Positions 1 to 64,000 of a stretch of 64,000 nt of DNA are shown in pieces; within the stretch, counting starts at the first letter, position 1; each line of letters starts with the position of its first letter. The DNA lies in NCBI GenBank assembly GCA_963665115.1, contig OY762007.1, positions 4,704,001 through 4,768,000 of the forward strand, read 5' to 3'. The notes beneath the pieces are model-generated. The model had not been told where the DNA came from. It saw nothing but the letters and a program-made list of their open reading frames with translations, and ran no database searches. This DNA comes from an uncultured Rivularia sp. (lineage in GTDB: Bacteria; Cyanobacteriota; Cyanobacteriia; Cyanobacteriales; Nostocaceae). Position numbers and translations under genes: made by a program.

Positions 1-426
1 ATCGCTGCGTTTTCTTGCTTCTACTACTTCTTCTAAAGCGGAACGAAAAATTTTAGCATCATAACCTTCTTCATCTAACTCCAACATTACCGCAATGTAA
101 CCTTTCTCGTGTTCGGAATCTTTGAGAGAATTAATGAGAGATTCTCTATAACTAGTACTTGTCGCTGCTTTCACGTCTTTCATAATTTTCCCAATATTCC
201 TTAAAGGAGCAATCGTAAAAAATTTAACCATACCTTCAGATATTTTACCTGCTGCAAGATAACGCTCAAAGTCGTTCCTAATACGAGATAAATCTTCTTG
301 TTCAAATTCTGTTAATGGTTCTAAAGTTAAATAATCGATAAACAAACCATTCGGCTGCTTTTGCAATTTCAACAGACGATGAACGTCATTTAAAAATAAA
401 GCATTGGGTTCTACTATTATTGTCAT
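1..426 (-). CDS. Hypothetical protein running off the window edge; possibly a fusion of two unrelated small-protein fragments
   Basis: Manually translated open frame from ATG at 426 (MTIIVEPNALFLNDVHRLLKLQKQ...) to the window start; in-frame internal ATG at 183 (MKDVKAATSTSYRESLINSLKD...). Confidence 0.55.
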   Translation of the reverse strand, partial: MTIIVEPNALFLNDVHRLLKLQKQPNGLFIDYLTLEPLTEFEQEDLSRIRNDFERYLAAGKISEGMVKFFTIAPLRNIGKIMKDVKAATSTSYRESLINSLKDSEHEKGYIAVMLELDEEGYDAKIFRSALEEVVEARKRSD

Positions 427-696
427 AGCTAATATTTTTAAATCATTATTACTATTACAGCTTAAAGTTGCTTCACGATGCTTTACTAACTTATAAATAA
501 TAAAATTCTCCCCCTCTTCCCCTTCTACCCCCTCTTCCCCTTCTCTTTCTAAATGTATCAATGTGTGTCAGTTAACTTTGTCTTTCGCTAACTCCTTGCT
601 ATCATGCGCCACAGATATGCTTAAGGAAAATCTAAAGTTTCTCGGACATTTATCAGTTAACAATAGACTGTAACTATAACGAATTGAATACACATC

Positions 697-2667
697 ATGG
701 CTGAAGCAAATATAGAATCAATTCTCCAAGAGAAGCGTTTATTTCCCCCCAGTGCGGAATTTTCGCAAAATGCCCACATCAAAAGCGCAGAAGACTATCA
801 GCGTCTCTACGACAAAGCAAAAGCTAACCCCGAAGCCTTCTGGGCTGAACTTGCCGAAAAGGAATTAGACTGGTTTCAAAAGTGGGACACTGTGTTAGAT
901 TGGCAACCACCTTTTGCTAAATGGTTTGTTAACGGTAAGATTAATATTTCTCACAACTGCCTTGACAGACATCTCACTACTGCTAACAAAAATAAAGCCG
1001 CGATTGTTTGGGAAGGTGAACCGGGTGACTCGCGCACCATCACTTATGCACAGTTGCACCGCGAAGTTAGTCAGTTTGCCAATGCACTCAAACAACTTGG
1101 CGTAAAAAAAGGCGACACCGTAGGCATTTATATGCCGATGATTCCCGAAGCGGCGATCGCCATGTTAGCTTGTGCCAGAATCGGCGCTCCGCATAATGTT
1201 GTATTTGGTGGTTTCAGTGCGGAAGCTTTACGAGACAGGCTCAATGATGCCAAAGCGAAGGTGGTAATTACTGCCGATGGTGGCTTTCGTAAGGATTCAA
1301 TTGTCCCTCTCAAGCCCCAAGTTGACAAGGCATTAGAAAATAACGCGGCTCCTTCTGTAGAAAATGTTTTGGTGGTGCAGCGTACCAAGCAAGATGTTGA
1401 AATGCAGTCGGGAAGGGATTATTGGTGGCACGATTTGCTTCATGAAGTTTCTGCTGATTGTCCGGCTGAACCAATGGATGCTGAAGATGTACTGTTTGTT
1501 TTATACACTTCCGGCAGCACGGGCAAACCCAAGGGTGTCGTCCACACAACTGGTGGCTACAACCTTTATAGCCACATGACCACCAAATGGATCTTCGATT
1601 TACAAGATACAGATGTATATTGGTGTACTGCTGACGTAGGTTGGATTACTGGACATAGCTATATCGTTTACGGGCCGCTTTCCAACGGTGCAACCACGGT
1701 AATGTACGAAGGTGCGCCTCGTAAATCGAATCCTGGCTGTTTTTGGGATGTGGTGGAAAAATATGGCGTAACAATATTCTACACCGCACCTACAGCAATT
1801 CGCGCCTTTATCAAAATGGGTGACGAGCATCCCAAAGCACGGGATTTATCATCTTTGCGATTGTTGGGAACTGTGGGAGAACCAATTAATCCGGAAGCTT
1901 GGATGTGGTATCACCTGGTAATCGGTGGCGAAAAATGTCCCATCGTCGATACTTGGTGGCAAACGGAAACTGGTGGAGTGATGATTACACCTTTACCCGG
2001 CGCGATTCCTACCAAACCCGGTTCCGCAACTCGTCCTTTCCCAGGTATCCTTGCAGATATCGTCGATTTAGATGGCAATGCGGTTGAAAATAACGAAGGT
2101 GGATATCTCGTAGTTCGTCATCCGTGGCCCGGTATGATGAGAACAGTATACGGCGATCCGGACCGCTTCCGCCGCACCTATTGGGAACATATAGCGCCCA
2201 AAGACGGTAAATATCTCTACTTTGCTGGCGATGGTGCGAGGAAAGATGAAGATGGTTATTTCTGGGTAATGGGACGGGTAGACGACGTATTGAATATATC
2301 CGGTCATCGCCTGGGTACTATGGAAGTTGAATCCGCCCTTGTTTCCCATCCGTCAGTTGCAGAAGCTGCTGTGGTGGGTAAACCAGATGAAATTAAGGGC
2401 GAAGAAATAGTAGCATTTGTGACCTTAGAAGGCGATCGCGAAGCTAGTGAAGAATTAAACAAAGAACTGAAAAAGCACGTTGTTGGAGAAATCGGTGCGA
2501 TCGCCCGCCCTGGTGAAATTCGTTTTACCGACTCTTTACCCAAAACTCGCTCTGGTAAGATTATGCGGCGATTGTTAAGGAATCTTGCAGCAGGGCAGGA
2601 GGTATCTGGAGATACTTCGACGTTGGAAGATATCAGCGTCTTGGATAAATTGCGAGAAGGAGCATAG
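697..2667 (+). CDS. acs: Acetyl-CoA synthetase
   Basis: [14 protein letters not shown]-binding motif, DTWWQTETG and [12 protein letters not shown]; 656 aa. Confidence 0.97.
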
Positions 2668-2674
2668 CAATTTT

Positions 2675-2809
2675 GGCGTTGCTGAATAGAAATATGAAAA
2701 TGTGATTTCACATTGAAAGAGACGTAGCAGTGCGCCCCGTCTCTACAGAGGTTTTATATTTAATACAAAATGTAAGCAAACATAATTCATTACTCAATTC
2801 AGCAACGCC
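2675..2809. mobile_element. MITE-like element with an internal REP hairpin
   Basis: 13-bp terminal inverted repeat GGCGTTGCTGAAT/ATTCAGCAACGCC; GCAATTT direct repeat on both flanks. Confidence 0.6.
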
Positions 2810-2919
2810 GCAATTTAGAATTTAGATTTTAACAACGGATGCTTTTGCTTTAGATTTTGGATTAATTGATTGTGGGGTAGGCATCCTTGCCTGCCTTTAT
2901 TTAATGGCAAAACAAATCA

Positions 2920-3183
2920 ATGAAAGAGGAATTTATTCTTGAAAAGAAAATAGTAAGAGTAATTTTTCATTTAAATAATGGATATACACAAGTAATTTGG
3001 CAAGACTCAGAAAATACAGCATGGGCTGGTACGGGATGGATGTTTGATATTCCCACTCATGTGATACCATTTGATTTACGTATAATTGGCTCTTATTTTT
3101 TCTTGTCTATAAAAAGTTTGATGTTGATAATTTGGAAGATATTGAATATATCCGAAATACTTGTATTGACATTTTTAACATAG
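2920..3183 (+). CDS. Small hypothetical protein; C-terminus possibly frameshifted
   Basis: 87-aa ORF; another frame after the T/A runs near 3095-3115 reads KFDVDNLEDIEYIRN... Confidence 0.4.
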   Translation: MKEEFILEKKIVRVIFHLNNGYTQVIWQDSENTAWAGTGWMFDIPTHVIPFDLRIIGSYFFLSIKSLMLIIWKILNISEILVLTFLT

Positions 3184-3284
3184 AAAGATTTAAATAGATT
3201 TTCCAGCTTCTTCACGCAGAGTTTTTTGGTATCATATATAATTCTTGCGAGAATCGAAGCGATATTACTTGTTGTACTGGGGGA

Positions 3285-3788
3285 TTGATACAGATGGCGA
3301 ATGAATTAGAACAATCAGTAAAAGATATTTTCGTGGCTTTGATGACGGAAGCTCATTCAGATGATGGGGCTATTTTTAACGTTCGATTTTTAGATGATGA
3401 TATATTGCCTCATGTAGATTGTGTTGTGGAGTTACTTGGGCAAAAAGATTATCTTCCTTTTTGTTTCATACAGTTGAAAAGCACAAAAACGGGATATACG
3501 AAAAAAGATAAACGTTTGAAAGTTAAATTTTCTCAAGAATCTATAACTGGTTTATCTTTATATCCCGCACCTACTTATATAGTTGGTATTGATGAGAAAG
3601 AGGAAACTGGTTATCTTGTTTCTGCAAATGGTGACGATTTGAGTTCAATGGCGAGCATTCCTACAGATTTTCCAATCAATCCACCCAACCGAGGAAATCT
3701 TTGGAATGAAGTAAATGACTTTTGGTTCAAATCAAGAAAAATCAAGTTTAATTCAAAGTTCGTTGAGAGTGTGGAAGAGAAGGAATAA
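3285..3788 (+). CDS. DUF4365-like PD-(D/E)xK nuclease-fold protein
   Basis: VDCVVEL...FIQLKST motif resembling DUF4365. Confidence 0.6.
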   Translation: MIQMANELEQSVKDIFVALMTEAHSDDGAIFNVRFLDDDILPHVDCVVELLGQKDYLPFCFIQLKSTKTGYTKKDKRLKVKFSQESITGLSLYPAPTYIVGIDEKEETGYLVSANGDDLSSMASIPTDFPINPPNRGNLWNEVNDFWFKSRKIKFNSKFVESVEEKE

Positions 3789-3838
3789 TTGGCGTAATTG
3801 CTAAGTTTTTACTTCTGTAAGAGAATAGTTGAAACTCT

Positions 3839-3982
3839 TTATAAACTATCGGGGTCAATATTCAATTCCCTAAGTTTATCCGCAAATTTTTGTGCTTTTT
3901 TCTCAGCTTCTTGTCTTGCAACTGATTGCTCTTTAGGATACTTAATTGGTGCAATCGGGTAATATTCTATAATAGTTGTCAC
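3839..3982 (-). pseudogene. 47-aa orphan C-terminal tail of a Uma2-type protein
   Basis: GTG start with GAGGA upstream; ends QEAEKKAQKFADKLRELNIDPDSL, like the tail of the Uma2 gene at 26969. Confidence 0.5.
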
Positions 3983-4212
3983 AGATAATTCCTCAAATTT
4001 GCTCTTATTTAACCGATCTCTTTTACCTAAAAAGTAAATAGTTATGAAATTAGAACCGAAAATTATCAGATACTATAACAATTATACTTATTGATAATTT
4101 TAATAGACTTATACTGCCAAACTGAAGATTTATTTATAAGTAGATGAATTATTTTTTAATTTTGATTTACTTAGAAGCATTACAATATTAGATATATGTT
4201 CTACTTCCAGCT

Positions 4213-4965
4213 ATGACTACTCTGTCATCACTCACTTTACCAGACCATACTCAATTACCTGAATCCGATGGAAGTTTTGTGAAAAATTGGCAAGAACACC
4301 CTCAAAGCATCTTACTTACCGATTCAATTGAGCCAATTTTAGAACAATTACATCCTAACAGTAACTTTTGTATCGGACAAGATTTAGGTATTTATTGGCG
4401 CTTAACTGAACCACCAGAAAAAGGTGCAGAAGCTCCAGATTGGTTTTACGTACCTAATGTACGGCCGACTCTTGATGGCAAAACGCGACGTTCTTATGTA
4501 TTGTGGAAAGAATATGTTGCGCCGTTAATTGTAATTGAATTTGTGTCGGGAGACGTTAGCGAGGAACGAGATAAAACCCCACCATCTCAAGGAGAAAAAG
4601 TAGGTAAATTTTGGGTTTACGAGCAAGCAATTCGAGTTCCTTATTATGCAATTTATGAAGTTGTAAAAGAACAAGTTGAAGTCTATCATTTAGTAGATAA
4701 TACTTATCAAATACTCGCACCCAACGAACGAGGACATTATCCGATTACACCAATGGGTGTAGAATTAGGAATTTGGTCGGGTTTATATCAAAATGCCGAA
4801 TTACCTTGGTTGCGCTGGTGGGATGCGGAAGGTAATTTATTATTAACAGGTGATGAAAGAGCAAAAATTGAACGAGACAAACGAGAAAGACTTGTAGATA
4901 AACTCCGTAATCTTTCTCCCCAACAGCTTCAAGATTTAGGGATTGATGCAGAAATGTTGGAATAA
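4213..4965 (+). CDS. Uma2 family (DUF820) endonuclease-fold protein
   Basis: LPESDG, APDWFYVP, PLIVIEFVS and WLRWWD motifs. Confidence 0.9.
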   Translation: MTTLSSLTLPDHTQLPESDGSFVKNWQEHPQSILLTDSIEPILEQLHPNSNFCIGQDLGIYWRLTEPPEKGAEAPDWFYVPNVRPTLDGKTRRSYVLWKEYVAPLIVIEFVSGDVSEERDKTPPSQGEKVGKFWVYEQAIRVPYYAIYEVVKEQVEVYHLVDNTYQILAPNERGHYPITPMGVELGIWSGLYQNAELPWLRWWDAEGNLLLTGDERAKIERDKRERLVDKLRNLSPQQLQDLGIDAEMLE

Positions 4966-5079
4966 GAGTTAGGAATTAGCAGTTATTTAATTAAACTTTG
5001 ATAACTGCTTACTGGTTACTGTAAACTTTGCCACATCTTCGAGAGGGGCTATCTTCCCCAAAAGTCAAAATTATAGTAA

Positions 5080-5592
5080 TTAGCAGCCACCATAATAATT
5101 GCAATAGCAGGAATCGATGTGGGTATTTAAATGGATTAAGGTAGCCCAGGCATTCGGACCAACTATACCGTCGGCAAGCAAAGAATAATCATTTTGAAAA
5201 GCTTTAACAGCTATCTCCATACTGCTATCAAAACGTCCATTTATTGCACCATGATAAAAGCTGTAATCTTTCAGAGTTTGCTGTAATAACTTAACTGTAT
5301 TTCCCGTACTATTTTGTCCTAAAACAGGCAAGCTTTTCACCCCATCACAGATAAAGTTCCAAGTAGCTGCATCTGTAATTCCTGTTGTATCTAAGAAAGC
5401 CAAACATTGAAGATATTTAACCGCAAGTTCAGTTTGCGAACCATAAATACCATCAACATCTATTTGAAAAGCAGAAGTATAAATAGATGCAAATCTTTGT
5501 TGCAAGCGTTTTTGCATCTCCTTCACATCTTGCCCGCGATCGCCAATTCTCAAAGTAGGTTTAAAAGTAGGACAATCAACTGCATTAGTCAT
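5080..5592 (-). CDS. Peptidoglycan-binding domain protein
   Basis: Two PG_binding_1-like repeats (VDGIYGSQTELAVK; FQ...LLADGIVGPNAW). Confidence 0.85.
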   Translation of the reverse strand: MTNAVDCPTFKPTLRIGDRGQDVKEMQKRLQQRFASIYTSAFQIDVDGIYGSQTELAVKYLQCLAFLDTTGITDAATWNFICDGVKSLPVLGQNSTGNTVKLLQQTLKDYSFYHGAINGRFDSSMEIAVKAFQNDYSLLADGIVGPNAWATLIHLNTHIDSCYCNYYGGC

Positions 5593-5815
5593 AAATTAAT
5601 TTCTCTATATTGAAAGTTTATTACGTTATTTAACTTCCATTACTACATCTAGTATTCCGAATAAAAATAAGTACCCTTGGGGGTGATATTTTTTAGATAA
5701 AGAGAAAAATAAAAAACGAGGTAAATCTAGAATATTCTAGAACTACCCCGCTTTATATTAGTTATTAGTTAAAGAAGACGTAGCATTACTACGTCTCTAC
5801 AATTCCTAACTTAAA

Positions 5816-7663
5816 TTAAGCAAACGCTGCTGTTTTCACATCATTGCTTGCTAATAAGTCTTGCAATTCTTCAGCGTCTACGGTTTCTTTATCAATTAAC
5901 ATTTCTGCTAATTTATCAAGAATTTGACGGTTGTCTTGTAATACTTGTTTAGCGCGGTTGTAAGCAACGTCAACTAAATCGCGGACTTCAGTATCAATGG
6001 TAGCTGCGGTTTCTTCGGAGAAGTCGCGTTCTGACATGATGTCACGACCAAGGAACATATTACCTTGCTGACGACCGAGCGCAACTGGCCCAAGGTTATC
6101 GCTCATACCGAAGCGAGTTACCATTTGACGAGCTACATTGGCTACTTGCTGTAAGTCATTGGAAGCACCAGTGGTAACTTCTTCTTGACCGTAAATTAAT
6201 TCTTCAGAAATACGTCCACCCAAAGCTACAGCCATCTGGTTTTCCAGATAAGAGCGACTGTACAAACCACTGTCCATGCGGTCTTCGCTAGGAGTAAACC
6301 AGGTTAAACCACCGGCACGTCCGCGAGGAATAATGCTGATTTTTTGTACTGGATCGTAATCGGGCATTAAAGCACCAACTAAAGCGTGACCAGCTTCGTG
6401 GTATGCTACCAATTCTTTGCGTTTTTCGCTCATTACCCGGTCTTTCTTTTCGGGACCAGCTAATACGCGGTCGATCGCATCGTTGATTTCGTCCATCGAA
6501 ATCTCTGTCAAGTTGCGTCGTGCTGCTAAAATCGCGGCTTCGTTCAGCAGGTTGGATAAATCCGCACCTGTAAAACCAGGAGTACGACGAGCAATTCTAT
6601 CTAAGTCAACATCTTTTCCTAAAGTCTTACCGCGAGCGTGAACTTTAAGAATTTCCACTCTTCCTGCGTAATCTGGACGGTCAACTACTACCTGACGGTC
6701 AAAACGTCCGGGACGTAATAATGCTGCATCGAGTACGTCTGGACGGTTTGTAGCAGCAATAATGATGATTCCGGTGTTACCTTCAAAACCATCCATTTCG
6801 GTAAGTAACTGGTTAAGGGTTTGTTCCCTTTCGTCGTTACCACCACCTAAACCTGCACCACGCTGACGACCTACCGCGTCAATTTCATCGATAAATACGA
6901 TACAAGGAGCATTGGCTTTAGCTTGCTCGAATAAATCGCGAACGCGGGAAGCACCCACACCCACAAACATTTCTACGAATTCAGAACCGGAGATGGAGAA
7001 GAAAGGAACTCCAGCTTCACCAGCTACCGCACGAGCCAACAAGGTTTTACCTGTTCCGGGAGGCCCTACTAAAAGTACACCTTTAGGAATTTTCGCACCA
7101 ACAGCAGTAAAGCGATCGGCGTTTTTCAGAAAGTCTACGACTTCGTTTAACTCAAGCTTGGCTTGATCGATGCCAGCAACATCACCGAATGTTACCTGGG
7201 TTTGCGGTTCCATTTGCACTCTGGCTTTTGACTTCCCAAAGTTCATGGCTTGGCTGCCGGGGCCGCTTTGAGCGCGACGTAGCAAAAAGAACAAACCAAC
7301 TAAAAGTAATATAGGGAAAAATAGACTGCTGAGTGCCTTAAACCAAAAACCTTCATCGGTTTGAGGCATTACAGAAATATCAACGTTGTTTTTGGTAAGA
7401 GTATTAATTAAATCCGGATCGTTTACCAAAGTGACATCTTTTTTATTCTCTTCGTTAGTCGTAGTTACCCTAGCAATAGAGCGATCCGAACTCAAACTAA
7501 CTTTTTGTACTTCGCCTTTTTCAACTTTTTGGATAAACTCACTGTAGCGCCATGTTTCGCGATTTTGCGCTTGACTGTTATCAAATAATGCTGTTCCTAA
7601 AGCGATAACAACAATAAAAAGCAGCGCATACAGCCCCGCGTTTCTCCATCTTTTATTATTCAC
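5816..7663 (-). CDS. ftsH: ATP-dependent zinc metalloprotease FtsH (FtsH3-like)
   Basis: GPPGTGKT Walker A, HEAGH zinc motif, two TM helices; GTG at 7663 has AGGAGG upstream. Confidence 0.97.
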
Positions 7664-7766
7664 CGAGGTCAATCCTCCTGTTGGTTTTCGTGTCGCGTCT
7701 CTAAAAGAGATTGAAATTTTAAGAATTATGTTAACTTATCTTAACGTATACCAGAATGCGTACACA

Positions 7767-8558
7767 TCATGCTAGTAAATATCTTCGTAATTCCTTAAAA
7801 CTATGGTGGCTAGGATCGTATTGTAGCTTCAGCACGGGGTGTATGACTTGATGTATTGGTAGTATTTCCACTACACAATTAGTGCAGGCTAGCGCTGCAA
7901 ATCCTTGAACTAATTCTGGGGTAAAGGGTTCTTCTTCAACTTGAGATTGATTACTTCGCAACATATTTATAATTTTTTCTCTCATAATTCCTGGTAAGAT
8001 TCCCGTACTTAATGGGGGAGTAAACCAACAGCGATCGCGCCATCCCCAAAGATTACCAGTAGTCGTTTCTAACCAATTTTGGGCAATGTCAGTTAATATC
8101 GCTTCTTGGGTATCTTGTTTTAAAGCATTTTTTTTCGCCAACCAAGGAGCTAAATAATTTCCCGTTTTGTAAAAAGGTAAACTGCGGTATTGTTCTGTTT
8201 CGGCAATAGTTACGCTAATTCCATTTTTTTGCTTTCTTGTCAAATCATCGGGTATTAACCTACCAATTATCCACTCCCTGCCATCGGGGAACAGGGTAAT
8301 TCTCAGAATCGGATAACTATTTATGAGAATTTCTGCACCACGACGGATATTTTGCCATGATGGTTGTTGAAAATTAAGGTTTTCTACAGAAGAAAGCAAC
8401 CGTTGTTGATGAGCTTCCCAGTGAGTTAAACGGCTATCGAGGGAGTTATCGTAAATCCGCAGAGTTGTAAAAATTGTTGCACCAAATAATAATCCCGGTT
8501 CGTTAATTGGTAATTGGATAGTTTCAGATTCAATTAATTCGCCATCGTACCAATACAT
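7767..8558 (-). CDS. Class IV aminotransferase (aminodeoxychorismate lyase-like)
   Basis: GLLFGATIFTTLR, KTGNY, ETTTGNLW and GILPGIMR motifs. Confidence 0.85.
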   Translation of the reverse strand: MYWYDGELIESETIQLPINEPGLLFGATIFTTLRIYDNSLDSRLTHWEAHQQRLLSSVENLNFQQPSWQNIRRGAEILINSYPILRITLFPDGREWIIGRLIPDDLTRKQKNGISVTIAETEQYRSLPFYKTGNYLAPWLAKKNALKQDTQEAILTDIAQNWLETTTGNLWGWRDRCWFTPPLSTGILPGIMREKIINMLRSNQSQVEEEPFTPELVQGFAALACTNCVVEILPIHQVIHPVLKLQYDPSHHSFKELRRYLLA

Positions 8559-8601
8559 ATTTAGTTGATAGTTGTTAGTTGATAGTTGATAGTTATGATC
8601 T

Positions 8602-9159
8602 TTAACTTTTAACCTTATTCTGATTCATATACTTATAAATAGCGGCAATATTCCGAGCATCATCAATACCGCGATGGTGGGTACCTTGTAACTGTAATCC
8701 TAAATAATTTAAAGCCTTTGTCATCCCGAAGCTTTTTTTAGGATTTCCAAAATATATAGAAAATTCCTTTTTGATATTTCGATGTTCCGCACCAAAAGGA
8801 TAAGCTAAATTATGAAATTTACAATCTTGAATAAATTGTGTTTTATCGTAATTTCCCCAAGAACAAAAAGTATTTTTAGGATACGAATCAATCCATTGTT
8901 TAAACAGAGGAATCACATCTGTAAAACTTGCTGCTGTATCAACATCTTGCTGAGTAATAGTCGTTAATTCGGTGCAAAAATTAGTTAATATTGGATGTCT
9001 TACTGGTTTGATAAACTGCTGATACTCTGAATCAATTTTCCAAGTAGAACGATTCAACATTACCGCACCAATTTCAATGATTTCCATTTCCTCGCGGAAA
9101 ATACTACCATCATCACAACAGGTTGCTTCTAAATCTACAATCAAAAAATAGCTGGACAT
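8602..9159 (-). CDS. DEDDh 3'-5' exonuclease (ERI-1/KapD-like)
   Basis: VDLEAT, EIIEIGAV and HRGIDDARN motifs. Confidence 0.9.
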   Translation of the reverse strand: MSSYFLIVDLEATCCDDGSIFREEMEIIEIGAVMLNRSTWKIDSEYQQFIKPVRHPILTNFCTELTTITQQDVDTAASFTDVIPLFKQWIDSYPKNTFCSWGNYDKTQFIQDCKFHNLAYPFGAEHRNIKKEFSIYFGNPKKSFGMTKALNYLGLQLQGTHHRGIDDARNIAAIYKYMNQNKVKS

Positions 9160-9162
9160 TTA

Positions 9163-9340
9163 ACAGTTATCAATTATCAATTATCAATTATCAATTATCA
9201 GTTAACAATTATCTACTCACTACTCCCTACTCCCTACTCCCTACTTACTACTCCCTACTCCCTACTTCCTACTCCCTACTCCCTACTTCCTACTTCCTAC
9301 TCCCTACTCCCTACTTACTACTCCCTACTCCCTACTCCCT
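9163..9340. repeat. Short tandem heptamer repeats (TATCAAT)n and (CCCTACT)n
   Basis: Directly visible tandem 7-mers of the STRR type. Confidence 0.9.
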
Positions 9341-9795
9341 TGAAAAGCTTTAACCCAGCCAAATTTGATGGCGCGATCGAGAATTAAAGCTGCCATAGCA
9401 AACCCCAGAATACTTTCTGATGTAAGTACTATTAAAGGAAAAATTGAGGTAGAAAAATTTAGTCCGATATCTACTTGAGCTAAACCGCGTACTAATCCAA
9501 AAGCAAATACGCCTCCTTCTTTCAAATGAGGATTTTTATCTTCACGGATAATGTAGCGATAGGTAGCACCAAATAGAAAACCAGAAAAACCGGCAATTAT
9601 AGCGCTTATCAACAATTGCCAATTAAGCGTAATTATACTGTCACTATATAGTTCTATAAAATACTCTTTCAATAGAAATTGATTAAAAATAGAACTCGGA
9701 ATAAATACCAAAGAAAACGATACGGCAGATACAATCCCAGCCTTGAGGGATTCCAAACGCTCCGCCATTAAATTCGGGTTATAAGTTTCTTTCAT
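9325..9795 (-). CDS. Cyanobacterial membrane protein of unknown function
   Basis: Several hydrophobic helices; YRYIIREDKNPHLKEG motif. Confidence 0.75.
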   Translation of the reverse strand: MKETYNPNLMAERLESLKAGIVSAVSFSLVFIPSSIFNQFLLKEYFIELYSDSIITLNWQLLISAIIAGFSGFLFGATYRYIIREDKNPHLKEGGVFAFGLVRGLAQVDIGLNFSTSIFPLIVLTSESILGFAMAALILDRAIKFGWVKAFQGSRE

Positions 9796-9912
9796 TACAA
9801 TGCCCCATACCTAATGCCCCATCCCCCAAGCCCTATTTCCTATTCCAACTAGTAACTGATGATTGTATGATAAATATGGAGTTGTTAAGACAGGAAGTTT
9901 AAAAGTAGTATC

Positions 9913-10002
9913 ATGGCGATTTTGACTTTAGGCTGGGTTTCTCTATTGGTAGTTTTTACTTGGTCGATTTCGATGGTAGTTTGGGGTCGTAACGGGCTAT
10001 AA
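9913..10002 (+). CDS. petN: Cytochrome b6f complex subunit PetN
   Basis: Manual translation [29 protein letters not shown]. Confidence 0.95.
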
Positions 10003-10009
10003 AATTATC

Positions 10010-10171
10010 GTGGAAGGTCCTTTTCTCAACATTTTGGCAATATCTGCCTTAGTATTACTCGTAGCTGTTACAGGTGGCGTAATTTATTTGACTTTGATGG
10101 AATGGCGCGATCGCCGTCTTCGAGAACAAGAAAAACGCGAAATGCGCCGCAGTACAACGAAACAGCGATAA
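10010..10171 (+). CDS. 53-aa single-TM small protein downstream of petN
   Basis: GTG start; VEGPFLNILAISALVLLVAVTGGVIYLTLMEWRDRRLREQEKR... Confidence 0.7.
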   Translation: MEGPFLNILAISALVLLVAVTGGVIYLTLMEWRDRRLREQEKREMRRSTTKQR

Positions 10172-10296
10172 TTTCACAGGTAATAGACGCTATCCTCCGA
10201 AAATCCCTCATATCAGAATGTAGAGACGTAGCATCGCTACGTCTTCTAAATTTTAGATTAAAACAGTCACAAGTTAATTTTTCTCCCCATCCCCCA

Positions 10297-13128
10297 TCAC
10301 CCCATCTCCCTCTCCAGCAATCGATTCAAATTACTTTTCACAGTTTTAGTGTAAAAATGTTCTTCCCCTAAAACAGAAAGGCAAATATCTAAAGCTTGTT
10401 GAAAAATCGGTTCGGCTTTTTGGCTTTGTTCAAGACATTGATACATTTGCGCTAAATTATTCAGAGTTGTTGCTGTGTGGGGATGCATTTCTCCAAAGTT
10501 TTGTTGACAAATTTTTAATGCTTGCTCTAGAAGGGGCTTAGCTTTCTCGTATTTTCCCATGCAGCAGTACAAGGCAGCCAAGCTATTAAGACTATTAGCG
10601 GTTATGGGGTGTTGTTGTCCAAATATTTGAGAACGAATTTGGAGAGCTTGTTTAAAATACACTTCTGAGGTGTAATACCGTTTTTGGGTTTTGTAAATTA
10701 GTCCGAGGTTGTGGAAACACTCAGCGGTTTGAGGATGTTGTTTGCTTAGAACTTTACAATTAATCTGTAGGGCTTGTTGTAATAATTGTTCTGAAAAAGC
10801 AAAATTACCTTGTTGATAAAGTAAAGAGCCGAGTTTACTAAGCTTTTGGGCAGCAGCAGGGGTTTCTTCAAAATTACTAATTTCCATGTTGGCATGGCGG
10901 CTTTGTTTAAGAAAGTCTACTGTATCGTATTCGCCACGGATGCGAGAGAAATTTATTATAGCAGTATTCAGTTGTAGAGTTTGAGGATGCGTCAAACCAA
11001 GGTTAATTTCGGCAGTTTCTAAAGCTAATTGGTACTCTTCATAGGCTTGCTGATATGTGAGATAACCCATGTTTTGGTAGATATTGCCTAGCATTCCATG
11101 ACAATAAATAGTTAAAGGATGAGTTGCAGAATCTATATCCTTTAAAGTCTGTTTAAAAAGCTTTTGCGCTAAATCATAATTTTTGTGATGAGCATTTAAC
11201 CAAGCAATTGTAAACTTTGTTTGAGCAATTTGAATTCGGGCATTTTGTTGAGATTCAAATATCTCTAAGGCTTTTTGACTCAACTTTAATGCTTCAGAGT
11301 AGCTTCCTTTAATAACAGCAATTTCTGTTTGGATATTTAACGCTTCGGCTATTTCAATCGAATTGTGACTTAAATAATTAGTGCTGAGATTTAAGGCTTT
11401 TTTTGCAGCGCTCTCGGCATCCGAAGTGCGTTGAAGTTTTAAATAACAAGCCGCAAGCTGTAAATGTAGTCTTGATGCAATATCTTGAAGATTTTCAGTT
11501 TGCCCTAACTTTTCTGCTGTTTGTAAGGCAATCACAGCTTGTTGATAATCTCCCAAAGCTAATAAAGATTTGCCTAATAGACTAAAAGTCAAAGCATTTT
11601 GTTGGTACTTAAGCAAAAATTGCAGTGCAAAAACACTAAACTCATGTCTACCTGCTTGAGAAACTAGTGTTATTTGTTCCAAAAGCCAATCAGTTAATTT
11701 TTGCTGCTGTTGACTCTTGAAACCATGTTCGATTAACTTTACGAACATACTCAACTGTGATGGCGATTGCCGATATTTTGCTTGATAGTACTCAAACAAC
11801 CAACTATGAACAGATTGCTGTAAATTATCTGGTTGATTTTTGGATAAATACTCTTCCACAAGTGGATGCAAGCGTAATCCTTCTGAATTTAATTCCACAA
11901 AAGGCGATTTGACAATTTTGTGAAACAGTTTCCTCCAACAATCGCATATCCAATTGCAGCTAGAGATTTCAAATTGACTCATCAATTTTGCAAACAGCAC
12001 TTCATCCCAACTGCGACAGTTAGATAAAATCTGCCAAATTCTTCGTTCATACCAATCCCAAGCTGCATTGAGTTTGGGTAAAATTTCTTGTAGATTGCGG
12101 GCAAAATTTTTTACTTGTGGAGCTTTTTGCTTTGCTAGATTTAGGTAAGTTTCTACTCCTAAATGTAGATACAGAGGGATACCTTCAGATGCTTGAATAA
12201 TAAGTGGTGAATACGAATTCTCAACGTTGAATTTTTGTATAATTGCTTGAGATTCGGCATCAGTCAAATTTTGGATCGGGATATTTTGGGTATTACTTGT
12301 TAGATTAACCGGCTTTTGTGCAAAAATTACCCATAATATAGAAGGATTGAGTTGAATTAAATCCTTCAACCAGTTGCACTCAGCTTCAACATTAGGTAAA
12401 AAATCGTAATTATCAATGAAAACTACTACTCTTTGACGAGTTTTTTCTAAGTGTAGCTGTAAATCTCGTGCTAAAAAGATAGGTAGTAATTCTTGAATAT
12501 CTTTTAAACTTGCACACTTTTTTAACTCTTGTAAATCATGACTACCTTTTAGCCTCCACCATTTACGTATTTCTCCCGTTTGCTGGATAAAAAACCAGTT
12601 CAAACAAGCAAATATTTTACTTCCAACTGATAATGACTTCCATTCATCCTGAGTTTGATAGTTATTTAAACACTTAGTAGCTTCCAATAATAATGGAAAT
12701 TGGTATAGCCCTTTCTTGACTATTTCAATAATTTGTAAAATGTCTATTTTTTGCACTATTGCTTCTGATAAATGTATCGCTTCAGAAGCATTTGCTAAAG
12801 CATCATACAGCAGGTAAGCAATATCAAAGCTACTCAAATCAAAATCATTTTTAACCAAATCCTCGCGTAATTTAAGTAAAGCCGCGTTCACTGGATTTGA
12901 TATTACACAATCGTTAAGTATTTCTCCCCCATTAACAACTGTGCTATTCGAGTAATATTGTCTTATCTTTTTGTACAAATACTTAGAAAGACTGGATTTT
13001 CCAATTCCTGGTTGCCCGTAAAGAATTAGCACATTAGTAGAATTACTTTTACTATTTATAATTTCAACTAATAATTCTTCTGTGTACTTTTCCCTATCAA
13101 TCCTTTCTTCGTACTTTCGCTGCAACAT
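10297..13128 (-). CDS. P-loop NTPase with C-terminal tetratricopeptide repeats
   Basis: GQPGIGKS Walker A, VVFIDNYD Walker B, HPxTAxxLNNLA-type TPR repeats. Confidence 0.85.
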   Translation of the reverse strand: MLQRKYEERIDREKYTEELLVEIINSKSNSTNVLILYGQPGIGKSSLSKYLYKKIRQYYSNSTVVNGGEILNDCVISNPVNAALLKLREDLVKNDFDLSSFDIAYLLYDALANASEAIHLSEAIVQKIDILQIIEIVKKGLYQFPLLLEATKCLNNYQTQDEWKSLSVGSKIFACLNWFFIQQTGEIRKWWRLKGSHDLQELKKCASLKDIQELLPIFLARDLQLHLEKTRQRVVVFIDNYDFLPNVEAECNWLKDLIQLNPSILWVIFAQKPVNLTSNTQNIPIQNLTDAESQAIIQKFNVENSYSPLIIQASEGIPLYLHLGVETYLNLAKQKAPQVKNFARNLQEILPKLNAAWDWYERRIWQILSNCRSWDEVLFAKLMSQFEISSCNWICDCWRKLFHKIVKSPFVELNSEGLRLHPLVEEYLSKNQPDNLQQSVHSWLFEYYQAKYRQSPSQLSMFVKLIEHGFKSQQQQKLTDWLLEQITLVSQAGRHEFSVFALQFLLKYQQNALTFSLLGKSLLALGDYQQAVIALQTAEKLGQTENLQDIASRLHLQLAACYLKLQRTSDAESAAKKALNLSTNYLSHNSIEIAEALNIQTEIAVIKGSYSEALKLSQKALEIFESQQNARIQIAQTKFTIAWLNAHHKNYDLAQKLFKQTLKDIDSATHPLTIYCHGMLGNIYQNMGYLTYQQAYEEYQLALETAEINLGLTHPQTLQLNTAIINFSRIRGEYDTVDFLKQSRHANMEISNFEETPAAAQKLSKLGSLLYQQGNFAFSEQLLQQALQINCKVLSKQHPQTAECFHNLGLIYKTQKRYYTSEVYFKQALQIRSQIFGQQHPITANSLNSLAALYCCMGKYEKAKPLLEQALKICQQNFGEMHPHTATTLNNLAQMYQCLEQSQKAEPIFQQALDICLSVLGEEHFYTKTVKSNLNRLLEREMG

Positions 13129-13910
13129 GATTTTGACAAGTAACTACTCGTAACACTCCAACAAACTAAACTGCGAAAATTATAGACGCGAAAATTACGT
13201 TCTTTATTTTTACAAAAAAACGTTTTAACAAGATTGCTTGCTTTTAAATATAATTACTTAAAGTGTGAAAGCTAAATTCCAAAATGCAAGAATTAGAATT
13301 CATACTTTTACTAATGAAAAAGAAACTAGCCGATAGGGAAATTAAACACGCATTGTTTCTACTTACAAACTCAAACTCTCTAATTTTTGGGATGCATTTG
13401 CATATAAAAAAAATATCAGTTGAAAATGATCTTGAGCAAAAGACAAAAATACTCAAGTTATCTTTTCTGATACCGAAACTTCTGTACAGTATTACAGCCC
13501 TTATAGATACCAGTATAAATTATCGTTATCGTATCAGTTGTATATCCCGATAAACTTCATCTAATGTAAATGAAAATTTCATTATTTTTAGGTATTGACT
13601 AATTCTACGTTATGTGTATTGCTACTTAGGGTCTAAAGTTTCTAATAATTCACATCTTGCACAATTGCTATTAAACCCAAATTCCCGCCTTGAAATTGAT
13701 TTCAAGGTGTGCAGGAGAATGCTGCAAGATGTCAGATTTATTAGACTTTGCATATAAGAGAGGGGAATTTATTCCAAGGCATTTATTGAAAATGGTGCAA
13801 AATATGAATATAAGAAACTTTTATGAGTTCGCAAAAAAGCAAAAATAACACGATTATACGAGAGTAACTCTTACTACAAATTTTTATAATTTAAACAAAA
13901 TCGTATTACA

Positions 13911-13938
13911 AAAAAACCCGGTCGAAAAAACCGGGTTT
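13911..13938 (-). terminator. Probable intrinsic terminator after pntB
   Basis: AAACCCGGT...ACCGGGTTT hairpin with an A-run on the left (T-run on the minus strand). Confidence 0.6.
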
Positions 13939-13981
13939 GTAGATTATTGAAAATAGTTGGAGCTATGGAATTAAATCTATA

Positions 13982-15383
13982 TTACAACTGCTTCACTTCA
14001 GCTACTAACTTACCTACCATATCTTTAGCACTACCAAAAAGCATCGAAGTTTTATCTTTGTAGAACAAGCCATTATCAACGCCTGCAAAACCCTTGCTCA
14101 TACCGCGCTTAATCACAATCGCTTGCTTTGCCCGATCGACTTCTAAAATGGGCATACCATAAATCGGACTATTCTTATCGCTTTTTGCAGCTGGATTCAC
14201 TACATCATTTGCCCCAATAATTAAAGCAACATCAGTTTGCTCAAATTGGGGATTGACATCTTCCATATCGTGAAGCTGTTCGTAAGGTACGTTTGCTTCA
14301 GCAAGCAATACATTCATATGTCCCCGGCATTCTTCCAGCGACTGGATGAATCGCATACTTAACATCTACACCCATACGTTCCAACTGATCCCCCAATTCG
14401 CGAACGCCATGCTGTGCTTGAGCAACTGCCATACCGTAACCAGGAACAATTACCACGGAACGAGCATAGCCCAACATCATCGCGCATTCTTCGGGATCGA
14501 CGCTGCGAACAGTTCCTTCGGTTGTACCCTCACCAGCACCACCACCACCAGTAGCTCCACCAAAAGCGCCGAATAACACGCTAAACAAAGAACGGTTCAT
14601 TGCCTTACACATAATCTGTGTCAGGATTAAACCACTTGCTCCCACCAAAGCACCGGCGATGATTAACATATTGTTCATCACCACAAAACCAGCAGCAGCA
14701 GCAGCTAAACCAGAAAGCGAGTTTAACAGCGAAATTACTACCGGCATATCGCCACCACCGATAGGGATAACGAACAATACACCTAATAGCAACGAAACGC
14801 CGACTATTCCTAAAAATACGGGTAGATTATAAGGATTAACAATTAATAATCCACTACCGACTATATAAGCAACCAACAGCAAAATATTAATCGGCTGTTG
14901 CAAAGGATAAGTAATCGGCGAACCCTTGAGAATACCTTGTAGCTTGGCAAAGGCGATGGTACTACCTGTAAAAGTGATACCGCCGATAAACACATCCAGC
15001 AGCATCGAAATATTTACATCCAAACCAATCGGCTGATTCGATTCCAGCAAGCGCCAAAACTCCGCAACGGCTACTAAGGCAGAAGCAGAACCCCCCAAGC
15101 CATTAAGTAAACCTACCATCTGGGGCATTTGCGTCATCTGCACCGTATAAGCAGCGATCGCACCAATAGCGGAACCAATTGCCAAACCGAGCAAAATCAT
15201 TTGATAATTCAACACCTGCTGATTCAAGAGAGTTGCGACAATTGCCAACAACATCCCCACAGCAGCCATTATGTTACCGTTTCGCGCCGTAGCTGGGGAA
15301 CCTAATTTCTTTAAGCCCAGAATAAATAAAGACGAAGCAACTAAATACGTTATCTGAATACCAGTTGGCAGAAAATCGCTCAT
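13982..15383 (-). CDS. pntB: NAD(P) transhydrogenase beta subunit, split by a +1 frameshift near 14322
   Basis: VPGYGMAVAQAQ and HPVAGRMPG|HMNVLLAEA; the two ORFs join if one C is removed from CCCC 14322-14325. Confidence 0.93.
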
Positions 15384-15579
15384 AAAATTTGATAGTTGAT
15401 AGTTGATAGTTGATAGTTGTTAGTTGTTAGTTGTTAGTTTTTAGTTGTTAGTTGTTAGTTGCTAATTTTTGAAGAAGCATTTCTACCTTGTATATCTAGG
15501 GAGCAAGATACTCCCACAACAATATATTTTTTCAAAATTGCTGATTAGCTACTAACAACTAATCACTAATAACTAATAA

Positions 15580-15867
15580 CTAACTCGCTTTCTTCTTAAA
15601 CATTTGCAGCATTCTGTCAGTAACTAAGAAACCACCGACAACATTAATAGTTGCAAGAGTTACGGCAATCAAACCAAGAATTACCGATAAATTTGATTCC
15701 TTTGCACCAGCAGCAACCATCGCCCCCAGTACGGCAATACCAGAAATAGCATTGGAACCAGACATCAAAGGCGTATGCAAAGTAGGCGGAACTTTGTTAA
15801 TAACTTCAAATCCAATAAAAGAAGCCAAAACAAACACAAACAAAGCAGCAATTAATGCTTCTGTCAT
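15580..15867 (-). CDS. pntA: NAD(P) transhydrogenase alpha subunit, membrane part
   Basis: VPPTLHTPLMSGSNAISG and GGFLVTDRMLQMF. Confidence 0.93.
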   Translation of the reverse strand: MTEALIAALFVFVLASFIGFEVINKVPPTLHTPLMSGSNAISGIAVLGAMVAAGAKESNLSVILGLIAVTLATINVVGGFLVTDRMLQMFKKKAS

Positions 15868-15952
15868 TTCAAAAAATCTCCTGTATAAATCAGTTATCAA
15901 TTATCAATGAACAGTTATCAATTGATAATTGTTCATTGTTCATTGATTATTG

Positions 15953-17113
15953 TTAGCTGTTAACTGTCAAAGCTTGTAAAGCGTCTTTAACTCGTTGATT
16001 GCGAATTTCGCCATCGTGGGTGACGCAAGCGGCGTTGACAATATCGTCTTCAAAATCTAGATTTAAGTCGTTGTCTTTTACCAGTAATTTCATCAGTGAA
16101 ACGAGATTCTTGGAATACAACTGGCTTGCGTGGACTGGTACTGATGAAGGTAAGTTGACTGGCCCGATAATTGTCACGCCGTTCTTAACTACATTTCCAC
16201 CGGGTTCTGTATAAGCTGCATTACCACCTTGATCTGCGGCTAAATCGACAATTACCGCACCGGGTTTCATTTGGGCAATCATTTCTTCGGTGACTAATCG
16301 AGGCGCTTTTCTACCCGGTACTTGAGCAGTTGTAATTACTACATCTGCATTTCTAACTCGTTCCGTAACGGCTTCTTGAGTACGCTTTTTACTTTCCTCG
16401 GAAATTTCTTTAGCGTAACCGCCAGCAGTGGCTGTTTCTTCTTCTAATTTAACTTCGACAAATTTCGCACCCAAACTTTGTACTTCTTCTTTAACTGCGG
16501 GGCGAATATCAAAAGCTTCTACCATTGCTCCCAAACGTCTCGCGGTGGCGATCGCCTGTAAACCAGCAACACCCGCACCCATGACAAATACTTTAGCAGG
16601 AGCGATGGTACCGGCTGCTGTTGTCAGCATGGGAAAATATTTTGGTAATGCCTCTGCGGCGATTAATACCGATTTGTAACCCGCAATGCTTGCTTGGGAA
16701 GATAAAGCATCCATACTTTGCGCCCTGGTGGTGCGAGGGATCATTTCCATGCTGAAAGCAGTTACTTTTCGTTGAGCTAGCTGCTCGGCAAGCGATGGAT
16801 TTGCTAAAGGATTAAGAAATCCGATGAGTACGCTTCCTTCTTTTAAGGCATCAATTTCCGCGCTACCATCTTCTCGTTGTTGCGGGGGACTTACTTTGAG
16901 CAGGATATCTGCTTCACCCCACAACTTTGCAGTATCAGAAATAATTGTTGCTCCAGCTGCTTCATAATCGGAATCGTTAAACAATGCTTTTTCACCAGCA
17001 CCCGATTCTATCGATACTTCAAAGCCTTGTTGTACCAACTTTGAAACAACATCTGGAATTAATGCTACACGACGCTCGCTAGCTTCTATTTCTTTAGCAA
17101 CTGCGATTCTCAT
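15953..17113 (-). CDS. pntA: NAD(P) transhydrogenase alpha subunit, NAD(H)-binding part
   Basis: RAQSMDALSSQ, GAGVAGLQA and GGYAKE motifs. Confidence 0.95.
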   Translation of the reverse strand: MRIAVAKEIEASERRVALIPDVVSKLVQQGFEVSIESGAGEKALFNDSDYEAAGATIISDTAKLWGEADILLKVSPPQQREDGSAEIDALKEGSVLIGFLNPLANPSLAEQLAQRKVTAFSMEMIPRTTRAQSMDALSSQASIAGYKSVLIAAEALPKYFPMLTTAAGTIAPAKVFVMGAGVAGLQAIATARRLGAMVEAFDIRPAVKEEVQSLGAKFVEVKLEEETATAGGYAKEISEESKKRTQEAVTERVRNADVVITTAQVPGRKAPRLVTEEMIAQMKPGAVIVDLAADQGGNAAYTEPGGNVVKNGVTIIGPVNLPSSVPVHASQLYSKNLVSLMKLLVKDNDLNLDFEDDIVNAACVTHDGEIRNQRVKDALQALTVNS

Positions 17114-17994
17114 GAATTCTCCTAATCGTTAATTATTTTTTAGAAACAGTAATTCTTGAATATTACTTTAAGGCAATCAAAGTAATGCTTGTTTGTTTTC
17201 TGGCAACAGCAAACAGGATAGGTTAAAACTCGGATTGCATTTGATGACGAAAACCTTTCTTTGCCTCTAAATGTAATATTTTGGTCTTTGAAGGCTACAT
17301 ACAAGATTTAAGTATTGTTTATCCTAAGTCGATTCCCAAACCTTGCTATCTTATCTTTAACTTTTTTTCGGGATTGAACAATACTAATTTTACTTGCTTA
17401 CATTTAGAAAACTTTAGTTACTTATACCAATATCTATGATTCGTCAAACTTTAATATTTTAATAATAATTTTGCTACATTTTTATCTATCTTCAATCTTG
17501 TAAACATAAAGTTGGCAAATAAGCAGCAATCATATTGTTGAATTAGCTCCGCCAGAAAACTTGTCTTTCTGAAGATAGCGTAATTCAATCTATAATTGTT
17601 GGATTAACTATTTCAATTTTTTTAACAAAATACTTCATTCTCGAAATACTTGTACATATTTAGAAACACTATCATATTTTCATCACAATCAAGATGCATC
17701 TAATTGCTGTATTTACTTTCCTCAAAATGAAAATTATCTATCGTTTGAAATAACTAGTAAAAGCTTCCAAATATTCACACCCACTAAATTCGATTCAAAT
17801 AAGAAATTATACTTTTAGATTAGATGCTTTAGATACTTGTTTTTTTGCAATTATTGCATATGAATACGGATAAAGACACTTTTTGTAAGTGACTTACGTC
17901 TAGTATTTGGGATTCAGTAGTAAAGTTTAGTTACGAGCCTTAACTTCGTACTGCCTTCATACAACAATTAATTTTTGCTAGAGGAGTGATTACT

Positions 17995-18519
17995 ATGCGA
18001 CGTTTACTTGGTGCTGTAGCCGTAACTGGCTTTTTACTTGCTGGAATGCCAGCTATAACATCCGCTCAAGGTTTACCTGGATTAACCTTGTTTAGCGGTG
18101 TAAAGAGCGAAAATCAACTATCATACCGATTGGACTTTGGCGGGCAAACACGTGACTGGGATCGATACCGTTTAAGAATTCCCGGTAAAAAGCTGAAAAT
18201 GGCGACTGAAAAGTTCGTCATTGCTTATCCAGATTATTACGATGGAGAATTCGATACCGACGAAGTTGAAATCAAAGTCGGAAGGGGAAAAGGCAAAAAA
18301 GTAGCCGTTTCTGAAGTTAAATGGGATAAAGAAGGGAAAGTAATTGAAATCTATCCCAAGGAACCCATCCCCGCAGGTAAGAGCGTCGAATTGCAGTTAT
18401 CCAACGTGCAAAACCCAGATTTTCCTGGAACATTCTACTTCAACTGCTTAATTCAATCTCCTGGCGATAAAACAGCGTTAACCCGCTATGTAGGAACTTG
18501 GATTATCGGGATTAATTAA
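17995..18519 (+). CDS. DUF2808-like exported protein
   Basis: Signal peptide; LSNVQNP...YVGTW motif; position upstream of rpmH. Confidence 0.75.
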   Translation: MRRLLGAVAVTGFLLAGMPAITSAQGLPGLTLFSGVKSENQLSYRLDFGGQTRDWDRYRLRIPGKKLKMATEKFVIAYPDYYDGEFDTDEVEIKVGRGKGKKVAVSEVKWDKEGKVIEIYPKEPIPAGKSVELQLSNVQNPDFPGTFYFNCLIQSPGDKTALTRYVGTWIIGIN

Positions 18520-18730
18520 GAAAAGTGGGCATGGGGGATTGGGGATAGTTGGGAGTCAGGAATGAGTAGTAAGTAAAGAGTAGCAAGTAGTCAGTCGTTA
18601 AGAGTTATTTTTTCTTCCTCATCCCCCCATCTCCCCCCTCTCTCATTATTTAATTTGACTTTAAAATTTAAAAACTAAATGGTATAATAGCGGATTGTAA
18701 TTTTTTATAAAGTGGTCAGGAAGGAAAATT

Positions 18731-18865
18731 ATGAAAAGAACGTTAGGCGGCACTTGCCGTAAGAGAAAGAGAACTTCTGGATTTCGTGCGAGAATGCGGA
18801 CACCGGATGGTAGAAACGTGATCAGAGCTAGAAGAAAGAAAGGTCGCCATCGTTTAAGCGTTTAA
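18731..18865 (+). CDS. rpmH: 50S ribosomal protein L34
   Basis: Manual translation [44 protein letters not shown]. Confidence 0.97.
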
Positions 18866-18907
18866 AGGTTTAAGCGCTTTATGTTGTTTGGTTAGGAGTA
18901 TTTGATA

Positions 18908-19330
18908 TTGGCTTTGCCGTCTTCAAATCGACTCAAGTCCCGACACGATTTTAGGGCAGTTTTCCGGGAAGGATTTCGCTGTCATGGTTATTACATGACC
19001 TTGAGAGCATTACAACCGCTCCAGGAGAAGTTACCTTCTTCGGATACTCCCGGCGAAAATGAACTAGAAAACACAGCAACAACCCTCACTCCACCGCGAA
19101 TTGGTATATCGATTAGTACCAAAGTTAGTAAAAAAGCTGTAGTTCGCAATCGATTGAAACGGCAAATCGCAGCTGTTTTATATGAATTATTACCGAAACT
19201 AGCCCCCGAATGGCGATTAGTGGTAGTTGTAAAACCAACAGCCGCACAACAAGAGTGCGGAAGCAAACAATTTCTGCAAGAATTAGAGCAGTTGTTGCTA
19301 AAAGCCGAGGTCATTAATGGGCATCCGTGA
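18908..19330 (+). CDS. rnpA: Ribonuclease P protein component
   Basis: KVSKKAVVRNRLKR RNR motif; position after rpmH. Confidence 0.95.
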   Translation: MALPSSNRLKSRHDFRAVFREGFRCHGYYMTLRALQPLQEKLPSSDTPGENELENTATTLTPPRIGISISTKVSKKAVVRNRLKRQIAAVLYELLPKLAPEWRLVVVVKPTAAQQECGSKQFLQELEQLLLKAEVINGHP

Positions 19331-19709
19331 AGAAGTTTATTATGAAGGTGGTCCTCATGTTGGGGATTTAATTATAGGTATACTGATTGGTCTTACTATC
19401 GTTGGTATACCCTTAGCTGTTGGCGCTTTTGTCAGAGCATTGTGGCTGCGTTACCGTATTTCCGATAAGCGTATATCAGTCACTGGTGGTTGGATGGGAC
19501 GCGATCGCACGGACATAATTTACTCGGAAGTTGTGAAAATAGCGTCAGTTCCCCGTGGTGTTGGCTTGTGGGGCGATATGGTGCTAACTCTTAGAGATGG
19601 TAGCCGTTTAGAATTAAGAGCGCTTCCTAAGTTTCGGGAACTTGAAAATTATATTTCTCAACAGGTAGCTGCTAGAAATCCTAAGTTTGCCGATGCACAG
19701 AAAAAGTAA
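19317..19709 (+). CDS. Bacterial PH-domain membrane protein
   Basis: TM hairpin followed by LRYRISDKRISV; conserved position between rnpA and yidC. Confidence 0.85.
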   Translation: MGIREEVYYEGGPHVGDLIIGILIGLTIVGIPLAVGAFVRALWLRYRISDKRISVTGGWMGRDRTDIIYSEVVKIASVPRGVGLWGDMVLTLRDGSRLELRALPKFRELENYISQQVAARNPKFADAQKK

Positions 19710-19990
19710 GTTTTGGTTGCATGAAAGCAGGGTTTTTCGTAGCCAGCACAAAGATGAATCAATTCAAAATACAAATTTTAAAAAACTAAAAAATTCAAAA
19801 TAATTCAAACCAATTTTTAGTTTTAGTTTTTAGTTTTGAATTGGTGCCATCTCTATCTATTTCACCGATTGCAATATCGGTACTTGAAAAAATGTGCGGC
19901 TATCCGTAGGATAGCTAGTCGCATTTTGAATCGGGATTTAGATAAATTAGATTCAGTTAATTTAGTGTTTATAGGGTTGAATTCAAAATA

Positions 19991-21142
19991 ATGGACTTTG
20001 GTATTGGGTTCCTCTCGAACAATGTAATGCTGCCAATCATAGACTTGTTCTATAGCATTGTGCCGAGTTATGGATTGGCGATTATTGCTCTAACTTTAAT
20101 CATCCGCTTATCACTCTATCCTTTGAGTGCGGGATCGATACGCAATATGCGGAAGATGAAGATTGTGCAGCCGGTGATGCAGAAGCGGATGGCGGAAGTT
20201 AAAGAAAGATATAAAGACGATCCGCAGAAGCAGCAAGAAGAGATGATGAATACTCAAAAGGAGTTTGGCAACCCACTTGCTGGTTGCGCTCCTTTGCTTT
20301 TACAAATGCCTGTATTGCTAGCACTTTTCGCAACATTGCGGGGTTCGCCTTTCGCTACTGCAAACTACAACGTCAACCTACAGATTTTGCCTAGCGAACA
20401 AATCGAACGGATTCAACCAGCTTCATTTGCTACAAAACCCTCCAGTATTTATGTCGATGAAGGCGATCGCATTAAAGTTGCTGCCGTTCTTCCTGGAGGA
20501 AATAAGCTAGCGGTAGGAGAACACACCAAGCTTCAATATCAAACAGTTGAGGGTAAACCGTTTGAAGAGGTTTTGGAGCAGCACCCAGAAAATAAGAATA
20601 AGTTACTTCCTCAGTGGAAAATAACTAAAGGAGCAGAACGAATAAGCATTGATACTGAAGGTAATATCGAAGCTTTACAGCCCGGAGATGTAACTATTCA
20701 AGGAAATATTCCTGGATTAGCAGCAGACACGGGATTTTTGTTTATTCAGGCTTTGGGTAGAGTAGGCGCATTTGATGACGATGGTGGGGTTCGTTGGGAT
20801 ATCGTCTCGATGATTGGACTGTTTGGCGTTTCGCTCTATGTGAGTCAGTTAATTTCCGGACAAGGCAATGCAACTGATAATCCACAGCAGAATACTGTAG
20901 CTAAACTCACTCCAATTCTTTTTTCCGGGATGTTTTTATTCTTCCCCTTACCTGCTGGGGTATTGATGTATATGGTAATTGGTAACGTATTCCAAACCTT
21001 ACAAACCTACATCCTTTCCAAGGAACCTTTATCGGAAGATTTGCAAAAGATTATGGACGCGCAGGAAAAAGAAGCTTTAAGCGCAGAAGCAAAAGCGCTA
21101 CCGTTTGAACCAAAAAGTACTAAAAAGAAAGCAACAAGCTGA
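19991..21142 (+). CDS. yidC: Membrane protein insertase YidC/Alb3
   Basis: [15 protein letters not shown] and PAGVLMY motifs; operon context. Confidence 0.95.
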
Positions 21143-21655
21143 TGATGAGCGACACTCGGATGCAACGTGGGGAGCAGTGGTTAAAAGAACTGCTGCAATT
21201 ATCTGGGTTCTCTGCGGAGATTAAAAGCGATAAAGAGGAAAACACCTTGGGAGAAAAAGACCCCACTTTCTCTTAATAGCTATTGGTTGACAATTGAGGA
21301 ATCCAAATTAACTGAAAATCAAATTCAAAATTTGATTGGACGCGATGGTAAAGTGCTAGATGCAATTCAGTATCTAGCAAATTCTATTCTTAACTTGAAC
21401 CAAGAAACCGAGGAACAAGCATCTTATACAGTCGAATTAAACGGCTACCGCGTTACTCGGTTAGCCGAGATTAGCGGCATGATAGAAGAAGTAATTGATA
21501 GAGTCCGTAACACCGGACAAGAAGTGGAAGTAAAATCCCTCAGTTCGGCCGAACGTCGTCAAGTTCACACTTTGTTAAAGGGTTTTGAAGATTTAGAAAG
21601 CTTCAGTCAAGGTAAAGAACCACATCGTCATCTGGTTATACGTCCAGCAGTATGA
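21142..21655 (+). CDS. jag: Jag/KhpB-like KH-R3H RNA-binding protein, +1 frameshift near 21260
   Basis: ATG overlaps the yidC stop; LIGRDGKVLDAIQYL and ERRQVH lie in a second frame. Confidence 0.85.
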
Positions 21656-21763
21656 TAAGTAGATTTGAAGGTTGGGGATATATAGAAATATCTAAAAATA
21701 TATTCCCTTACCTTCTTCCTTTTTATATTATTTAAAATAAATAAACTTTGAAATAAATAAACG

Positions 21764-22276
21764 GTGAATAATATGGACGCAATTTATATCCCCCAGCTTG
21801 CTCAAGCGTCAAAACCGATAGAAGATATAGTTGTTAAAGAGTTTCTACCAGGTTTAAATACTTTAACGCCAGTTCGCGGCAATATTCGCGTTGAGCATCG
21901 CGGAAATTTCTTACAATTAACCGCACAAGCTGAAGCAATTATGACCTTGAGTTGCAACCGTTGTTTACAGCAATACAACCATCGCGTTCGACTTAATGCT
22001 TCAGAAATTATTTGGTTAGATGAAGAAGCCGTTGAAGAAGAATTTTTGGCAGAAAGAGAAGTTGCTTTAGACGAATTGGTAGAAAGTGTCTCACCACATG
22101 GATACTTTCATCCTAGTGCTTGGCTATACGAACAAATGTGTTTGGAAATTCCCCAGCGTCAGTTATGCGAAGAAAAATGTCCCGGAATTGAGCAAAATCA
22201 ACAAGAAATTGAAACAGAAGATAAACCAATTGATAGTCGTTGGGCTTCTTTACAATCTTTGAAAAAACAGTTGTAA
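21764..22276 (+). CDS. YceD/DUF177 family protein
   Basis: CNRCL and LCEEKCPG cysteine motifs; DSRWASL tail. Confidence 0.9.
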   Translation: MNNMDAIYIPQLAQASKPIEDIVVKEFLPGLNTLTPVRGNIRVEHRGNFLQLTAQAEAIMTLSCNRCLQQYNHRVRLNASEIIWLDEEAVEEEFLAEREVALDELVESVSPHGYFHPSAWLYEQMCLEIPQRQLCEEKCPGIEQNQQEIETEDKPIDSRWASLQSLKKQL

Positions 22277-22370
22277 TGAAGAATTTTAATTTGAATAATT
22301 GTTACTGCTATAAGCCCGGTTTTTTGGAAAAACGGGGTTTTTTAATATTAACCGATTATGAGCAAAACTC

Positions 22371-22505
22371 ATGGCTGAAGAATCACACAATTCAGATGAT
22401 GAGCTTCTAGCTGAGTACAAATTTGATTACAAGAAGGCTAAGCCTAACCGCTTTGTAAATCGTCGAGACTTCGATTCAGTTTCAGATTTGTTAATTTCTG
22501 GGTAA
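22371..22505 (+). pseudogene. Truncated antitoxin-like fragment
   Basis: 44-aa ORF with ELLAEYKFDYKKAKPNRF, resembling N-termini of BrnA-type antitoxins. Confidence 0.4.
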
Positions 22506-22536
22506 CATACGTAAAAATTATATTTTGCTTGACTTA

Positions 22537-23268
22537 CTAGCTAATCACCTTATTAGTTGGTTTCGTACTTAGAACATGGTGCTGTGTCCTAGAAAGCTGT
22601 GCAACCATTTCTGCACGAGATGAAACTTCAAGCTTACGGAACATTCGCTTCAAAGCTTGCTTGACAGAATTCTCGGTAATCCAAAGTTCAGTCCCGATTT
22701 CTGCGTTGGTTCGCCCTAAAGCAACCAATTCGGCAATCTGCAACTCACGAGACGTTAAGCAATTGGTGCGAAACGGTCGGTTTTTCACTTCCTCTAGATT
22801 TGCACTTTGCGCGAATCGCACTGTTGTAGTCCAAACCGATAAGTGCAAACAGATCGCACTTAGATCGGCTAAATTGTTGGTATCAAAGGCAGGCATTGAC
22901 TTGTCACGGGTGCAGCCTATGACACCCACTAATTGACCGCGATCGATTACAGGTCCTGCCATCACATGCCAATGATCGGGACGGGGACAAATGATAGCCC
23001 ATGCCTTGGGCGATGTCACCAATCCTTCGTGAGCAGGCGTATGACGCTCGGCAACATAACGCGCCACTGGATTATGTTTGGTAGATAGTGCGATGTTCAG
23101 TATTTCCTGAAGCTTGCGATTGCCTAAAGGCTGTTTGTCAAAGAAGAAAATTCCCGATCGCTTGGCTGCAAAATACTCACCTATTTTTGGCACGAGATGA
23201 GATTGGAGGTCATCTTCATCTCTATCCCGGTCGATAGCTTCAAATAAAAGTTGCAAGGAAGTCGTCAT
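22537..23268 (-). CDS. GAF-like plus LuxR HTH transcriptional regulator
   Basis: LTSRELQIAELVALGRTNAEIG...SRAEMVA LuxR HTH. Confidence 0.9.
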   Translation of the reverse strand: MTTSLQLLFEAIDRDRDEDDLQSHLVPKIGEYFAAKRSGIFFFDKQPLGNRKLQEILNIALSTKHNPVARYVAERHTPAHEGLVTSPKAWAIICPRPDHWHVMAGPVIDRGQLVGVIGCTRDKSMPAFDTNNLADLSAICLHLSVWTTTVRFAQSANLEEVKNRPFRTNCLTSRELQIAELVALGRTNAEIGTELWITENSVKQALKRMFRKLEVSSRAEMVAQLSRTQHHVLSTKPTNKVIS

Positions 23269-23367
23269 AGTGTCGAAAAGAGTACTCGATCGAGGACTGG
23301 GCAGGGTTGGTTGCCACTTCTAGTATAAAGATAGATTTAATTGCAGTCCCTAGAAGGAGATCAATTC

Positions 23368-24039
23368 ATGACTGACTCACAAAAGCACATCATTGGTTTG
23401 GTATTTTATCCCGACATGACGGCACTTGATATTGTCGGACCACAGCAAGTTTTTAGTGGGCTTCCCGGTATCCAAATCCATCGCATCTGGAAGACGCTAG
23501 ACGCGATCAAAACCGATGATGGAATGATAATTTTGCCTGACACGACCTTTGAAGATTGCCCGCCCTTAGACGTTATTTGTGTCGGTGGTGGCTTGGGGCA
23601 GGCGGCAGTAGTAAACGATCCAGAGGTGCTTGATTTTTTCCAGAAACAAGGCAGCACTGCGAAGTTCATCACCTCTGTGTGCGGTGGCTCTGAGTTTTTG
23701 GCAAATGCAGGACTGCTTCAAGGCTATCGAGCCGCAACTCACTGGATGATGCGCGAACAACTCGCAGCGCTAGGTGTTGAGGTTGGGACAGAGCGAGTTG
23801 TTACTGACCGAAATCGTATAACGGGTGGAGGGGTTACGGCAGGCATTGATTTTGCTTTAACGATTGCTGAAGTACTTTGTGGTGAGGAAGCCGCCAAAAT
23901 TACTCAACTATTGATGGAGTACGATCCAGCCCCTCCCTTCGATGTCGGCTCACCCGAAAAAGCGGGGGCTGAGTTGGTCAACAAGGCGATGGCATATGCT
24001 GCGGGGACATTTGGTTTAGAGGTAAAACAGGCGGTTTGA
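23368..24039 (+). CDS. DJ-1/PfpI family protein (isonitrile hydratase-like)
   Basis: LDIVGP, SVCGGS, TGGGVTAGIDF and EYDPAPPF; AGGAG RBS upstream. Confidence 0.9.
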   Translation: MTDSQKHIIGLVFYPDMTALDIVGPQQVFSGLPGIQIHRIWKTLDAIKTDDGMIILPDTTFEDCPPLDVICVGGGLGQAAVVNDPEVLDFFQKQGSTAKFITSVCGGSEFLANAGLLQGYRAATHWMMREQLAALGVEVGTERVVTDRNRITGGGVTAGIDFALTIAEVLCGEEAAKITQLLMEYDPAPPFDVGSPEKAGAELVNKAMAYAAGTFGLEVKQAV

Positions 24040-24040
24040 C

Positions 24041-24553
24041 ATGACTAAAAATTTAGAACCAAATTTAGAACCAAATTTAGAAATAAATTTAGAAATTGAT
24101 TGCGATGCCGTTGGCGAAGCCCTGCCCGATCGGGTAATAACCTTTGCTTCGGAGAATCGCACTCCCTCACGTTGGATGCAAATCGGTTTTTATGCCACTG
24201 CAATCGTTTTTAATCTTTGCTTAATTGCTCAGTTATTAACAGTTGGGATAGCCTACTTCAATGATTCTACTTGGTGGGATGTTCATGTTTGGCTAGTACG
24301 AGGGTATAGTGGGCTGTCTTTAATATTACTGGGAGGGTCATTAATAGCACCATTCTCAGATAGAATCCGATCTCTCGCCGCCAGTTTACCCGTGCTGCTT
24401 GGAATACAATTTTGCAGCATTCATCTCAAGACTCTCCACCTAGAAATACTCCATCCTCTGATTGGGTTCACGTTGTTATATGTTTCTTCAAGCCTTGTAC
24501 ATCGTCTATCGCGTGAGGTGTTTAATGAGTCAGACCTTGTGACTAAATCTTAA
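24041..24553 (+). CDS. Membrane protein with conserved-looking His residues (DUF6220-like)
   Basis: Four TM segments, HxWL and LHP motifs; 12-bp tandem repeat at the 5' end. Confidence 0.65.
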   Translation: MTKNLEPNLEPNLEINLEIDCDAVGEALPDRVITFASENRTPSRWMQIGFYATAIVFNLCLIAQLLTVGIAYFNDSTWWDVHVWLVRGYSGLSLILLGGSLIAPFSDRIRSLAASLPVLLGIQFCSIHLKTLHLEILHPLIGFTLLYVSSSLVHRLSREVFNESDLVTKS

Positions 24554-24645
24554 AGAGTTTCTAAATAGGCATTCCCAGCCTCCGGACTGGGAACGACATT
24601 AGAATTCATTATTTTTACTTCCCCCTTGTCTCCCCATCCCTTTCC

Positions 24646-26010
24646 TCAAAAACGATAAGCAAGAAACGGAATTAACATTTCAGCACTACTTAAACCAGCA
24701 TGAACTCCAAAATGCCCCTTATAACGCTCCTCATTTGTAATATGCTGGCGACATATCCAGTCTTTGTGAGAAATAAGCAGTAAATCGCCAATTCTATCTT
24801 CAGCTTCCTTACCCAAAGGTTTTCCCGGAAGTCCAAATAAACCTAATTTCATTGCTTCTGATTTAGTTATGGTAAAAAAGTTTTCGCTAAAATTCTGCTT
24901 TATATAATCTGCCACAACAGCTTGTTTATCGTGCTTAACGTGTAAATAACGAACCCGCGCCTCACCCGTTATCGGAGCAAATAAATTTTGGGTTAATTCG
25001 GGATGCTCTTCCAACCAAAGTGTATTTTCTAAGGGATTATACCTTTGCCCGTGGTCGGCTGTTAGTAACAAAACGGTATCATTACGACCCGCTAACGGTT
25101 CGAGAAGTTGTTTTTTAATCGCAAAATCTAACGTCGCAACTTCTGCTTTGTAAGAAGAACTCAGCGGCCCATAACGGTGAGAAACTGAATCTATAGTAGG
25201 TACGTATAAATAGGTAAAACTTTTTTGTTGACTAGTTTTTGTTAATAAACGTTCGCGCAATTGAGCAAAAGCATCCGAAGGTGTGCGATAACCTTTGAAA
25301 CCATCATTTCCAGCTTCCGAGCCAGCGCTGGTAAACCTGCTAATACTTGTTTGTTTAAACTGGTCAAAATTGATAATTTCTACATCTATTCCCGCTTTCT
25401 CCATGCGTAAATATATATTTGGAATGGGAAGCAAAGTTTCGGGATTGAATATGTTATCGGGGAAAGAGCCTCTACCCGCAGCAATTTGGGGACGAAAACC
25501 AATAAAATTAACTATAGTGCCAAGTTCGCGCATATAAAGATTAGTCGCCATCATCCCGTGTTGTGCGGGAGCATAACCAGTCGCTGCCGAAGTTAAAGCC
25601 GTTACGGTAGTGCTAGGGTAAACCGAAGTTGCAGGCATGAAAAAAGCTTCAGGGCGAACGCACGCTTGGGCGATGTTCGGAGCATCCTTAGAATTTGCAA
25701 GGGTTTGTAATTGTTCGTAACCAAATCCATCCAAAATTAACAGCACCACATGATTGATAGGAGCTTGATTTTGCCAAGATTTCCAAGCTTCCGATACTTC
25801 AGATGCTGCTAATAATTCTGGATTGAAAGCGGGTGTTGCTGCTTCCTCGCTCAAAGTCGGAGCATCGGGAGCCAGCCAGTCAATCGCTAAAGAAGCAATA
25901 TTACTCAAACCAAGTCCGTCGTAGCTGGGTTTAACTGCTTCGACACCGAATAAATCCGGTAGTTTTTGGCGAGCAAGCAATTTTTCTCTGGCTATAGCTG
26001 ATATTCCCAT
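24646..26010 (-). CDS. Alkaline phosphatase superfamily nucleotide pyrophosphatase/phosphodiesterase
   Basis: LILDGFG, PSTT, DSVSHRYG, TADHG and HAGLS metal motifs. Confidence 0.88.
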   Translation of the reverse strand: MGISAIAREKLLARQKLPDLFGVEAVKPSYDGLGLSNIASLAIDWLAPDAPTLSEEAATPAFNPELLAASEVSEAWKSWQNQAPINHVVLLILDGFGYEQLQTLANSKDAPNIAQACVRPEAFFMPATSVYPSTTVTALTSAATGYAPAQHGMMATNLYMRELGTIVNFIGFRPQIAAGRGSFPDNIFNPETLLPIPNIYLRMEKAGIDVEIINFDQFKQTSISRFTSAGSEAGNDGFKGYRTPSDAFAQLRERLLTKTSQQKSFTYLYVPTIDSVSHRYGPLSSSYKAEVATLDFAIKKQLLEPLAGRNDTVLLLTADHGQRYNPLENTLWLEEHPELTQNLFAPITGEARVRYLHVKHDKQAVVADYIKQNFSENFFTITKSEAMKLGLFGLPGKPLGKEAEDRIGDLLLISHKDWICRQHITNEERYKGHFGVHAGLSSAEMLIPFLAYRF

Positions 26011-26114
26011 TATTTTAATAGTTTGCGATACGCCGCAATTATTCTATCTTCTAGTTTTGAAGCTAGGATGGGATATTGTGTTTTTCTTTATATATTTCAT
26101 CTTTTAATAAATCG

Positions 26115-26846
26115 CTAATTTTTGCTGACAAATACAAAGCCACGTGTTTTACCCGAAGTCGAATCAACAGTATTCATCGCCTTCCATAAATCTTCCGTTT
26201 TTACCCAAACTGGCGGATATTTGTAACGGGAAACATCCAAGATTAAAAATCTATCTGTTTCTTGGTTGTAAGCAGCTAAAGGAGAAATATGTCCGCCTGT
26301 TTTTTGACCAATTGCTTTACGTAAATAGTTGATAATAATGAAATTATCCGATTGTTTTAAATTATCTGCTGCAAGCTTGCGAAACTCTTCTAAGCTAGTA
26401 TTACCTGCATGATAAACTTGTGTTTTAACTTGGTAACTTTCTAATAGTTTTCCTAACTCTTGCAGCGTCATTCCTTGACGAGAAACAACACCAGGACTTA
26501 TTACTTTGACAGCGGCTTGATTGCTAAAAAAATTATCTTGAGTAAATACGCGATAGGGTTTATATTCTGGAGATTCTGGTGCGGGAATACCTAAACTATT
26601 TAATACCATTACAATACTAGCGACTCCACAGTATGCTTGATTGTCTTGAGTGACAAACTGCATAGTTAAAGGGAAAAAATCTTCTGTTGATTTACTTTTA
26701 AGTAGTAAGTTTTTTCCTTCATCTGTATCAAAACTAATCAAATTATCTGTTAGAGTAAGCGTTTGAGCAAATACAGTTCCACTAGCGATACAGGTTCCTA
26801 AGATGAAAATTATCTGGGAAAATTTTGATAGCTTTAAACGAATCAT
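26115..26846 (-). CDS. Phytochelatin synthase family protein with signal peptide
   Basis: QxNQAYCG, GHISP and LDVSRYKYPP (Cys-His-Asp triad). Confidence 0.92.
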   Translation of the reverse strand: MIRLKLSKFSQIIFILGTCIASGTVFAQTLTLTDNLISFDTDEGKNLLLKSKSTEDFFPLTMQFVTQDNQAYCGVASIVMVLNSLGIPAPESPEYKPYRVFTQDNFFSNQAAVKVISPGVVSRQGMTLQELGKLLESYQVKTQVYHAGNTSLEEFRKLAADNLKQSDNFIIINYLRKAIGQKTGGHISPLAAYNQETDRFLILDVSRYKYPPVWVKTEDLWKAMNTVDSTSGKTRGFVFVSKN

Positions 26847-26968
26847 TTTTATTAAATTATTTGAAAAATAATATCTATCATAAATTTTACACTTGGATTG
26901 ACCTTACTGTAATTTAATTTTCTTTTACTAAGCTAAGCTAGACTTATAGCACTTCTACACTTGCTAAT

Positions 26969-27853
26969 ATGTCTGTCGCCAAAGAATTAGAAACCATAGA
27001 AGAAACCGTAGATTTAGACATCCCAAATGATGTAACATTTCCTCCAGGGGATATATACAGCGATGAGCCACCTTTGGAAAGCGATTTACATTTAAAGCAG
27101 ATGATTCTGCTGATACAGTGCTTAGAATTATTTTGGCAAAACCGTAATGACTTTTATGTTGCTGGTAATTTGACGATTTATTACAGTAATCGTCAACTTA
27201 AGTCAGAAAAGTTTCGCGGGCCAGATTTTTTTGCAGTGTTAGAAACCGAACGCAAGCCGCGTAAAAGCTGGGTAGTTTGGGAAGAAGACGGTAAATATCC
27301 AAATATTATTGTAGAAATACTTTCTAATTCCACCGCAGCAACAGACAGAGAATTAAAGAAGAAAATTTATCAAAATACTTTTCGCACTCCTGATTATTTC
27401 TGGTTCGATCCTGTAAGTTTAGAATTCAAAGGATTTCATTTAGTTGATGGTGAATATCAGCCACTCGAACCAAACGAGCAAGGTTGGTTATGGAGCGAGC
27501 AATTAAGCTTATTCTTAGGAATTCATCAAGAACAGTTACGTTATTTTACACCCGAAGGTGAATTACTTCCGACTCCAGAAGAATTAGCACAACAAAAAAC
27601 CCAACGAGCAAACCAAGAAGCCCAGCGTGCCGAACAAGAAACACAGCGAGCAAACCAAGAAGCCCAGCGTGCCGAACAAGAAACACAGCGAGCAAACCAA
27701 GAAGCCCAGCGTGCCGAACAAGAAACACAGCGAGCAAACCAAGAAGCCCAACGTGCCGAACAAGAAACACAGCGAGCAGATACAGAAGCTCAGCGTGCCG
27801 AACGTTTAGCAGCAAAATTAAGAGAGTTAAATATAGATATAGATGATTTATAG
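26969..27853 (+). CDS. Uma2 family protein with coiled-coil repeat tail
   Basis: SDEPPLES, FRGPDFF and PNIIVEILS; repeated ETQRANQEAQRAEQ. Confidence 0.9.
   Translation: MSVAKELETIEETVDLDIPNDVTFPPGDIYSDEPPLESDLHLKQMILLIQCLELFWQNRNDFYVAGNLTIYYSNRQLKSEKFRGPDFFAVLETERKPRKSWVVWEEDGKYPNIIVEILSNSTAATDRELKKKIYQNTFRTPDYFWFDPVSLEFKGFHLVDGEYQPLEPNEQGWLWSEQLSLFLGIHQEQLRYFTPEGELLPTPEELAQQKTQRANQEAQRAEQETQRANQEAQRAEQETQRANQEAQRAEQETQRANQEAQRAEQETQRADTEAQRAERLAAKLRELNIDIDDL
27598..27803 (+). repeat. 42-bp coding tandem repeat, about 5 copies
   Basis: Repeated ACACAGCGAGCAAACCAAGAAGCCCAGCGTGCCGAACAAGAA. Confidence 0.9.
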
Positions 27854-27926
27854 AAAAAAATTTAAAATTAAAATTTTTGAATTAAGACAGCCACTTTGGG
27901 CTGTCCTATAATTAAACTTAATTTAA

Positions 27927-28130
27927 TCAAATTTCATCGGGAATCACCCATTTAGGCGGCTCCGACAATTTTTTCATTCTGGCGATTTCAGCCATTTCGA
28001 GCATTTTGTCTAAAGAAGTATCTTGAATAAATTGTGATGCTTCTTGCCCATACTCTTTATTCGGACATTTGTCCCCTAAAACACAGCCGTTAACGCAGGC
28101 TTCAGCGCAATTGATTTTTTGTTCTTCCAT
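27927..28130 (-). CDS. Small Cys-rich hypothetical protein
   Basis: INCAEACVNGCVLGDKCPN; GAGGGAG upstream of ATG 28130. Confidence 0.75.
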   Translation of the reverse strand: MEEQKINCAEACVNGCVLGDKCPNKEYGQEASQFIQDTSLDKMLEMAEIARMKKLSEPPKWVIPDEI

Positions 28131-28354
28131 CGTGACTCCCCTCTTAACTAATACTTTTACAAAATAGATATTAGCTTCTGGATAAATATTAACGCGCAAT
28201 CCGATTTTGGATTAAGCAGGGAATAGGAATGAGGAATTAGGAGTTAGGAGTTAGGAGTTAAGTAATAGAATAGTGTGATGATGCAATTGAGGTAAGAGAG
28301 TTTTTTATCATCTCCCAATGCCCAATGCCCCATCCCCAATGCCCAATTTAAGAA

Positions 28355-29749
28355 ATGCCTGAAACCTTTGCTACAACTGGAACTATCGCGGCGATCGCCA
28401 CTGCTGTTGTCCCCCAACAGGGTAGCGTAGGAATTGTGCGAATTTCCGGTTCGGAAGCCTTACAAATCGCCGAACAGATTTTCCACGCACCGGGAAAACA
28501 AGTTGTAGAATCTCACCGGATTCTCTACGGTTATATTCGCCATCCTCAAACGCAAAAGTTGGTAGATGAAGCGTTGTTGTTAGTCATGAAAGCCCCTCGC
28601 TCGTATACCCGTGAAGATGTTGTAGAGTTTCACTGTCACGGGGGAATTATGGCGGTGCAGCAAGTATTAAAATTATGCCTGGAAGGCGGCGCAAGGCTCG
28701 CACAACCTGGGGAATTTACCTTAAGAGCATTTTTGAACGGACGTATTGATTTATCGCAAGCAGAGAGCATTTCCGATTTAGTTGGTGCAAAATCTCCTCA
28801 AGCTGCCCAAATAGCACTTGTTGGTTTACAAGGAAAACTTGCTGATTCTATCCGTCAGTTACGCGCTAAATGTTTGGATATTGTTGCCGAAATTGAAGCG
28901 CGGATTGATTTTGAGGAAGACTTACCCCCTTTGGATGGTGAAGCAATAGTCTCGGATGTGAAAAATGTTTTAGCAGAGATTGCAAAATTATTAACAACTG
29001 CCGATAAAGGCGAGCTTTTACGCACGGGTTTAAAAGTAGCTATTGTTGGTCGTCCGAATGTGGGAAAATCAAGTTTGTTAAATGCTTGGAGTCGTAGCGA
29101 TAGAGCGATTGTTACCGATTTACCGGGAACCACTCGTGATGTTGTTGAATCCCAATTGGTTGTGGGTGGTATACCCGTACAAGTATTAGATACAGCAGGT
29201 ATTCGCGATACCGAAGATCGGGTAGAAAAAATTGGTGTTGAGCGTTCCCGAAGTGTCGCACAAGCAGCTGATTTAGTATTATTTACAATTGATGCAACAA
29301 CGGGATGGACAAAAGATGACGAAGTAATTTACGAACAAGTAAAGCATCGTCCTTTGATATTAGTAATTAATAAAATTGATTTAGTTGAAGAAGAAAAAAT
29401 AAATTATATTACATCAGAAATTCTAAAGATAGAATCTAAAATATTCACAGCAGCCGCTAAAAATGAAGGTATTGAAGCATTAGAAATTGCGATTTTAGAA
29501 CAGGTAGAAATAGGAAATATAGAAGCAGCAGATATTGAGATAGCAATTAACCAACGTCAAGCGGCTGCATTAATCCAAGCAAAAACATCTTTAGAACAAG
29601 TGCAAATCACCATTGAAGAGGAATTACCCTTTGATTTTTGGACAATTGATTTACGCGCTGCAATTAACGCTTTAGGGGAAATTACTGGAGAAGAAGCGAC
29701 AGAATCTGTTTTAGATCGGATTTTTAGTAAGTTTTGTATTGGGAAATGA
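28355..29749 (+). CDS. mnmE: tRNA modification GTPase MnmE
   Basis: [21 protein letters not shown] and terminal FCIGK. Confidence 0.97.
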
Positions 29750-29969
29750 ATTGTAAATACTTTTGACTTCCGCTTTCGCCGCATTATTTGCTGTAGGGTA
29801 GCGGTTGATACTTCTATCTATTCCTCAGATGGGATATTTATTCTTGTAATTATGTATACAGATATTGATAATTAAACATAAAATTATTCTCTGTATAAAT
29901 ACTTTATTTTAGAACTTATTAGTTGTTTCAAATACTATCAGTGCGGAACTAAAAGAAATAAAACATCTA

Positions 29970-30062
29970 TAGGACTTACGCAATCGCAACGGTGTATTAG
30001 GTATTTCAGACGCTTAGATCCTCCCAACCCCCCTTTTTAAGGGGGGCTTTGCGTAAGTCCCG
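29970..30062. mobile_element. MITE-like element
   Basis: GGACTTACGCAA/TTGCGTAAGTCC inverted ends, ATCTA on both flanks, internal CCCCCC-TTTTTAA-GGGGGG hairpin. Confidence 0.6.
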
Positions 30063-30259
30063 ATCTATTTTTGTACAGTCAAATATACCAAACAATTGTC
30101 AATTAATTTCATCCCCTAAGTGCATAAGTTGATGAAATATGAAACTATTAACGAGAAGGGATGTTTTTTAAGCTTAATATCCGTTCCATAAAAACGTATT
30201 ATTTGATACTAATAAGCAAGCCTTTGTAAATGCGTGAGAAACAGAAGTTGTAGCTGGGT

Positions 30260-32413
30260 GTGGTGATGTCAAATCGAATCGTAATGAATTACCAAGATTT
30301 TCAAATACTAGTCGATAATAATAACAACATTCGCGCTTCTTCAGAACAAGGTGAGGTTTCGGGTGAATTGCGTTGGGAAAGGAACCAAATTAAACTGAGT
30401 TTACAATTAATCGACTCGGCACAAACAAATAGCGAATTATTCAAAGCTTTAGGAAGTCAACTTTACCAAGCACTTTTTCCCGATAAAATTAATGCTCGAT
30501 TTCACGCTACAATAGCAGCCGCACAAGCGAATCAAGAAAGCATCCGCTTGCGTTTAATATTTGAATCTCCCGAATTAGCTTCCTTACCCTGGGAATTTCT
30601 CTACGATGAAGATACCAATACCTTTTTAGGAAACAACACCGAAACTGTTGTCTCTCGTTATATTGATGTTCCTTTACAAAAGCGGGATATTAAAGCAGCG
30701 AGTTTACCGCTCAAGGTATTGTTAGTTATTTCAACTCCGACTAACTTAGCTTCCTTAGACGCTGCTGGTGAAGAAAAACTGATTCGCTCCGCACTGGCAA
30801 AGCATATAGAAGCTGGAAATATTGAATTAGATGTATTGCAAGCAGCGACTATCAGCAATATTAATCAGAAGTTACGAGAAAAACCTTACAATGTTTTCCA
30901 CTTTACCGGACACGGTGTCTTTGATAATAATAAAGGCTCTATTGCTCTTGTGGATAGCAATAATAAATCCAAATTGTTGAATGATGAGAGTTTTGCTAAT
31001 TTTTTCTTAGGCGATCGCCATGTCGATTTAGTTATTTTAAATTCCTGTCAAGGTGCGACGGTATCTTCAAGTCAAGCTATGAGCGGCACAGCACCAAACT
31101 TAGTTCGTCGTGGAATTCCCGCAGTTGTAGCGATGCAATATACGATACTTGATTCTACTGCCAAACTTTTTACAGACGAATTTTACCGTACTCTAGCGCT
31201 AGGTTATCCGGTAGACGCAGCGATTCAATCAACCCGCAATGCGATTTCGATGGAAGTTGGATTAGATAAGCGGGATTTTGCTACACCAGTACTTTTTATG
31301 CGAGCAAAAGACGGAATTATTTTGGATGTTATCAACGAAAAATCTTTAGAATCACAATCGCAAAATCAAAAATCTATAATTAATAGTACTTTTATGGAGT
31401 CGTTGGAATATCCCGATGGTGCTGTACCGCTTGATTCTCCTTTTTATTTAGAAAGGGATGGGATTGAATCTCTTTGTTATCAAACTTTAGAAAAACCGGC
31501 TGCCTTAATTCGGATTAAAGCACCAAAGTTAATGGGTAAAACAACTCTTGCGAGACGGATTATTGCCCAAGGAGAAAAGCTGAATTATCAAGCAGTGTAT
31601 TTGGATTTGGGTGGTGTGAATAAGGAATTCATTACCAATTTGGATAAATTTCTCCGCTGGTTGTGTAGTAAAGTTTCTTTGGATCTTGAACTTGAAAATC
31701 AAGTCGATAGTGCTTGGAATACTTCATTTTTAGGTAGTAACGACAACTGTACGGCTTATTTTAAAAAGCACGTATTAAAACAAATCAATTCTCCTTTAGT
31801 ACTCGTGTTAGATGAAGTAGATCGATTATTTCCCTATGGCGAAGTAGTAGAAGATTTCTTGGGGATGTTGCGCTCCTGGCATGAAAAAGGAAAGATTTCT
31901 GAAGTTTGGAAACGACTGCGGTTGGTGTTAGCTCATTCTACCGAAGTTTATATTCGCTTGGATTACCATCAATCACCTTTTAATGCTGGTGTTCCCATAG
32001 AATTACAAGAGTTTAATCGGCAGCAAGTAGAAGATTTAGCGACGAGACATGGTATCAATACCCAAGATAGTTTAATCTCAGAGTTAAGGAGAATGGTAGG
32101 AGGACATCCTTACTTGTTACGGTTGGCAATGTATGATGTGGCGATCGCTAAAACAACTTTTGAGGATTTATTACAGTCAGCGACAACAGAAGCGGGAATT
32201 TATCGCAATCACCTGCGTTATTTATTAGATATATTACGTTCAGCACCGGATTTAGTAAGAGCTTTGCAACGAGTAGTTAACTCAACTACGGGGGTGGAAT
32301 TAGATTCTATGGAAATTTATAAATTATACAGTTTAGGATTGGTGATTCGTGAAAATAATCACGTTACACCAAGGTGTCAGCTATATCGCGATTATTTCCG
32401 TCGGGTGTTGTAA
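30260..32413 (+). CDS. CHAT (caspase-like) domain plus AAA_35-type NTPase
   Basis: LPWEFL, HFTGHG and LNSC dyad motifs; APKLMGKT, LDEVD and SPFNAG. Confidence 0.88.
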   Translation: MVMSNRIVMNYQDFQILVDNNNNIRASSEQGEVSGELRWERNQIKLSLQLIDSAQTNSELFKALGSQLYQALFPDKINARFHATIAAAQANQESIRLRLIFESPELASLPWEFLYDEDTNTFLGNNTETVVSRYIDVPLQKRDIKAASLPLKVLLVISTPTNLASLDAAGEEKLIRSALAKHIEAGNIELDVLQAATISNINQKLREKPYNVFHFTGHGVFDNNKGSIALVDSNNKSKLLNDESFANFFLGDRHVDLVILNSCQGATVSSSQAMSGTAPNLVRRGIPAVVAMQYTILDSTAKLFTDEFYRTLALGYPVDAAIQSTRNAISMEVGLDKRDFATPVLFMRAKDGIILDVINEKSLESQSQNQKSIINSTFMESLEYPDGAVPLDSPFYLERDGIESLCYQTLEKPAALIRIKAPKLMGKTTLARRIIAQGEKLNYQAVYLDLGGVNKEFITNLDKFLRWLCSKVSLDLELENQVDSAWNTSFLGSNDNCTAYFKKHVLKQINSPLVLVLDEVDRLFPYGEVVEDFLGMLRSWHEKGKISEVWKRLRLVLAHSTEVYIRLDYHQSPFNAGVPIELQEFNRQQVEDLATRHGINTQDSLISELRRMVGGHPYLLRLAMYDVAIAKTTFEDLLQSATTEAGIYRNHLRYLLDILRSAPDLVRALQRVVNSTTGVELDSMEIYKLYSLGLVIRENNHVTPRCQLYRDYFRRVL

Positions 32414-32420
32414 AAAGCCT

Positions 32421-32483
32421 TGTTCGTAGTTGCGCTTCAGCGCTGAACACTATGAGGAGAGCGCTAAAGCGCAACTACAAACA
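32421..32483. repeat. REP-like inverted repeat
   Basis: GTAGTTGCGCTT...AAGCGCAACTAC between the two NTPase genes. Confidence 0.7.
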
Positions 32484-32502
32484 TATTTTTGTAATTGTAA
32501 TT

Positions 32503-35022
32503 ATGAGAGCAACCACAACCAATTCCAATTTCTACCAAGTAGGAGCGAGTCTCCCGGTTGATGCTCCCAGTTACGTAAAGCGTCAAGCAGATGAGGAATT
32601 TTACCAAAAGTTGCAGGCTGGTAAATTTTGCTACGTCCTCAATTCGCGACAAATGGGTAAGTCGAGCTTGCGGGTGCAGACTATGCAGCGATTACAAAAA
32701 GAAGGAACTGTTTGTGCTGCAATTGATTTGACGGGAATTGGTAAGGTAAGTCAACAACAGTGGTATGGGGGAATTGTTTACAACTTATCGGAAAGCTGTC
32801 AGTTAGAAGATAAATTTGATTTTGATTGGCAGGAATGGTGGCAAAAACATCAAACTATTCTTTCACCAGTGCAATGTTTGAGTTTATTTATTGAAAAGGT
32901 TTTATTAGACAAAATTCAGCAACCAATAGTCATTTTTGTGGATGAAATTGACAAGGTGCTGAGTCAAGATTTTTCCACTGATGATTTTTTTGCACTAATT
33001 CGCTTCTTTCAGAATCAACGGGTTGATAATCCCATTTTTCAACGATTAACTTTTGCTTTATTAGGGGTAGCGACTCCTGGTGATTTGATTCAGAATAAAA
33101 CCCAAACTCCTTTCAATATTGGGGAAGCAATAGAATTACATGGTTTTGAATTTGATGAAGTTGAACCGTTAATTGATGGGTTGGAAGGAATATTTGATAA
33201 TCCTCAACCGATAATGAGATCAATTCTAGATTGGACAGGAGGACAACCATTTCTGACTCAAAAGTTGTGTAAGTTTATGCTAGAGGAGTCTGAGAAAGAT
33301 AATCCCCATTCTGTTAAAGAAGTTGTAAGATCGAGGATTATTGAAAATTGGGAATCTCAGGACGAACCAGAACATTTACGAACTATCAGGGATAGGATTC
33401 TTTCCTCGGAGCAACGAGCGGGATATTTGTTGGAATTGTACCAGCAGATTCAACAACAAGGAGAAATAGCAGCTAAGAAAAATCTTGAATCGAGTGAATT
33501 AAGATTATCCGGTTTAGTTGTTCAAAGAGAAGGTAATTTAAGGGTTTATAATCGAGTTTATCAACAAGTTTTTAATAAAAATTGGGTTGAAACTCAATTA
33601 AAAAATCTGCGTCCTTATTCCGAAAATTTTAGATTTTGGGTAGCTTCTAAAGGTAAAGATGAATCTCGGCTTTTACAAGGAAAGGCTTTAGTAGATGCTG
33701 AAGAATGGGCTAAAGATAAAAGTTTAGGTTATGAAGATAAACAGTTTTTAGCTGCTAGTAGAGAGAAGGAAATTCAAGAGAAAATCGCTGCTGAGAAACA
33801 AGAAGCCCAATTGGAGAGGGAGAGAAAGGATAAGGAAGCAGTAGAAAAGATAAATTTGGTGTTGAGTGAAGCGAATAAGAAAGCTAAACGACGGATTCGG
33901 AGTGGAAGTTTAGTTTTAGTTTTGACTGTATTGGGAGCGATCGCTTCAGTCACTTATGGTGTTAACTTGGTTAACACCATTAGAACAGAAATTGAAAATA
34001 TCAAGAAATCGCAGGAAAATTTTTCAACTCTTGCTGAACTAGGTGCAAAACTTGGAGCTAACGGTAAATCAGATGAAGCAGCTAAGGTAAGAGAACAAGT
34101 AGGTTTAGCTTATCAAGTTCAAGAAAAATTCAAACAGCGTGAACTCACGCAAGCACTGCTGTTTGCTTCTATTAGTACAGCACATCAGCAACTGGAAGAG
34201 TGGGATAAGGCTGAAAAAGCCATTAACCGAAGCTTTAATCTGTTGGAGTCAACAAATCCATCCAAAGCAGAAAATTTACAAACTCAAGTATTTGCTTCCT
34301 TGGTAAAAGCCAATTTACTTACAAATCAAGAAAACAATAAACAACAAGCAATAAATGCTTATACAGCAGCATATAAAACTCTAAAAAATCATCCCAAAGA
34401 AACAAACCCTTTTGAAAACAATCAAATTATTACAACTGAAGATATCGAATCAGTTCATCGAGGATTACTTGAGTTACAGCCAAATCGCGATCAAGATGTT
34501 TGGAATTCTCTCAAAGAACACTTTTATGCTAGATTAGAAAACTCTTTGAAATCAAAAGATTGGAGAGCAGCCGACATCACAACTGATACACTTATGCTCT
34601 TTATTGCTGATAGAGAAAAAGAAAGATATCTCGATATCCCACAAATTGAGAAATTTTCCTGTACTGAACTCAAAAAAATGGATGACTTATGGGTAAAAAA
34701 TTCCAATGGAAATTTTGGTTTCAGCGTGCAAAAGGAAATTTGGGTTAAGACAAAAAATAGATTGGGTGTTAAGCCATCAGATTGGAATGAGAACGACTAT
34801 ATAAATTATTTGCGTTTCGCTAACGCTGTTGGGTGGTACAATATTGGAAACAAGAATGAAAGAGAGTCCGGTTTTGTGGGGTACAATGACTACATAAAGA
34901 CAGTAAAAGATGACCCTCTAAGCCCTAAGATACGAGGAGGGCTACCTCTACCTGGAAGCGACGAAGATTACAAAGCGATGGAGGAGGGGGAGGGAGTTCT
35001 TTTCTCGCGCTGCGACTTGTAA
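32503..35022 (+). CDS. AAA_35-type NTPase with TM helix and C-terminal GUN4-like domain
   Basis: NSRQMGKSSL, VDEID, TPFNIG and WTGGQPFLTQ; DDLWVKNSNGNFGFSVQKEIW. Confidence 0.88.
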   Translation: MRATTTNSNFYQVGASLPVDAPSYVKRQADEEFYQKLQAGKFCYVLNSRQMGKSSLRVQTMQRLQKEGTVCAAIDLTGIGKVSQQQWYGGIVYNLSESCQLEDKFDFDWQEWWQKHQTILSPVQCLSLFIEKVLLDKIQQPIVIFVDEIDKVLSQDFSTDDFFALIRFFQNQRVDNPIFQRLTFALLGVATPGDLIQNKTQTPFNIGEAIELHGFEFDEVEPLIDGLEGIFDNPQPIMRSILDWTGGQPFLTQKLCKFMLEESEKDNPHSVKEVVRSRIIENWESQDEPEHLRTIRDRILSSEQRAGYLLELYQQIQQQGEIAAKKNLESSELRLSGLVVQREGNLRVYNRVYQQVFNKNWVETQLKNLRPYSENFRFWVASKGKDESRLLQGKALVDAEEWAKDKSLGYEDKQFLAASREKEIQEKIAAEKQEAQLERERKDKEAVEKINLVLSEANKKAKRRIRSGSLVLVLTVLGAIASVTYGVNLVNTIRTEIENIKKSQENFSTLAELGAKLGANGKSDEAAKVREQVGLAYQVQEKFKQRELTQALLFASISTAHQQLEEWDKAEKAINRSFNLLESTNPSKAENLQTQVFASLVKANLLTNQENNKQQAINAYTAAYKTLKNHPKETNPFENNQIITTEDIESVHRGLLELQPNRDQDVWNSLKEHFYARLENSLKSKDWRAADITTDTLMLFIADREKERYLDIPQIEKFSCTELKKMDDLWVKNSNGNFGFSVQKEIWVKTKNRLGVKPSDWNENDYINYLRFANAVGWYNIGNKNERESGFVGYNDYIKTVKDDPLSPKIRGGLPLPGSDEDYKAMEEGEGVLFSRCDL

Positions 35023-35151
35023 ACTGTAACATATAAGCGTCCCAGTTCTTTATTAAAATTTGTAAATAGAAGTTTTTTTACGAAATCATAGGCTTTTCAA
35101 GAATCCGATACCTGGCACCAAAGTCAATTAACAATTATCAATGTTCAGTTC

Positions 35152-35343
35152 TCAAGCATCATCGAAAAACTGAGCCGCAATTTTGGGGTCATAACAATTA
35201 GCCATCACAAACTTTTCAGCTACCTGGCTCACTTCGCTATCTACAACTTCCCAATCATCCCAAGGTAGTCGCATTTTTCCTGGTAATGTTTTATTCTTCC
35301 TCTTACCCTTCGCTACTTTTGGCAGCAACTTATACTGTTTCAC
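35152..35343 (-). CDS. Small hypothetical protein or gene fragment
   Basis: 63-aa ORF with GTG start; no recognised motif. Confidence 0.3.
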   Translation of the reverse strand: MKQYKLLPKVAKGKRKNKTLPGKMRLPWDDWEVVDSEVSQVAEKFVMANCYDPKIAAQFFDDA

Positions 35344-35542
35344 GAAATTATTGATACAAATGGAAATATATGGAGACGTTGCAGTGCAACGTCTCTACAC
35401 AGTTTATATGTATCATGATTAATGTGAAATGGTATTACTTCCCCAGTGGTAGTTTTTCTCAGGTTTGGGTTTCAGTTTGTAGTCAAGCATGGCAGCAAAT
35501 GGCATAAACTGCCATAATAAAGTTAAATAGTTTGAGCTAACC

Positions 35543-35815
35543 ATGAAAAGTATTAATATTTCTCTACCGGATACGATGCGTGCTTACATAGAGAAGCAGG
35601 TTGCAGGTGGTGGTTATAGTACTATTAGCGAATATTTCCGTGAGTTAGTGCGTCAAGACCAAAAACGTCAAGAGAAGGAACGTTTAGAGACTTTATTGCT
35701 AGAAGGATTAAATTCTGGAAGTGCAACACCATTAACTGAACAAGATTGGGATGATATTCGTCAAGCGGTGCAATCAAAAGTTCAAGGGGACAAAGGTTTA
35801 AATACCAATGGGTAA
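35543..35815 (+). CDS. ParD-like ribbon-helix-helix antitoxin
   Basis: MKSINISLP...GGYSTISEYFRELVR...LLEGLNSG. Confidence 0.88.
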   Translation: MKSINISLPDTMRAYIEKQVAGGGYSTISEYFRELVRQDQKRQEKERLETLLLEGLNSGSATPLTEQDWDDIRQAVQSKVQGDKGLNTNG

Positions 35816-36137
35816 TGTTTATAAACATCCCCAGGTTATCCGTGACTTAATTGATTTAGCGACTTATATTGCTGCTGATAATATGGATGTTTCGGATAAA
35901 TTCTTGGCTGCTGCTGAAGAAACTTTTAAACTGTTAGCTCAAACGCCAAAAATGGGCAGGGTACGCGAGTTTGATAATCCCAATTTAGCTAATGTTCGTC
36001 AACAACCAATTAAGGGTTTTAGAAATTATTTAGTCTTTTATCGGACAAGAGATACTGATATAGAAATTTTGAGAGTTCTACATGGTCGAAGAGATATTAA
36101 TGCTATTTTAGATGAAGACTTAGGAGAAGAAAGTTAG
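35808..36137 (+). CDS. ParE/RelE family toxin
   Basis: DLIDLATYIA, PKMGR, YLVFYR and EILRVLHGRRD; overlaps the antitoxin gene. Confidence 0.88.
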   Translation: MGNVYKHPQVIRDLIDLATYIAADNMDVSDKFLAAAEETFKLLAQTPKMGRVREFDNPNLANVRQQPIKGFRNYLVFYRTRDTDIEILRVLHGRRDINAILDEDLGEES

Positions 36138-36170
36138 CTAAAACTTGATTAAGTTTGTAGTTTGTAGTTA

Positions 36171-36372
36171 GTAGGTTGGGTTAGACACGGAAGCCAATTT
36201 AACTTGTAACGAGAATTTATCTTAATCGTATCGTAACCCAACATTACAGTTGTCAATTTAGGATGAGAATCTAAAATCTTGTAAAATAACTCGGATTAGA
36301 TGTTGGGTTACGGCGCAAGTAAAAATTATCTATTAAAAACTTTACCTTTTGGTGCGCCTAACCCAACCTACG
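36171..36372. repeat. Composite REP-like element
   Basis: GTAGGTTGGGTTAG...CTAACCCAACCTAC outer inverted repeat and inner CGTAACCCAACA/TGTTGGGTTACG pair. Confidence 0.75.
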
Positions 36373-36445
36373 AAATCATTAACAACTAACAACTAACTCT
36401 CAGTCTGCGCTACTGTAATAGTTGAAGTCTTATAAATAATTTCCC

Positions 36446-37786
36446 GTGCTGCACTGTAAATATCCAGGTGTATTTTTAAGTTTGGCTGTCTTACTCTCAA
36501 CCTTAACGGGTTGTGCAAATGCTCCCTTTGCAAAAAATCTTGAGCAATCTTTGCAAGCTGATTCTAGACTCGAAGATAACCCAGCTATTTTCGGTGCGAA
36601 ACAAGTAAGCAGCACTCCCTCACCGTCTGCAAAAACTTTACCTGCTGATTTTCCTAAAGAAATTCCTATATATCCCAACGCACAATTACAATCAGTTAAC
36701 CCAAGTAGCAATAATACTGGTAAAACATCTGCTCGCTTCTCTAGTTCAGATCCTAGTAATTTTATAGCTGATTTTTATCGCAAAGAATTTAGATCGAATA
36801 AATGGGAAGTTATAAAATCACCTACTGATGGGCAAGGAGAATTTGAAGCAGAGCGTAATAATTCAGAAATTAAAGTTGCTATCGAACCGAAAACTGTCAC
36901 AAACCCACAACCAAACCAACCCCAAACAACTACTGAATTGGTAATTGAGTATTCACCTAGTACCACAGCGCAAACTACATCAACTCCAACTGCTTCAAAC
37001 ACAACAAACCCGGATTTTATCGGCCCCATACAGCCTGAAAATACAGCGAATCTACCACCACAAACTACCCCTCAAACAATTGAGTCGAAGGAATTTGACG
37101 ATATAAACAAAGCACCTCAACAATTACAGCCATATATTCAGGATTTAGCAACATTAGGTGTTGTTACTGCTCCAACTAATACTGCTAAAACTAATAATCC
37201 TGCAAACCAATTTCAACCCAATACAAATATTACTCGTCGGGAATATGCTCGTTGGTTAGCTACTGCTAATAACGCAATACACGCCAATTCACCTTCCAAG
37301 CAAATTCGCTTAGCTAGTGAAAATAATAAAAGTGCTTTTAGCGATGTGAAAAATACAGATCCAGATTTTGGTGCAATTCAAGGATTAGCCGAAGCTGGAT
37401 TAATTCCTAGTGCCTTATCCGGTGATTCTACCCAAGTATTATTTCGTCCCGATGCACCTTTAACCCGAGAACAAATGCTTTTGTGGAAAATTCCTTTGGA
37501 TACCCGTCAAGGTTTACCGAATGCTTCCATAGATACAGTTAAACAAACTTGGGGTTTTCAAGATACAGGAAAAATCGACCCCAAAGCCTTACGAGCAGTA
37601 ATTGCAGATTATCAAAATGGCGAAAATTCAAACATTCGTAGAGTATTCGGCTACACAACATTATTTCAACCAAAAAAAGCTGTAACTCGCGCTGAATCTG
37701 CTGCTGCTTTATGGTATTTCGGTACAGAAGGTGAAGGAATATCGGCAAAAGAAGCTTTGAAATTAAGTCAGGGGAATGGGGAATAG
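36446..37786 (+). CDS. S-layer homology domain lipoprotein
   Basis: LTGC lipobox; FQPNTNITRREYA, FRPDAPLTREQ and FQPKKAVTRAE SLH repeats. Confidence 0.88.
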   Translation: MLHCKYPGVFLSLAVLLSTLTGCANAPFAKNLEQSLQADSRLEDNPAIFGAKQVSSTPSPSAKTLPADFPKEIPIYPNAQLQSVNPSSNNTGKTSARFSSSDPSNFIADFYRKEFRSNKWEVIKSPTDGQGEFEAERNNSEIKVAIEPKTVTNPQPNQPQTTTELVIEYSPSTTAQTTSTPTASNTTNPDFIGPIQPENTANLPPQTTPQTIESKEFDDINKAPQQLQPYIQDLATLGVVTAPTNTAKTNNPANQFQPNTNITRREYARWLATANNAIHANSPSKQIRLASENNKSAFSDVKNTDPDFGAIQGLAEAGLIPSALSGDSTQVLFRPDAPLTREQMLLWKIPLDTRQGLPNASIDTVKQTWGFQDTGKIDPKALRAVIADYQNGENSNIRRVFGYTTLFQPKKAVTRAESAAALWYFGTEGEGISAKEALKLSQGNGE

Positions 37787-38104
37787 GTAATTTGTAATTG
37801 TTAATAGCAACGCCAGAATATCAATAAAAAGCTATTTCAATTAAAGTTGTAAATATCGGAATATACTTAGAGCGTTAGTAATATTCCGCAATTATGCAAA
37901 AAATATAAATATTTAACTATATCTTCATAAAATATTTGTTAATTATAAAAACCTTATAAGGATATAATTGCTGAGTAATTATACGGTTATCTATATAATA
38001 TTAATAAAAAATCTATAACTGCGTAAAAGTGTTGACAGAATAGGCTTTAAAATTCCTCTTTTGCTTGCAGTGGTTTGCGTAATATCCTAATCAACAGTAA
38101 TACT

Positions 38105-39160
38105 ATGAAAAAAGCATTCGCAACGGCAGGATTTGTTCTCTTCTCATTTATGCTGCCTTGCAAAGCAATGGCTAGCAATTTTAGTCAATTCTACGTATTT
38201 GGCGATAGCCTTTCAGATACAGGTAATTTATTTAATGCTACGGGAGGTTTAGAAAATCCCGAAAGTGCATTTCCTCCCAGCCCTCCTTACTCTGAAGGAC
38301 GTTTTTCTAATGGTGATATATGGGTAAATTTTGTTGGAGACGAGATAGGATTAACTCCAACTACATTCATACCACCGCAAACAAATATTCCTACAGATGG
38401 TGTTAACTTCGCTGTTGGTGGTTCTTCTTCTGGTTTAAATAACGCTTTTTTCCCAGATTTACCTTTACCGGGAGTTTTAGGACAAGTCGGCTTATTTACC
38501 CAAACCTTACAAGCAAATAATCAAAAAGCAGACCCAAATGCACTTTATACCGTGTGGGGAGGTGCCAATGATTACTTATTTGGTGGTGAAACAGACCCCA
38601 ATCAAACAGTCAGCAATTTATCAAATGCGGTTGGAGCCTTGACTCAAGCAGGTGCTAAGAATATTGCGGTATTTAACTTACCAGATTTAGGTAAAACTCC
38701 ATTTGCGATACGCGAAGCGTCAAGCCCTGGGCTTATCGCCAACAACTCTTTCGCACAATTGTCTCAACTTACCAACGCTCATAACGCAGCCTTAGAGAAA
38801 GCTTTGAAAAATTTGAGTGCTAATCCAGATGTTAATATTATTCCTGTTAACATCAATTCTCTACTGAATCGAGCAGTAGCCAATCCAGGAGAATTTGGTT
38901 TTACACAAAATCCAGCTATTCCTTGTGTCGTAGGAGACTTCAATAATATTAGTAGCGTATGCGATAATCCTGATGAATTTATCTTCTTCGATGCAGTGCA
39001 TCCAAGTTCAAAAAGTCATCGCTTAGTAGCAGATGCAACGCTGAGTGCAATCAAGCATGAAACTGTACCCGAACCTTCCACAATATTAAGTATGTTAGCT
39101 ATTGGTGCTATAGGTACGGTAGGAGTATTGAAGCGCAAACGCACAAAATTATTGCGATAA
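38105..39160 (+). CDS. SGNH/GDSL hydrolase with PEP-CTERM sorting signal
   Basis: FGDSLSDTGN, GANDY and FDAVHP; VPEP + TM helix + basic tail. Confidence 0.92.
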   Translation: MKKAFATAGFVLFSFMLPCKAMASNFSQFYVFGDSLSDTGNLFNATGGLENPESAFPPSPPYSEGRFSNGDIWVNFVGDEIGLTPTTFIPPQTNIPTDGVNFAVGGSSSGLNNAFFPDLPLPGVLGQVGLFTQTLQANNQKADPNALYTVWGGANDYLFGGETDPNQTVSNLSNAVGALTQAGAKNIAVFNLPDLGKTPFAIREASSPGLIANNSFAQLSQLTNAHNAALEKALKNLSANPDVNIIPVNINSLLNRAVANPGEFGFTQNPAIPCVVGDFNNISSVCDNPDEFIFFDAVHPSSKSHRLVADATLSAIKHETVPEPSTILSMLAIGAIGTVGVLKRKRTKLLR

Positions 39161-39191
39161 TGTGTATTAATGCCGACGAAATTTTAGATAT

Positions 39192-39396
39192 TAGGTTGGC
39201 TTTGCGGCGTATTTATAAGTATGGCTTTTTACAAATATTTAGTTGAAGCGCCGTAACCCAACATTGCAATTTTTGTATTTTATAAGTATTTAGTAGTCAC
39301 GATAATTTTGAGGGTTAATACATCGGTGGGTTACGACACGATATTATATATTGTCGTTACAACTAAAATTTATTTTTCGCGTCTAACCCAATCTAC
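39192..39396. repeat. Degenerate second copy of the composite REP-like element
   Basis: TAGGTTGG...CGTAACCCAACA...TGGGTTACGA...CTAACCCAATCTAC. Confidence 0.6.
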
Positions 39397-39413
39397 CAAT
39401 CAAAAATTAATTA

Positions 39414-40457
39414 ATGCCAGATTACGACCAATTATTTAAAACAATTGAAGAATTAGTAATGCATCATTCTCCTAGTGGTGCAGAAACTGAAATTAATCAA
39501 TATTTAATGCAGCGATTTACGGCTTTAGGGGTAGAAGTATGGCAAGATAGAGCCGATAATATTATTGCCAAAATTCCGGGAAAAACAAGCGAATATCCGA
39601 TTGCAATTACCGCTCATAAAGATGAAATTGGCGCAATTGTCAAAACTGTTGGTGAAGCAGGTAGAGTTGAAGTTCGTAAATTAGGAGGTGCTTTTCCCTG
39701 GGTTTACGGTGAAGGTGTCGTAGATTTATTAGGCGATAAAGAAACCATTCACGGTGTTCTTAGTTTTGGTTCCCGTCACGTATCTCACGAATCACCACAA
39801 AAAAAGTTTCACCAAGATGTTGCATTGAAATGGGAAGATGCTTGGATTGAAACTAAATGCAGCACTTTAGAGTTAGAAAATGCCGGGATTCGTCCGGGAA
39901 CTCGAATGGTTATAAGTAAGCACCGCAAGCATCCCATTCGTTTAAAAGATTATATTGCTAGCTACACTTTAGATAATAAAGCTTCGGTGACTATACTATT
40001 AGCTTTAGCAGAAAACATAAAACAGCCAGCAGTAGATGTATATTTAGTAGCTTCCGCAAAAGAAGAAGTCGGAGCAATTGGAGCGCTTTATTTTTCTCAA
40101 AATCAGCGATTAGATGCAATGATTGCTTTAGAAATTTGTCCGCTTAGTAACGAATACCCGATAGAAGACGGTGAAAACCCGGTGATACTTTCCCAAGACA
40201 GTTACGGAATTTACGATGAAAATCTCAACGGACAACTTCGCGATTGTGCGAAAAAAATAGATATGTCCGTACAGTTAGCAACTTTGAGCCAATTTGGTAG
40301 CGACGCTTCCATTGCCATGAAATTCGGTCATGTTCCCCGTGGTGCTTGTTTAAGCTTTCCAACTCAAAACACCCACGGATATGAAATTGCACATTTAGGG
40401 GCGATCGCCAACTGTATCGATTTATTAAAAGAATTTTGTGAAACTGAGTATGGATAG
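39414..40457 (+). CDS. M42 family metallopeptidase
   Basis: SPSGAE, AHKDEIG, LDNK, EEVG and THGYE. Confidence 0.9.
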   Translation: MPDYDQLFKTIEELVMHHSPSGAETEINQYLMQRFTALGVEVWQDRADNIIAKIPGKTSEYPIAITAHKDEIGAIVKTVGEAGRVEVRKLGGAFPWVYGEGVVDLLGDKETIHGVLSFGSRHVSHESPQKKFHQDVALKWEDAWIETKCSTLELENAGIRPGTRMVISKHRKHPIRLKDYIASYTLDNKASVTILLALAENIKQPAVDVYLVASAKEEVGAIGALYFSQNQRLDAMIALEICPLSNEYPIEDGENPVILSQDSYGIYDENLNGQLRDCAKKIDMSVQLATLSQFGSDASIAMKFGHVPRGACLSFPTQNTHGYEIAHLGAIANCIDLLKEFCETEYG

Positions 40458-40629
40458 TGGAATTTGGATAGTTGTTAGTAAATAGTGGTTAGTGGTTAGT
40501 GGTTAGTGGATAGTAGAAAAAAACAAATACAACCAACAACTAATTAAGTAACAATGTATTAACCCTCTGAGCTTCAGAGCCGCAATTATCTACAATTAAT
40601 ACAGAGAAAATTAGAACAAACATTTTTAT

Positions 40630-41095
40630 ATGTTGAAAAGCATTGCTGAAGTGATGACTCGCGAGCCAATAACGGTTAAGGCTGAAACTCCTTTGCGCGA
40701 AGCAATTAAAATTCTTGCCGAAAAACGGATTAGCGGCTTACCTGTTGTGGATGATGCAGGTAATTTAATAGGCATTATTTCGGAAACGGACTTGATGTGG
40801 CAACAAGCTGGTGTTACCCCACCGGCATACTTTATGATTTTTGATAGCGTTATTTATTTAAAAAATCCTGTTGAATACGAACGCGAGTTACATAAAGCTT
40901 TGGGGACAAACCGTTGGGGAAGTCATGAGTGAAAAACCCGTTACTATTTCACCCGACAAACCTTTGAGAGAAGCTGCGAAAATAATGCGCGATCGCAAAA
41001 TTCATCGTCTCCCAGTTGTCGATGATTCTGAGAAAGTAATCGGAATGTTGTCATTAAGCGACATTATTCGTGATATGGCACAATCTCAAGCATAG
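40630..41095 (+). CDS. CBS-pair protein, +1 frameshift at 40902-40905
   Basis: ISGLPVVD and IHRLPVVD; removing one G gives LHKALGQTVGEVM. Confidence 0.88.
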
Positions 41096-41206
41096 TTAGT
41101 AGATAGTGGTTAGTGGATAGTTGAAATTTAACTTCTAATAATTAACAACTAACAACTAACAACTAACAATTAATAACGAATAATTTAATAACCAAGAATA
41201 ACTAAT

Positions 41207-41857
41207 ATGAGTATTACTCCAGATTCCGTAAAGAAACAGCTAGAAAGCGAAGATTTGGGCGATCGATTGCGGGGAGTGAATGAAATCCGGGAATTGGAAC
41301 CAGCAATTGGTTTTGAATTAATTCAAAGTGCAATTACAGATCAAAACGCTCGCGTGCGATATTCTGCTGTAAGTCAGTTCGATACTTTGGGTACGCAAGA
41401 TTTAGATAAATCTCTAAATTTGTTACGGGGATTGCTTCAAGATCCTGAAGCTGATGTCAAAGCAGCAGCAGCAGACTGTTTGGGAGGGCTGAAATTAGTC
41501 GCCGCTTTTGACGATTTGCAACAACTTTATCAAACTACAGGTGATTGGATTATCAAATTAAGCGTAGTTGCTGCTTTAGGTGAGTTAGGTGAACCACGGG
41601 GTTTTGAAATACTTAAGCAAGCGCTCACGGAAGATAACGATTTGGTGAAAACTGCTGCAATTAGCTCTATGGGAGAATTAGGAAATACCGAAGCAGTATC
41701 GATTTTAGCTCCCTATGCTTCAGATTCCGATTGGCAAATTCGTTACAGAGTGGCTCAGGCTTTGAATCGGTTGGGTACTCCTGAAACTAAACCTATTTTA
41801 GAAAGTTTGGCGAATGATCAAGTTGAAGCAGTTGCACAAGAAGCAAAGAAAAACTGA
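41207..41857 (+). CDS. nblB: HEAT-repeat phycobilisome degradation protein NblB
   Basis: MSITPDSVK N-terminus, PBS-lyase HEAT repeats, adjacent CBS gene. Confidence 0.8.
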   Translation: MSITPDSVKKQLESEDLGDRLRGVNEIRELEPAIGFELIQSAITDQNARVRYSAVSQFDTLGTQDLDKSLNLLRGLLQDPEADVKAAAADCLGGLKLVAAFDDLQQLYQTTGDWIIKLSVVAALGELGEPRGFEILKQALTEDNDLVKTAAISSMGELGNTEAVSILAPYASDSDWQIRYRVAQALNRLGTPETKPILESLANDQVEAVAQEAKKN

Positions 41858-41938
41858 TGGTGGTTAGTAGATAGTGATTAGTAGAAAAATTCACAACTAA
41901 CAACCAACAACCAACAACTAACAACTAACAATTAACCA

Positions 41939-42325
41939 CTAATTTTGCTTTGATTTTAAATACTGACGCAAACTAAACAAACTTGCTGTTTGACCTAAAG
42001 AAAGCGGTAAAAGAGATATTCCTTCTAAACGAGACTGCACCCAACCTTCTCCCCAATACCACTCATGGAAGCCGTCAATTCCCTGACTCAGTAGTAAACG
42101 CAAGCTGTTAGAAGAAGCTACTTCTACTTGGCTTAGAATTGTAATAGGTCCGATATGGGTGGTAAACTCAAATCCAGAATCTAGTTGTTCTGGCATTCCA
42201 GTAGGAAATTTACCGCTAGGCAACCATTTTCCTAACTGCATTGGATGCAACAGGCTTTCACCGATTGCTTGCTGGGATGCATCTACTTCTATCCGCAGTT
42301 GACTTGTTTGAAAATTACCGAGCAT
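41939..42325 (-). CDS. Cyanobacterial hypothetical protein
   Basis: GIDGFHEWYWGEGWVQSRLEG motif; 128 aa. Confidence 0.75.
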   Translation of the reverse strand: MLGNFQTSQLRIEVDASQQAIGESLLHPMQLGKWLPSGKFPTGMPEQLDSGFEFTTHIGPITILSQVEVASSNSLRLLLSQGIDGFHEWYWGEGWVQSRLEGISLLPLSLGQTASLFSLRQYLKSKQN

Positions 42326-42598
42326 TTTTCGTTCCTCCGAGTTCAGCAGTTATTCTCTGAAGGGGAAACCTCAAGATACTGCTTCAACTTAATTATTTGA
42401 ATTATTAATATAGTATGGCAAATACAAGCATATCTCGGCGCAAAAACTTAGTTAATGCTTTGATATTGAAAAAAATTACGCTTGACGAAATAGAGTTTTA
42501 TTTTGTGTTTGATGAGCGTTTCGATAATATCCCATCTTCAGAAAATAAACATCTTACAATATAGAAAGTTTGTATATTAAGAAGTGTAAGGTTGATTA

Positions 42599-43504
42599 AT
42601 GGCGGATCAATTAATTCGCGCCACAGCAGCGGACGGTGGAATTCGTGCAGTAGGTGCTATTACTACAAAGTTGACCTCTGTTGCCCGAGAACGTCACAAA
42701 CTTTCCTATGTGGCGACAGCGGCTTTAGGTCGGACAATGACGGCAGGCTTGTTAATGGCTTCTAGCATGAAGCGAGTCGGTTCAAGGGTTAACGTCCGAA
42801 TAAAAGGTGATGGTCCTTTGGGCGGTATTTTGGTTGATGCAGGATTAGATGGAACTGTACGCGGCTACGTCGGAAACCCTAATGTAGAATTGCCTCCTAA
42901 CCGATACGGTAAATTAGATGTTGGGGGTGCTGTTGGTAAAGGTTTTCTATATCTAGTTCGCGATGTTGGTTTTGGCTATCCTTATTCGAGTACCGTAGAA
43001 CTAGTTTCTGGGGAAGTGGGAGAGGATATAGCTCATTACTTAGTAAGTTCCGAGCAAACACCTTCGGCTATTGTTTTAGGTGTATTTGTAGGAGCGCAAG
43101 GAGTTACTGCATCAGGAGGTTTGCTAGTTCAAGTTTTACCTAAAGCCGCTAGAGATGAAGCTTTAGTAGAAATATTAGAATCGCGTGTATCAGCCCTTCA
43201 AGGATTTACACCTTTGTTGCAAGCCGGAAAAAATCTCACCGAAATCTTTCAAGATTTATTAGGAGACATGGGGCTGCATATTTTTCCGGAATCCCAAATT
43301 TTACGGTTTAATTGTGGCTGTTCTTTTGACAGAATGTTAGGAGCTTTAAAAATATTTGGGGAAACTGAACTGCAAGATATGATTGCTAAAGATAATGGTG
43401 CGGAAGCTAAATGTGAATTTTGTGGCGAGGTATACCAAGCCAGTAGCGACCAATTAGCCCAGCTAATTGCCGATCTGCAAGCTGAGTCTTCGGTTTCTCA
43501 ATAG
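42599..43504 (+). CDS. hslO: Redox-regulated chaperone Hsp33
   Basis: ALGRT, SEQTPS and CGCS...CEFC zinc motifs. Confidence 0.95.
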   Translation: MADQLIRATAADGGIRAVGAITTKLTSVARERHKLSYVATAALGRTMTAGLLMASSMKRVGSRVNVRIKGDGPLGGILVDAGLDGTVRGYVGNPNVELPPNRYGKLDVGGAVGKGFLYLVRDVGFGYPYSSTVELVSGEVGEDIAHYLVSSEQTPSAIVLGVFVGAQGVTASGGLLVQVLPKAARDEALVEILESRVSALQGFTPLLQAGKNLTEIFQDLLGDMGLHIFPESQILRFNCGCSFDRMLGALKIFGETELQDMIAKDNGAEAKCEFCGEVYQASSDQLAQLIADLQAESSVSQ

Positions 43505-43662
43505 CCGTATAAAATAATACTGATAGAAGCTGTAAAGTAATGGTATCTATGGAGATATAATGCTGTAAAAATAGCTTTTTCTATTTAGATAAAATTGCTA
43601 TAGTAACAGCTTACCGCTTCCTCAAGTCAACAAACCCCTGTTAATATAATTTGGTGTGAGAG

Positions 43663-45759
43663 ATGGCAGAACGGGATATTCCAGATGGCTGGTCATCAGC
43701 TAGAAGAACTCAGTCAGATGAAATGGCTCGATTATTCAACACGGAACAATCCGCTAATCATAAGTATGGTGTCCCGGCAACTGGTTCTAGCTCTAAATCG
43801 GTGTCAAGTAAAAACAAAAGCAATTCAAAAAAATCGACTTTAAAAAGTCATTCAAAAGAAAATTTGCAGGCAAAGGGTAGTTCTAAAAAATTACCGCGCT
43901 GGCTTACAAGTTGGGTTTTATGGGCGTTTTTGCTCGCTTTCGTACCCGGTACGATCGGGTTCATGGCAATGGCGATTTTGCTAAAGTTGCCTACAGCACC
44001 CAACTGCCCTTCTATTTTCTGGCCCTTAGCTAGTGCCTCTGTACGGATACACTGCGCTCAGGTAGCGGCTTCCAAAGAAACGGTAAAAGATTTACTCGAA
44101 GCAATTGATTTAGTCAAGAAATTGCCTCCAAATCATCCATTGCGCTCTGAGATTGACCGTAATGTGGAAGATTGGTCCCGTAGTGTATTGCAGCTCGCCG
44201 ACGAGAGTTTCCAAGCAGGTAGATTAGAGGAAGCGATTGAAATTGCTCGCAAGCTACCTGAAGATGTTTCTGCTTTTAAATTAGTCGAAGATCAAATTGA
44301 CAGTTGGAAATTAATTTGGGCAAAGGCTCAGGATATTTATAAGGAAGCAGAAGGTGAAATGCGCGAGCAGCGCTGGCAATCGGCTTTCATGCGTTCGGCA
44401 AAGTTGCTACGTTTAAATAATAGATTTTGGGCTAGTACGAAGTACGAAGAGTTAAATAACCTGATTATTGGGGCCAGAGAAGATGGCGAGAAGTTAGCAG
44501 AAGCTGAAAGTTTATCAAAGAGTAAAAATGTAGATAAAATACTCAAAGGGATTAAGCTGGCGCAATCGATCGGAAAAAATAGCTACGTTTATCAGAAAGC
44601 TCAAGAAGCAATTCCAGATTTTGGACTGAAGATGCTGGAATTAGCTGAAAACAAATTGGAGCAAAGGGATGCAGATGAAGCTATATACATTGCTCAAAAA
44701 ATTCCACCAATTTCTTCAATAGAACCGGAAACTACAGATTTTATATATTTAGCTGAAGCGCAAAGAAACGCTTGGACGGGGACAATTTCCGGTTTAGAAG
44801 CCGCAGTTGCTTCCGCACAGCAAATTGATTCCAATCGACCAATTTATCAAAAAGCGCAAAAACTGATTGCTAGTTGGCAATTAGAAATAGAGGACGTGTC
44901 TCGTTTAGAAAGAGCGCGAACCCTTGCTTCTCAAGGTTCGATCGGCGATTTATCCGCAGCGATCGCCGAAGCAAAAATGATTCCGAAAAACAATCCCCGC
45001 GCTAAAGAAGCCAGAAAAGAAATTAATTCCTGGGCTTCTCAAGTACAGACAATTGAAGACAGACCATATTTAGAACGTGCCGAAGAACTTGCACTATTTG
45101 GTGATACTTCTTCCTTAAAAGCTGCGATCGCCGAAGCAAGTAGAATTCGTCGCGGACGTTCTTTGTATAGAGAAGCACGGAAAAAGATCGCCGCTTGGAG
45201 CGCTAAGGTGCAGAGAGTAGAAGACCAGCCTTATTTAGACCAAGCACGCTCGTTAGCAAATAGCGGAGACTTGAGTGCAGCAATTAGCACCGCAAAACAG
45301 ATTAGATCGGGAAGAGTACTGTCGCGACAAGCTCAAAGAGACATTAATGAGTGGCAAGCTGAAGTCTCTGCTACAAACAATTGGAGGAAAGCGCGAGAAG
45401 TCGCATTAGGTGGAACTCCAAATGCCTTGTCGCAAGCAATTAGGTTAGCTCGGCGAGTACCTAGAGGTACTGGGTTTCGTTCCGATGCTAGGGTTGCAAT
45501 GGATCAATGGAGTCAGCAGTTATTTGATATTGCTCGTACTCAAAGTCAATCCGATATTGTTCGCGCCATTGAAACAGCTAAATTGGTTCCTAGAGGTACT
45601 CAAGCTTACAGTTCAGCGCAGCAGCAAATTGGTACCTGGCGCGATTATCTCAATCCCCCCGAACCAGAGCCAGAGCCGGAACCAGAGCCAGAACCACAAC
45701 CACAGGTAGTTGAGCCATCAGCCCCCGAACCTCTACCAATAACTGGTAATACTTTGTAA
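43663..45759 (+). CDS. Membrane-anchored alpha-helical repeat protein of unknown function
   Basis: TM helix, PNCPSIFWPLAS, repeated IEDRPYL..A units, PE-rich tail. Confidence 0.8.
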   Translation: MAERDIPDGWSSARRTQSDEMARLFNTEQSANHKYGVPATGSSSKSVSSKNKSNSKKSTLKSHSKENLQAKGSSKKLPRWLTSWVLWAFLLAFVPGTIGFMAMAILLKLPTAPNCPSIFWPLASASVRIHCAQVAASKETVKDLLEAIDLVKKLPPNHPLRSEIDRNVEDWSRSVLQLADESFQAGRLEEAIEIARKLPEDVSAFKLVEDQIDSWKLIWAKAQDIYKEAEGEMREQRWQSAFMRSAKLLRLNNRFWASTKYEELNNLIIGAREDGEKLAEAESLSKSKNVDKILKGIKLAQSIGKNSYVYQKAQEAIPDFGLKMLELAENKLEQRDADEAIYIAQKIPPISSIEPETTDFIYLAEAQRNAWTGTISGLEAAVASAQQIDSNRPIYQKAQKLIASWQLEIEDVSRLERARTLASQGSIGDLSAAIAEAKMIPKNNPRAKEARKEINSWASQVQTIEDRPYLERAEELALFGDTSSLKAAIAEASRIRRGRSLYREARKKIAAWSAKVQRVEDQPYLDQARSLANSGDLSAAISTAKQIRSGRVLSRQAQRDINEWQAEVSATNNWRKAREVALGGTPNALSQAIRLARRVPRGTGFRSDARVAMDQWSQQLFDIARTQSQSDIVRAIETAKLVPRGTQAYSSAQQQIGTWRDYLNPPEPEPEPEPEPEPQPQVVEPSAPEPLPITGNTL

Positions 45760-45857
45760 TCAGTTATCAATTATCAGTTAACAGTTATCAGGTAGGAATG
45801 ATTTTTTTGTAGAAGATTAGAAAATATTTCTTTTACTGCTTATTACAATTACAGGTG

Positions 45858-45885
45858 AAGCCCTCTTTTTTAGAGGGTTTTTTTG
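45858..45885 (+). terminator. Probable intrinsic terminator
   Basis: CCCTCT...AGAGGG hairpin followed by a T run. Confidence 0.6.
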
Positions 45886-46213
45886 TATTTACAGCAACTA
45901 AGCTGCTGCACATCTAATTTTTATCGAGACTTTTGGGTCAAAAACCCCACCGTCTATACGGTGCTAGTAATTGGTTGGGGCTAAAAACCCCATTCAATTA
46001 CCTCTCCCTCCCTCACTCCCTCACTCCCTCACTCTTTATTATCGTAGCGGGCAAGATGCCTGCACTACAAAACTTTCAAAAATTCCAATATACAAATTAA
46101 AAGATTTTTAGCTTACCAAAATGGTTATTTTTCAAGAACAAGCATTTTGATAATTGATAATTGATAACTGATAACTGTATGTCCCTTTCGGGACACGCTT
46201 CGCTAACACTGTT

Positions 46214-47714
46214 CTAACTGTCAATCTGCCTTACAACTGTCAAGGCTGAATAACTTACTCCCGCAGTACCTTCACCCGGATGTGTTGAATCACCTACCAA
46301 CCATAAATTATCTATTGGTGTACGATTGGCAAAACCAAAAGGACCGAAAGTTGGGACTCTTTGCCCTATACCGCCGACAATTCCTTTATCTCTAGCGGTA
46401 AAAGTGTAAAAAGTACGCGGTGTTGCTGCTTCTACATGAATGATAGTTTCTGGTTTTAAGTAGAAAAATTTGCTCAGATTTGTCAAAGCTTCTTGCGTAA
46501 ACTGCTGTTTTAAATCATCGTAAGTTTCTGCATCCCACCACTTGTCTGCATCTACAAAAGAAGAAGCAATAATTGTTGCCTTTCCCGCAGGGGCACGCCC
46601 ATCATGAGGACGACTTACTGAAACAAATAAAGAATTATTTTCGCCAATTGGGCCATTTACATCGTAGAGAAACTGGAGGTGTGGCGGACATTCGGGAGGA
46701 ATCGCACTTTCATCAACGCCTAAATAAATTACAAATGCACCGGATGAAGGAGGTAACTTTTCAACTCGCTTTTTGTAACCTTTAGGAGCTTTTTCTCCCA
46801 ACAACTGCATCAAGTTTTGAACTGTGACATTAGCAACTACATGGTTCGTAGATTCAGTCCAAGTCTCACCAGTTTTCTGGTTACGAATGGTAACAGCGCT
46901 AACTCGATTATTCTCTACCTCGATCTGTTCTACCGTATGACGCATTAATAATTTACCGCCATCTCTTTGCAAAGATTCTACAAGGCGATCGCTCAATACC
47001 TGCATACTTGCTTCGAGATGGTACAATCCTTGCGGTTCTTGAGATACGCTCAATGCAGTTGCCGCATAAAGTAACGCTGTTTCCTCTGCATTCACCTGGG
47101 AATACAGCTTTAATTGTAAATCTAAAAACGTTCGCAAACGATGGTTTTTACCTTGTCCGGTAAAGCGTAAAGCATCGCCAACCGTAGATAAAGTATAGGG
47201 AACCGTTACCAAAGTATCCGGACGCACCGCTGTAGTTAGCTGTAGTAAATCCCACCAGTTACGCGGTGGTAATACGGGGGTCGCGGGCTTGAAATTTCCA
47301 GCTTGCTTTGAATAAAGTTGATAGTAAATTCCAAAAAGGTTCGCTACCGGGAAACTGTCTTAAACGTTCTTCCTGCCACTTCTCTGGGTTACGCCAAACG
47401 TTGATAGGAGTAGTTTCTCCGGGTAAGTATACCGCACAAGCAGGGTCGCAAGGTGTAGCTCGTGGTAGTTCTATTTCTAACTCAGAAAAAATTCGATGAT
47501 GAATTCCTCCTGGCTCCAAACCTGCTACCTGAGTAGCACCGACATCAAAAGTAAAACCTTTGCGTTTGAAAGTGGAAGCACAACCTCCCGGCACGAGAGC
47601 TTGGTCTAAAATTAATACTTCGTAATTTCTATTTGCAAGTAAAGCGCCAGCAGTAAGCCCGCCAATCCCAGCCCCGACAACAACTGCACGGGATTTCCCC
47701 TTCCCATTTAACAT
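46214..47714 (-). CDS. crtD: Carotenoid C-3',4' desaturase CrtD, +1 frameshift at 47276-47280
   Basis: GAGIGG FAD motif, FDVGATQVAGLEPGG and GDSTHPGEGT; removing one base restores ARDPVLPPRNWWDL. Confidence 0.8.
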
Positions 47715-47845
47715 TGATATTTTGTTTATGTTTCTTAATATATATTTATTATTTTATAACTTTCGGGGTGTTGTGGGGGATTTGGGGATAAGTAGAGGCT
47801 GTATAATTTTGGGTTATTCCGCGATATTTTGGAGACGTAGCAATG

Positions 47846-48415
47846 CTACGTCTCTACACGCATCTTCAACCAATCGAAGACTTGCTGTGCTGTTAATTCA
47901 AGATCGATACCATCCAAGACAGTTAATTTATCGCTACCTTGAAATAATTTTGGTTGTTGATTGGGTAGAAAAACTAAAATAGATTTATCATCGGGATCGA
48001 CTAACCATCCAAGTTGACAACCGTGGCTGAGGCAATGAAGAATATTCCCTGTAACTCTGTTAGAACTTTGTTCTGGGGAAAGAATTTCTATAGTCCAATC
48101 TGGAGCAACAAGCACATCATCTACAGGTTCTCCTTCTTCATCTAATTCAATTTGATTCCAGCGAAGAATTGCCACGTCGGGAACAATCGAACGTCCTCCA
48201 AAAGTGCATCGCAATTCAGGAAATGCATAAGCTATCTGTTTTTCTTCAGTAACATGATTAATTTTAGTAGTAAATTTTGCCTGAAGTCTGGAGTGGCGAG
48301 TTTTGGGCATAGGTTTTTGAATAATTTCACCGTTAATATATTCTCTAACGGGTTTGGTTTCTGGAGAATTGAGAAATTCTTCTAAAGTTAAAGGCTTTGA
48401 AAATGTCTTTACCAC
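47846..48415 (-). CDS. Uma2 family protein
   Basis: PETKP, PELRCTFGGRSIVPD and APDWTIEILSP. Confidence 0.9.
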   Translation of the reverse strand: MVKTFSKPLTLEEFLNSPETKPVREYINGEIIQKPMPKTRHSRLQAKFTTKINHVTEEKQIAYAFPELRCTFGGRSIVPDVAILRWNQIELDEEGEPVDDVLVAPDWTIEILSPEQSSNRVTGNILHCLSHGCQLGWLVDPDDKSILVFLPNQQPKLFQGSDKLTVLDGIDLELTAQQVFDWLKMRVET

Positions 48416-48621
48416 TGAAAGTTGCTTCCGATAAAGAAAATTAGATAATTATTATTATAGTATTTTAAACATTCTTTTATTGTTCGTAAATGTAAATAAA
48501 AGTATTGAAAGCTATAGAATAAATAAAGCGGGCAATTATACCCGCATTAATATAAATAACTAAATTAAACATTTAAGATGCTTCCTCAAAGTAATTTGCA
48601 ACCCAATTAAAAACAGCATGA

Positions 48622-49260
48622 TTAATCTTTATATGGACAAATACTATCGCTTTTATTTAGTTGTGTTACAACACAGCCAGCGTATTTTACTGCTGTCTTG
48701 TTCGATGTGGTATAAACCAGCAATGCTTCTGAATCCTGAAAATTTGTATGTTTAATCAATAAATTACCATCTATAAATCCGATACTTTTAATTTTTCCCA
48801 GAGGGTATGTAGAAAATCTATTATTAATTTGCCTTTTTCCGGGAACTGCTACGCGGTGAATCAGATAATTATTCCAATTGGGTTGGGGCTGAAGGATAAA
48901 TGCTGCACTTATATTTTGTTTAAAACAATCTTGCAATAATACTCCAACAGCTAAATTACCAGTTTTATTGTCTATTTTTATTGCTTCGGGAGAGAATTTT
49001 TTACCGGATAAAGTTCGGCGTTCAACTAGTTTTCCTTCACAAGTTAACGAGTCTAATACTCTGACTTTTAAACTATTAGCTTGAATGGTTTTAATTATTT
49101 TTCCATCGTAAATTCTTAGTTTGGTTCCATTTCCGACAACACGCACTGTTAGAAGGCTGCGATTTTCGATTTTTATGGGAGTAGGTTGAATTAGTTGAGC
49201 AGTAGCTGAAGTTGCTAGCGATAGACTTGCAATAGTCGTAAGAATAGGTAAAAATTTCAT
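48622..49260 (-). CDS. Secreted hypothetical protein
   Basis: Signal peptide ending ATA; four Cys. Confidence 0.7.
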   Translation of the reverse strand: MKFLPILTTIASLSLATSATAQLIQPTPIKIENRSLLTVRVVGNGTKLRIYDGKIIKTIQANSLKVRVLDSLTCEGKLVERRTLSGKKFSPEAIKIDNKTGNLAVGVLLQDCFKQNISAAFILQPQPNWNNYLIHRVAVPGKRQINNRFSTYPLGKIKSIGFIDGNLLIKHTNFQDSEALLVYTTSNKTAVKYAGCVVTQLNKSDSICPYKD

Positions 49261-49695
49261 TTATATTTTGGTTTAATCATTAAGTGATGGAGATAGCTAC
49301 CCTTAATAGAAACCAAATTCCAGATAGATCGCTTTGTCTAACTGTTTCTTCATAAAATATACTTCATTTGGTCAGCTAAATAATCAATTTAAAATTACTT
49401 TTACAGACTATTTAAAGAAAAGTTAAAACAACACTTAGTTAAACAAACGAAATTTATCTGTATAGGTTGGAAAACAGTAATTTCTCTGACAAAAGCAAAT
49501 GAAATAGATCGGGCGTAAGTCCTAAATTCTATTTTTGTATGGCAACTGACTTGAACTACGCCGTGACATTAGCATTGCTATATATGAGATTTAATCGAAA
49601 TTCCCCCTAAAAGCCCGCGATCGAGCATTATTTTCGGTAAATAAATAAGACCTAGTTATGATAAAGATGTAAGACGCTCCGATCGATAACTACAA

Positions 49696-50985
49696 ATGTC
49701 CTCAACTCTGCTAGAATTTCCTCGTCTAAATGCGCCGAAGCTACGACAATTACCCAATGGGTTGACGATAGTTGTAGAGCAAATGCCAGTAGAAGCTGTT
49801 AACCTAAATTTATGGATTGACGTGGGTTCAACAGCCGAAAGTGATGCTATTAACGGGATGGCTCACTTTTTGGAACATATGATTTTCAAAGGAACCAAGC
49901 GACTGGCAAGCGGAGAGTTTGAACGTAGAATTGAAGAACGTGGTGCGGTGACGAATGCCGCGACTAGCCAAGACTATACTCATTATTACGTAACTGCGGC
50001 TCCCAAGGATTTTGCAAAACTTGCACCATTACAAATCGATATAGTAATGAATGCTGGTATTCCCGATGATGCTTTTGAACGGGAACGTATGGTGGTGCTT
50101 GAAGAAATTAGACGCAGCGATGATAACCCCCAACGCCGTACTTTTGCCAGTGCAATGGAAACTGCTTTTGAAAAATTACCATATCGCCGTCCGGTATTAG
50201 GGCCAGAAGCCGTAATTTCTCAACTTCAAGTAGAGCAAATGCGCTCTTTTCATGCTCAAAATTACCAACCAAAGTCTGTTACTGCGGTTGCTGTTGGTAA
50301 TTTACCTGAAGAAGAGTTGATTGAAATTATTGCAGAGGGGTTTGCTAATGTTGAAACGCGAAACTTAGGCAAAGTAGAAACCCAAGATATAAATTCTCTA
50401 CAATTAGAACCACCTTTCACAGAAATTGTTCGTAAAGAATCTGTTGACGAAAGCCTTCAGCAAGCAAGATTAATTATGCTGTGGCGAGTGCCTGGTTTGA
50501 TGCAGCTAAATCAAACTTATGCGCTGGACGTACTTTCAGCCATTTTAGGGCACGGGCGTACTTCTAGATTGTGGCGGGATTTAAGGGAAGAACGCGAACT
50601 GGTTAACTATATCTCTGTAAGCAATATGACCAATCAGCTACAGGGCACTTTTTTGATTGCTGCTCATTGTGAAGTAGAAAAATTAGCTGCTGTAGAACAA
50701 GCAATAGTTGAACACATACGTAAAGTTCAAACAGAAATAGAAGAATCAGAAATTACCCGAATTCGCAAACGTGTAGCCAATAGGTTTATTTTTGCCAACG
50801 AAAGACCTAGCGATCGCGCTAATTTATACGGCTACTATCAAACTTTAATCGGCGACTTAGAACCAGCCTTTGATTTCCCCCATCATATTCAGAGTCAGGA
50901 TAGAGATACTTTGATTGAAGCTGCTAGAACATATCTTTCCCCAGATGCTTATGGGGTAGTGGTGATGAAACCGAAAGAAAATTAG
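49696..50985 (+). CDS. M16 family zinc peptidase
   Basis: HFLEH motif, NAATSQDYT and ERERMVVLEE. Confidence 0.92.
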   Translation: MSSTLLEFPRLNAPKLRQLPNGLTIVVEQMPVEAVNLNLWIDVGSTAESDAINGMAHFLEHMIFKGTKRLASGEFERRIEERGAVTNAATSQDYTHYYVTAAPKDFAKLAPLQIDIVMNAGIPDDAFERERMVVLEEIRRSDDNPQRRTFASAMETAFEKLPYRRPVLGPEAVISQLQVEQMRSFHAQNYQPKSVTAVAVGNLPEEELIEIIAEGFANVETRNLGKVETQDINSLQLEPPFTEIVRKESVDESLQQARLIMLWRVPGLMQLNQTYALDVLSAILGHGRTSRLWRDLREERELVNYISVSNMTNQLQGTFLIAAHCEVEKLAAVEQAIVEHIRKVQTEIEESEITRIRKRVANRFIFANERPSDRANLYGYYQTLIGDLEPAFDFPHHIQSQDRDTLIEAARTYLSPDAYGVVVMKPKEN

Positions 50986-51187
50986 GAGTTAGGAATTAGG
51001 AGTTACAAGTTATTCCTAATTTCTGATATTAATTTAGTAAAATTGGACGTGCCTTGATGTCCGTATCACAACACTTTTGATGAAATGTTGTGTTTAATTT
51101 GGTTGTAAAATACTTTAAATTCTCAACTTCTAATTACTAACTTTCAACTCATAACTCATAACTCCTAACTCTTAACTCTTTCTAAAA

Positions 51188-52057
51188 ATGTGGACTGAAA
51201 TTGATGCTCAAATTAGCCAAGCTACTGGGGAAAAATTCAAAACCCAGCAGCGGCGAAGTGTTTCTGGTGGGTGTATTAATCAAGGTTATTGTTTAAATGA
51301 TGGTGCGCGGACTTATTTTATGAAGTTAAATCAAGCTTCCCAAGTGGCGATGTTTGAAGCGGAAGCTTTGGGTTTAACACATATGTGCTATACAGATACC
51401 ATCCGCGTACCGGAACCTATTTGTTATGGTGTTGCGGGAAATTCCTGCTATATCGTTTTGGAATGGTTGGATATGGATAGGGGTGACAGTAAAGCTTACC
51501 AGGAGATGGGTAGGAAGTTAGGTCAAATGCATAAAGCATCTCTGAGCGAAACATTTGGCTGGAATATGAACAATACCATCGGTTCGACTCCACAAATTAA
51601 TACTCGCACTGATGATTGGGTAGAGTTTTGGACTAAACATCGTTTGGGATATCAGTTTGAATTAGCAAAGCGTCGTGGTGGTAGTTTTCCTCAAGCTGAT
51701 GATTTACTAAATGCCATTCCCGAGTTATTAGCAGGGCATGAAGTGCAGTCATCTTTGGTACATGGCGATCTATGGGGAGGGAATGCTGGATTTACTCACG
51801 AAGGGGAGCCAATAATTTTCGATCCGGCAACTTATTTCGGCGATAGGGAAGTTGATATTGCGATGACAGAAGTTTTTGGTGGTTTTCCGGCTGCTTTTTA
51901 TCAAGGTTATAACGAAGCGTTTCCGCTGGATGATGGGTATGAACGGCGGAAGACTTTGTATAATCTGTATCATATTTTGAATCATTTTAATTTGTTTGGT
52001 GGTGGGTATGGTTCTCAAGCGAATGGGATGATTGGGAGGATTTTGAGCAATAAATAA
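51188..52057 (+). CDS. Fructosamine kinase family protein
   Basis: GGCIN, LVHGDLWGGN and FDPATYFGDREVD. Confidence 0.92.
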   Translation: MWTEIDAQISQATGEKFKTQQRRSVSGGCINQGYCLNDGARTYFMKLNQASQVAMFEAEALGLTHMCYTDTIRVPEPICYGVAGNSCYIVLEWLDMDRGDSKAYQEMGRKLGQMHKASLSETFGWNMNNTIGSTPQINTRTDDWVEFWTKHRLGYQFELAKRRGGSFPQADDLLNAIPELLAGHEVQSSLVHGDLWGGNAGFTHEGEPIIFDPATYFGDREVDIAMTEVFGGFPAAFYQGYNEAFPLDDGYERRKTLYNLYHILNHFNLFGGGYGSQANGMIGRILSNK

Positions 52058-52127
52058 TCCTCACCCTCCAAGGGTGGGGCTACAGGAGCGAAGCCCACCT
52101 GCGTGGGCTAAATTGTAATAAGAAGAT

Positions 52128-53447
52128 TTAGTCTTTAATTTCTAAATCGTAGGCTTGGCAGAGGGATTTTAGGTTTTCTCGGAAGCGCGATCGCACTTCT
52201 GGGGGGGAGATGATTTCGCAGTCTTTGCCGTAGCGGAAGACTTCTCGGATTAGCCAGAAGGGATTTGCTACTTTTCGCACTACTTCGCGTATATCTCCAA
52301 CTTTTTCGTTGCTGATATCTTTATTAACGGAAGATGCTTTAGGTTTATATGCTTTTACCATTCCTTTGCAAAAGTGTAAGTGTACTTCCAAATAATCTAG
52401 ACCTTCGTCTCGCCATTGTCCTTTGACAGGTAAAATTGTTTTCACTCGATCAAAACGTAAACACCTATTATGTATGAGTTCTGGGTATTCAGGATTTTTT
52501 ATATCTTCAGTTTCATCGCACCAGATATTTAGGTAAAATCCCTTCTCCTCTTCAAAAGAAGTTTCTGCATAACGAACTGTAAATGCAATATACTCTTGTT
52601 GAGAATTTTTATAAAACAATCTGAAAGGTTCTTTTTTTTGACAAGATTGTTCGACTACTATACGCCATGATTGGTCTGGATGAATTAGTTGATTCATCAC
52701 TGATTGGCGTATTGCTGAATCCAAATTCCCTTGTTCTAACAACAAATTACCGAGGATTTGAGCTTTACTTACATCACCAGAATTTTTGAAAAGCGAAATA
52801 GCTTCATAAATTACTTCAATACGTGGATCTGAGCAAATATCGTTTATTATACCGTCAGTATTACTCCCTTCCCGCTCTAAGATTACCGATATAGTTTCTT
52901 CTCTCCCTGCCACCTGCCCACTGCTCCCTGCCTTAGATTTTAGATAATTTTCCGGCGGAATAGGAGTAACATTACTTTGAGATATACTTGTAATCTCAGA
53001 TGTATTTTTAAATTCTAATTGTTGGTTTAATTTTTTAGAGTGTTTTTCATTCCACTTATCCGCCCACTTCTGAGAAAATTTTTCTAAAATAATTGTTTTA
53101 TTCCTTGACCAAAGGCTCAAAGTAAAATGTAATTCTTTTCTACCTTGTTTTGGTGGCACCCGATGGTCGTCCAAAATTCCTAGAAAATCTTTCATAAGAT
53201 GAACTGCTTCCCTAACTCTTGTAGAAGTAAACTTTTCTTGAGTTTGGTATTGGGAAGTAAGTTTGACCAAATCTTTACAAGTCGTTTTCACTAAAAGCTT
53301 GTGATTTTTATTCTCTTCTTCTTTCCACTCACAAACTAATTCCAAATTCTCATACATAGTTAAGCCATTTTCCTTGAAGTCCAAAATTGCTTCAAGCAGA
53401 TATCTTGTTCTTTTCTCAGGTACTGGACCGTGGCTAATATTTGGCAT
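52128..53447 (-). CDS. CRISPR-associated-type WYL transcriptional regulator with an extra N-terminal domain
   Basis: FTVRYAE, YLNIWCDET, NRCLRFDRV and WLIREVFRYGKDCEIISPPEVR (WYL/WCX); divergent from the cas genes; likely start MPNISHG. Confidence 0.88.
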   Translation of the reverse strand: MPNISHGPVPEKRTRYLLEAILDFKENGLTMYENLELVCEWKEEENKNHKLLVKTTCKDLVKLTSQYQTQEKFTSTRVREAVHLMKDFLGILDDHRVPPKQGRKELHFTLSLWSRNKTIILEKFSQKWADKWNEKHSKKLNQQLEFKNTSEITSISQSNVTPIPPENYLKSKAGSSGQVAGREETISVILEREGSNTDGIINDICSDPRIEVIYEAISLFKNSGDVSKAQILGNLLLEQGNLDSAIRQSVMNQLIHPDQSWRIVVEQSCQKKEPFRLFYKNSQQEYIAFTVRYAETSFEEEKGFYLNIWCDETEDIKNPEYPELIHNRCLRFDRVKTILPVKGQWRDEGLDYLEVHLHFCKGMVKAYKPKASSVNKDISNEKVGDIREVVRKVANPFWLIREVFRYGKDCEIISPPEVRSRFRENLKSLCQAYDLEIKD

Positions 53448-53470
53448 CAGTGAAACGAACAGCTTTTCAA

Positions 53471-53590
53471 TTAGTTTAGGGTAATAAAAAAGTTTAGGGT
53501 ACCGATACATAAAATACCTACCCTAAACTAAATTTACCTTGCTATTGAGCAAGTTTTAGAAATTTTATGGTAACTATTGCATTAGGGTAT
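53471..53590. promoter_or_regulatory. Candidate operator in the divergent WYL/cas promoter
   Basis: TTAGTTTAGGGTA (53471), AGTTTAGGGTA (53491), inverted TACCCTAAACTAA (53519) and TTAGGGTA (53582). Confidence 0.6.
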
Positions 53591-53664
53591 ACCCCCAAAG
53601 CGACAGTGTTTACACAAGCAGCAATAGCTTCTGAAACAACTTAGTCATTTAAGGGAGTTAAAAT

Positions 53665-54081
53665 ATGATAATTCGTCAAACATTAATTGACGAGCTTGAT
53701 AGCTTATTAGAAACTCAACGTAGCAAGGGTTATAAAACTGCTTGGGTATGGTATGAAATCAAAAGCCAATCAGCCCCATTCTCGGAAGCGGAATTATACT
53801 ATATTGCGAACTTGCTAGGTTATAAGCCTGGATGGGCTAAATATAAAATCGAAGAGCAACAGGCAAACCAACTATTATATCAACCACTTACTCCACTGCA
53901 AAAGAGTTTGAATTTATTGGAGTTAGACGTTCCTTTTTATTCACAGGATTTGAAGCGTTCGTATAAGAGTAAAGCATTGAAGTTACATCCAGATAAAGGA
54001 GGTAGGCATGAAGATTTTATAGCCTTAAATAAGGCTTATCAGTATTTAAAAAATTATTTACGCGCAGAAGGTGTAATATAA
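53665..54081 (+). CDS. Small protein with C-terminal DnaJ (J) domain
   Basis: LKRSYKSKALKLHPDKGG...FIALNKAYQYL; AAGGGAG RBS. Confidence 0.88.
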   Translation: MIIRQTLIDELDSLLETQRSKGYKTAWVWYEIKSQSAPFSEAELYYIANLLGYKPGWAKYKIEEQQANQLLYQPLTPLQKSLNLLELDVPFYSQDLKRSYKSKALKLHPDKGGRHEDFIALNKAYQYLKNYLRAEGVI

Positions 54082-54122
54082 CCAAACAGAAGTTAAATAA
54101 GACATAATAGTTGGTATAAAAA

Positions 54123-54896
54123 ATGCATATACTTTTAGAAGAAATTATCGATATATATCAGGAAAAGGCACGTAAAGCTTTATCCAAAGATTTACAAATA
54201 TCTCTTAGTGAAAATATCCAAGTCAATTTTAATCAATTAATAAAGGATGATGAAGAATTATCTAATATAATTAATAATCTTAGCAATAATCTTGTCAAAG
54301 CAGTTATATTTGGTGGATGGGTTAGAGACTATACTTGTAACTATTTACAACAGCAAAATTATAAGCCTCGTGACATTGATATAGTTGTAAATGGCTTAAA
54401 TTTTAATCAACTTCAGAAATTTCTACCATCAAACACGAAAATCAATATCTTTGGTGGTTTTTTAATTGAAACTTCAAAAATTAAAATAGATATTTGGTTA
54501 TTAAAAGATACGTACTTGATTAAACGTTTGAATTTAGATGTAAAGTTTAATCAGCTACCAGAAACAACCGTTTTTCGTATCAATTCTATAATATTTAAGC
54601 CTCAACAATTTTGGTCAAAACCTGACATCTTTGATTTAGGTTGTGTTGATGCTTTAGTAAATAAAGTTATAGATTTTCAGTCTACTTATATTCCACTTCC
54701 AGAAATTCAAGTTGCACGCGCTCTTATATATTCAGCAAAATTTAAATTCTCCTTAAAATTAGAGGTTCATAATTTTATTAGAATGATATGTAATAGTGAT
54801 GTGGAAATTACTAATCAAAAAAACAATCTACTGTTGTACTGTCCTCAGCATCTACGTCAAAATTGTATAACTATGCTTAAAGATATAACTGATTGA
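54123..54896 (+). CDS. Nucleotidyltransferase resembling the CCA-adding enzyme/poly(A) polymerase head domain
   Basis: VIFGGWVRD, PRDIDIVV (DxD), IDIW and FRINSI motifs. Confidence 0.72.
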   Translation: MHILLEEIIDIYQEKARKALSKDLQISLSENIQVNFNQLIKDDEELSNIINNLSNNLVKAVIFGGWVRDYTCNYLQQQNYKPRDIDIVVNGLNFNQLQKFLPSNTKINIFGGFLIETSKIKIDIWLLKDTYLIKRLNLDVKFNQLPETTVFRINSIIFKPQQFWSKPDIFDLGCVDALVNKVIDFQSTYIPLPEIQVARALIYSAKFKFSLKLEVHNFIRMICNSDVEITNQKNNLLLYCPQHLRQNCITMLKDITD

Positions 54897-54929
54897 GAAA
54901 AATATTTTATATTAAACAGGTTATTCAAA

Positions 54930-55925
54930 GTGTTTCGGAAAATATATAAAGGCTTTGATCAAAAACTTTTATTACTAGTACAATTGATTTCGGAATGTAA
55001 TAATTATATATGGATATGTGACCGAAATACATATTGGTTATATTATATATTTCCTAGTATTTGGACTGCGGCGATTCGAGGAGTAAAAATTTGTCTACTC
55101 ACAAATCCTTGTGCGGACAACAAGGAAAACTATAGACGATGGCTTCTCAAACAGATTGGTTGCCATGTATACACTATAGATTCTCTGCCTTTTTATGGTT
55201 TTTTATTTGAACAATATGGGAATACAAAGTTAGCGTTAATAGATGATAATATAAAATTTGATAACAATAGTGTAGAATATACTGAGCGAAAAGTAAGATT
55301 ATATACAGAAAAATTAGATTATTCAGCTATATGTAATTTTTGGAATTTATTAAACTTTTGGCAAATTAAACTTTCTAGTATGCAACGAAAAGAGTTTCTC
55401 TTTGAAACTTGCTCTCAAAAAAAACTTTTTGATAAATTACGTAATGTAGAACAATATCGAAATGCACAATTTTCTATAGAAACGATTGATGTTAGAAATG
55501 TAATGCTTTTACAACATTATATTAAAGAATATAAATTTATTCAAATCAGCCAACTAGTTAATGATTTATATAATGATAATAACTTTGAACTATTTCAACC
55601 TTTGAAACTGACTTTTGAAGACAGTACATATTCAATTATTACGCCACCAATAGTAGAAATAAATTCAAAAAAACTTGTAGTAATTGAAGGAAACACCAGA
55701 TTTTTTTACTGTTTGCAGAAAGAATTATATAAAATTAAAGTTGTAATAGTAAATAATGTTACCGAGCCACTACCCGGTGAAGCATTTTCAATAAGTGATG
55801 TCAATCTTACTTCTCTCACATTACCTTTAGATGTTTTAATTAGTAAATTAAGCCGGAAAAGCTTCCGAAAGATAGAGGAAAAAATTCATATACAAATGTT
55901 ACCTTCAAATTTGATAACTGAGTAA
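54930..55925 (+). CDS. Hypothetical protein; possible PLD-like N-terminal and ParB/Srx-like C-terminal domains
   Basis: AAIRGVKICLL and KLALID in the N-half; TPPIVE...VVIEGNTR in the C-half. Confidence 0.55.
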   Translation: MFRKIYKGFDQKLLLLVQLISECNNYIWICDRNTYWLYYIFPSIWTAAIRGVKICLLTNPCADNKENYRRWLLKQIGCHVYTIDSLPFYGFLFEQYGNTKLALIDDNIKFDNNSVEYTERKVRLYTEKLDYSAICNFWNLLNFWQIKLSSMQRKEFLFETCSQKKLFDKLRNVEQYRNAQFSIETIDVRNVMLLQHYIKEYKFIQISQLVNDLYNDNNFELFQPLKLTFEDSTYSIITPPIVEINSKKLVVIEGNTRFFYCLQKELYKIKVVIVNNVTEPLPGEAFSISDVNLTSLTLPLDVLISKLSRKSFRKIEEKIHIQMLPSNLITE

Positions 55926-56033
55926 GTAGAGATACGATGGGTGTATGGCACAAATAAATATTGCAACTACTAAAAATAAATTAGATTTGATGGCTTACTT
56001 TATAACTGTTCACTGATAACTGTTAACTGTAAA

Positions 56034-56864
56034 ATGCCTCACAGTCTAATCCTCAACCTCACCCCAAAATCCCCCATCTACCCCCAATACCTCACCGGAA
56101 GACACTTACACGCTTTATTCCTCACCCTTGTAAGTTCCGTTGACAAAGAATTAGGAGCCTATTTACACGACTCTCAAGCCGATAAAGCTTTTACGCTTTC
56201 CCCTTTGCAAATAATCAAAAATTCTCCTATTCATAAAGGATATAAATTAAAATCCCAACATCAAGAAATGATTCCGACGGGTACGCCTTGTTGGTGGAGA
56301 ATTTCTTTACTCGATGATGCACTATTTGGCAAGCTAACTCAACTTTGGCTAAACCTTAATCCACAACAGCCTTGGCATTTAGGCTCTGCCGACTTGTATA
56401 TTACCAGCATTCAAGGTACTCCCCAATCTACGCAACCTTGGGCTAATGCTTGCACCTATACACAACTTTACGAACAAGCCAGCGATTCGGAGCGGATTAT
56501 TTCACTTAATTTCGCAACTCCCACGGCTTGGAGACAGGGGAAATACGATAGTACGTTACCGACAAGGGAATCTGTGTTTAAATCTTTGCTTTCTCGGTGG
56601 AATAAATATAGCGGTATTGAGCTTGAAGGAATAAATTTTGATGCAATTTTTCCCAGCTTTATCAACATCCATACCGAAATAGTTCCCGATTCTCGTAGTA
56701 AATTCATCGGTGTTGTTGGTGAAGTTAGCTATCGAATCATGGGTGATGTTGAAGCAGTTCAAATAAAGCAAATTAACGCTTTAGCTGACTTTGCTTTATA
56801 TGCCGGAATTGGTAGAAAAACCACGATGGGAATGGGAATGGGGAGAAGAGTTAGGAGTTTGTAG
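56034..56864 (+). CDS. cas6: CRISPR endoribonuclease Cas6
   Basis: GRHLHALFL, FATPTA and C-terminal glycine-rich YAGIGRKTTMGMG. Confidence 0.95.
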   Translation: MPHSLILNLTPKSPIYPQYLTGRHLHALFLTLVSSVDKELGAYLHDSQADKAFTLSPLQIIKNSPIHKGYKLKSQHQEMIPTGTPCWWRISLLDDALFGKLTQLWLNLNPQQPWHLGSADLYITSIQGTPQSTQPWANACTYTQLYEQASDSERIISLNFATPTAWRQGKYDSTLPTRESVFKSLLSRWNKYSGIELEGINFDAIFPSFINIHTEIVPDSRSKFIGVVGEVSYRIMGDVEAVQIKQINALADFALYAGIGRKTTMGMGMGRRVRSL

Positions 56865-56916
56865 TAAGGGCTTTAGCCCTGTCTTTAAAGAATTGAAGGC
56901 TGAAGCCCTTACTACG
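56861..56916. repeat. REP-like inverted repeat between cas6 and cas4
   Basis: GTAGTAAGGGCTT...AAGCCCTTACTAC. Confidence 0.7.
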
Positions 56917-56950
56917 AACTTTGAATTTTAATCAACATTTAATCAAAAAT

Positions 56951-57541
56951 ATGAACAACACAGATTACATAACTATCGCTTCTTTAAATCAATATTCCTA
57001 TTGTCACCATCGTTGCTGGAGGATGTTTTGTTTGTGTGAGTTTACTGATAATCAATACACTATTGAAGGAACAAGTTTACACGAACGAGTTCACACTGTT
57101 GGTGATGTAAATAAAGAAGATATTTGGCAAGTTCGCGCTATTTGGTTGAAGTCGGAGAAATATAAGTTAATCGGAAAATCAGATTTGATTGAGTTAGAAA
57201 ATGGTGAATGGTATCCGGTGGAATATAAACGAGGAAAAAAAGGTGAATGGGATAATGATGAATTACAAGTTTGCGCTCAAGCTTTGTGTTTGGAGGAAAT
57301 GACGGGAAAAAATATTACTACTGGCTATGTTTATTATGCTCAAACTAATAAACGTCAATTGATAGAAATTAATGATGATTTGAGAAATGAAACTATTGCC
57401 ACGATTGCTGAGGTTACGAAGTTGTTAGAAACCGGAAAAATGCCACCAGCAGTTTATAGCAAACGCTGTAAAGGATGCAGTCTTTATTCACAATGTTTAC
57501 CAATGGCTGTTGATAAAGTGAAACGCTATCAAGAAATTTAA
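56951..57541 (+). CDS. cas4: CRISPR-associated exonuclease Cas4
   Basis: YCHHRC, GKSD, PVEYKRG, QVCAQALCLEEM and CKGCSLYSQC. Confidence 0.95.
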   Translation: MNNTDYITIASLNQYSYCHHRCWRMFCLCEFTDNQYTIEGTSLHERVHTVGDVNKEDIWQVRAIWLKSEKYKLIGKSDLIELENGEWYPVEYKRGKKGEWDNDELQVCAQALCLEEMTGKNITTGYVYYAQTNKRQLIEINDDLRNETIATIAEVTKLLETGKMPPAVYSKRCKGCSLYSQCLPMAVDKVKRYQEI

Positions 57542-57589
57542 TATTTTTTCATTGTTCATTGTTCATTGTTCATTGATAACTGATTAATC

Positions 57590-58594
57590 ATGGGTACAGT
57601 TTACGTTACACAAATGGATTCTTTTGTGGGAAAAGTTGACGAGCGTCTTACCGTTAAATTTGAAAAAAAGAATATTTTAGATGTTCCTTTACTCAAAGTT
57701 GATGGCATCGTTGTTTTAGGACGAGCAACTATATCGCCTGCGGTCGTTTACGAACTATTAGAACGCCATATTCCTCTCACCTTTCTTACAGAAACTGGTC
57801 GTTATTTAGGCAGATTAGAACCAGAAGTTAGTAAAAATCTTTTTCTCCGCAAAGCTCAATGGCAAGCTTCCGATAATTCTCAGTTAGCTGTTGGTGCGGT
57901 ACAAAGTTTTGTCAGAGGTAAACTCAAGAATTACCGCAATATTATGGTTCGTCGTCAAAGGGAATCTGCCGAACTCGATTTATCTAAAAATATTACCCGT
58001 TTAGAAAATGCCATTACACCCATCGATATCACTCAAAATATTGATTCTTTGCGAGGTTTAGAAGGTGCGGGTAGTGCTGCTTACTTCGGTGGTTTTGACC
58101 AAATGATTCGCGCTACAGAGTTTAAATTTACTCGTCGAGTTCGTCGTCCGCCAACAGATCCCGTAAATTCTTTACTTAGTTTTGGCTATTCGCTGCTACG
58201 TCACGATGTCCAAGGTGCAGTAAATATTGTCGGATTCGATCCATATCTAGGATATCTACATTGCGATCGCTATGGAAGACCTTCTTTAGCATTGGATTTG
58301 ATGGAGGAATTTCGCCCTTTGGTTGTGGATGCGATGGTGTTATCTACTTTGAATAAGGAATTGTTGAAACCCGAAGATTTTCAAAGCGAACCCGTAAGCA
58401 ATGCTGTTTCTCTGACTAAAGAAGGACGAAAAACATTTCTCAAACTGTATACCCAGAAGAAACAAACTCGATTTACCCATCCAGTAATGAAACGCAAATG
58501 CAGTTACCAAGAGGCTTTTGAAATTCAAGCCAGATTATTAGGAAAATATCTGATGGGTGAAACCGATAAATATCCACCATTGGTACGTTGGTAA
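57590..58594 (+). CDS. cas1: CRISPR integrase Cas1 (type I-D-like)
   Basis: LRGLEGAGSAAYF, RRPPTDPVNSLLSFGY, GYLH and LDLMEEFRP. Confidence 0.97.
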   Translation: MGTVYVTQMDSFVGKVDERLTVKFEKKNILDVPLLKVDGIVVLGRATISPAVVYELLERHIPLTFLTETGRYLGRLEPEVSKNLFLRKAQWQASDNSQLAVGAVQSFVRGKLKNYRNIMVRRQRESAELDLSKNITRLENAITPIDITQNIDSLRGLEGAGSAAYFGGFDQMIRATEFKFTRRVRRPPTDPVNSLLSFGYSLLRHDVQGAVNIVGFDPYLGYLHCDRYGRPSLALDLMEEFRPLVVDAMVLSTLNKELLKPEDFQSEPVSNAVSLTKEGRKTFLKLYTQKKQTRFTHPVMKRKCSYQEAFEIQARLLGKYLMGETDKYPPLVRW

Positions 58595-58623
58595 TCAAGT
58601 AAAAAAATCATCTCTAACAATCA

Positions 58624-58911
58624 ATGAACGTTGTTGTCAGTTACGATATTTCCGAAGATAAACGCCGCACAAAAATCCATAAGATCCTTAAATCTTACGG
58701 ACAATGGGTACAGTACAGTATTTTTGAATGTCAACTCACCGATACTCAATATGCCAAATTGAGAAGTCGTTTGAATAAGTTAATTAAATCCGACACCGAT
58801 AGCATCCGCTTTTATTTTTTATGTGCCTGCTGTTTTGGTAAAGTGGAACGTATCGGTGGAGAAAAGCCTCGCGATGACAGCATTTTCTTTGCTGAATTCA
58901 CGGATGGGTAG
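58624..58911 (+). CDS. cas2: CRISPR-associated Cas2
   Basis: VVSYDISEDKRR and QYSIFEC. Confidence 0.97.
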   Translation: MNVVVSYDISEDKRRTKIHKILKSYGQWVQYSIFECQLTDTQYAKLRSRLNKLIKSDTDSIRFYFLCACCFGKVERIGGEKPRDDSIFFAEFTDG

Positions 58912-59123
58912 GTGTTGAAAAACAAGACTTAAAAAAAATGGCTGAATCCCAGAGTTGATAAGCCTTTGAGGCTAAAAACATTCCCAACCCATCCGCGATG
59001 CTTACCCACAAAGGATTTCAGCCATTTATTCCCTTCTCATTTTCATTCTCACGTGTTATCATTAATTCATCCGTGAATCCGAACCTTGAAAACCTTATAT
59101 TTAAAGGCTTCCAGATGCCCGCA
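58912..59123 (+). promoter_or_regulatory. CRISPR leader
   Basis: Non-coding region between cas2 and the first repeat, containing ACCTTGAAAAC. Confidence 0.75.
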
Positions 59124-60455
59124 GTTGAAATTCACATTAATCCCTATCAGGGATTGAAACACCAAAAACTTCGGCTTCGGCTAGTATCGTTGCAGTTGAA
59201 ATTCACATTAATCCCTATCAGGGATTGAAACGCAATAGAAGACTTATCCAATTATAAAGCTATAATGTTGAAATTCACATTAATCCCTATCAGGGATTGA
59301 AACGCTTGCAATTGGCTGTGTAGACTGACCGGAAACAAGTTGAAATTCACATTAATCCCTATCAGGGATTGAAACCTGTAGTTGGTCGGTATTGCGCTGG
59401 TTCATGGCATTGTTGAAATTCACATTAATCCCTATCAGGGATTGAAACGTATTCTGGGACATCTCCGGGTTTAACTGGGTCATAGTTGAAATTCACATTA
59501 ATCCCTATCAGGGATTGAAACCCATATTTTATTCCCCGGTTGATAAAGCCAAGCTTGTTGAAATTCACATTAATCCCTATCAGGGATTGAAACACAAAGA
59601 TATCAAATCGTTAATGCGCTATATCGAAGTTGAAATTCACATTAATCCCTATCAGGGATTGAAACTGACTAACAATTTATGGACTTTACAAGAAATACTT
59701 GTTGAAATTCACATTAATCCCTATCAGGGATTGAAACTTTTCATTAATTGATTGTGGTGCAAAATGCAATGAGTTGAAATTCACATTAATCCCTATCAGG
59801 GATTGAAACGAGGAAGATTTGGTGGAAGTTGAGCGGTTGTTTGGTTGAAATTCACATTAATCCCTATCAGGGATTGAAACAGAATCTCCTCCCCAGGAGT
59901 AAAAGTTAAAGGTAGTTGAAATTCACATTAATCCCTATCAGGGATTGAAACAGTATAGTCAAGCTGGGTTAAATGAAATTGAAGCAGAGTTGAAATTCAC
60001 ATTAATCCCTATCAGGGATTGAAACTTAAGCGAAGACGCAAGGGTCAATACCAACAGCAAGTTGAAATTCACATTAATCCCTATCAGGGATTGAAACTTA
60101 AATTATAGGTAGGTATTACAGCTACCTATAATTTGAAAATCACATTAATCCCTATTAGGGATTGAAACTTACAAATGTAAGATGCAGAGGGAAACTTGAA
60201 AGGTTGAAATTCACATTAATCCCTATTAGGGATTGAAACTCAGACATTGCTGAATCAATATTAGAACATCCAGAGTTGAAATTCACATTAATCCCTATTA
60301 GGGATTGAAACTCCTTCTAAAACATCATTTCCTTCTCCTCCTTCTTGTTGAAATTCACATTAATCCCTATCAGGGATTGAAACCAATCATTGATGGAGTG
60401 GCTTTTTGCTAGCTTGTTGTTGAAAATCACAGTAATCCCTATCAGGGATTAAAAC
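59124..60455 (+). CRISPR. CRISPR array: 19 repeats of 37 bp (GTTGAAATTCACATTAATCCCTATCAGGGATTGAAAC) and 18 spacers of 34-37 bp
   Basis: Counted directly: repeats 1-14 and 18 identical, 15-17 TATTAGGG variants, 19 degenerate (trailer end); AATCCCT/AGGGATT hairpin. Confidence 0.98.
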
Positions 60456-61052
60456 CAGAGAAGGCTTACAGTCTGTGGGCGGGCTTGAGTTTATTAACTG
60501 TGTTTTCAGCGAAAATAAGGAAAATGATATAAGGCATTGACATACTTACGAGTGTCACTTTACAATAGGTATTATAAGTAACATCTGTTTTTTTTAAATG
60601 CTCTAATTGTTGTCTTTCGTATAGTAAAGAAGGCTTATCTGCACTAATATTTATATCTGAATGGAACAAACTTAGTACTTGTATAAAAAATATTCATGTA
60701 AAACAAAATACTCTTTAATATAACTATTAAATATTTGTTTATATAAAAGAAAAGCACTATATTCTTATCGTTATAAAGTCAAGTTTTTCGTAAAGATGTT
60801 AAGCACTTTTAACTAATTTCTCATATTTAACTTCTATTTTGCTTATAATCAGAAAGTACATAGAAAATCTATCAGCTTGCAAAGTCTTCTCCTCGTCAAG
60901 AATCTACGAGCAAAGAATATCAACTTGATAGAGTAGATGTATGAGCCAGTTTTGAATAAGTGCTAAGTGTACCTGTTGCCTACCACTTGCTTAATGCTTC
61001 TTGATTATTTTACCTGTACGGCTTAATTAGCATAAAACCTTCTGGAAAATAC

Positions 61053-61517
61053 ATGAGACTGGCAGATACATTTTCAATGAATAAGAATCAAACTTTTGAG
61101 GCACCTTTAGTTTTAGTAGTAGAAGATAATGAAGATAATTTACTACTAATAACTTATATACTTGAATCTTTAGGTTGCAGATTAATTGCTCGTAAAAGTG
61201 GGGGTGAGACAACAGTAATTTTAGCGAAAGAACATCATCCCGATTTGATACTGCTTGATATCGTTTTACCAGAAGTCAGCGGTATTGAAATTTTGAAATC
61301 TTTAAGGAAAGAACCTTTGACTTGTGATGTTCCTGTAATTGCAGTAACAGCTTTAGCCACTGAAGCAAATCGCGAAGATATTATTCGAGCAGGATTTAAT
61401 GATTATATTATTAAACCTTATTTAATTGAAGACTTAGAGGAAATGGTTAAGCCTTATATTAGCGATAAATTAAATTATTCATCGAATATTACCGTAGGGC
61501 AAGATAGTTTTTATTAA
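61053..61517 (+). CDS. Single-domain response regulator
   Basis: LVVEDN, LILLDIVLP, VTA and KPY. Confidence 0.92.
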   Translation: MRLADTFSMNKNQTFEAPLVLVVEDNEDNLLLITYILESLGCRLIARKSGGETTVILAKEHHPDLILLDIVLPEVSGIEILKSLRKEPLTCDVPVIAVTALATEANREDIIRAGFNDYIIKPYLIEDLEEMVKPYISDKLNYSSNITVGQDSFY

Positions 61518-61775
61518 TTAGCTTATTTATAGTCTTAAAGCAAAAGCAACCCTTAAGTAGTGTTAATTATTCTTTCATATTTTTCTTTAAATAACCCGCG
61601 CAGGTAGGTTTTGCCTGTGTAGCCGTGACTTCTAGTCGCAAAGTATGAATAAAATGTTACTTTATTTTCTAATATGCTTGTTGACTAATATTATTCAAAT
61701 TTTTTCTCTTATTCCCTATTCCCTCTTTTCGACTATTTAACGGCGCATACTAGGAACGGAAGAATCATAATTATT

Positions 61776-62888
61776 TTATCCCCGTGGTAGTAAAAAGGTA
61801 AATAAACTACCTTTCCCTAATTCGGAAGAAAATTCGATTTTTCCATGATGTGTTTTTGCAATCCACTTAGATAGATGAAGTCCCAAACCGCTACCAGAAC
61901 GTTTATTCTTACCGGAACGAAAACGCTCAAATATAGTTTTTTGGTCTTCTTGTGCAATGCCATAGCCAGTATCTTCTACGTCTAATTTTACCCAGTCTTG
62001 AGTTTCATCTGTAAATTCTGATAGACGTATTTCAATTTTACCTTCATCGGTAAACTTAATCGCATTTCCAATCAAATTACTAATAACACGTCGCAATTCT
62101 AATCGATCGCCATTGACTGTAGTAACGTCTTCGTTTTCTTGCGAAGAAATAATTTTAAATTCAAGGTTTAAGTCTCTTTCTTGCGCCAACGGACTCAACT
62201 CTTGAACTACTTCCTCAACTACGGAATGCATACTACAGCTTTCAAAATTCATGGTTTTTTTCCCCGCTTCAATGCGCGATACTTCTAGCAGGGTATTTAC
62301 CATTTCCAGTAAATTATTGTTACTGCGAACCATTGCGGCGATCGCCTTTTTCATTTCTGGTGAAATTTTGCAGAATGTTTCTTGTAAAAACAGGTTTAAC
62401 ATTCTATCGGCAGCTACCAAAGGGGTTCGTAAATCGTGGGTTAAACGCGATACAAAGTCTTCACGCTGACGGGCCATTGTTTTCTGCGCGTCGATGCTGT
62501 GCTTAAGACGCAAAAGACTTCGTACTCTTGCAAGTAACTCATCCGTGTCAAAAGGTTTGCGGATAAAATCATCTGCCCCTGCATCTAAACCTTCAACAAC
62601 GCTAGCATCGTCGAAGGCTGTAACTAATAATATTGGAATATAATTATTGTCAGTAATATTACGGATACGACGGGTCACTTCATAGCCATCTATTTCCGGC
62701 ATCATGACATCTAAAAGTATTAAACTCGGTGGTAATTCCTCAACTTCTTTTAGTGCTGATTCACCATCGGTGACTAACTTAACTTCATATCCTTCGCTTT
62801 CTAAAAGTGCCTGTACTAAAAACAGATTGTCAGGTATATCGTCAACTGCTAATATACGGTCTGCCATCTGCGATTCTTCAAGTGACAT
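61776..62888 (-). CDS. Hybrid receiver/histidine kinase
   Basis: AVDD, LLDVMMP, THDLRTPL, NAIKFT, DTGYG and GSGLGL. Confidence 0.93.
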   Translation of the reverse strand: MSLEESQMADRILAVDDIPDNLFLVQALLESEGYEVKLVTDGESALKEVEELPPSLILLDVMMPEIDGYEVTRRIRNITDNNYIPILLVTAFDDASVVEGLDAGADDFIRKPFDTDELLARVRSLLRLKHSIDAQKTMARQREDFVSRLTHDLRTPLVAADRMLNLFLQETFCKISPEMKKAIAAMVRSNNNLLEMVNTLLEVSRIEAGKKTMNFESCSMHSVVEEVVQELSPLAQERDLNLEFKIISSQENEDVTTVNGDRLELRRVISNLIGNAIKFTDEGKIEIRLSEFTDETQDWVKLDVEDTGYGIAQEDQKTIFERFRSGKNKRSGSGLGLHLSKWIAKTHHGKIEFSSELGKGSLFTFLLPRG

Positions 62889-63016
62889 AATAATTTTTAC
62901 AAATACTGACGTTAAAAAAGGTCATAGTTTATTTTTTGATAGACATAGTTAGAAACTAAAATCAAATATTCTTTAAATTAAGATAATTTTTGCTGCTGCT
63001 TTTTAGCATACAGTTT

Positions 63017-64000
63017 TCATCTGTAATCTGCTTGCTTATTGTCATTCATAAGTATTTTCGATGAAAAATCATAACTTGCTTCGGCAATATCTCGATCTGA
63101 AGATGACACTTGACGTGGTAATTTTATACGAAACAGCGCACCTTTTCCTAATTCACTTTCAACACTAATGTGACCGTTCATCATATTTACCAGAGCTTGA
63201 ACTGTAGATAAACCCAAACCCGTACCATCAAATTTACGGTTGGTACCTCGATCGAGTTGCCTGAAAGGTTCAAAAATATGTGGCATATTATCATCGGCAA
63301 TTCCAATCCCCGTATCTTCGACTGCTAATTCAACAGTATTGCTCGAATTTTCCGTTATTTTTACCTGAATGCTCCCATTATGCGTAAATTTAATCGCGTT
63401 TGAAAGCAACTTACTTAAAATCTGTCGCACGCGCAGCGAATCGTTATATAAAATAGGATTTTGTAAGTTGATATCAACTTTCATGGGCAGCTTTTTCGCA
63501 TCTGCTTCATATTGCATATCCGCAACGGTAATTTTTACCAGTTTCGCAACATCGAATACTTTTGGTTTTAAATCTAGCTTTCCTGCTTGTAGCTTAGAAT
63601 AATCTAAAATTTCATTTACTAGCATTAATAAATTTTTACCATTATTAAGAATACGTTCTACCATATCCTTTTGCGGTTTAGTGATTATACCGCACTTTGG
63701 GCGTAACAATAATTGAGAAAACCCAATAATTGCATTCATGGGAGTGCGTAATTCGTGAGATATAGTTGCCAAAAATTGTGATTTTAACTGTAATAGTTCA
63801 ATCAACTTCAGATTTTGTAGTTCGATTTGTTGTTTTTGCTGCTCTATTTGTTGATTTCGCTGGAAAAGCAATGCGTTTTTTTCTTGGACTTGTAGATGAA
63901 TGTCAGCTAATTGTGCTTGCATTTGGTAAATTCGCATAGCATTCCGTAGCGCTAAATCTAAAATATCTGGTGACAATTTCGATTTGTAAATATAGTCTGT
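63017..64000 (-). CDS. Histidine kinase, 5' part outside the window (probable N-terminal receiver)
   Basis: SHELRTPM, NAIKFT, DTGIG and GTGLGL; frame stays open to the window edge (TDYIYKSKLSPD). Confidence 0.92.
   Translation of the reverse strand, partial: TDYIYKSKLSPDILDLALRNAMRIYQMQAQLADIHLQVQEKNALLFQRNQQIEQQKQQIELQNLKLIELLQLKSQFLATISHELRTPMNAIIGFSQLLLRPKCGIITKPQKDMVERILNNGKNLLMLVNEILDYSKLQAGKLDLKPKVFDVAKLVKITVADMQYEADAKKLPMKVDINLQNPILYNDSLRVRQILSKLLSNAIKFTHNGSIQVKITENSSNTVELAVEDTGIGIADDNMPHIFEPFRQLDRGTNRKFDGTGLGLSTVQALVNMMNGHISVESELGKGALFRIKLPRQVSSSDRDIAEASYDFSSKILMNDNKQADYR

Follow-up and report, generated by a model that had tools for sequence, protein, structure and literature searches.

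A nucleotidyltransferase and iHKD-ParB-CE cassette in place of the interference genes of a cyanobacterial type I-D CRISPR locus

CBASS, Pycsar, Hailong and Panoptes are signalling systems that pair a synthase with a sensor-effector, MenT-like toxins add bases to the ends of tRNA or other RNAs, and CRISIS cassettes are embedded defence cassettes held in check by Cascade. Predicted conflict systems built from ParB-CE, iHKD and AEP-1D domains reportedly come from Nicastro et al. 2023. The accessible text on Clover describes a dGTPase, CloA, together with a nucleotidyltransferase (NTase), CloB, that makes p3diT, and names Hailong and Panoptes as inhibitory-signal systems (10.1101/2025.07.09.663793). 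Cyanobacterial type I-D loci with a Sll7009-type WYL repressor, as far as the accessible part of their description goes (PMC9122601), resemble the locus analysed here in position, in cas6d-cas4-cas1d-cas2, in leader and repeat, and in the rear half of the WYL protein; unlike them, this locus lacks cas3, cas10d, csc2 and csc1, and its WYL N-terminus is an EAD4 domain.

In the window (the whole 64-kb stretch of DNA analysed), the original prediction had placed a divergent WYL gene, three non-cas genes, cas6-cas4-cas1-cas2, a leader and an array, and both open reading frames and profile matches agree with that layout. The + strand carries intact cas6d (56034..56864; PDLC02042, 1e-151; 96-97% to the relatives G007 and G003), cas4 (56921..57541) and cas2 (58624..58911), the latter two from profile searches, and cas1d (57590..58594; TIGR04093, above cut-off). 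These are followed on the same strand by the leader (58912..59123), 74% identical over 199 nt to that of an orphan five-repeat array at G000:2191811, and by the CRISPR array (59124..60455), in which 19 hairpin repeats, each 37 nt long, alternate with 18 spacers of 34-37 nt. Of a complete type I-D system the locus thus retains Cas6d, Cas4, Cas1d, Cas2, leader and hairpin repeat. The array had been called homogeneous; its 19 repeats do share one length, but four on the trailer side bear 1-3 mismatches. No self-target of its spacers was found. The four effector genes are missing from this operon and have genome matches solely at contig ends; the predicted lack of any remnant was borne out, as tblastn with 8 effector proteins of two relatives gave no match in the window. 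Among genus relatives with a close cas6d, the I-D effector genes lie directly upstream in 16/16 (15 in one comparison plus G016). Here the replaced interval of about 3.2 kb (52784-56001) instead holds a cassette of four genes, encoding EAD4-WYL, a J-domain protein, a CCA-adding-like NTase and iHKD-ParB-CE.

The first of these genes (52128..53510, - strand; EAD4 PF19959, 6e-30; WCX; PADLOC WYL; likely start M22 at 53447) is divergent, as had been predicted, but is a chimera rather than an ordinary HTH-WYL, the resident-type HTH being absent from it. Amino acids 1-150 share 66/129 and 60/131 positions with the cassette WYLs of Calothrix and Scytonema, amino acids 301-460 share 134/159 and 142/160 with the resident WYLs of G007 and G016, and in the WYL tree the gene groups with the resident clade (100/99). 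By these alignments the gene is an EAD4 front of cassette origin joined to the WYL/WCX rear of the resident I-D regulator, which suggests that the swap probably ran through WYL and makes cassette entry by recombination inside this gene likely. DNA identity to G007 stops at 52783 and identity to the Calothrix cassette starts at 53009, which bounds a left crossover zone (52784..53008) within the WYL gene. The divergent promoter region (53448..53664) came with the cassette, lying inside a 2899-nt, 68.6% alignment to Calothrix; the promoter scan was at chance level (27 found vs 36 expected). At the right junction zone (55891..56001) cassette identity stops at 55890 and resident identity is back from 56002; the zone closes at a short dispersed repeat element before cas6, and the junction 11-mer has 148 copies in the genome. 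EAD4 is described, in the accessible part of the source, as small, non-enzymatic and said to recruit effectors (PMC7159879).

The J-domain protein (53665..54081, + strand; PF00226, 5.8e-8) has an intact HPD motif and an N-terminus of no recognised family with two copies of a GYKxxW motif; its orthologues in both Nostocales cassettes (Calothrix and Scytonema) are 59-60% identical, and its atlas matches are all below 0.8. The short class II NTase (54123..54896, + strand; GC 27%), a predicted signal synthase, has a PolyA_pol head under the Pfam cut-off, and D84, D86, D123 and GGWxRD are invariant in an alignment of 15. Its profile aligns along Aquifex tRNA NTases of the PDB (E 0.07-0.1), and its best Foldseek matches are CCA-adding enzymes (E 4e-7, from a model of pLDDT 64). 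The GGxxRD..DxD signature, the third Asp and the head-neck fold assign it to the class II (CCA-adding) NTase superfamily. A true CCA-adding enzyme was rejected: the EDxxR base-template motif is replaced, and at 257 aa, vs about 430 aa, the protein is missing the body and tail domains. A CBASS synthase was likewise rejected, there being no PADLOC CD-NTase match and the fold matches being CCA enzymes; Hailong HalB gave a weak fold match (E 0.013). No PADLOC model matched the NTase or the J-domain gene.

The last cassette gene (54930..55925, + strand; GC 28%) encodes a predicted nucleotide sensor or effector with an iHKD domain (PF24402, 4e-26) and a ParB-CE domain (PF24392) that falls just short of its cut-off of 23 bits in the whole protein (22.9) and reaches 25.6 bits with the C-terminal 171 aa alone. 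SIITPPxxE, GxxR and RxIE are invariant motifs, G254 and R257 being the same in all 22 aligned rows. The AF2 model has a pLDDT of 89.6, and the protein falls in the ParB-CE cluster of the atlas (0.93). Foldseek matches cover solely the PLD/HKD half, leaving the ParB half unconfirmed by structure; hhalign against a canonical ParB was weak (E 0.11), and the one weak PADLOC match is spurious. At 331 aa the protein has no extension: no patatin, TIR or membrane effector is fused to it, and the patatin genes of this genome sit far from the cassette.

Clustered at 50% identity, relatives of this protein make up 518 clusters or more. Of the best 150 of the 518, 109 have a patatin (106 patatin-fused and 3 single chains of NTase-patatin-iHKD-ParB), 3 carry a Cap12-type TIR, 1 a DUF4062, 1 a PNP-type and 1 a weak cyclase-like domain, 3 have other extensions, and 32 have none, many of these being fragments. 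Across 23 non-cyanobacterial loci the partner gene is an NTase upstream in 9 or an AEP-like gene downstream in 7, and the NTase clade stands apart from the AEP/TIR clade in the sensor tree (100/99). Defence islands, where the original prediction had suggested looking for homologues, do hold the whole cassette, free of cas genes, in Calothrix PCC 7103 and Scytonema NUACC26, adjoining HTH-WYL, MBL and E2-E1-JAB genes; the same spot in four genus relatives has a 518-523 aa gene, which in the one relative that was scanned encodes a DRT4/6 reverse transcriptase. Since the cassette occurs whole away from cas genes, and cas genes were found in 0/23 of the non-cyanobacterial loci, it appears to be independent of CRISPR. 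All six EAD4-WYL fusions found lie on contigs equal in size to those of NTase or iHKD-ParB matches, and in Tolypothrix the tags 67310, 67330 and 67340 lie side by side. Purifying selection is evident (dN/dS 0.11-0.34 in 12 pairs). The family is rare (1/401 genomes in one search, 2/401 in another), and literature searches found no experimental paper on it. From its domains and neighbours, iHKD-ParB-CE with an NTase or AEP partner is predicted to be an immune system with synthase, sensor and effector rather than an accessory of CRISPR.

The explanation we favour, and consider probable, is that a low-GC cassette took the place of cas3-cas10d-csc2-csc1 by recombination in WYL and is a CRISPR-independent anti-phage system in which ParB-CE reads an NTase signal. 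It builds on the observed replacement, chimeric WYL, cassette copies away from cas, fusion partners, intact NTase catalytic residues and purifying selection. The original prediction of a new WYL-controlled defence cassette is partly supported: the cassette is WYL-linked, of defence type and in the I-D interference place, but the existence of whole cassettes without cas genes speaks against CRISPR dependence. The NTase would link (d)NTPs in a template-independent reaction, giving a di- or oligonucleotide. The ParB-CE pocket would bind this product, and iHKD would serve as a scaffold for dimerisation or nucleic-acid binding. In most relatives such binding would gate the fused patatin, TIR or membrane effector, so that an infected cell is killed or stalled. 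The Nostocales form would have lost its patatin and, going by the Pfam name, ParB-CE itself would most likely be a nucleotide-consuming effector. The cas6-cas4-cas1-cas2 genes and array would be a leftover of the resident system, now 3' of the cassette promoter. By analogy with Clover, an inhibitory guard is somewhat the better guess for the signal; an activating messenger is possible, and a toxic NTase unlikely.

Compatible with the favoured explanation, and a reasonable though lesser possibility, is that the cas6-cas4-cas1-cas2 block with its array is retained as a module for adaptation and processing that supplies crRNAs in trans to a second I-D Cascade or a type III system. As the predicted effector elsewhere would require, the genome does hold a complete second I-D set (cas3, cas10d, csc2, csc1, cas6, cas4, cas1, cas2 and WYL, with arrays of 22, 28 and 25 repeats) that spans contig ends, with contigs continuing across the cas10d junction; the two repeats share their last 11 nt and a similar hairpin, and the accessible text of a preprint (10.1101/2020.04.14.041012) shows, for Anabaena, both cross-cleavage by Cas6 and the use of remote arrays. 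Yet this set is non-cognate: it comes with a separate cas6, separate adaptation genes and a different repeat (19/37 positions in common), and the identity of its effectors to the cognate proteins of relatives is just 26-45%. The assembly splits both cas6 and WYL of this second set, and its cas3 frameshift, missing in 2/3 runs, is carried by run X2; low dN/dS of the window cas genes cannot date the effector loss. A cognate operon elsewhere, combined with no recurring link to cas or defence loci, had been named as the sign of a chance rearrangement; the set found is non-cognate and the link to cas6d recurs once. A CRISPR-associated transposon (V-K or I-B) as effector was rejected, neither Cas12k nor the I-B type of Cas7b known from this slot being found in the 99.9% complete genome with one model each.

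That the NTase is a toxin which extends the ends of tRNA or other RNAs by added bases, with iHKD-ParB-CE as antitoxin or sensor, or that the form without patatin is a remnant that has no effector, is rather improbable. The nearest folds are indeed tRNA NTases, the window form has no fused effector, and the metagenome relative L081 is without the NTase and most of WYL. However, this NTase is also found alongside patatin-fused forms, an AEP primase can take its place, and it is without the tail of full-length CCA enzymes. The form without patatin is intact in the window, Calothrix and Scytonema, where purifying selection acts on it, and occurs also in Tolypothrix, Nostoc and Limnoraphis.

Also improbable is coupling of the cassette to the CRISPR leftovers, with selection for a place ahead of cas6-cas4-cas1-cas2, for instance by dormancy that buys time for spacer acquisition or by use of Cas6 products. 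In its favour, a rare family sits in the same slot in two separate lineages: recurrence beside cas6, which the prediction had set as a check, was seen once, on plasmid pA of the distant cyanobacterium Kovacikia, where a patatin-fused form stands in the slot, all four effector genes are gone, and cas6-cas2 and the array are intact. The proteins there are 42-44% identical to those of the window, and the WYL belongs to a different clade and is clipped, not fused; WYL homology does not explain that replacement, which by these comparisons is independent of the window's. No further non-cas cassette occupies the slot in 149 other cas6d loci. The genes from cassette to cas6 all point the same way, 41, 33 and 108 nt apart, with no + strand terminator listed between them in the scan. 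Against coupling, only 2/6 cyanobacterial contexts (the window and L139; not L069, L070, L081 or L207) and none of the 23 others are cas-linked, and the slot is unstable in any case, with I-B modules in 16/38 and type III in 2/38 fetched loci. A WYL gene or remnant is present in 5/6 cyanobacterial contexts and therefore offers a homology route into such sites. Neither cassette contains a degenerate repeat, and spacer-promoter matches are not above chance. A CRISIS-type cassette was rejected: no crRNA-like mini-array matches the cassette promoter and the cognate Cascade is missing. The boldest version, an uncharacterised nucleotide-signal family (CCA-like or AEP synthase, iHKD-ParB-CE receptor and exchangeable effector) with a new, ParB-fold-read signal, that has repeatedly displaced I-D interference and works with Cas6, adaptation genes and array as an innate Cascade stand-in, is a long shot. 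Assembly artefact or neutral insertion of unrelated genes is very improbable: single-base errors occur elsewhere in the assembly by short-read comparison, but unitigs of runs X2 and X3 span 51500-57577 across both junctions with 0 differences (the read evidence being three runs of a single study, possibly the source sample of the assembly), and the four genes travel together.

If the NTase does make such a product, this would be a nucleotide new to immunity, and reading it would be a new role for the ParB fold. The locus is a small, clonable test case for the whole family, with patatin, TIR, membrane and effector-less natural forms as built-in controls. The cyanobacterial WYL-to-cas6 slot, known here for I-D, I-B and type III exchange, can accept a non-Cas system, with the crossover readable inside the regulator gene. 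Clover shares the two-gene layout and a small Pol-beta NTase, and the NTase profile matches short NTases behind dGTPases (distant kin; hhalign 97%); unlike Clover, the window has no adjacent HD dGTPase, the partner is iHKD-ParB-CE, and what links the NTase to CloB is the arrangement of the genes. The predicted iHKD/ParB-CE/AEP-1D conflict systems (PF24402, PF24392, PF24387) place the same domains beside a nucleotide polymerase gene, whereas the form in the window is effector-less, brings EAD4-WYL and J-domain genes of its own and occupies the effector slot of a CRISPR locus. With CBASS, Pycsar, Hailong and Panoptes the family shares a synthase, sensor-effector fusions and interchangeable patatin, Cap12-TIR or membrane effectors, but its synthase is a class II CCA-like NTase rather than a CD-NTase or cyclase, and its sensor is iHKD-ParB-CE.

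Gene calls and domain matches in the source genome (8.69 Mb, 37.9% GC) bore out the predicted gene order: a WYL gene on the minus strand (52128-53510; EAD4, WYL, and WCX matches), followed by a DnaJ (J-domain) gene, a nucleotidyltransferase (NTase) gene with a weak PolyA_pol-head match, and a gene with iHKD and ParB-CE domain matches, then cas6d, cas4, cas1d, and cas2 (family matches) and a CRISPR array of 19 repeats downstream of cas2. GC content was 27-28% in the NTase and iHKD genes versus 38-41% in the cas genes and flank, and 51500-57577 was covered with zero differences by unitigs of two runs (from one study, possibly of the source sample). One run's contig was a base short in spacer 13 (60042), which probably reflects an error in how the window was assembled. 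The original prediction that the interference genes had been replaced held up against close relatives: I-D effector genes lie directly upstream of the close cas6d in all 16 genus relatives having one (13 cas3-first, 3 cas10d-first; one locus, in genome G010, is split over two contigs), and DNA identity to the nearest relative (G007) stops at 52783, within the WYL gene, and restarts at 56002. The probable reading is that the I-D interference module has truly given way to a mobile cassette predicted to act in defense through a nucleotide signal.

Positions 53009-55890 matched a scaffold of Calothrix PCC 7103 (68.6% over 2899 nt), and the same four cassette genes occurred together there and in Scytonema NUACC26, with no cas genes in the 18-21 kb of sequence around them. 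Both cassettes adjoin HTH-WYL, MBL, and E2-E1-JAB genes. In four genus relatives this neighbor position is taken instead by a gene encoding 518-523 aa (identified as a DRT4/6 reverse transcriptase in the single relative scanned); because either occupies it, the site is a defense slot, which bears on the proposed check for recurrence in defense islands. The operon of HTH-WYL, MBL, E2-E1-JAB, and a 211-aa gene is conserved (L069:11011-16143, and fetched loci L132, L133, L135, and L136), with either the cassette or a DRT4/6-type reverse transcriptase in its neighbor slot. All six EAD4-WYL proteins found were on contigs equal in size to contigs with NTase or iHKD matches. Residues 1-150 of the window WYL were 46-51% identical to cassette WYLs and residues 301-460 were 84-89% identical to the resident HTH-WYLs of relatives' I-D loci, within whose clade the rear half clustered (support 100/99); judged by sequence, the protein is a chimera of cassette front and resident rear. 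A crossover within the WYL gene would account for the left side, and the right junction would lie at a short repeat common in the genome. The three cassette genes gave dN/dS of 0.11-0.34 across 12 pairs. In a close relative (81% DNA; L081:481-1825), a deletion brings the WYL rear directly up against iHKD-ParB, with J and NTase genes gone. The source genome also encodes, in a mobile-looking region (1723409-1724221), a 271-aa protein that has both the repeated N-terminal motif and the J-like part in common with the J protein. According to the accessible text of the sources, EADs are small non-enzymatic domains (PMC7159879), many defense systems adjoin WYL regulators, and Sll7009 represses I-D (PMC9122601).

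The suggestion that an effector might lie elsewhere stood in part: the genome contains a second I-D locus, spanning contig ends (L010:16427-19926, L011:1-12102), and RAMP clusters at 1.45 and 1.69 Mb, but no match to Cas12k or Cas7b, and the second-locus I-D effectors were only 26-45% identical to the relatives' cognate effectors. At that locus, the cas3, cas6, and WYL genes and a copper ATPase gene close by are each broken, and assembly error explains this at least in part; the cas3 break was missing in 2 of 3 runs, in a read comparison covering cas3. About 13 cas10d codons are absent at the contig-end junction, and a 750-nt repeat-filled gap precedes csc2. Because both I-D repeats share their last 11 nt, each with a hairpin, and cross-processing is demonstrated in Anabaena (10.1101/2020.04.14.041012, accessible portion), the array might supply crRNA in trans to this effector, which would be compatible with the cassette explanation; however, the second locus is equipped with a cas6 and adaptation genes of its own, its 75 repeats belong to a different family, and we regard such supply as rather unlikely. 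An orphan 5-repeat array (L012:9812-10134; genome position 2191811), whose repeat shows 5 mismatches to that of the window and whose leader is 74% identical, likewise has no cognate effector. Further arrays lie at 88749 (9 repeats), 737288 (21), and 1269480 (3).

Apart from the window, a cas-linked family member was found once, on Kovacikia minuta plasmid pA (L139:6918-16824): a 5'-clipped WYL gene, NTase, patatin-iHKD-ParB, MNT-HEPN, cas6d-cas4-cas1-cas2, and 16 repeats, with no I-D effector genes. Its NTase and patatin-iHKD-ParB genes have 33-36% GC versus 49-50%. Since its cassette proteins share only 42-44% identity with those of the window, and the WYL falls in another clade, this would be a second, independent swap of I-D effectors for NTase plus patatin-iHKD-ParB. 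The recurrence beside cas6/cas1 that was to be looked for thus extended to one locus, whereas cas genes were absent at cyanobacterial loci L069, L070, L081 (3 kb), and L207 and, by comparison with the reference set used, at all 23 non-cyanobacterial loci; the family was rare (1/401 and 2/401 genomes in two surveys, the window's included). Among the 149 cas6d loci listed (146 genomes), csc2 was near cas6d in 108 by manual count; of the other 41, 38 were fetched and classified, comprising an I-B module (16), lone cas6d (common, 11), partial deletion (4), uninformative (3), type III genes (2), csc1 at a contig edge (1), and total loss (1), with the cassette in none. Across L165-L204 the slot was filled by I-D effectors in either of two orders, by an I-B module, or by type III genes, and L203 carries two tandem I-D modules. 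The WYL-to-cas6d slot is a swap site, so the two cassette landings, though they still count, weigh less, and functional coupling of the cassette to the CRISPR leftovers is improbable.

The replacing cassette belongs to a broad family, its iHKD-ParB profile matching 518 clusters. Among the best 150 of these, patatin was present on 106 (both catalytic motifs in 75 of 102 full patatins), a Cap12-type TIR on 3, and other extensions on 6 (DUF4062, PNP-type, weak cyclase-like, and 3 without assignment); 32 had no extension, many being fragments, and 3 were single NTase-patatin-iHKD-ParB chains. At the 23 non-cyanobacterial loci (partner readable in 22), a cassette-type NTase was upstream in 9, an AEP-like (primase-type) gene downstream in 7, a minimal NTase adjacent in 1, and an uncharacterized 155-166 aa gene adjacent in 5. 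The last, upstream of patatin-iHKD-ParB with zero Pfam matches (L090-L094), is possibly a third kind of partner. At L207:8699-10054, iHKD-ParB-CE carries a hydrophobic N-terminal extension, and no polymerase gene was recognized beside it. In the sensor tree, NTase-paired and AEP/TIR rows separated (100/99), which, because kin share labels, does not prove co-evolution; a patatin-less Nostocales clade was nested among patatin forms.

The iHKD-ParB-CE model (pLDDT 89.6) retrieved only PLD folds in structure searches, with the ParB half unmatched, and the ParB-CE assignment rests on Pfam, an atlas match, and an invariant GxxR. We take Nicastro et al. 2023 to be the likely source of the iHKD and ParB-CE Pfam families, so the gene pairing may already have been predicted in print. 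Our literature search found no paper on an NTase plus iHKD-ParB-CE system, and the accessible portions of 10.64898/2026.10.19.760177, PMC12704722, and 10.64898/2026.01.15.699771 do not describe one. In alignment, the NTase retained all catalytic acids and aligned along tRNA NTases, with the EDxxR base-template motif altered; its nearest folds, searched with a pLDDT 64 model, were CCA enzymes. Its profile also matched two short CCA-like NTases behind dGTPases, in two genomes within the phylum (L160:9287-11540, L161:9044-11130), the latter operon adjoining IetAS. This order, dGTPase then short NTase, is the layout of Clover, in which, according to the accessible text of 10.1101/2025.07.09.663793, the NTase produces an inhibitory dinucleotide.
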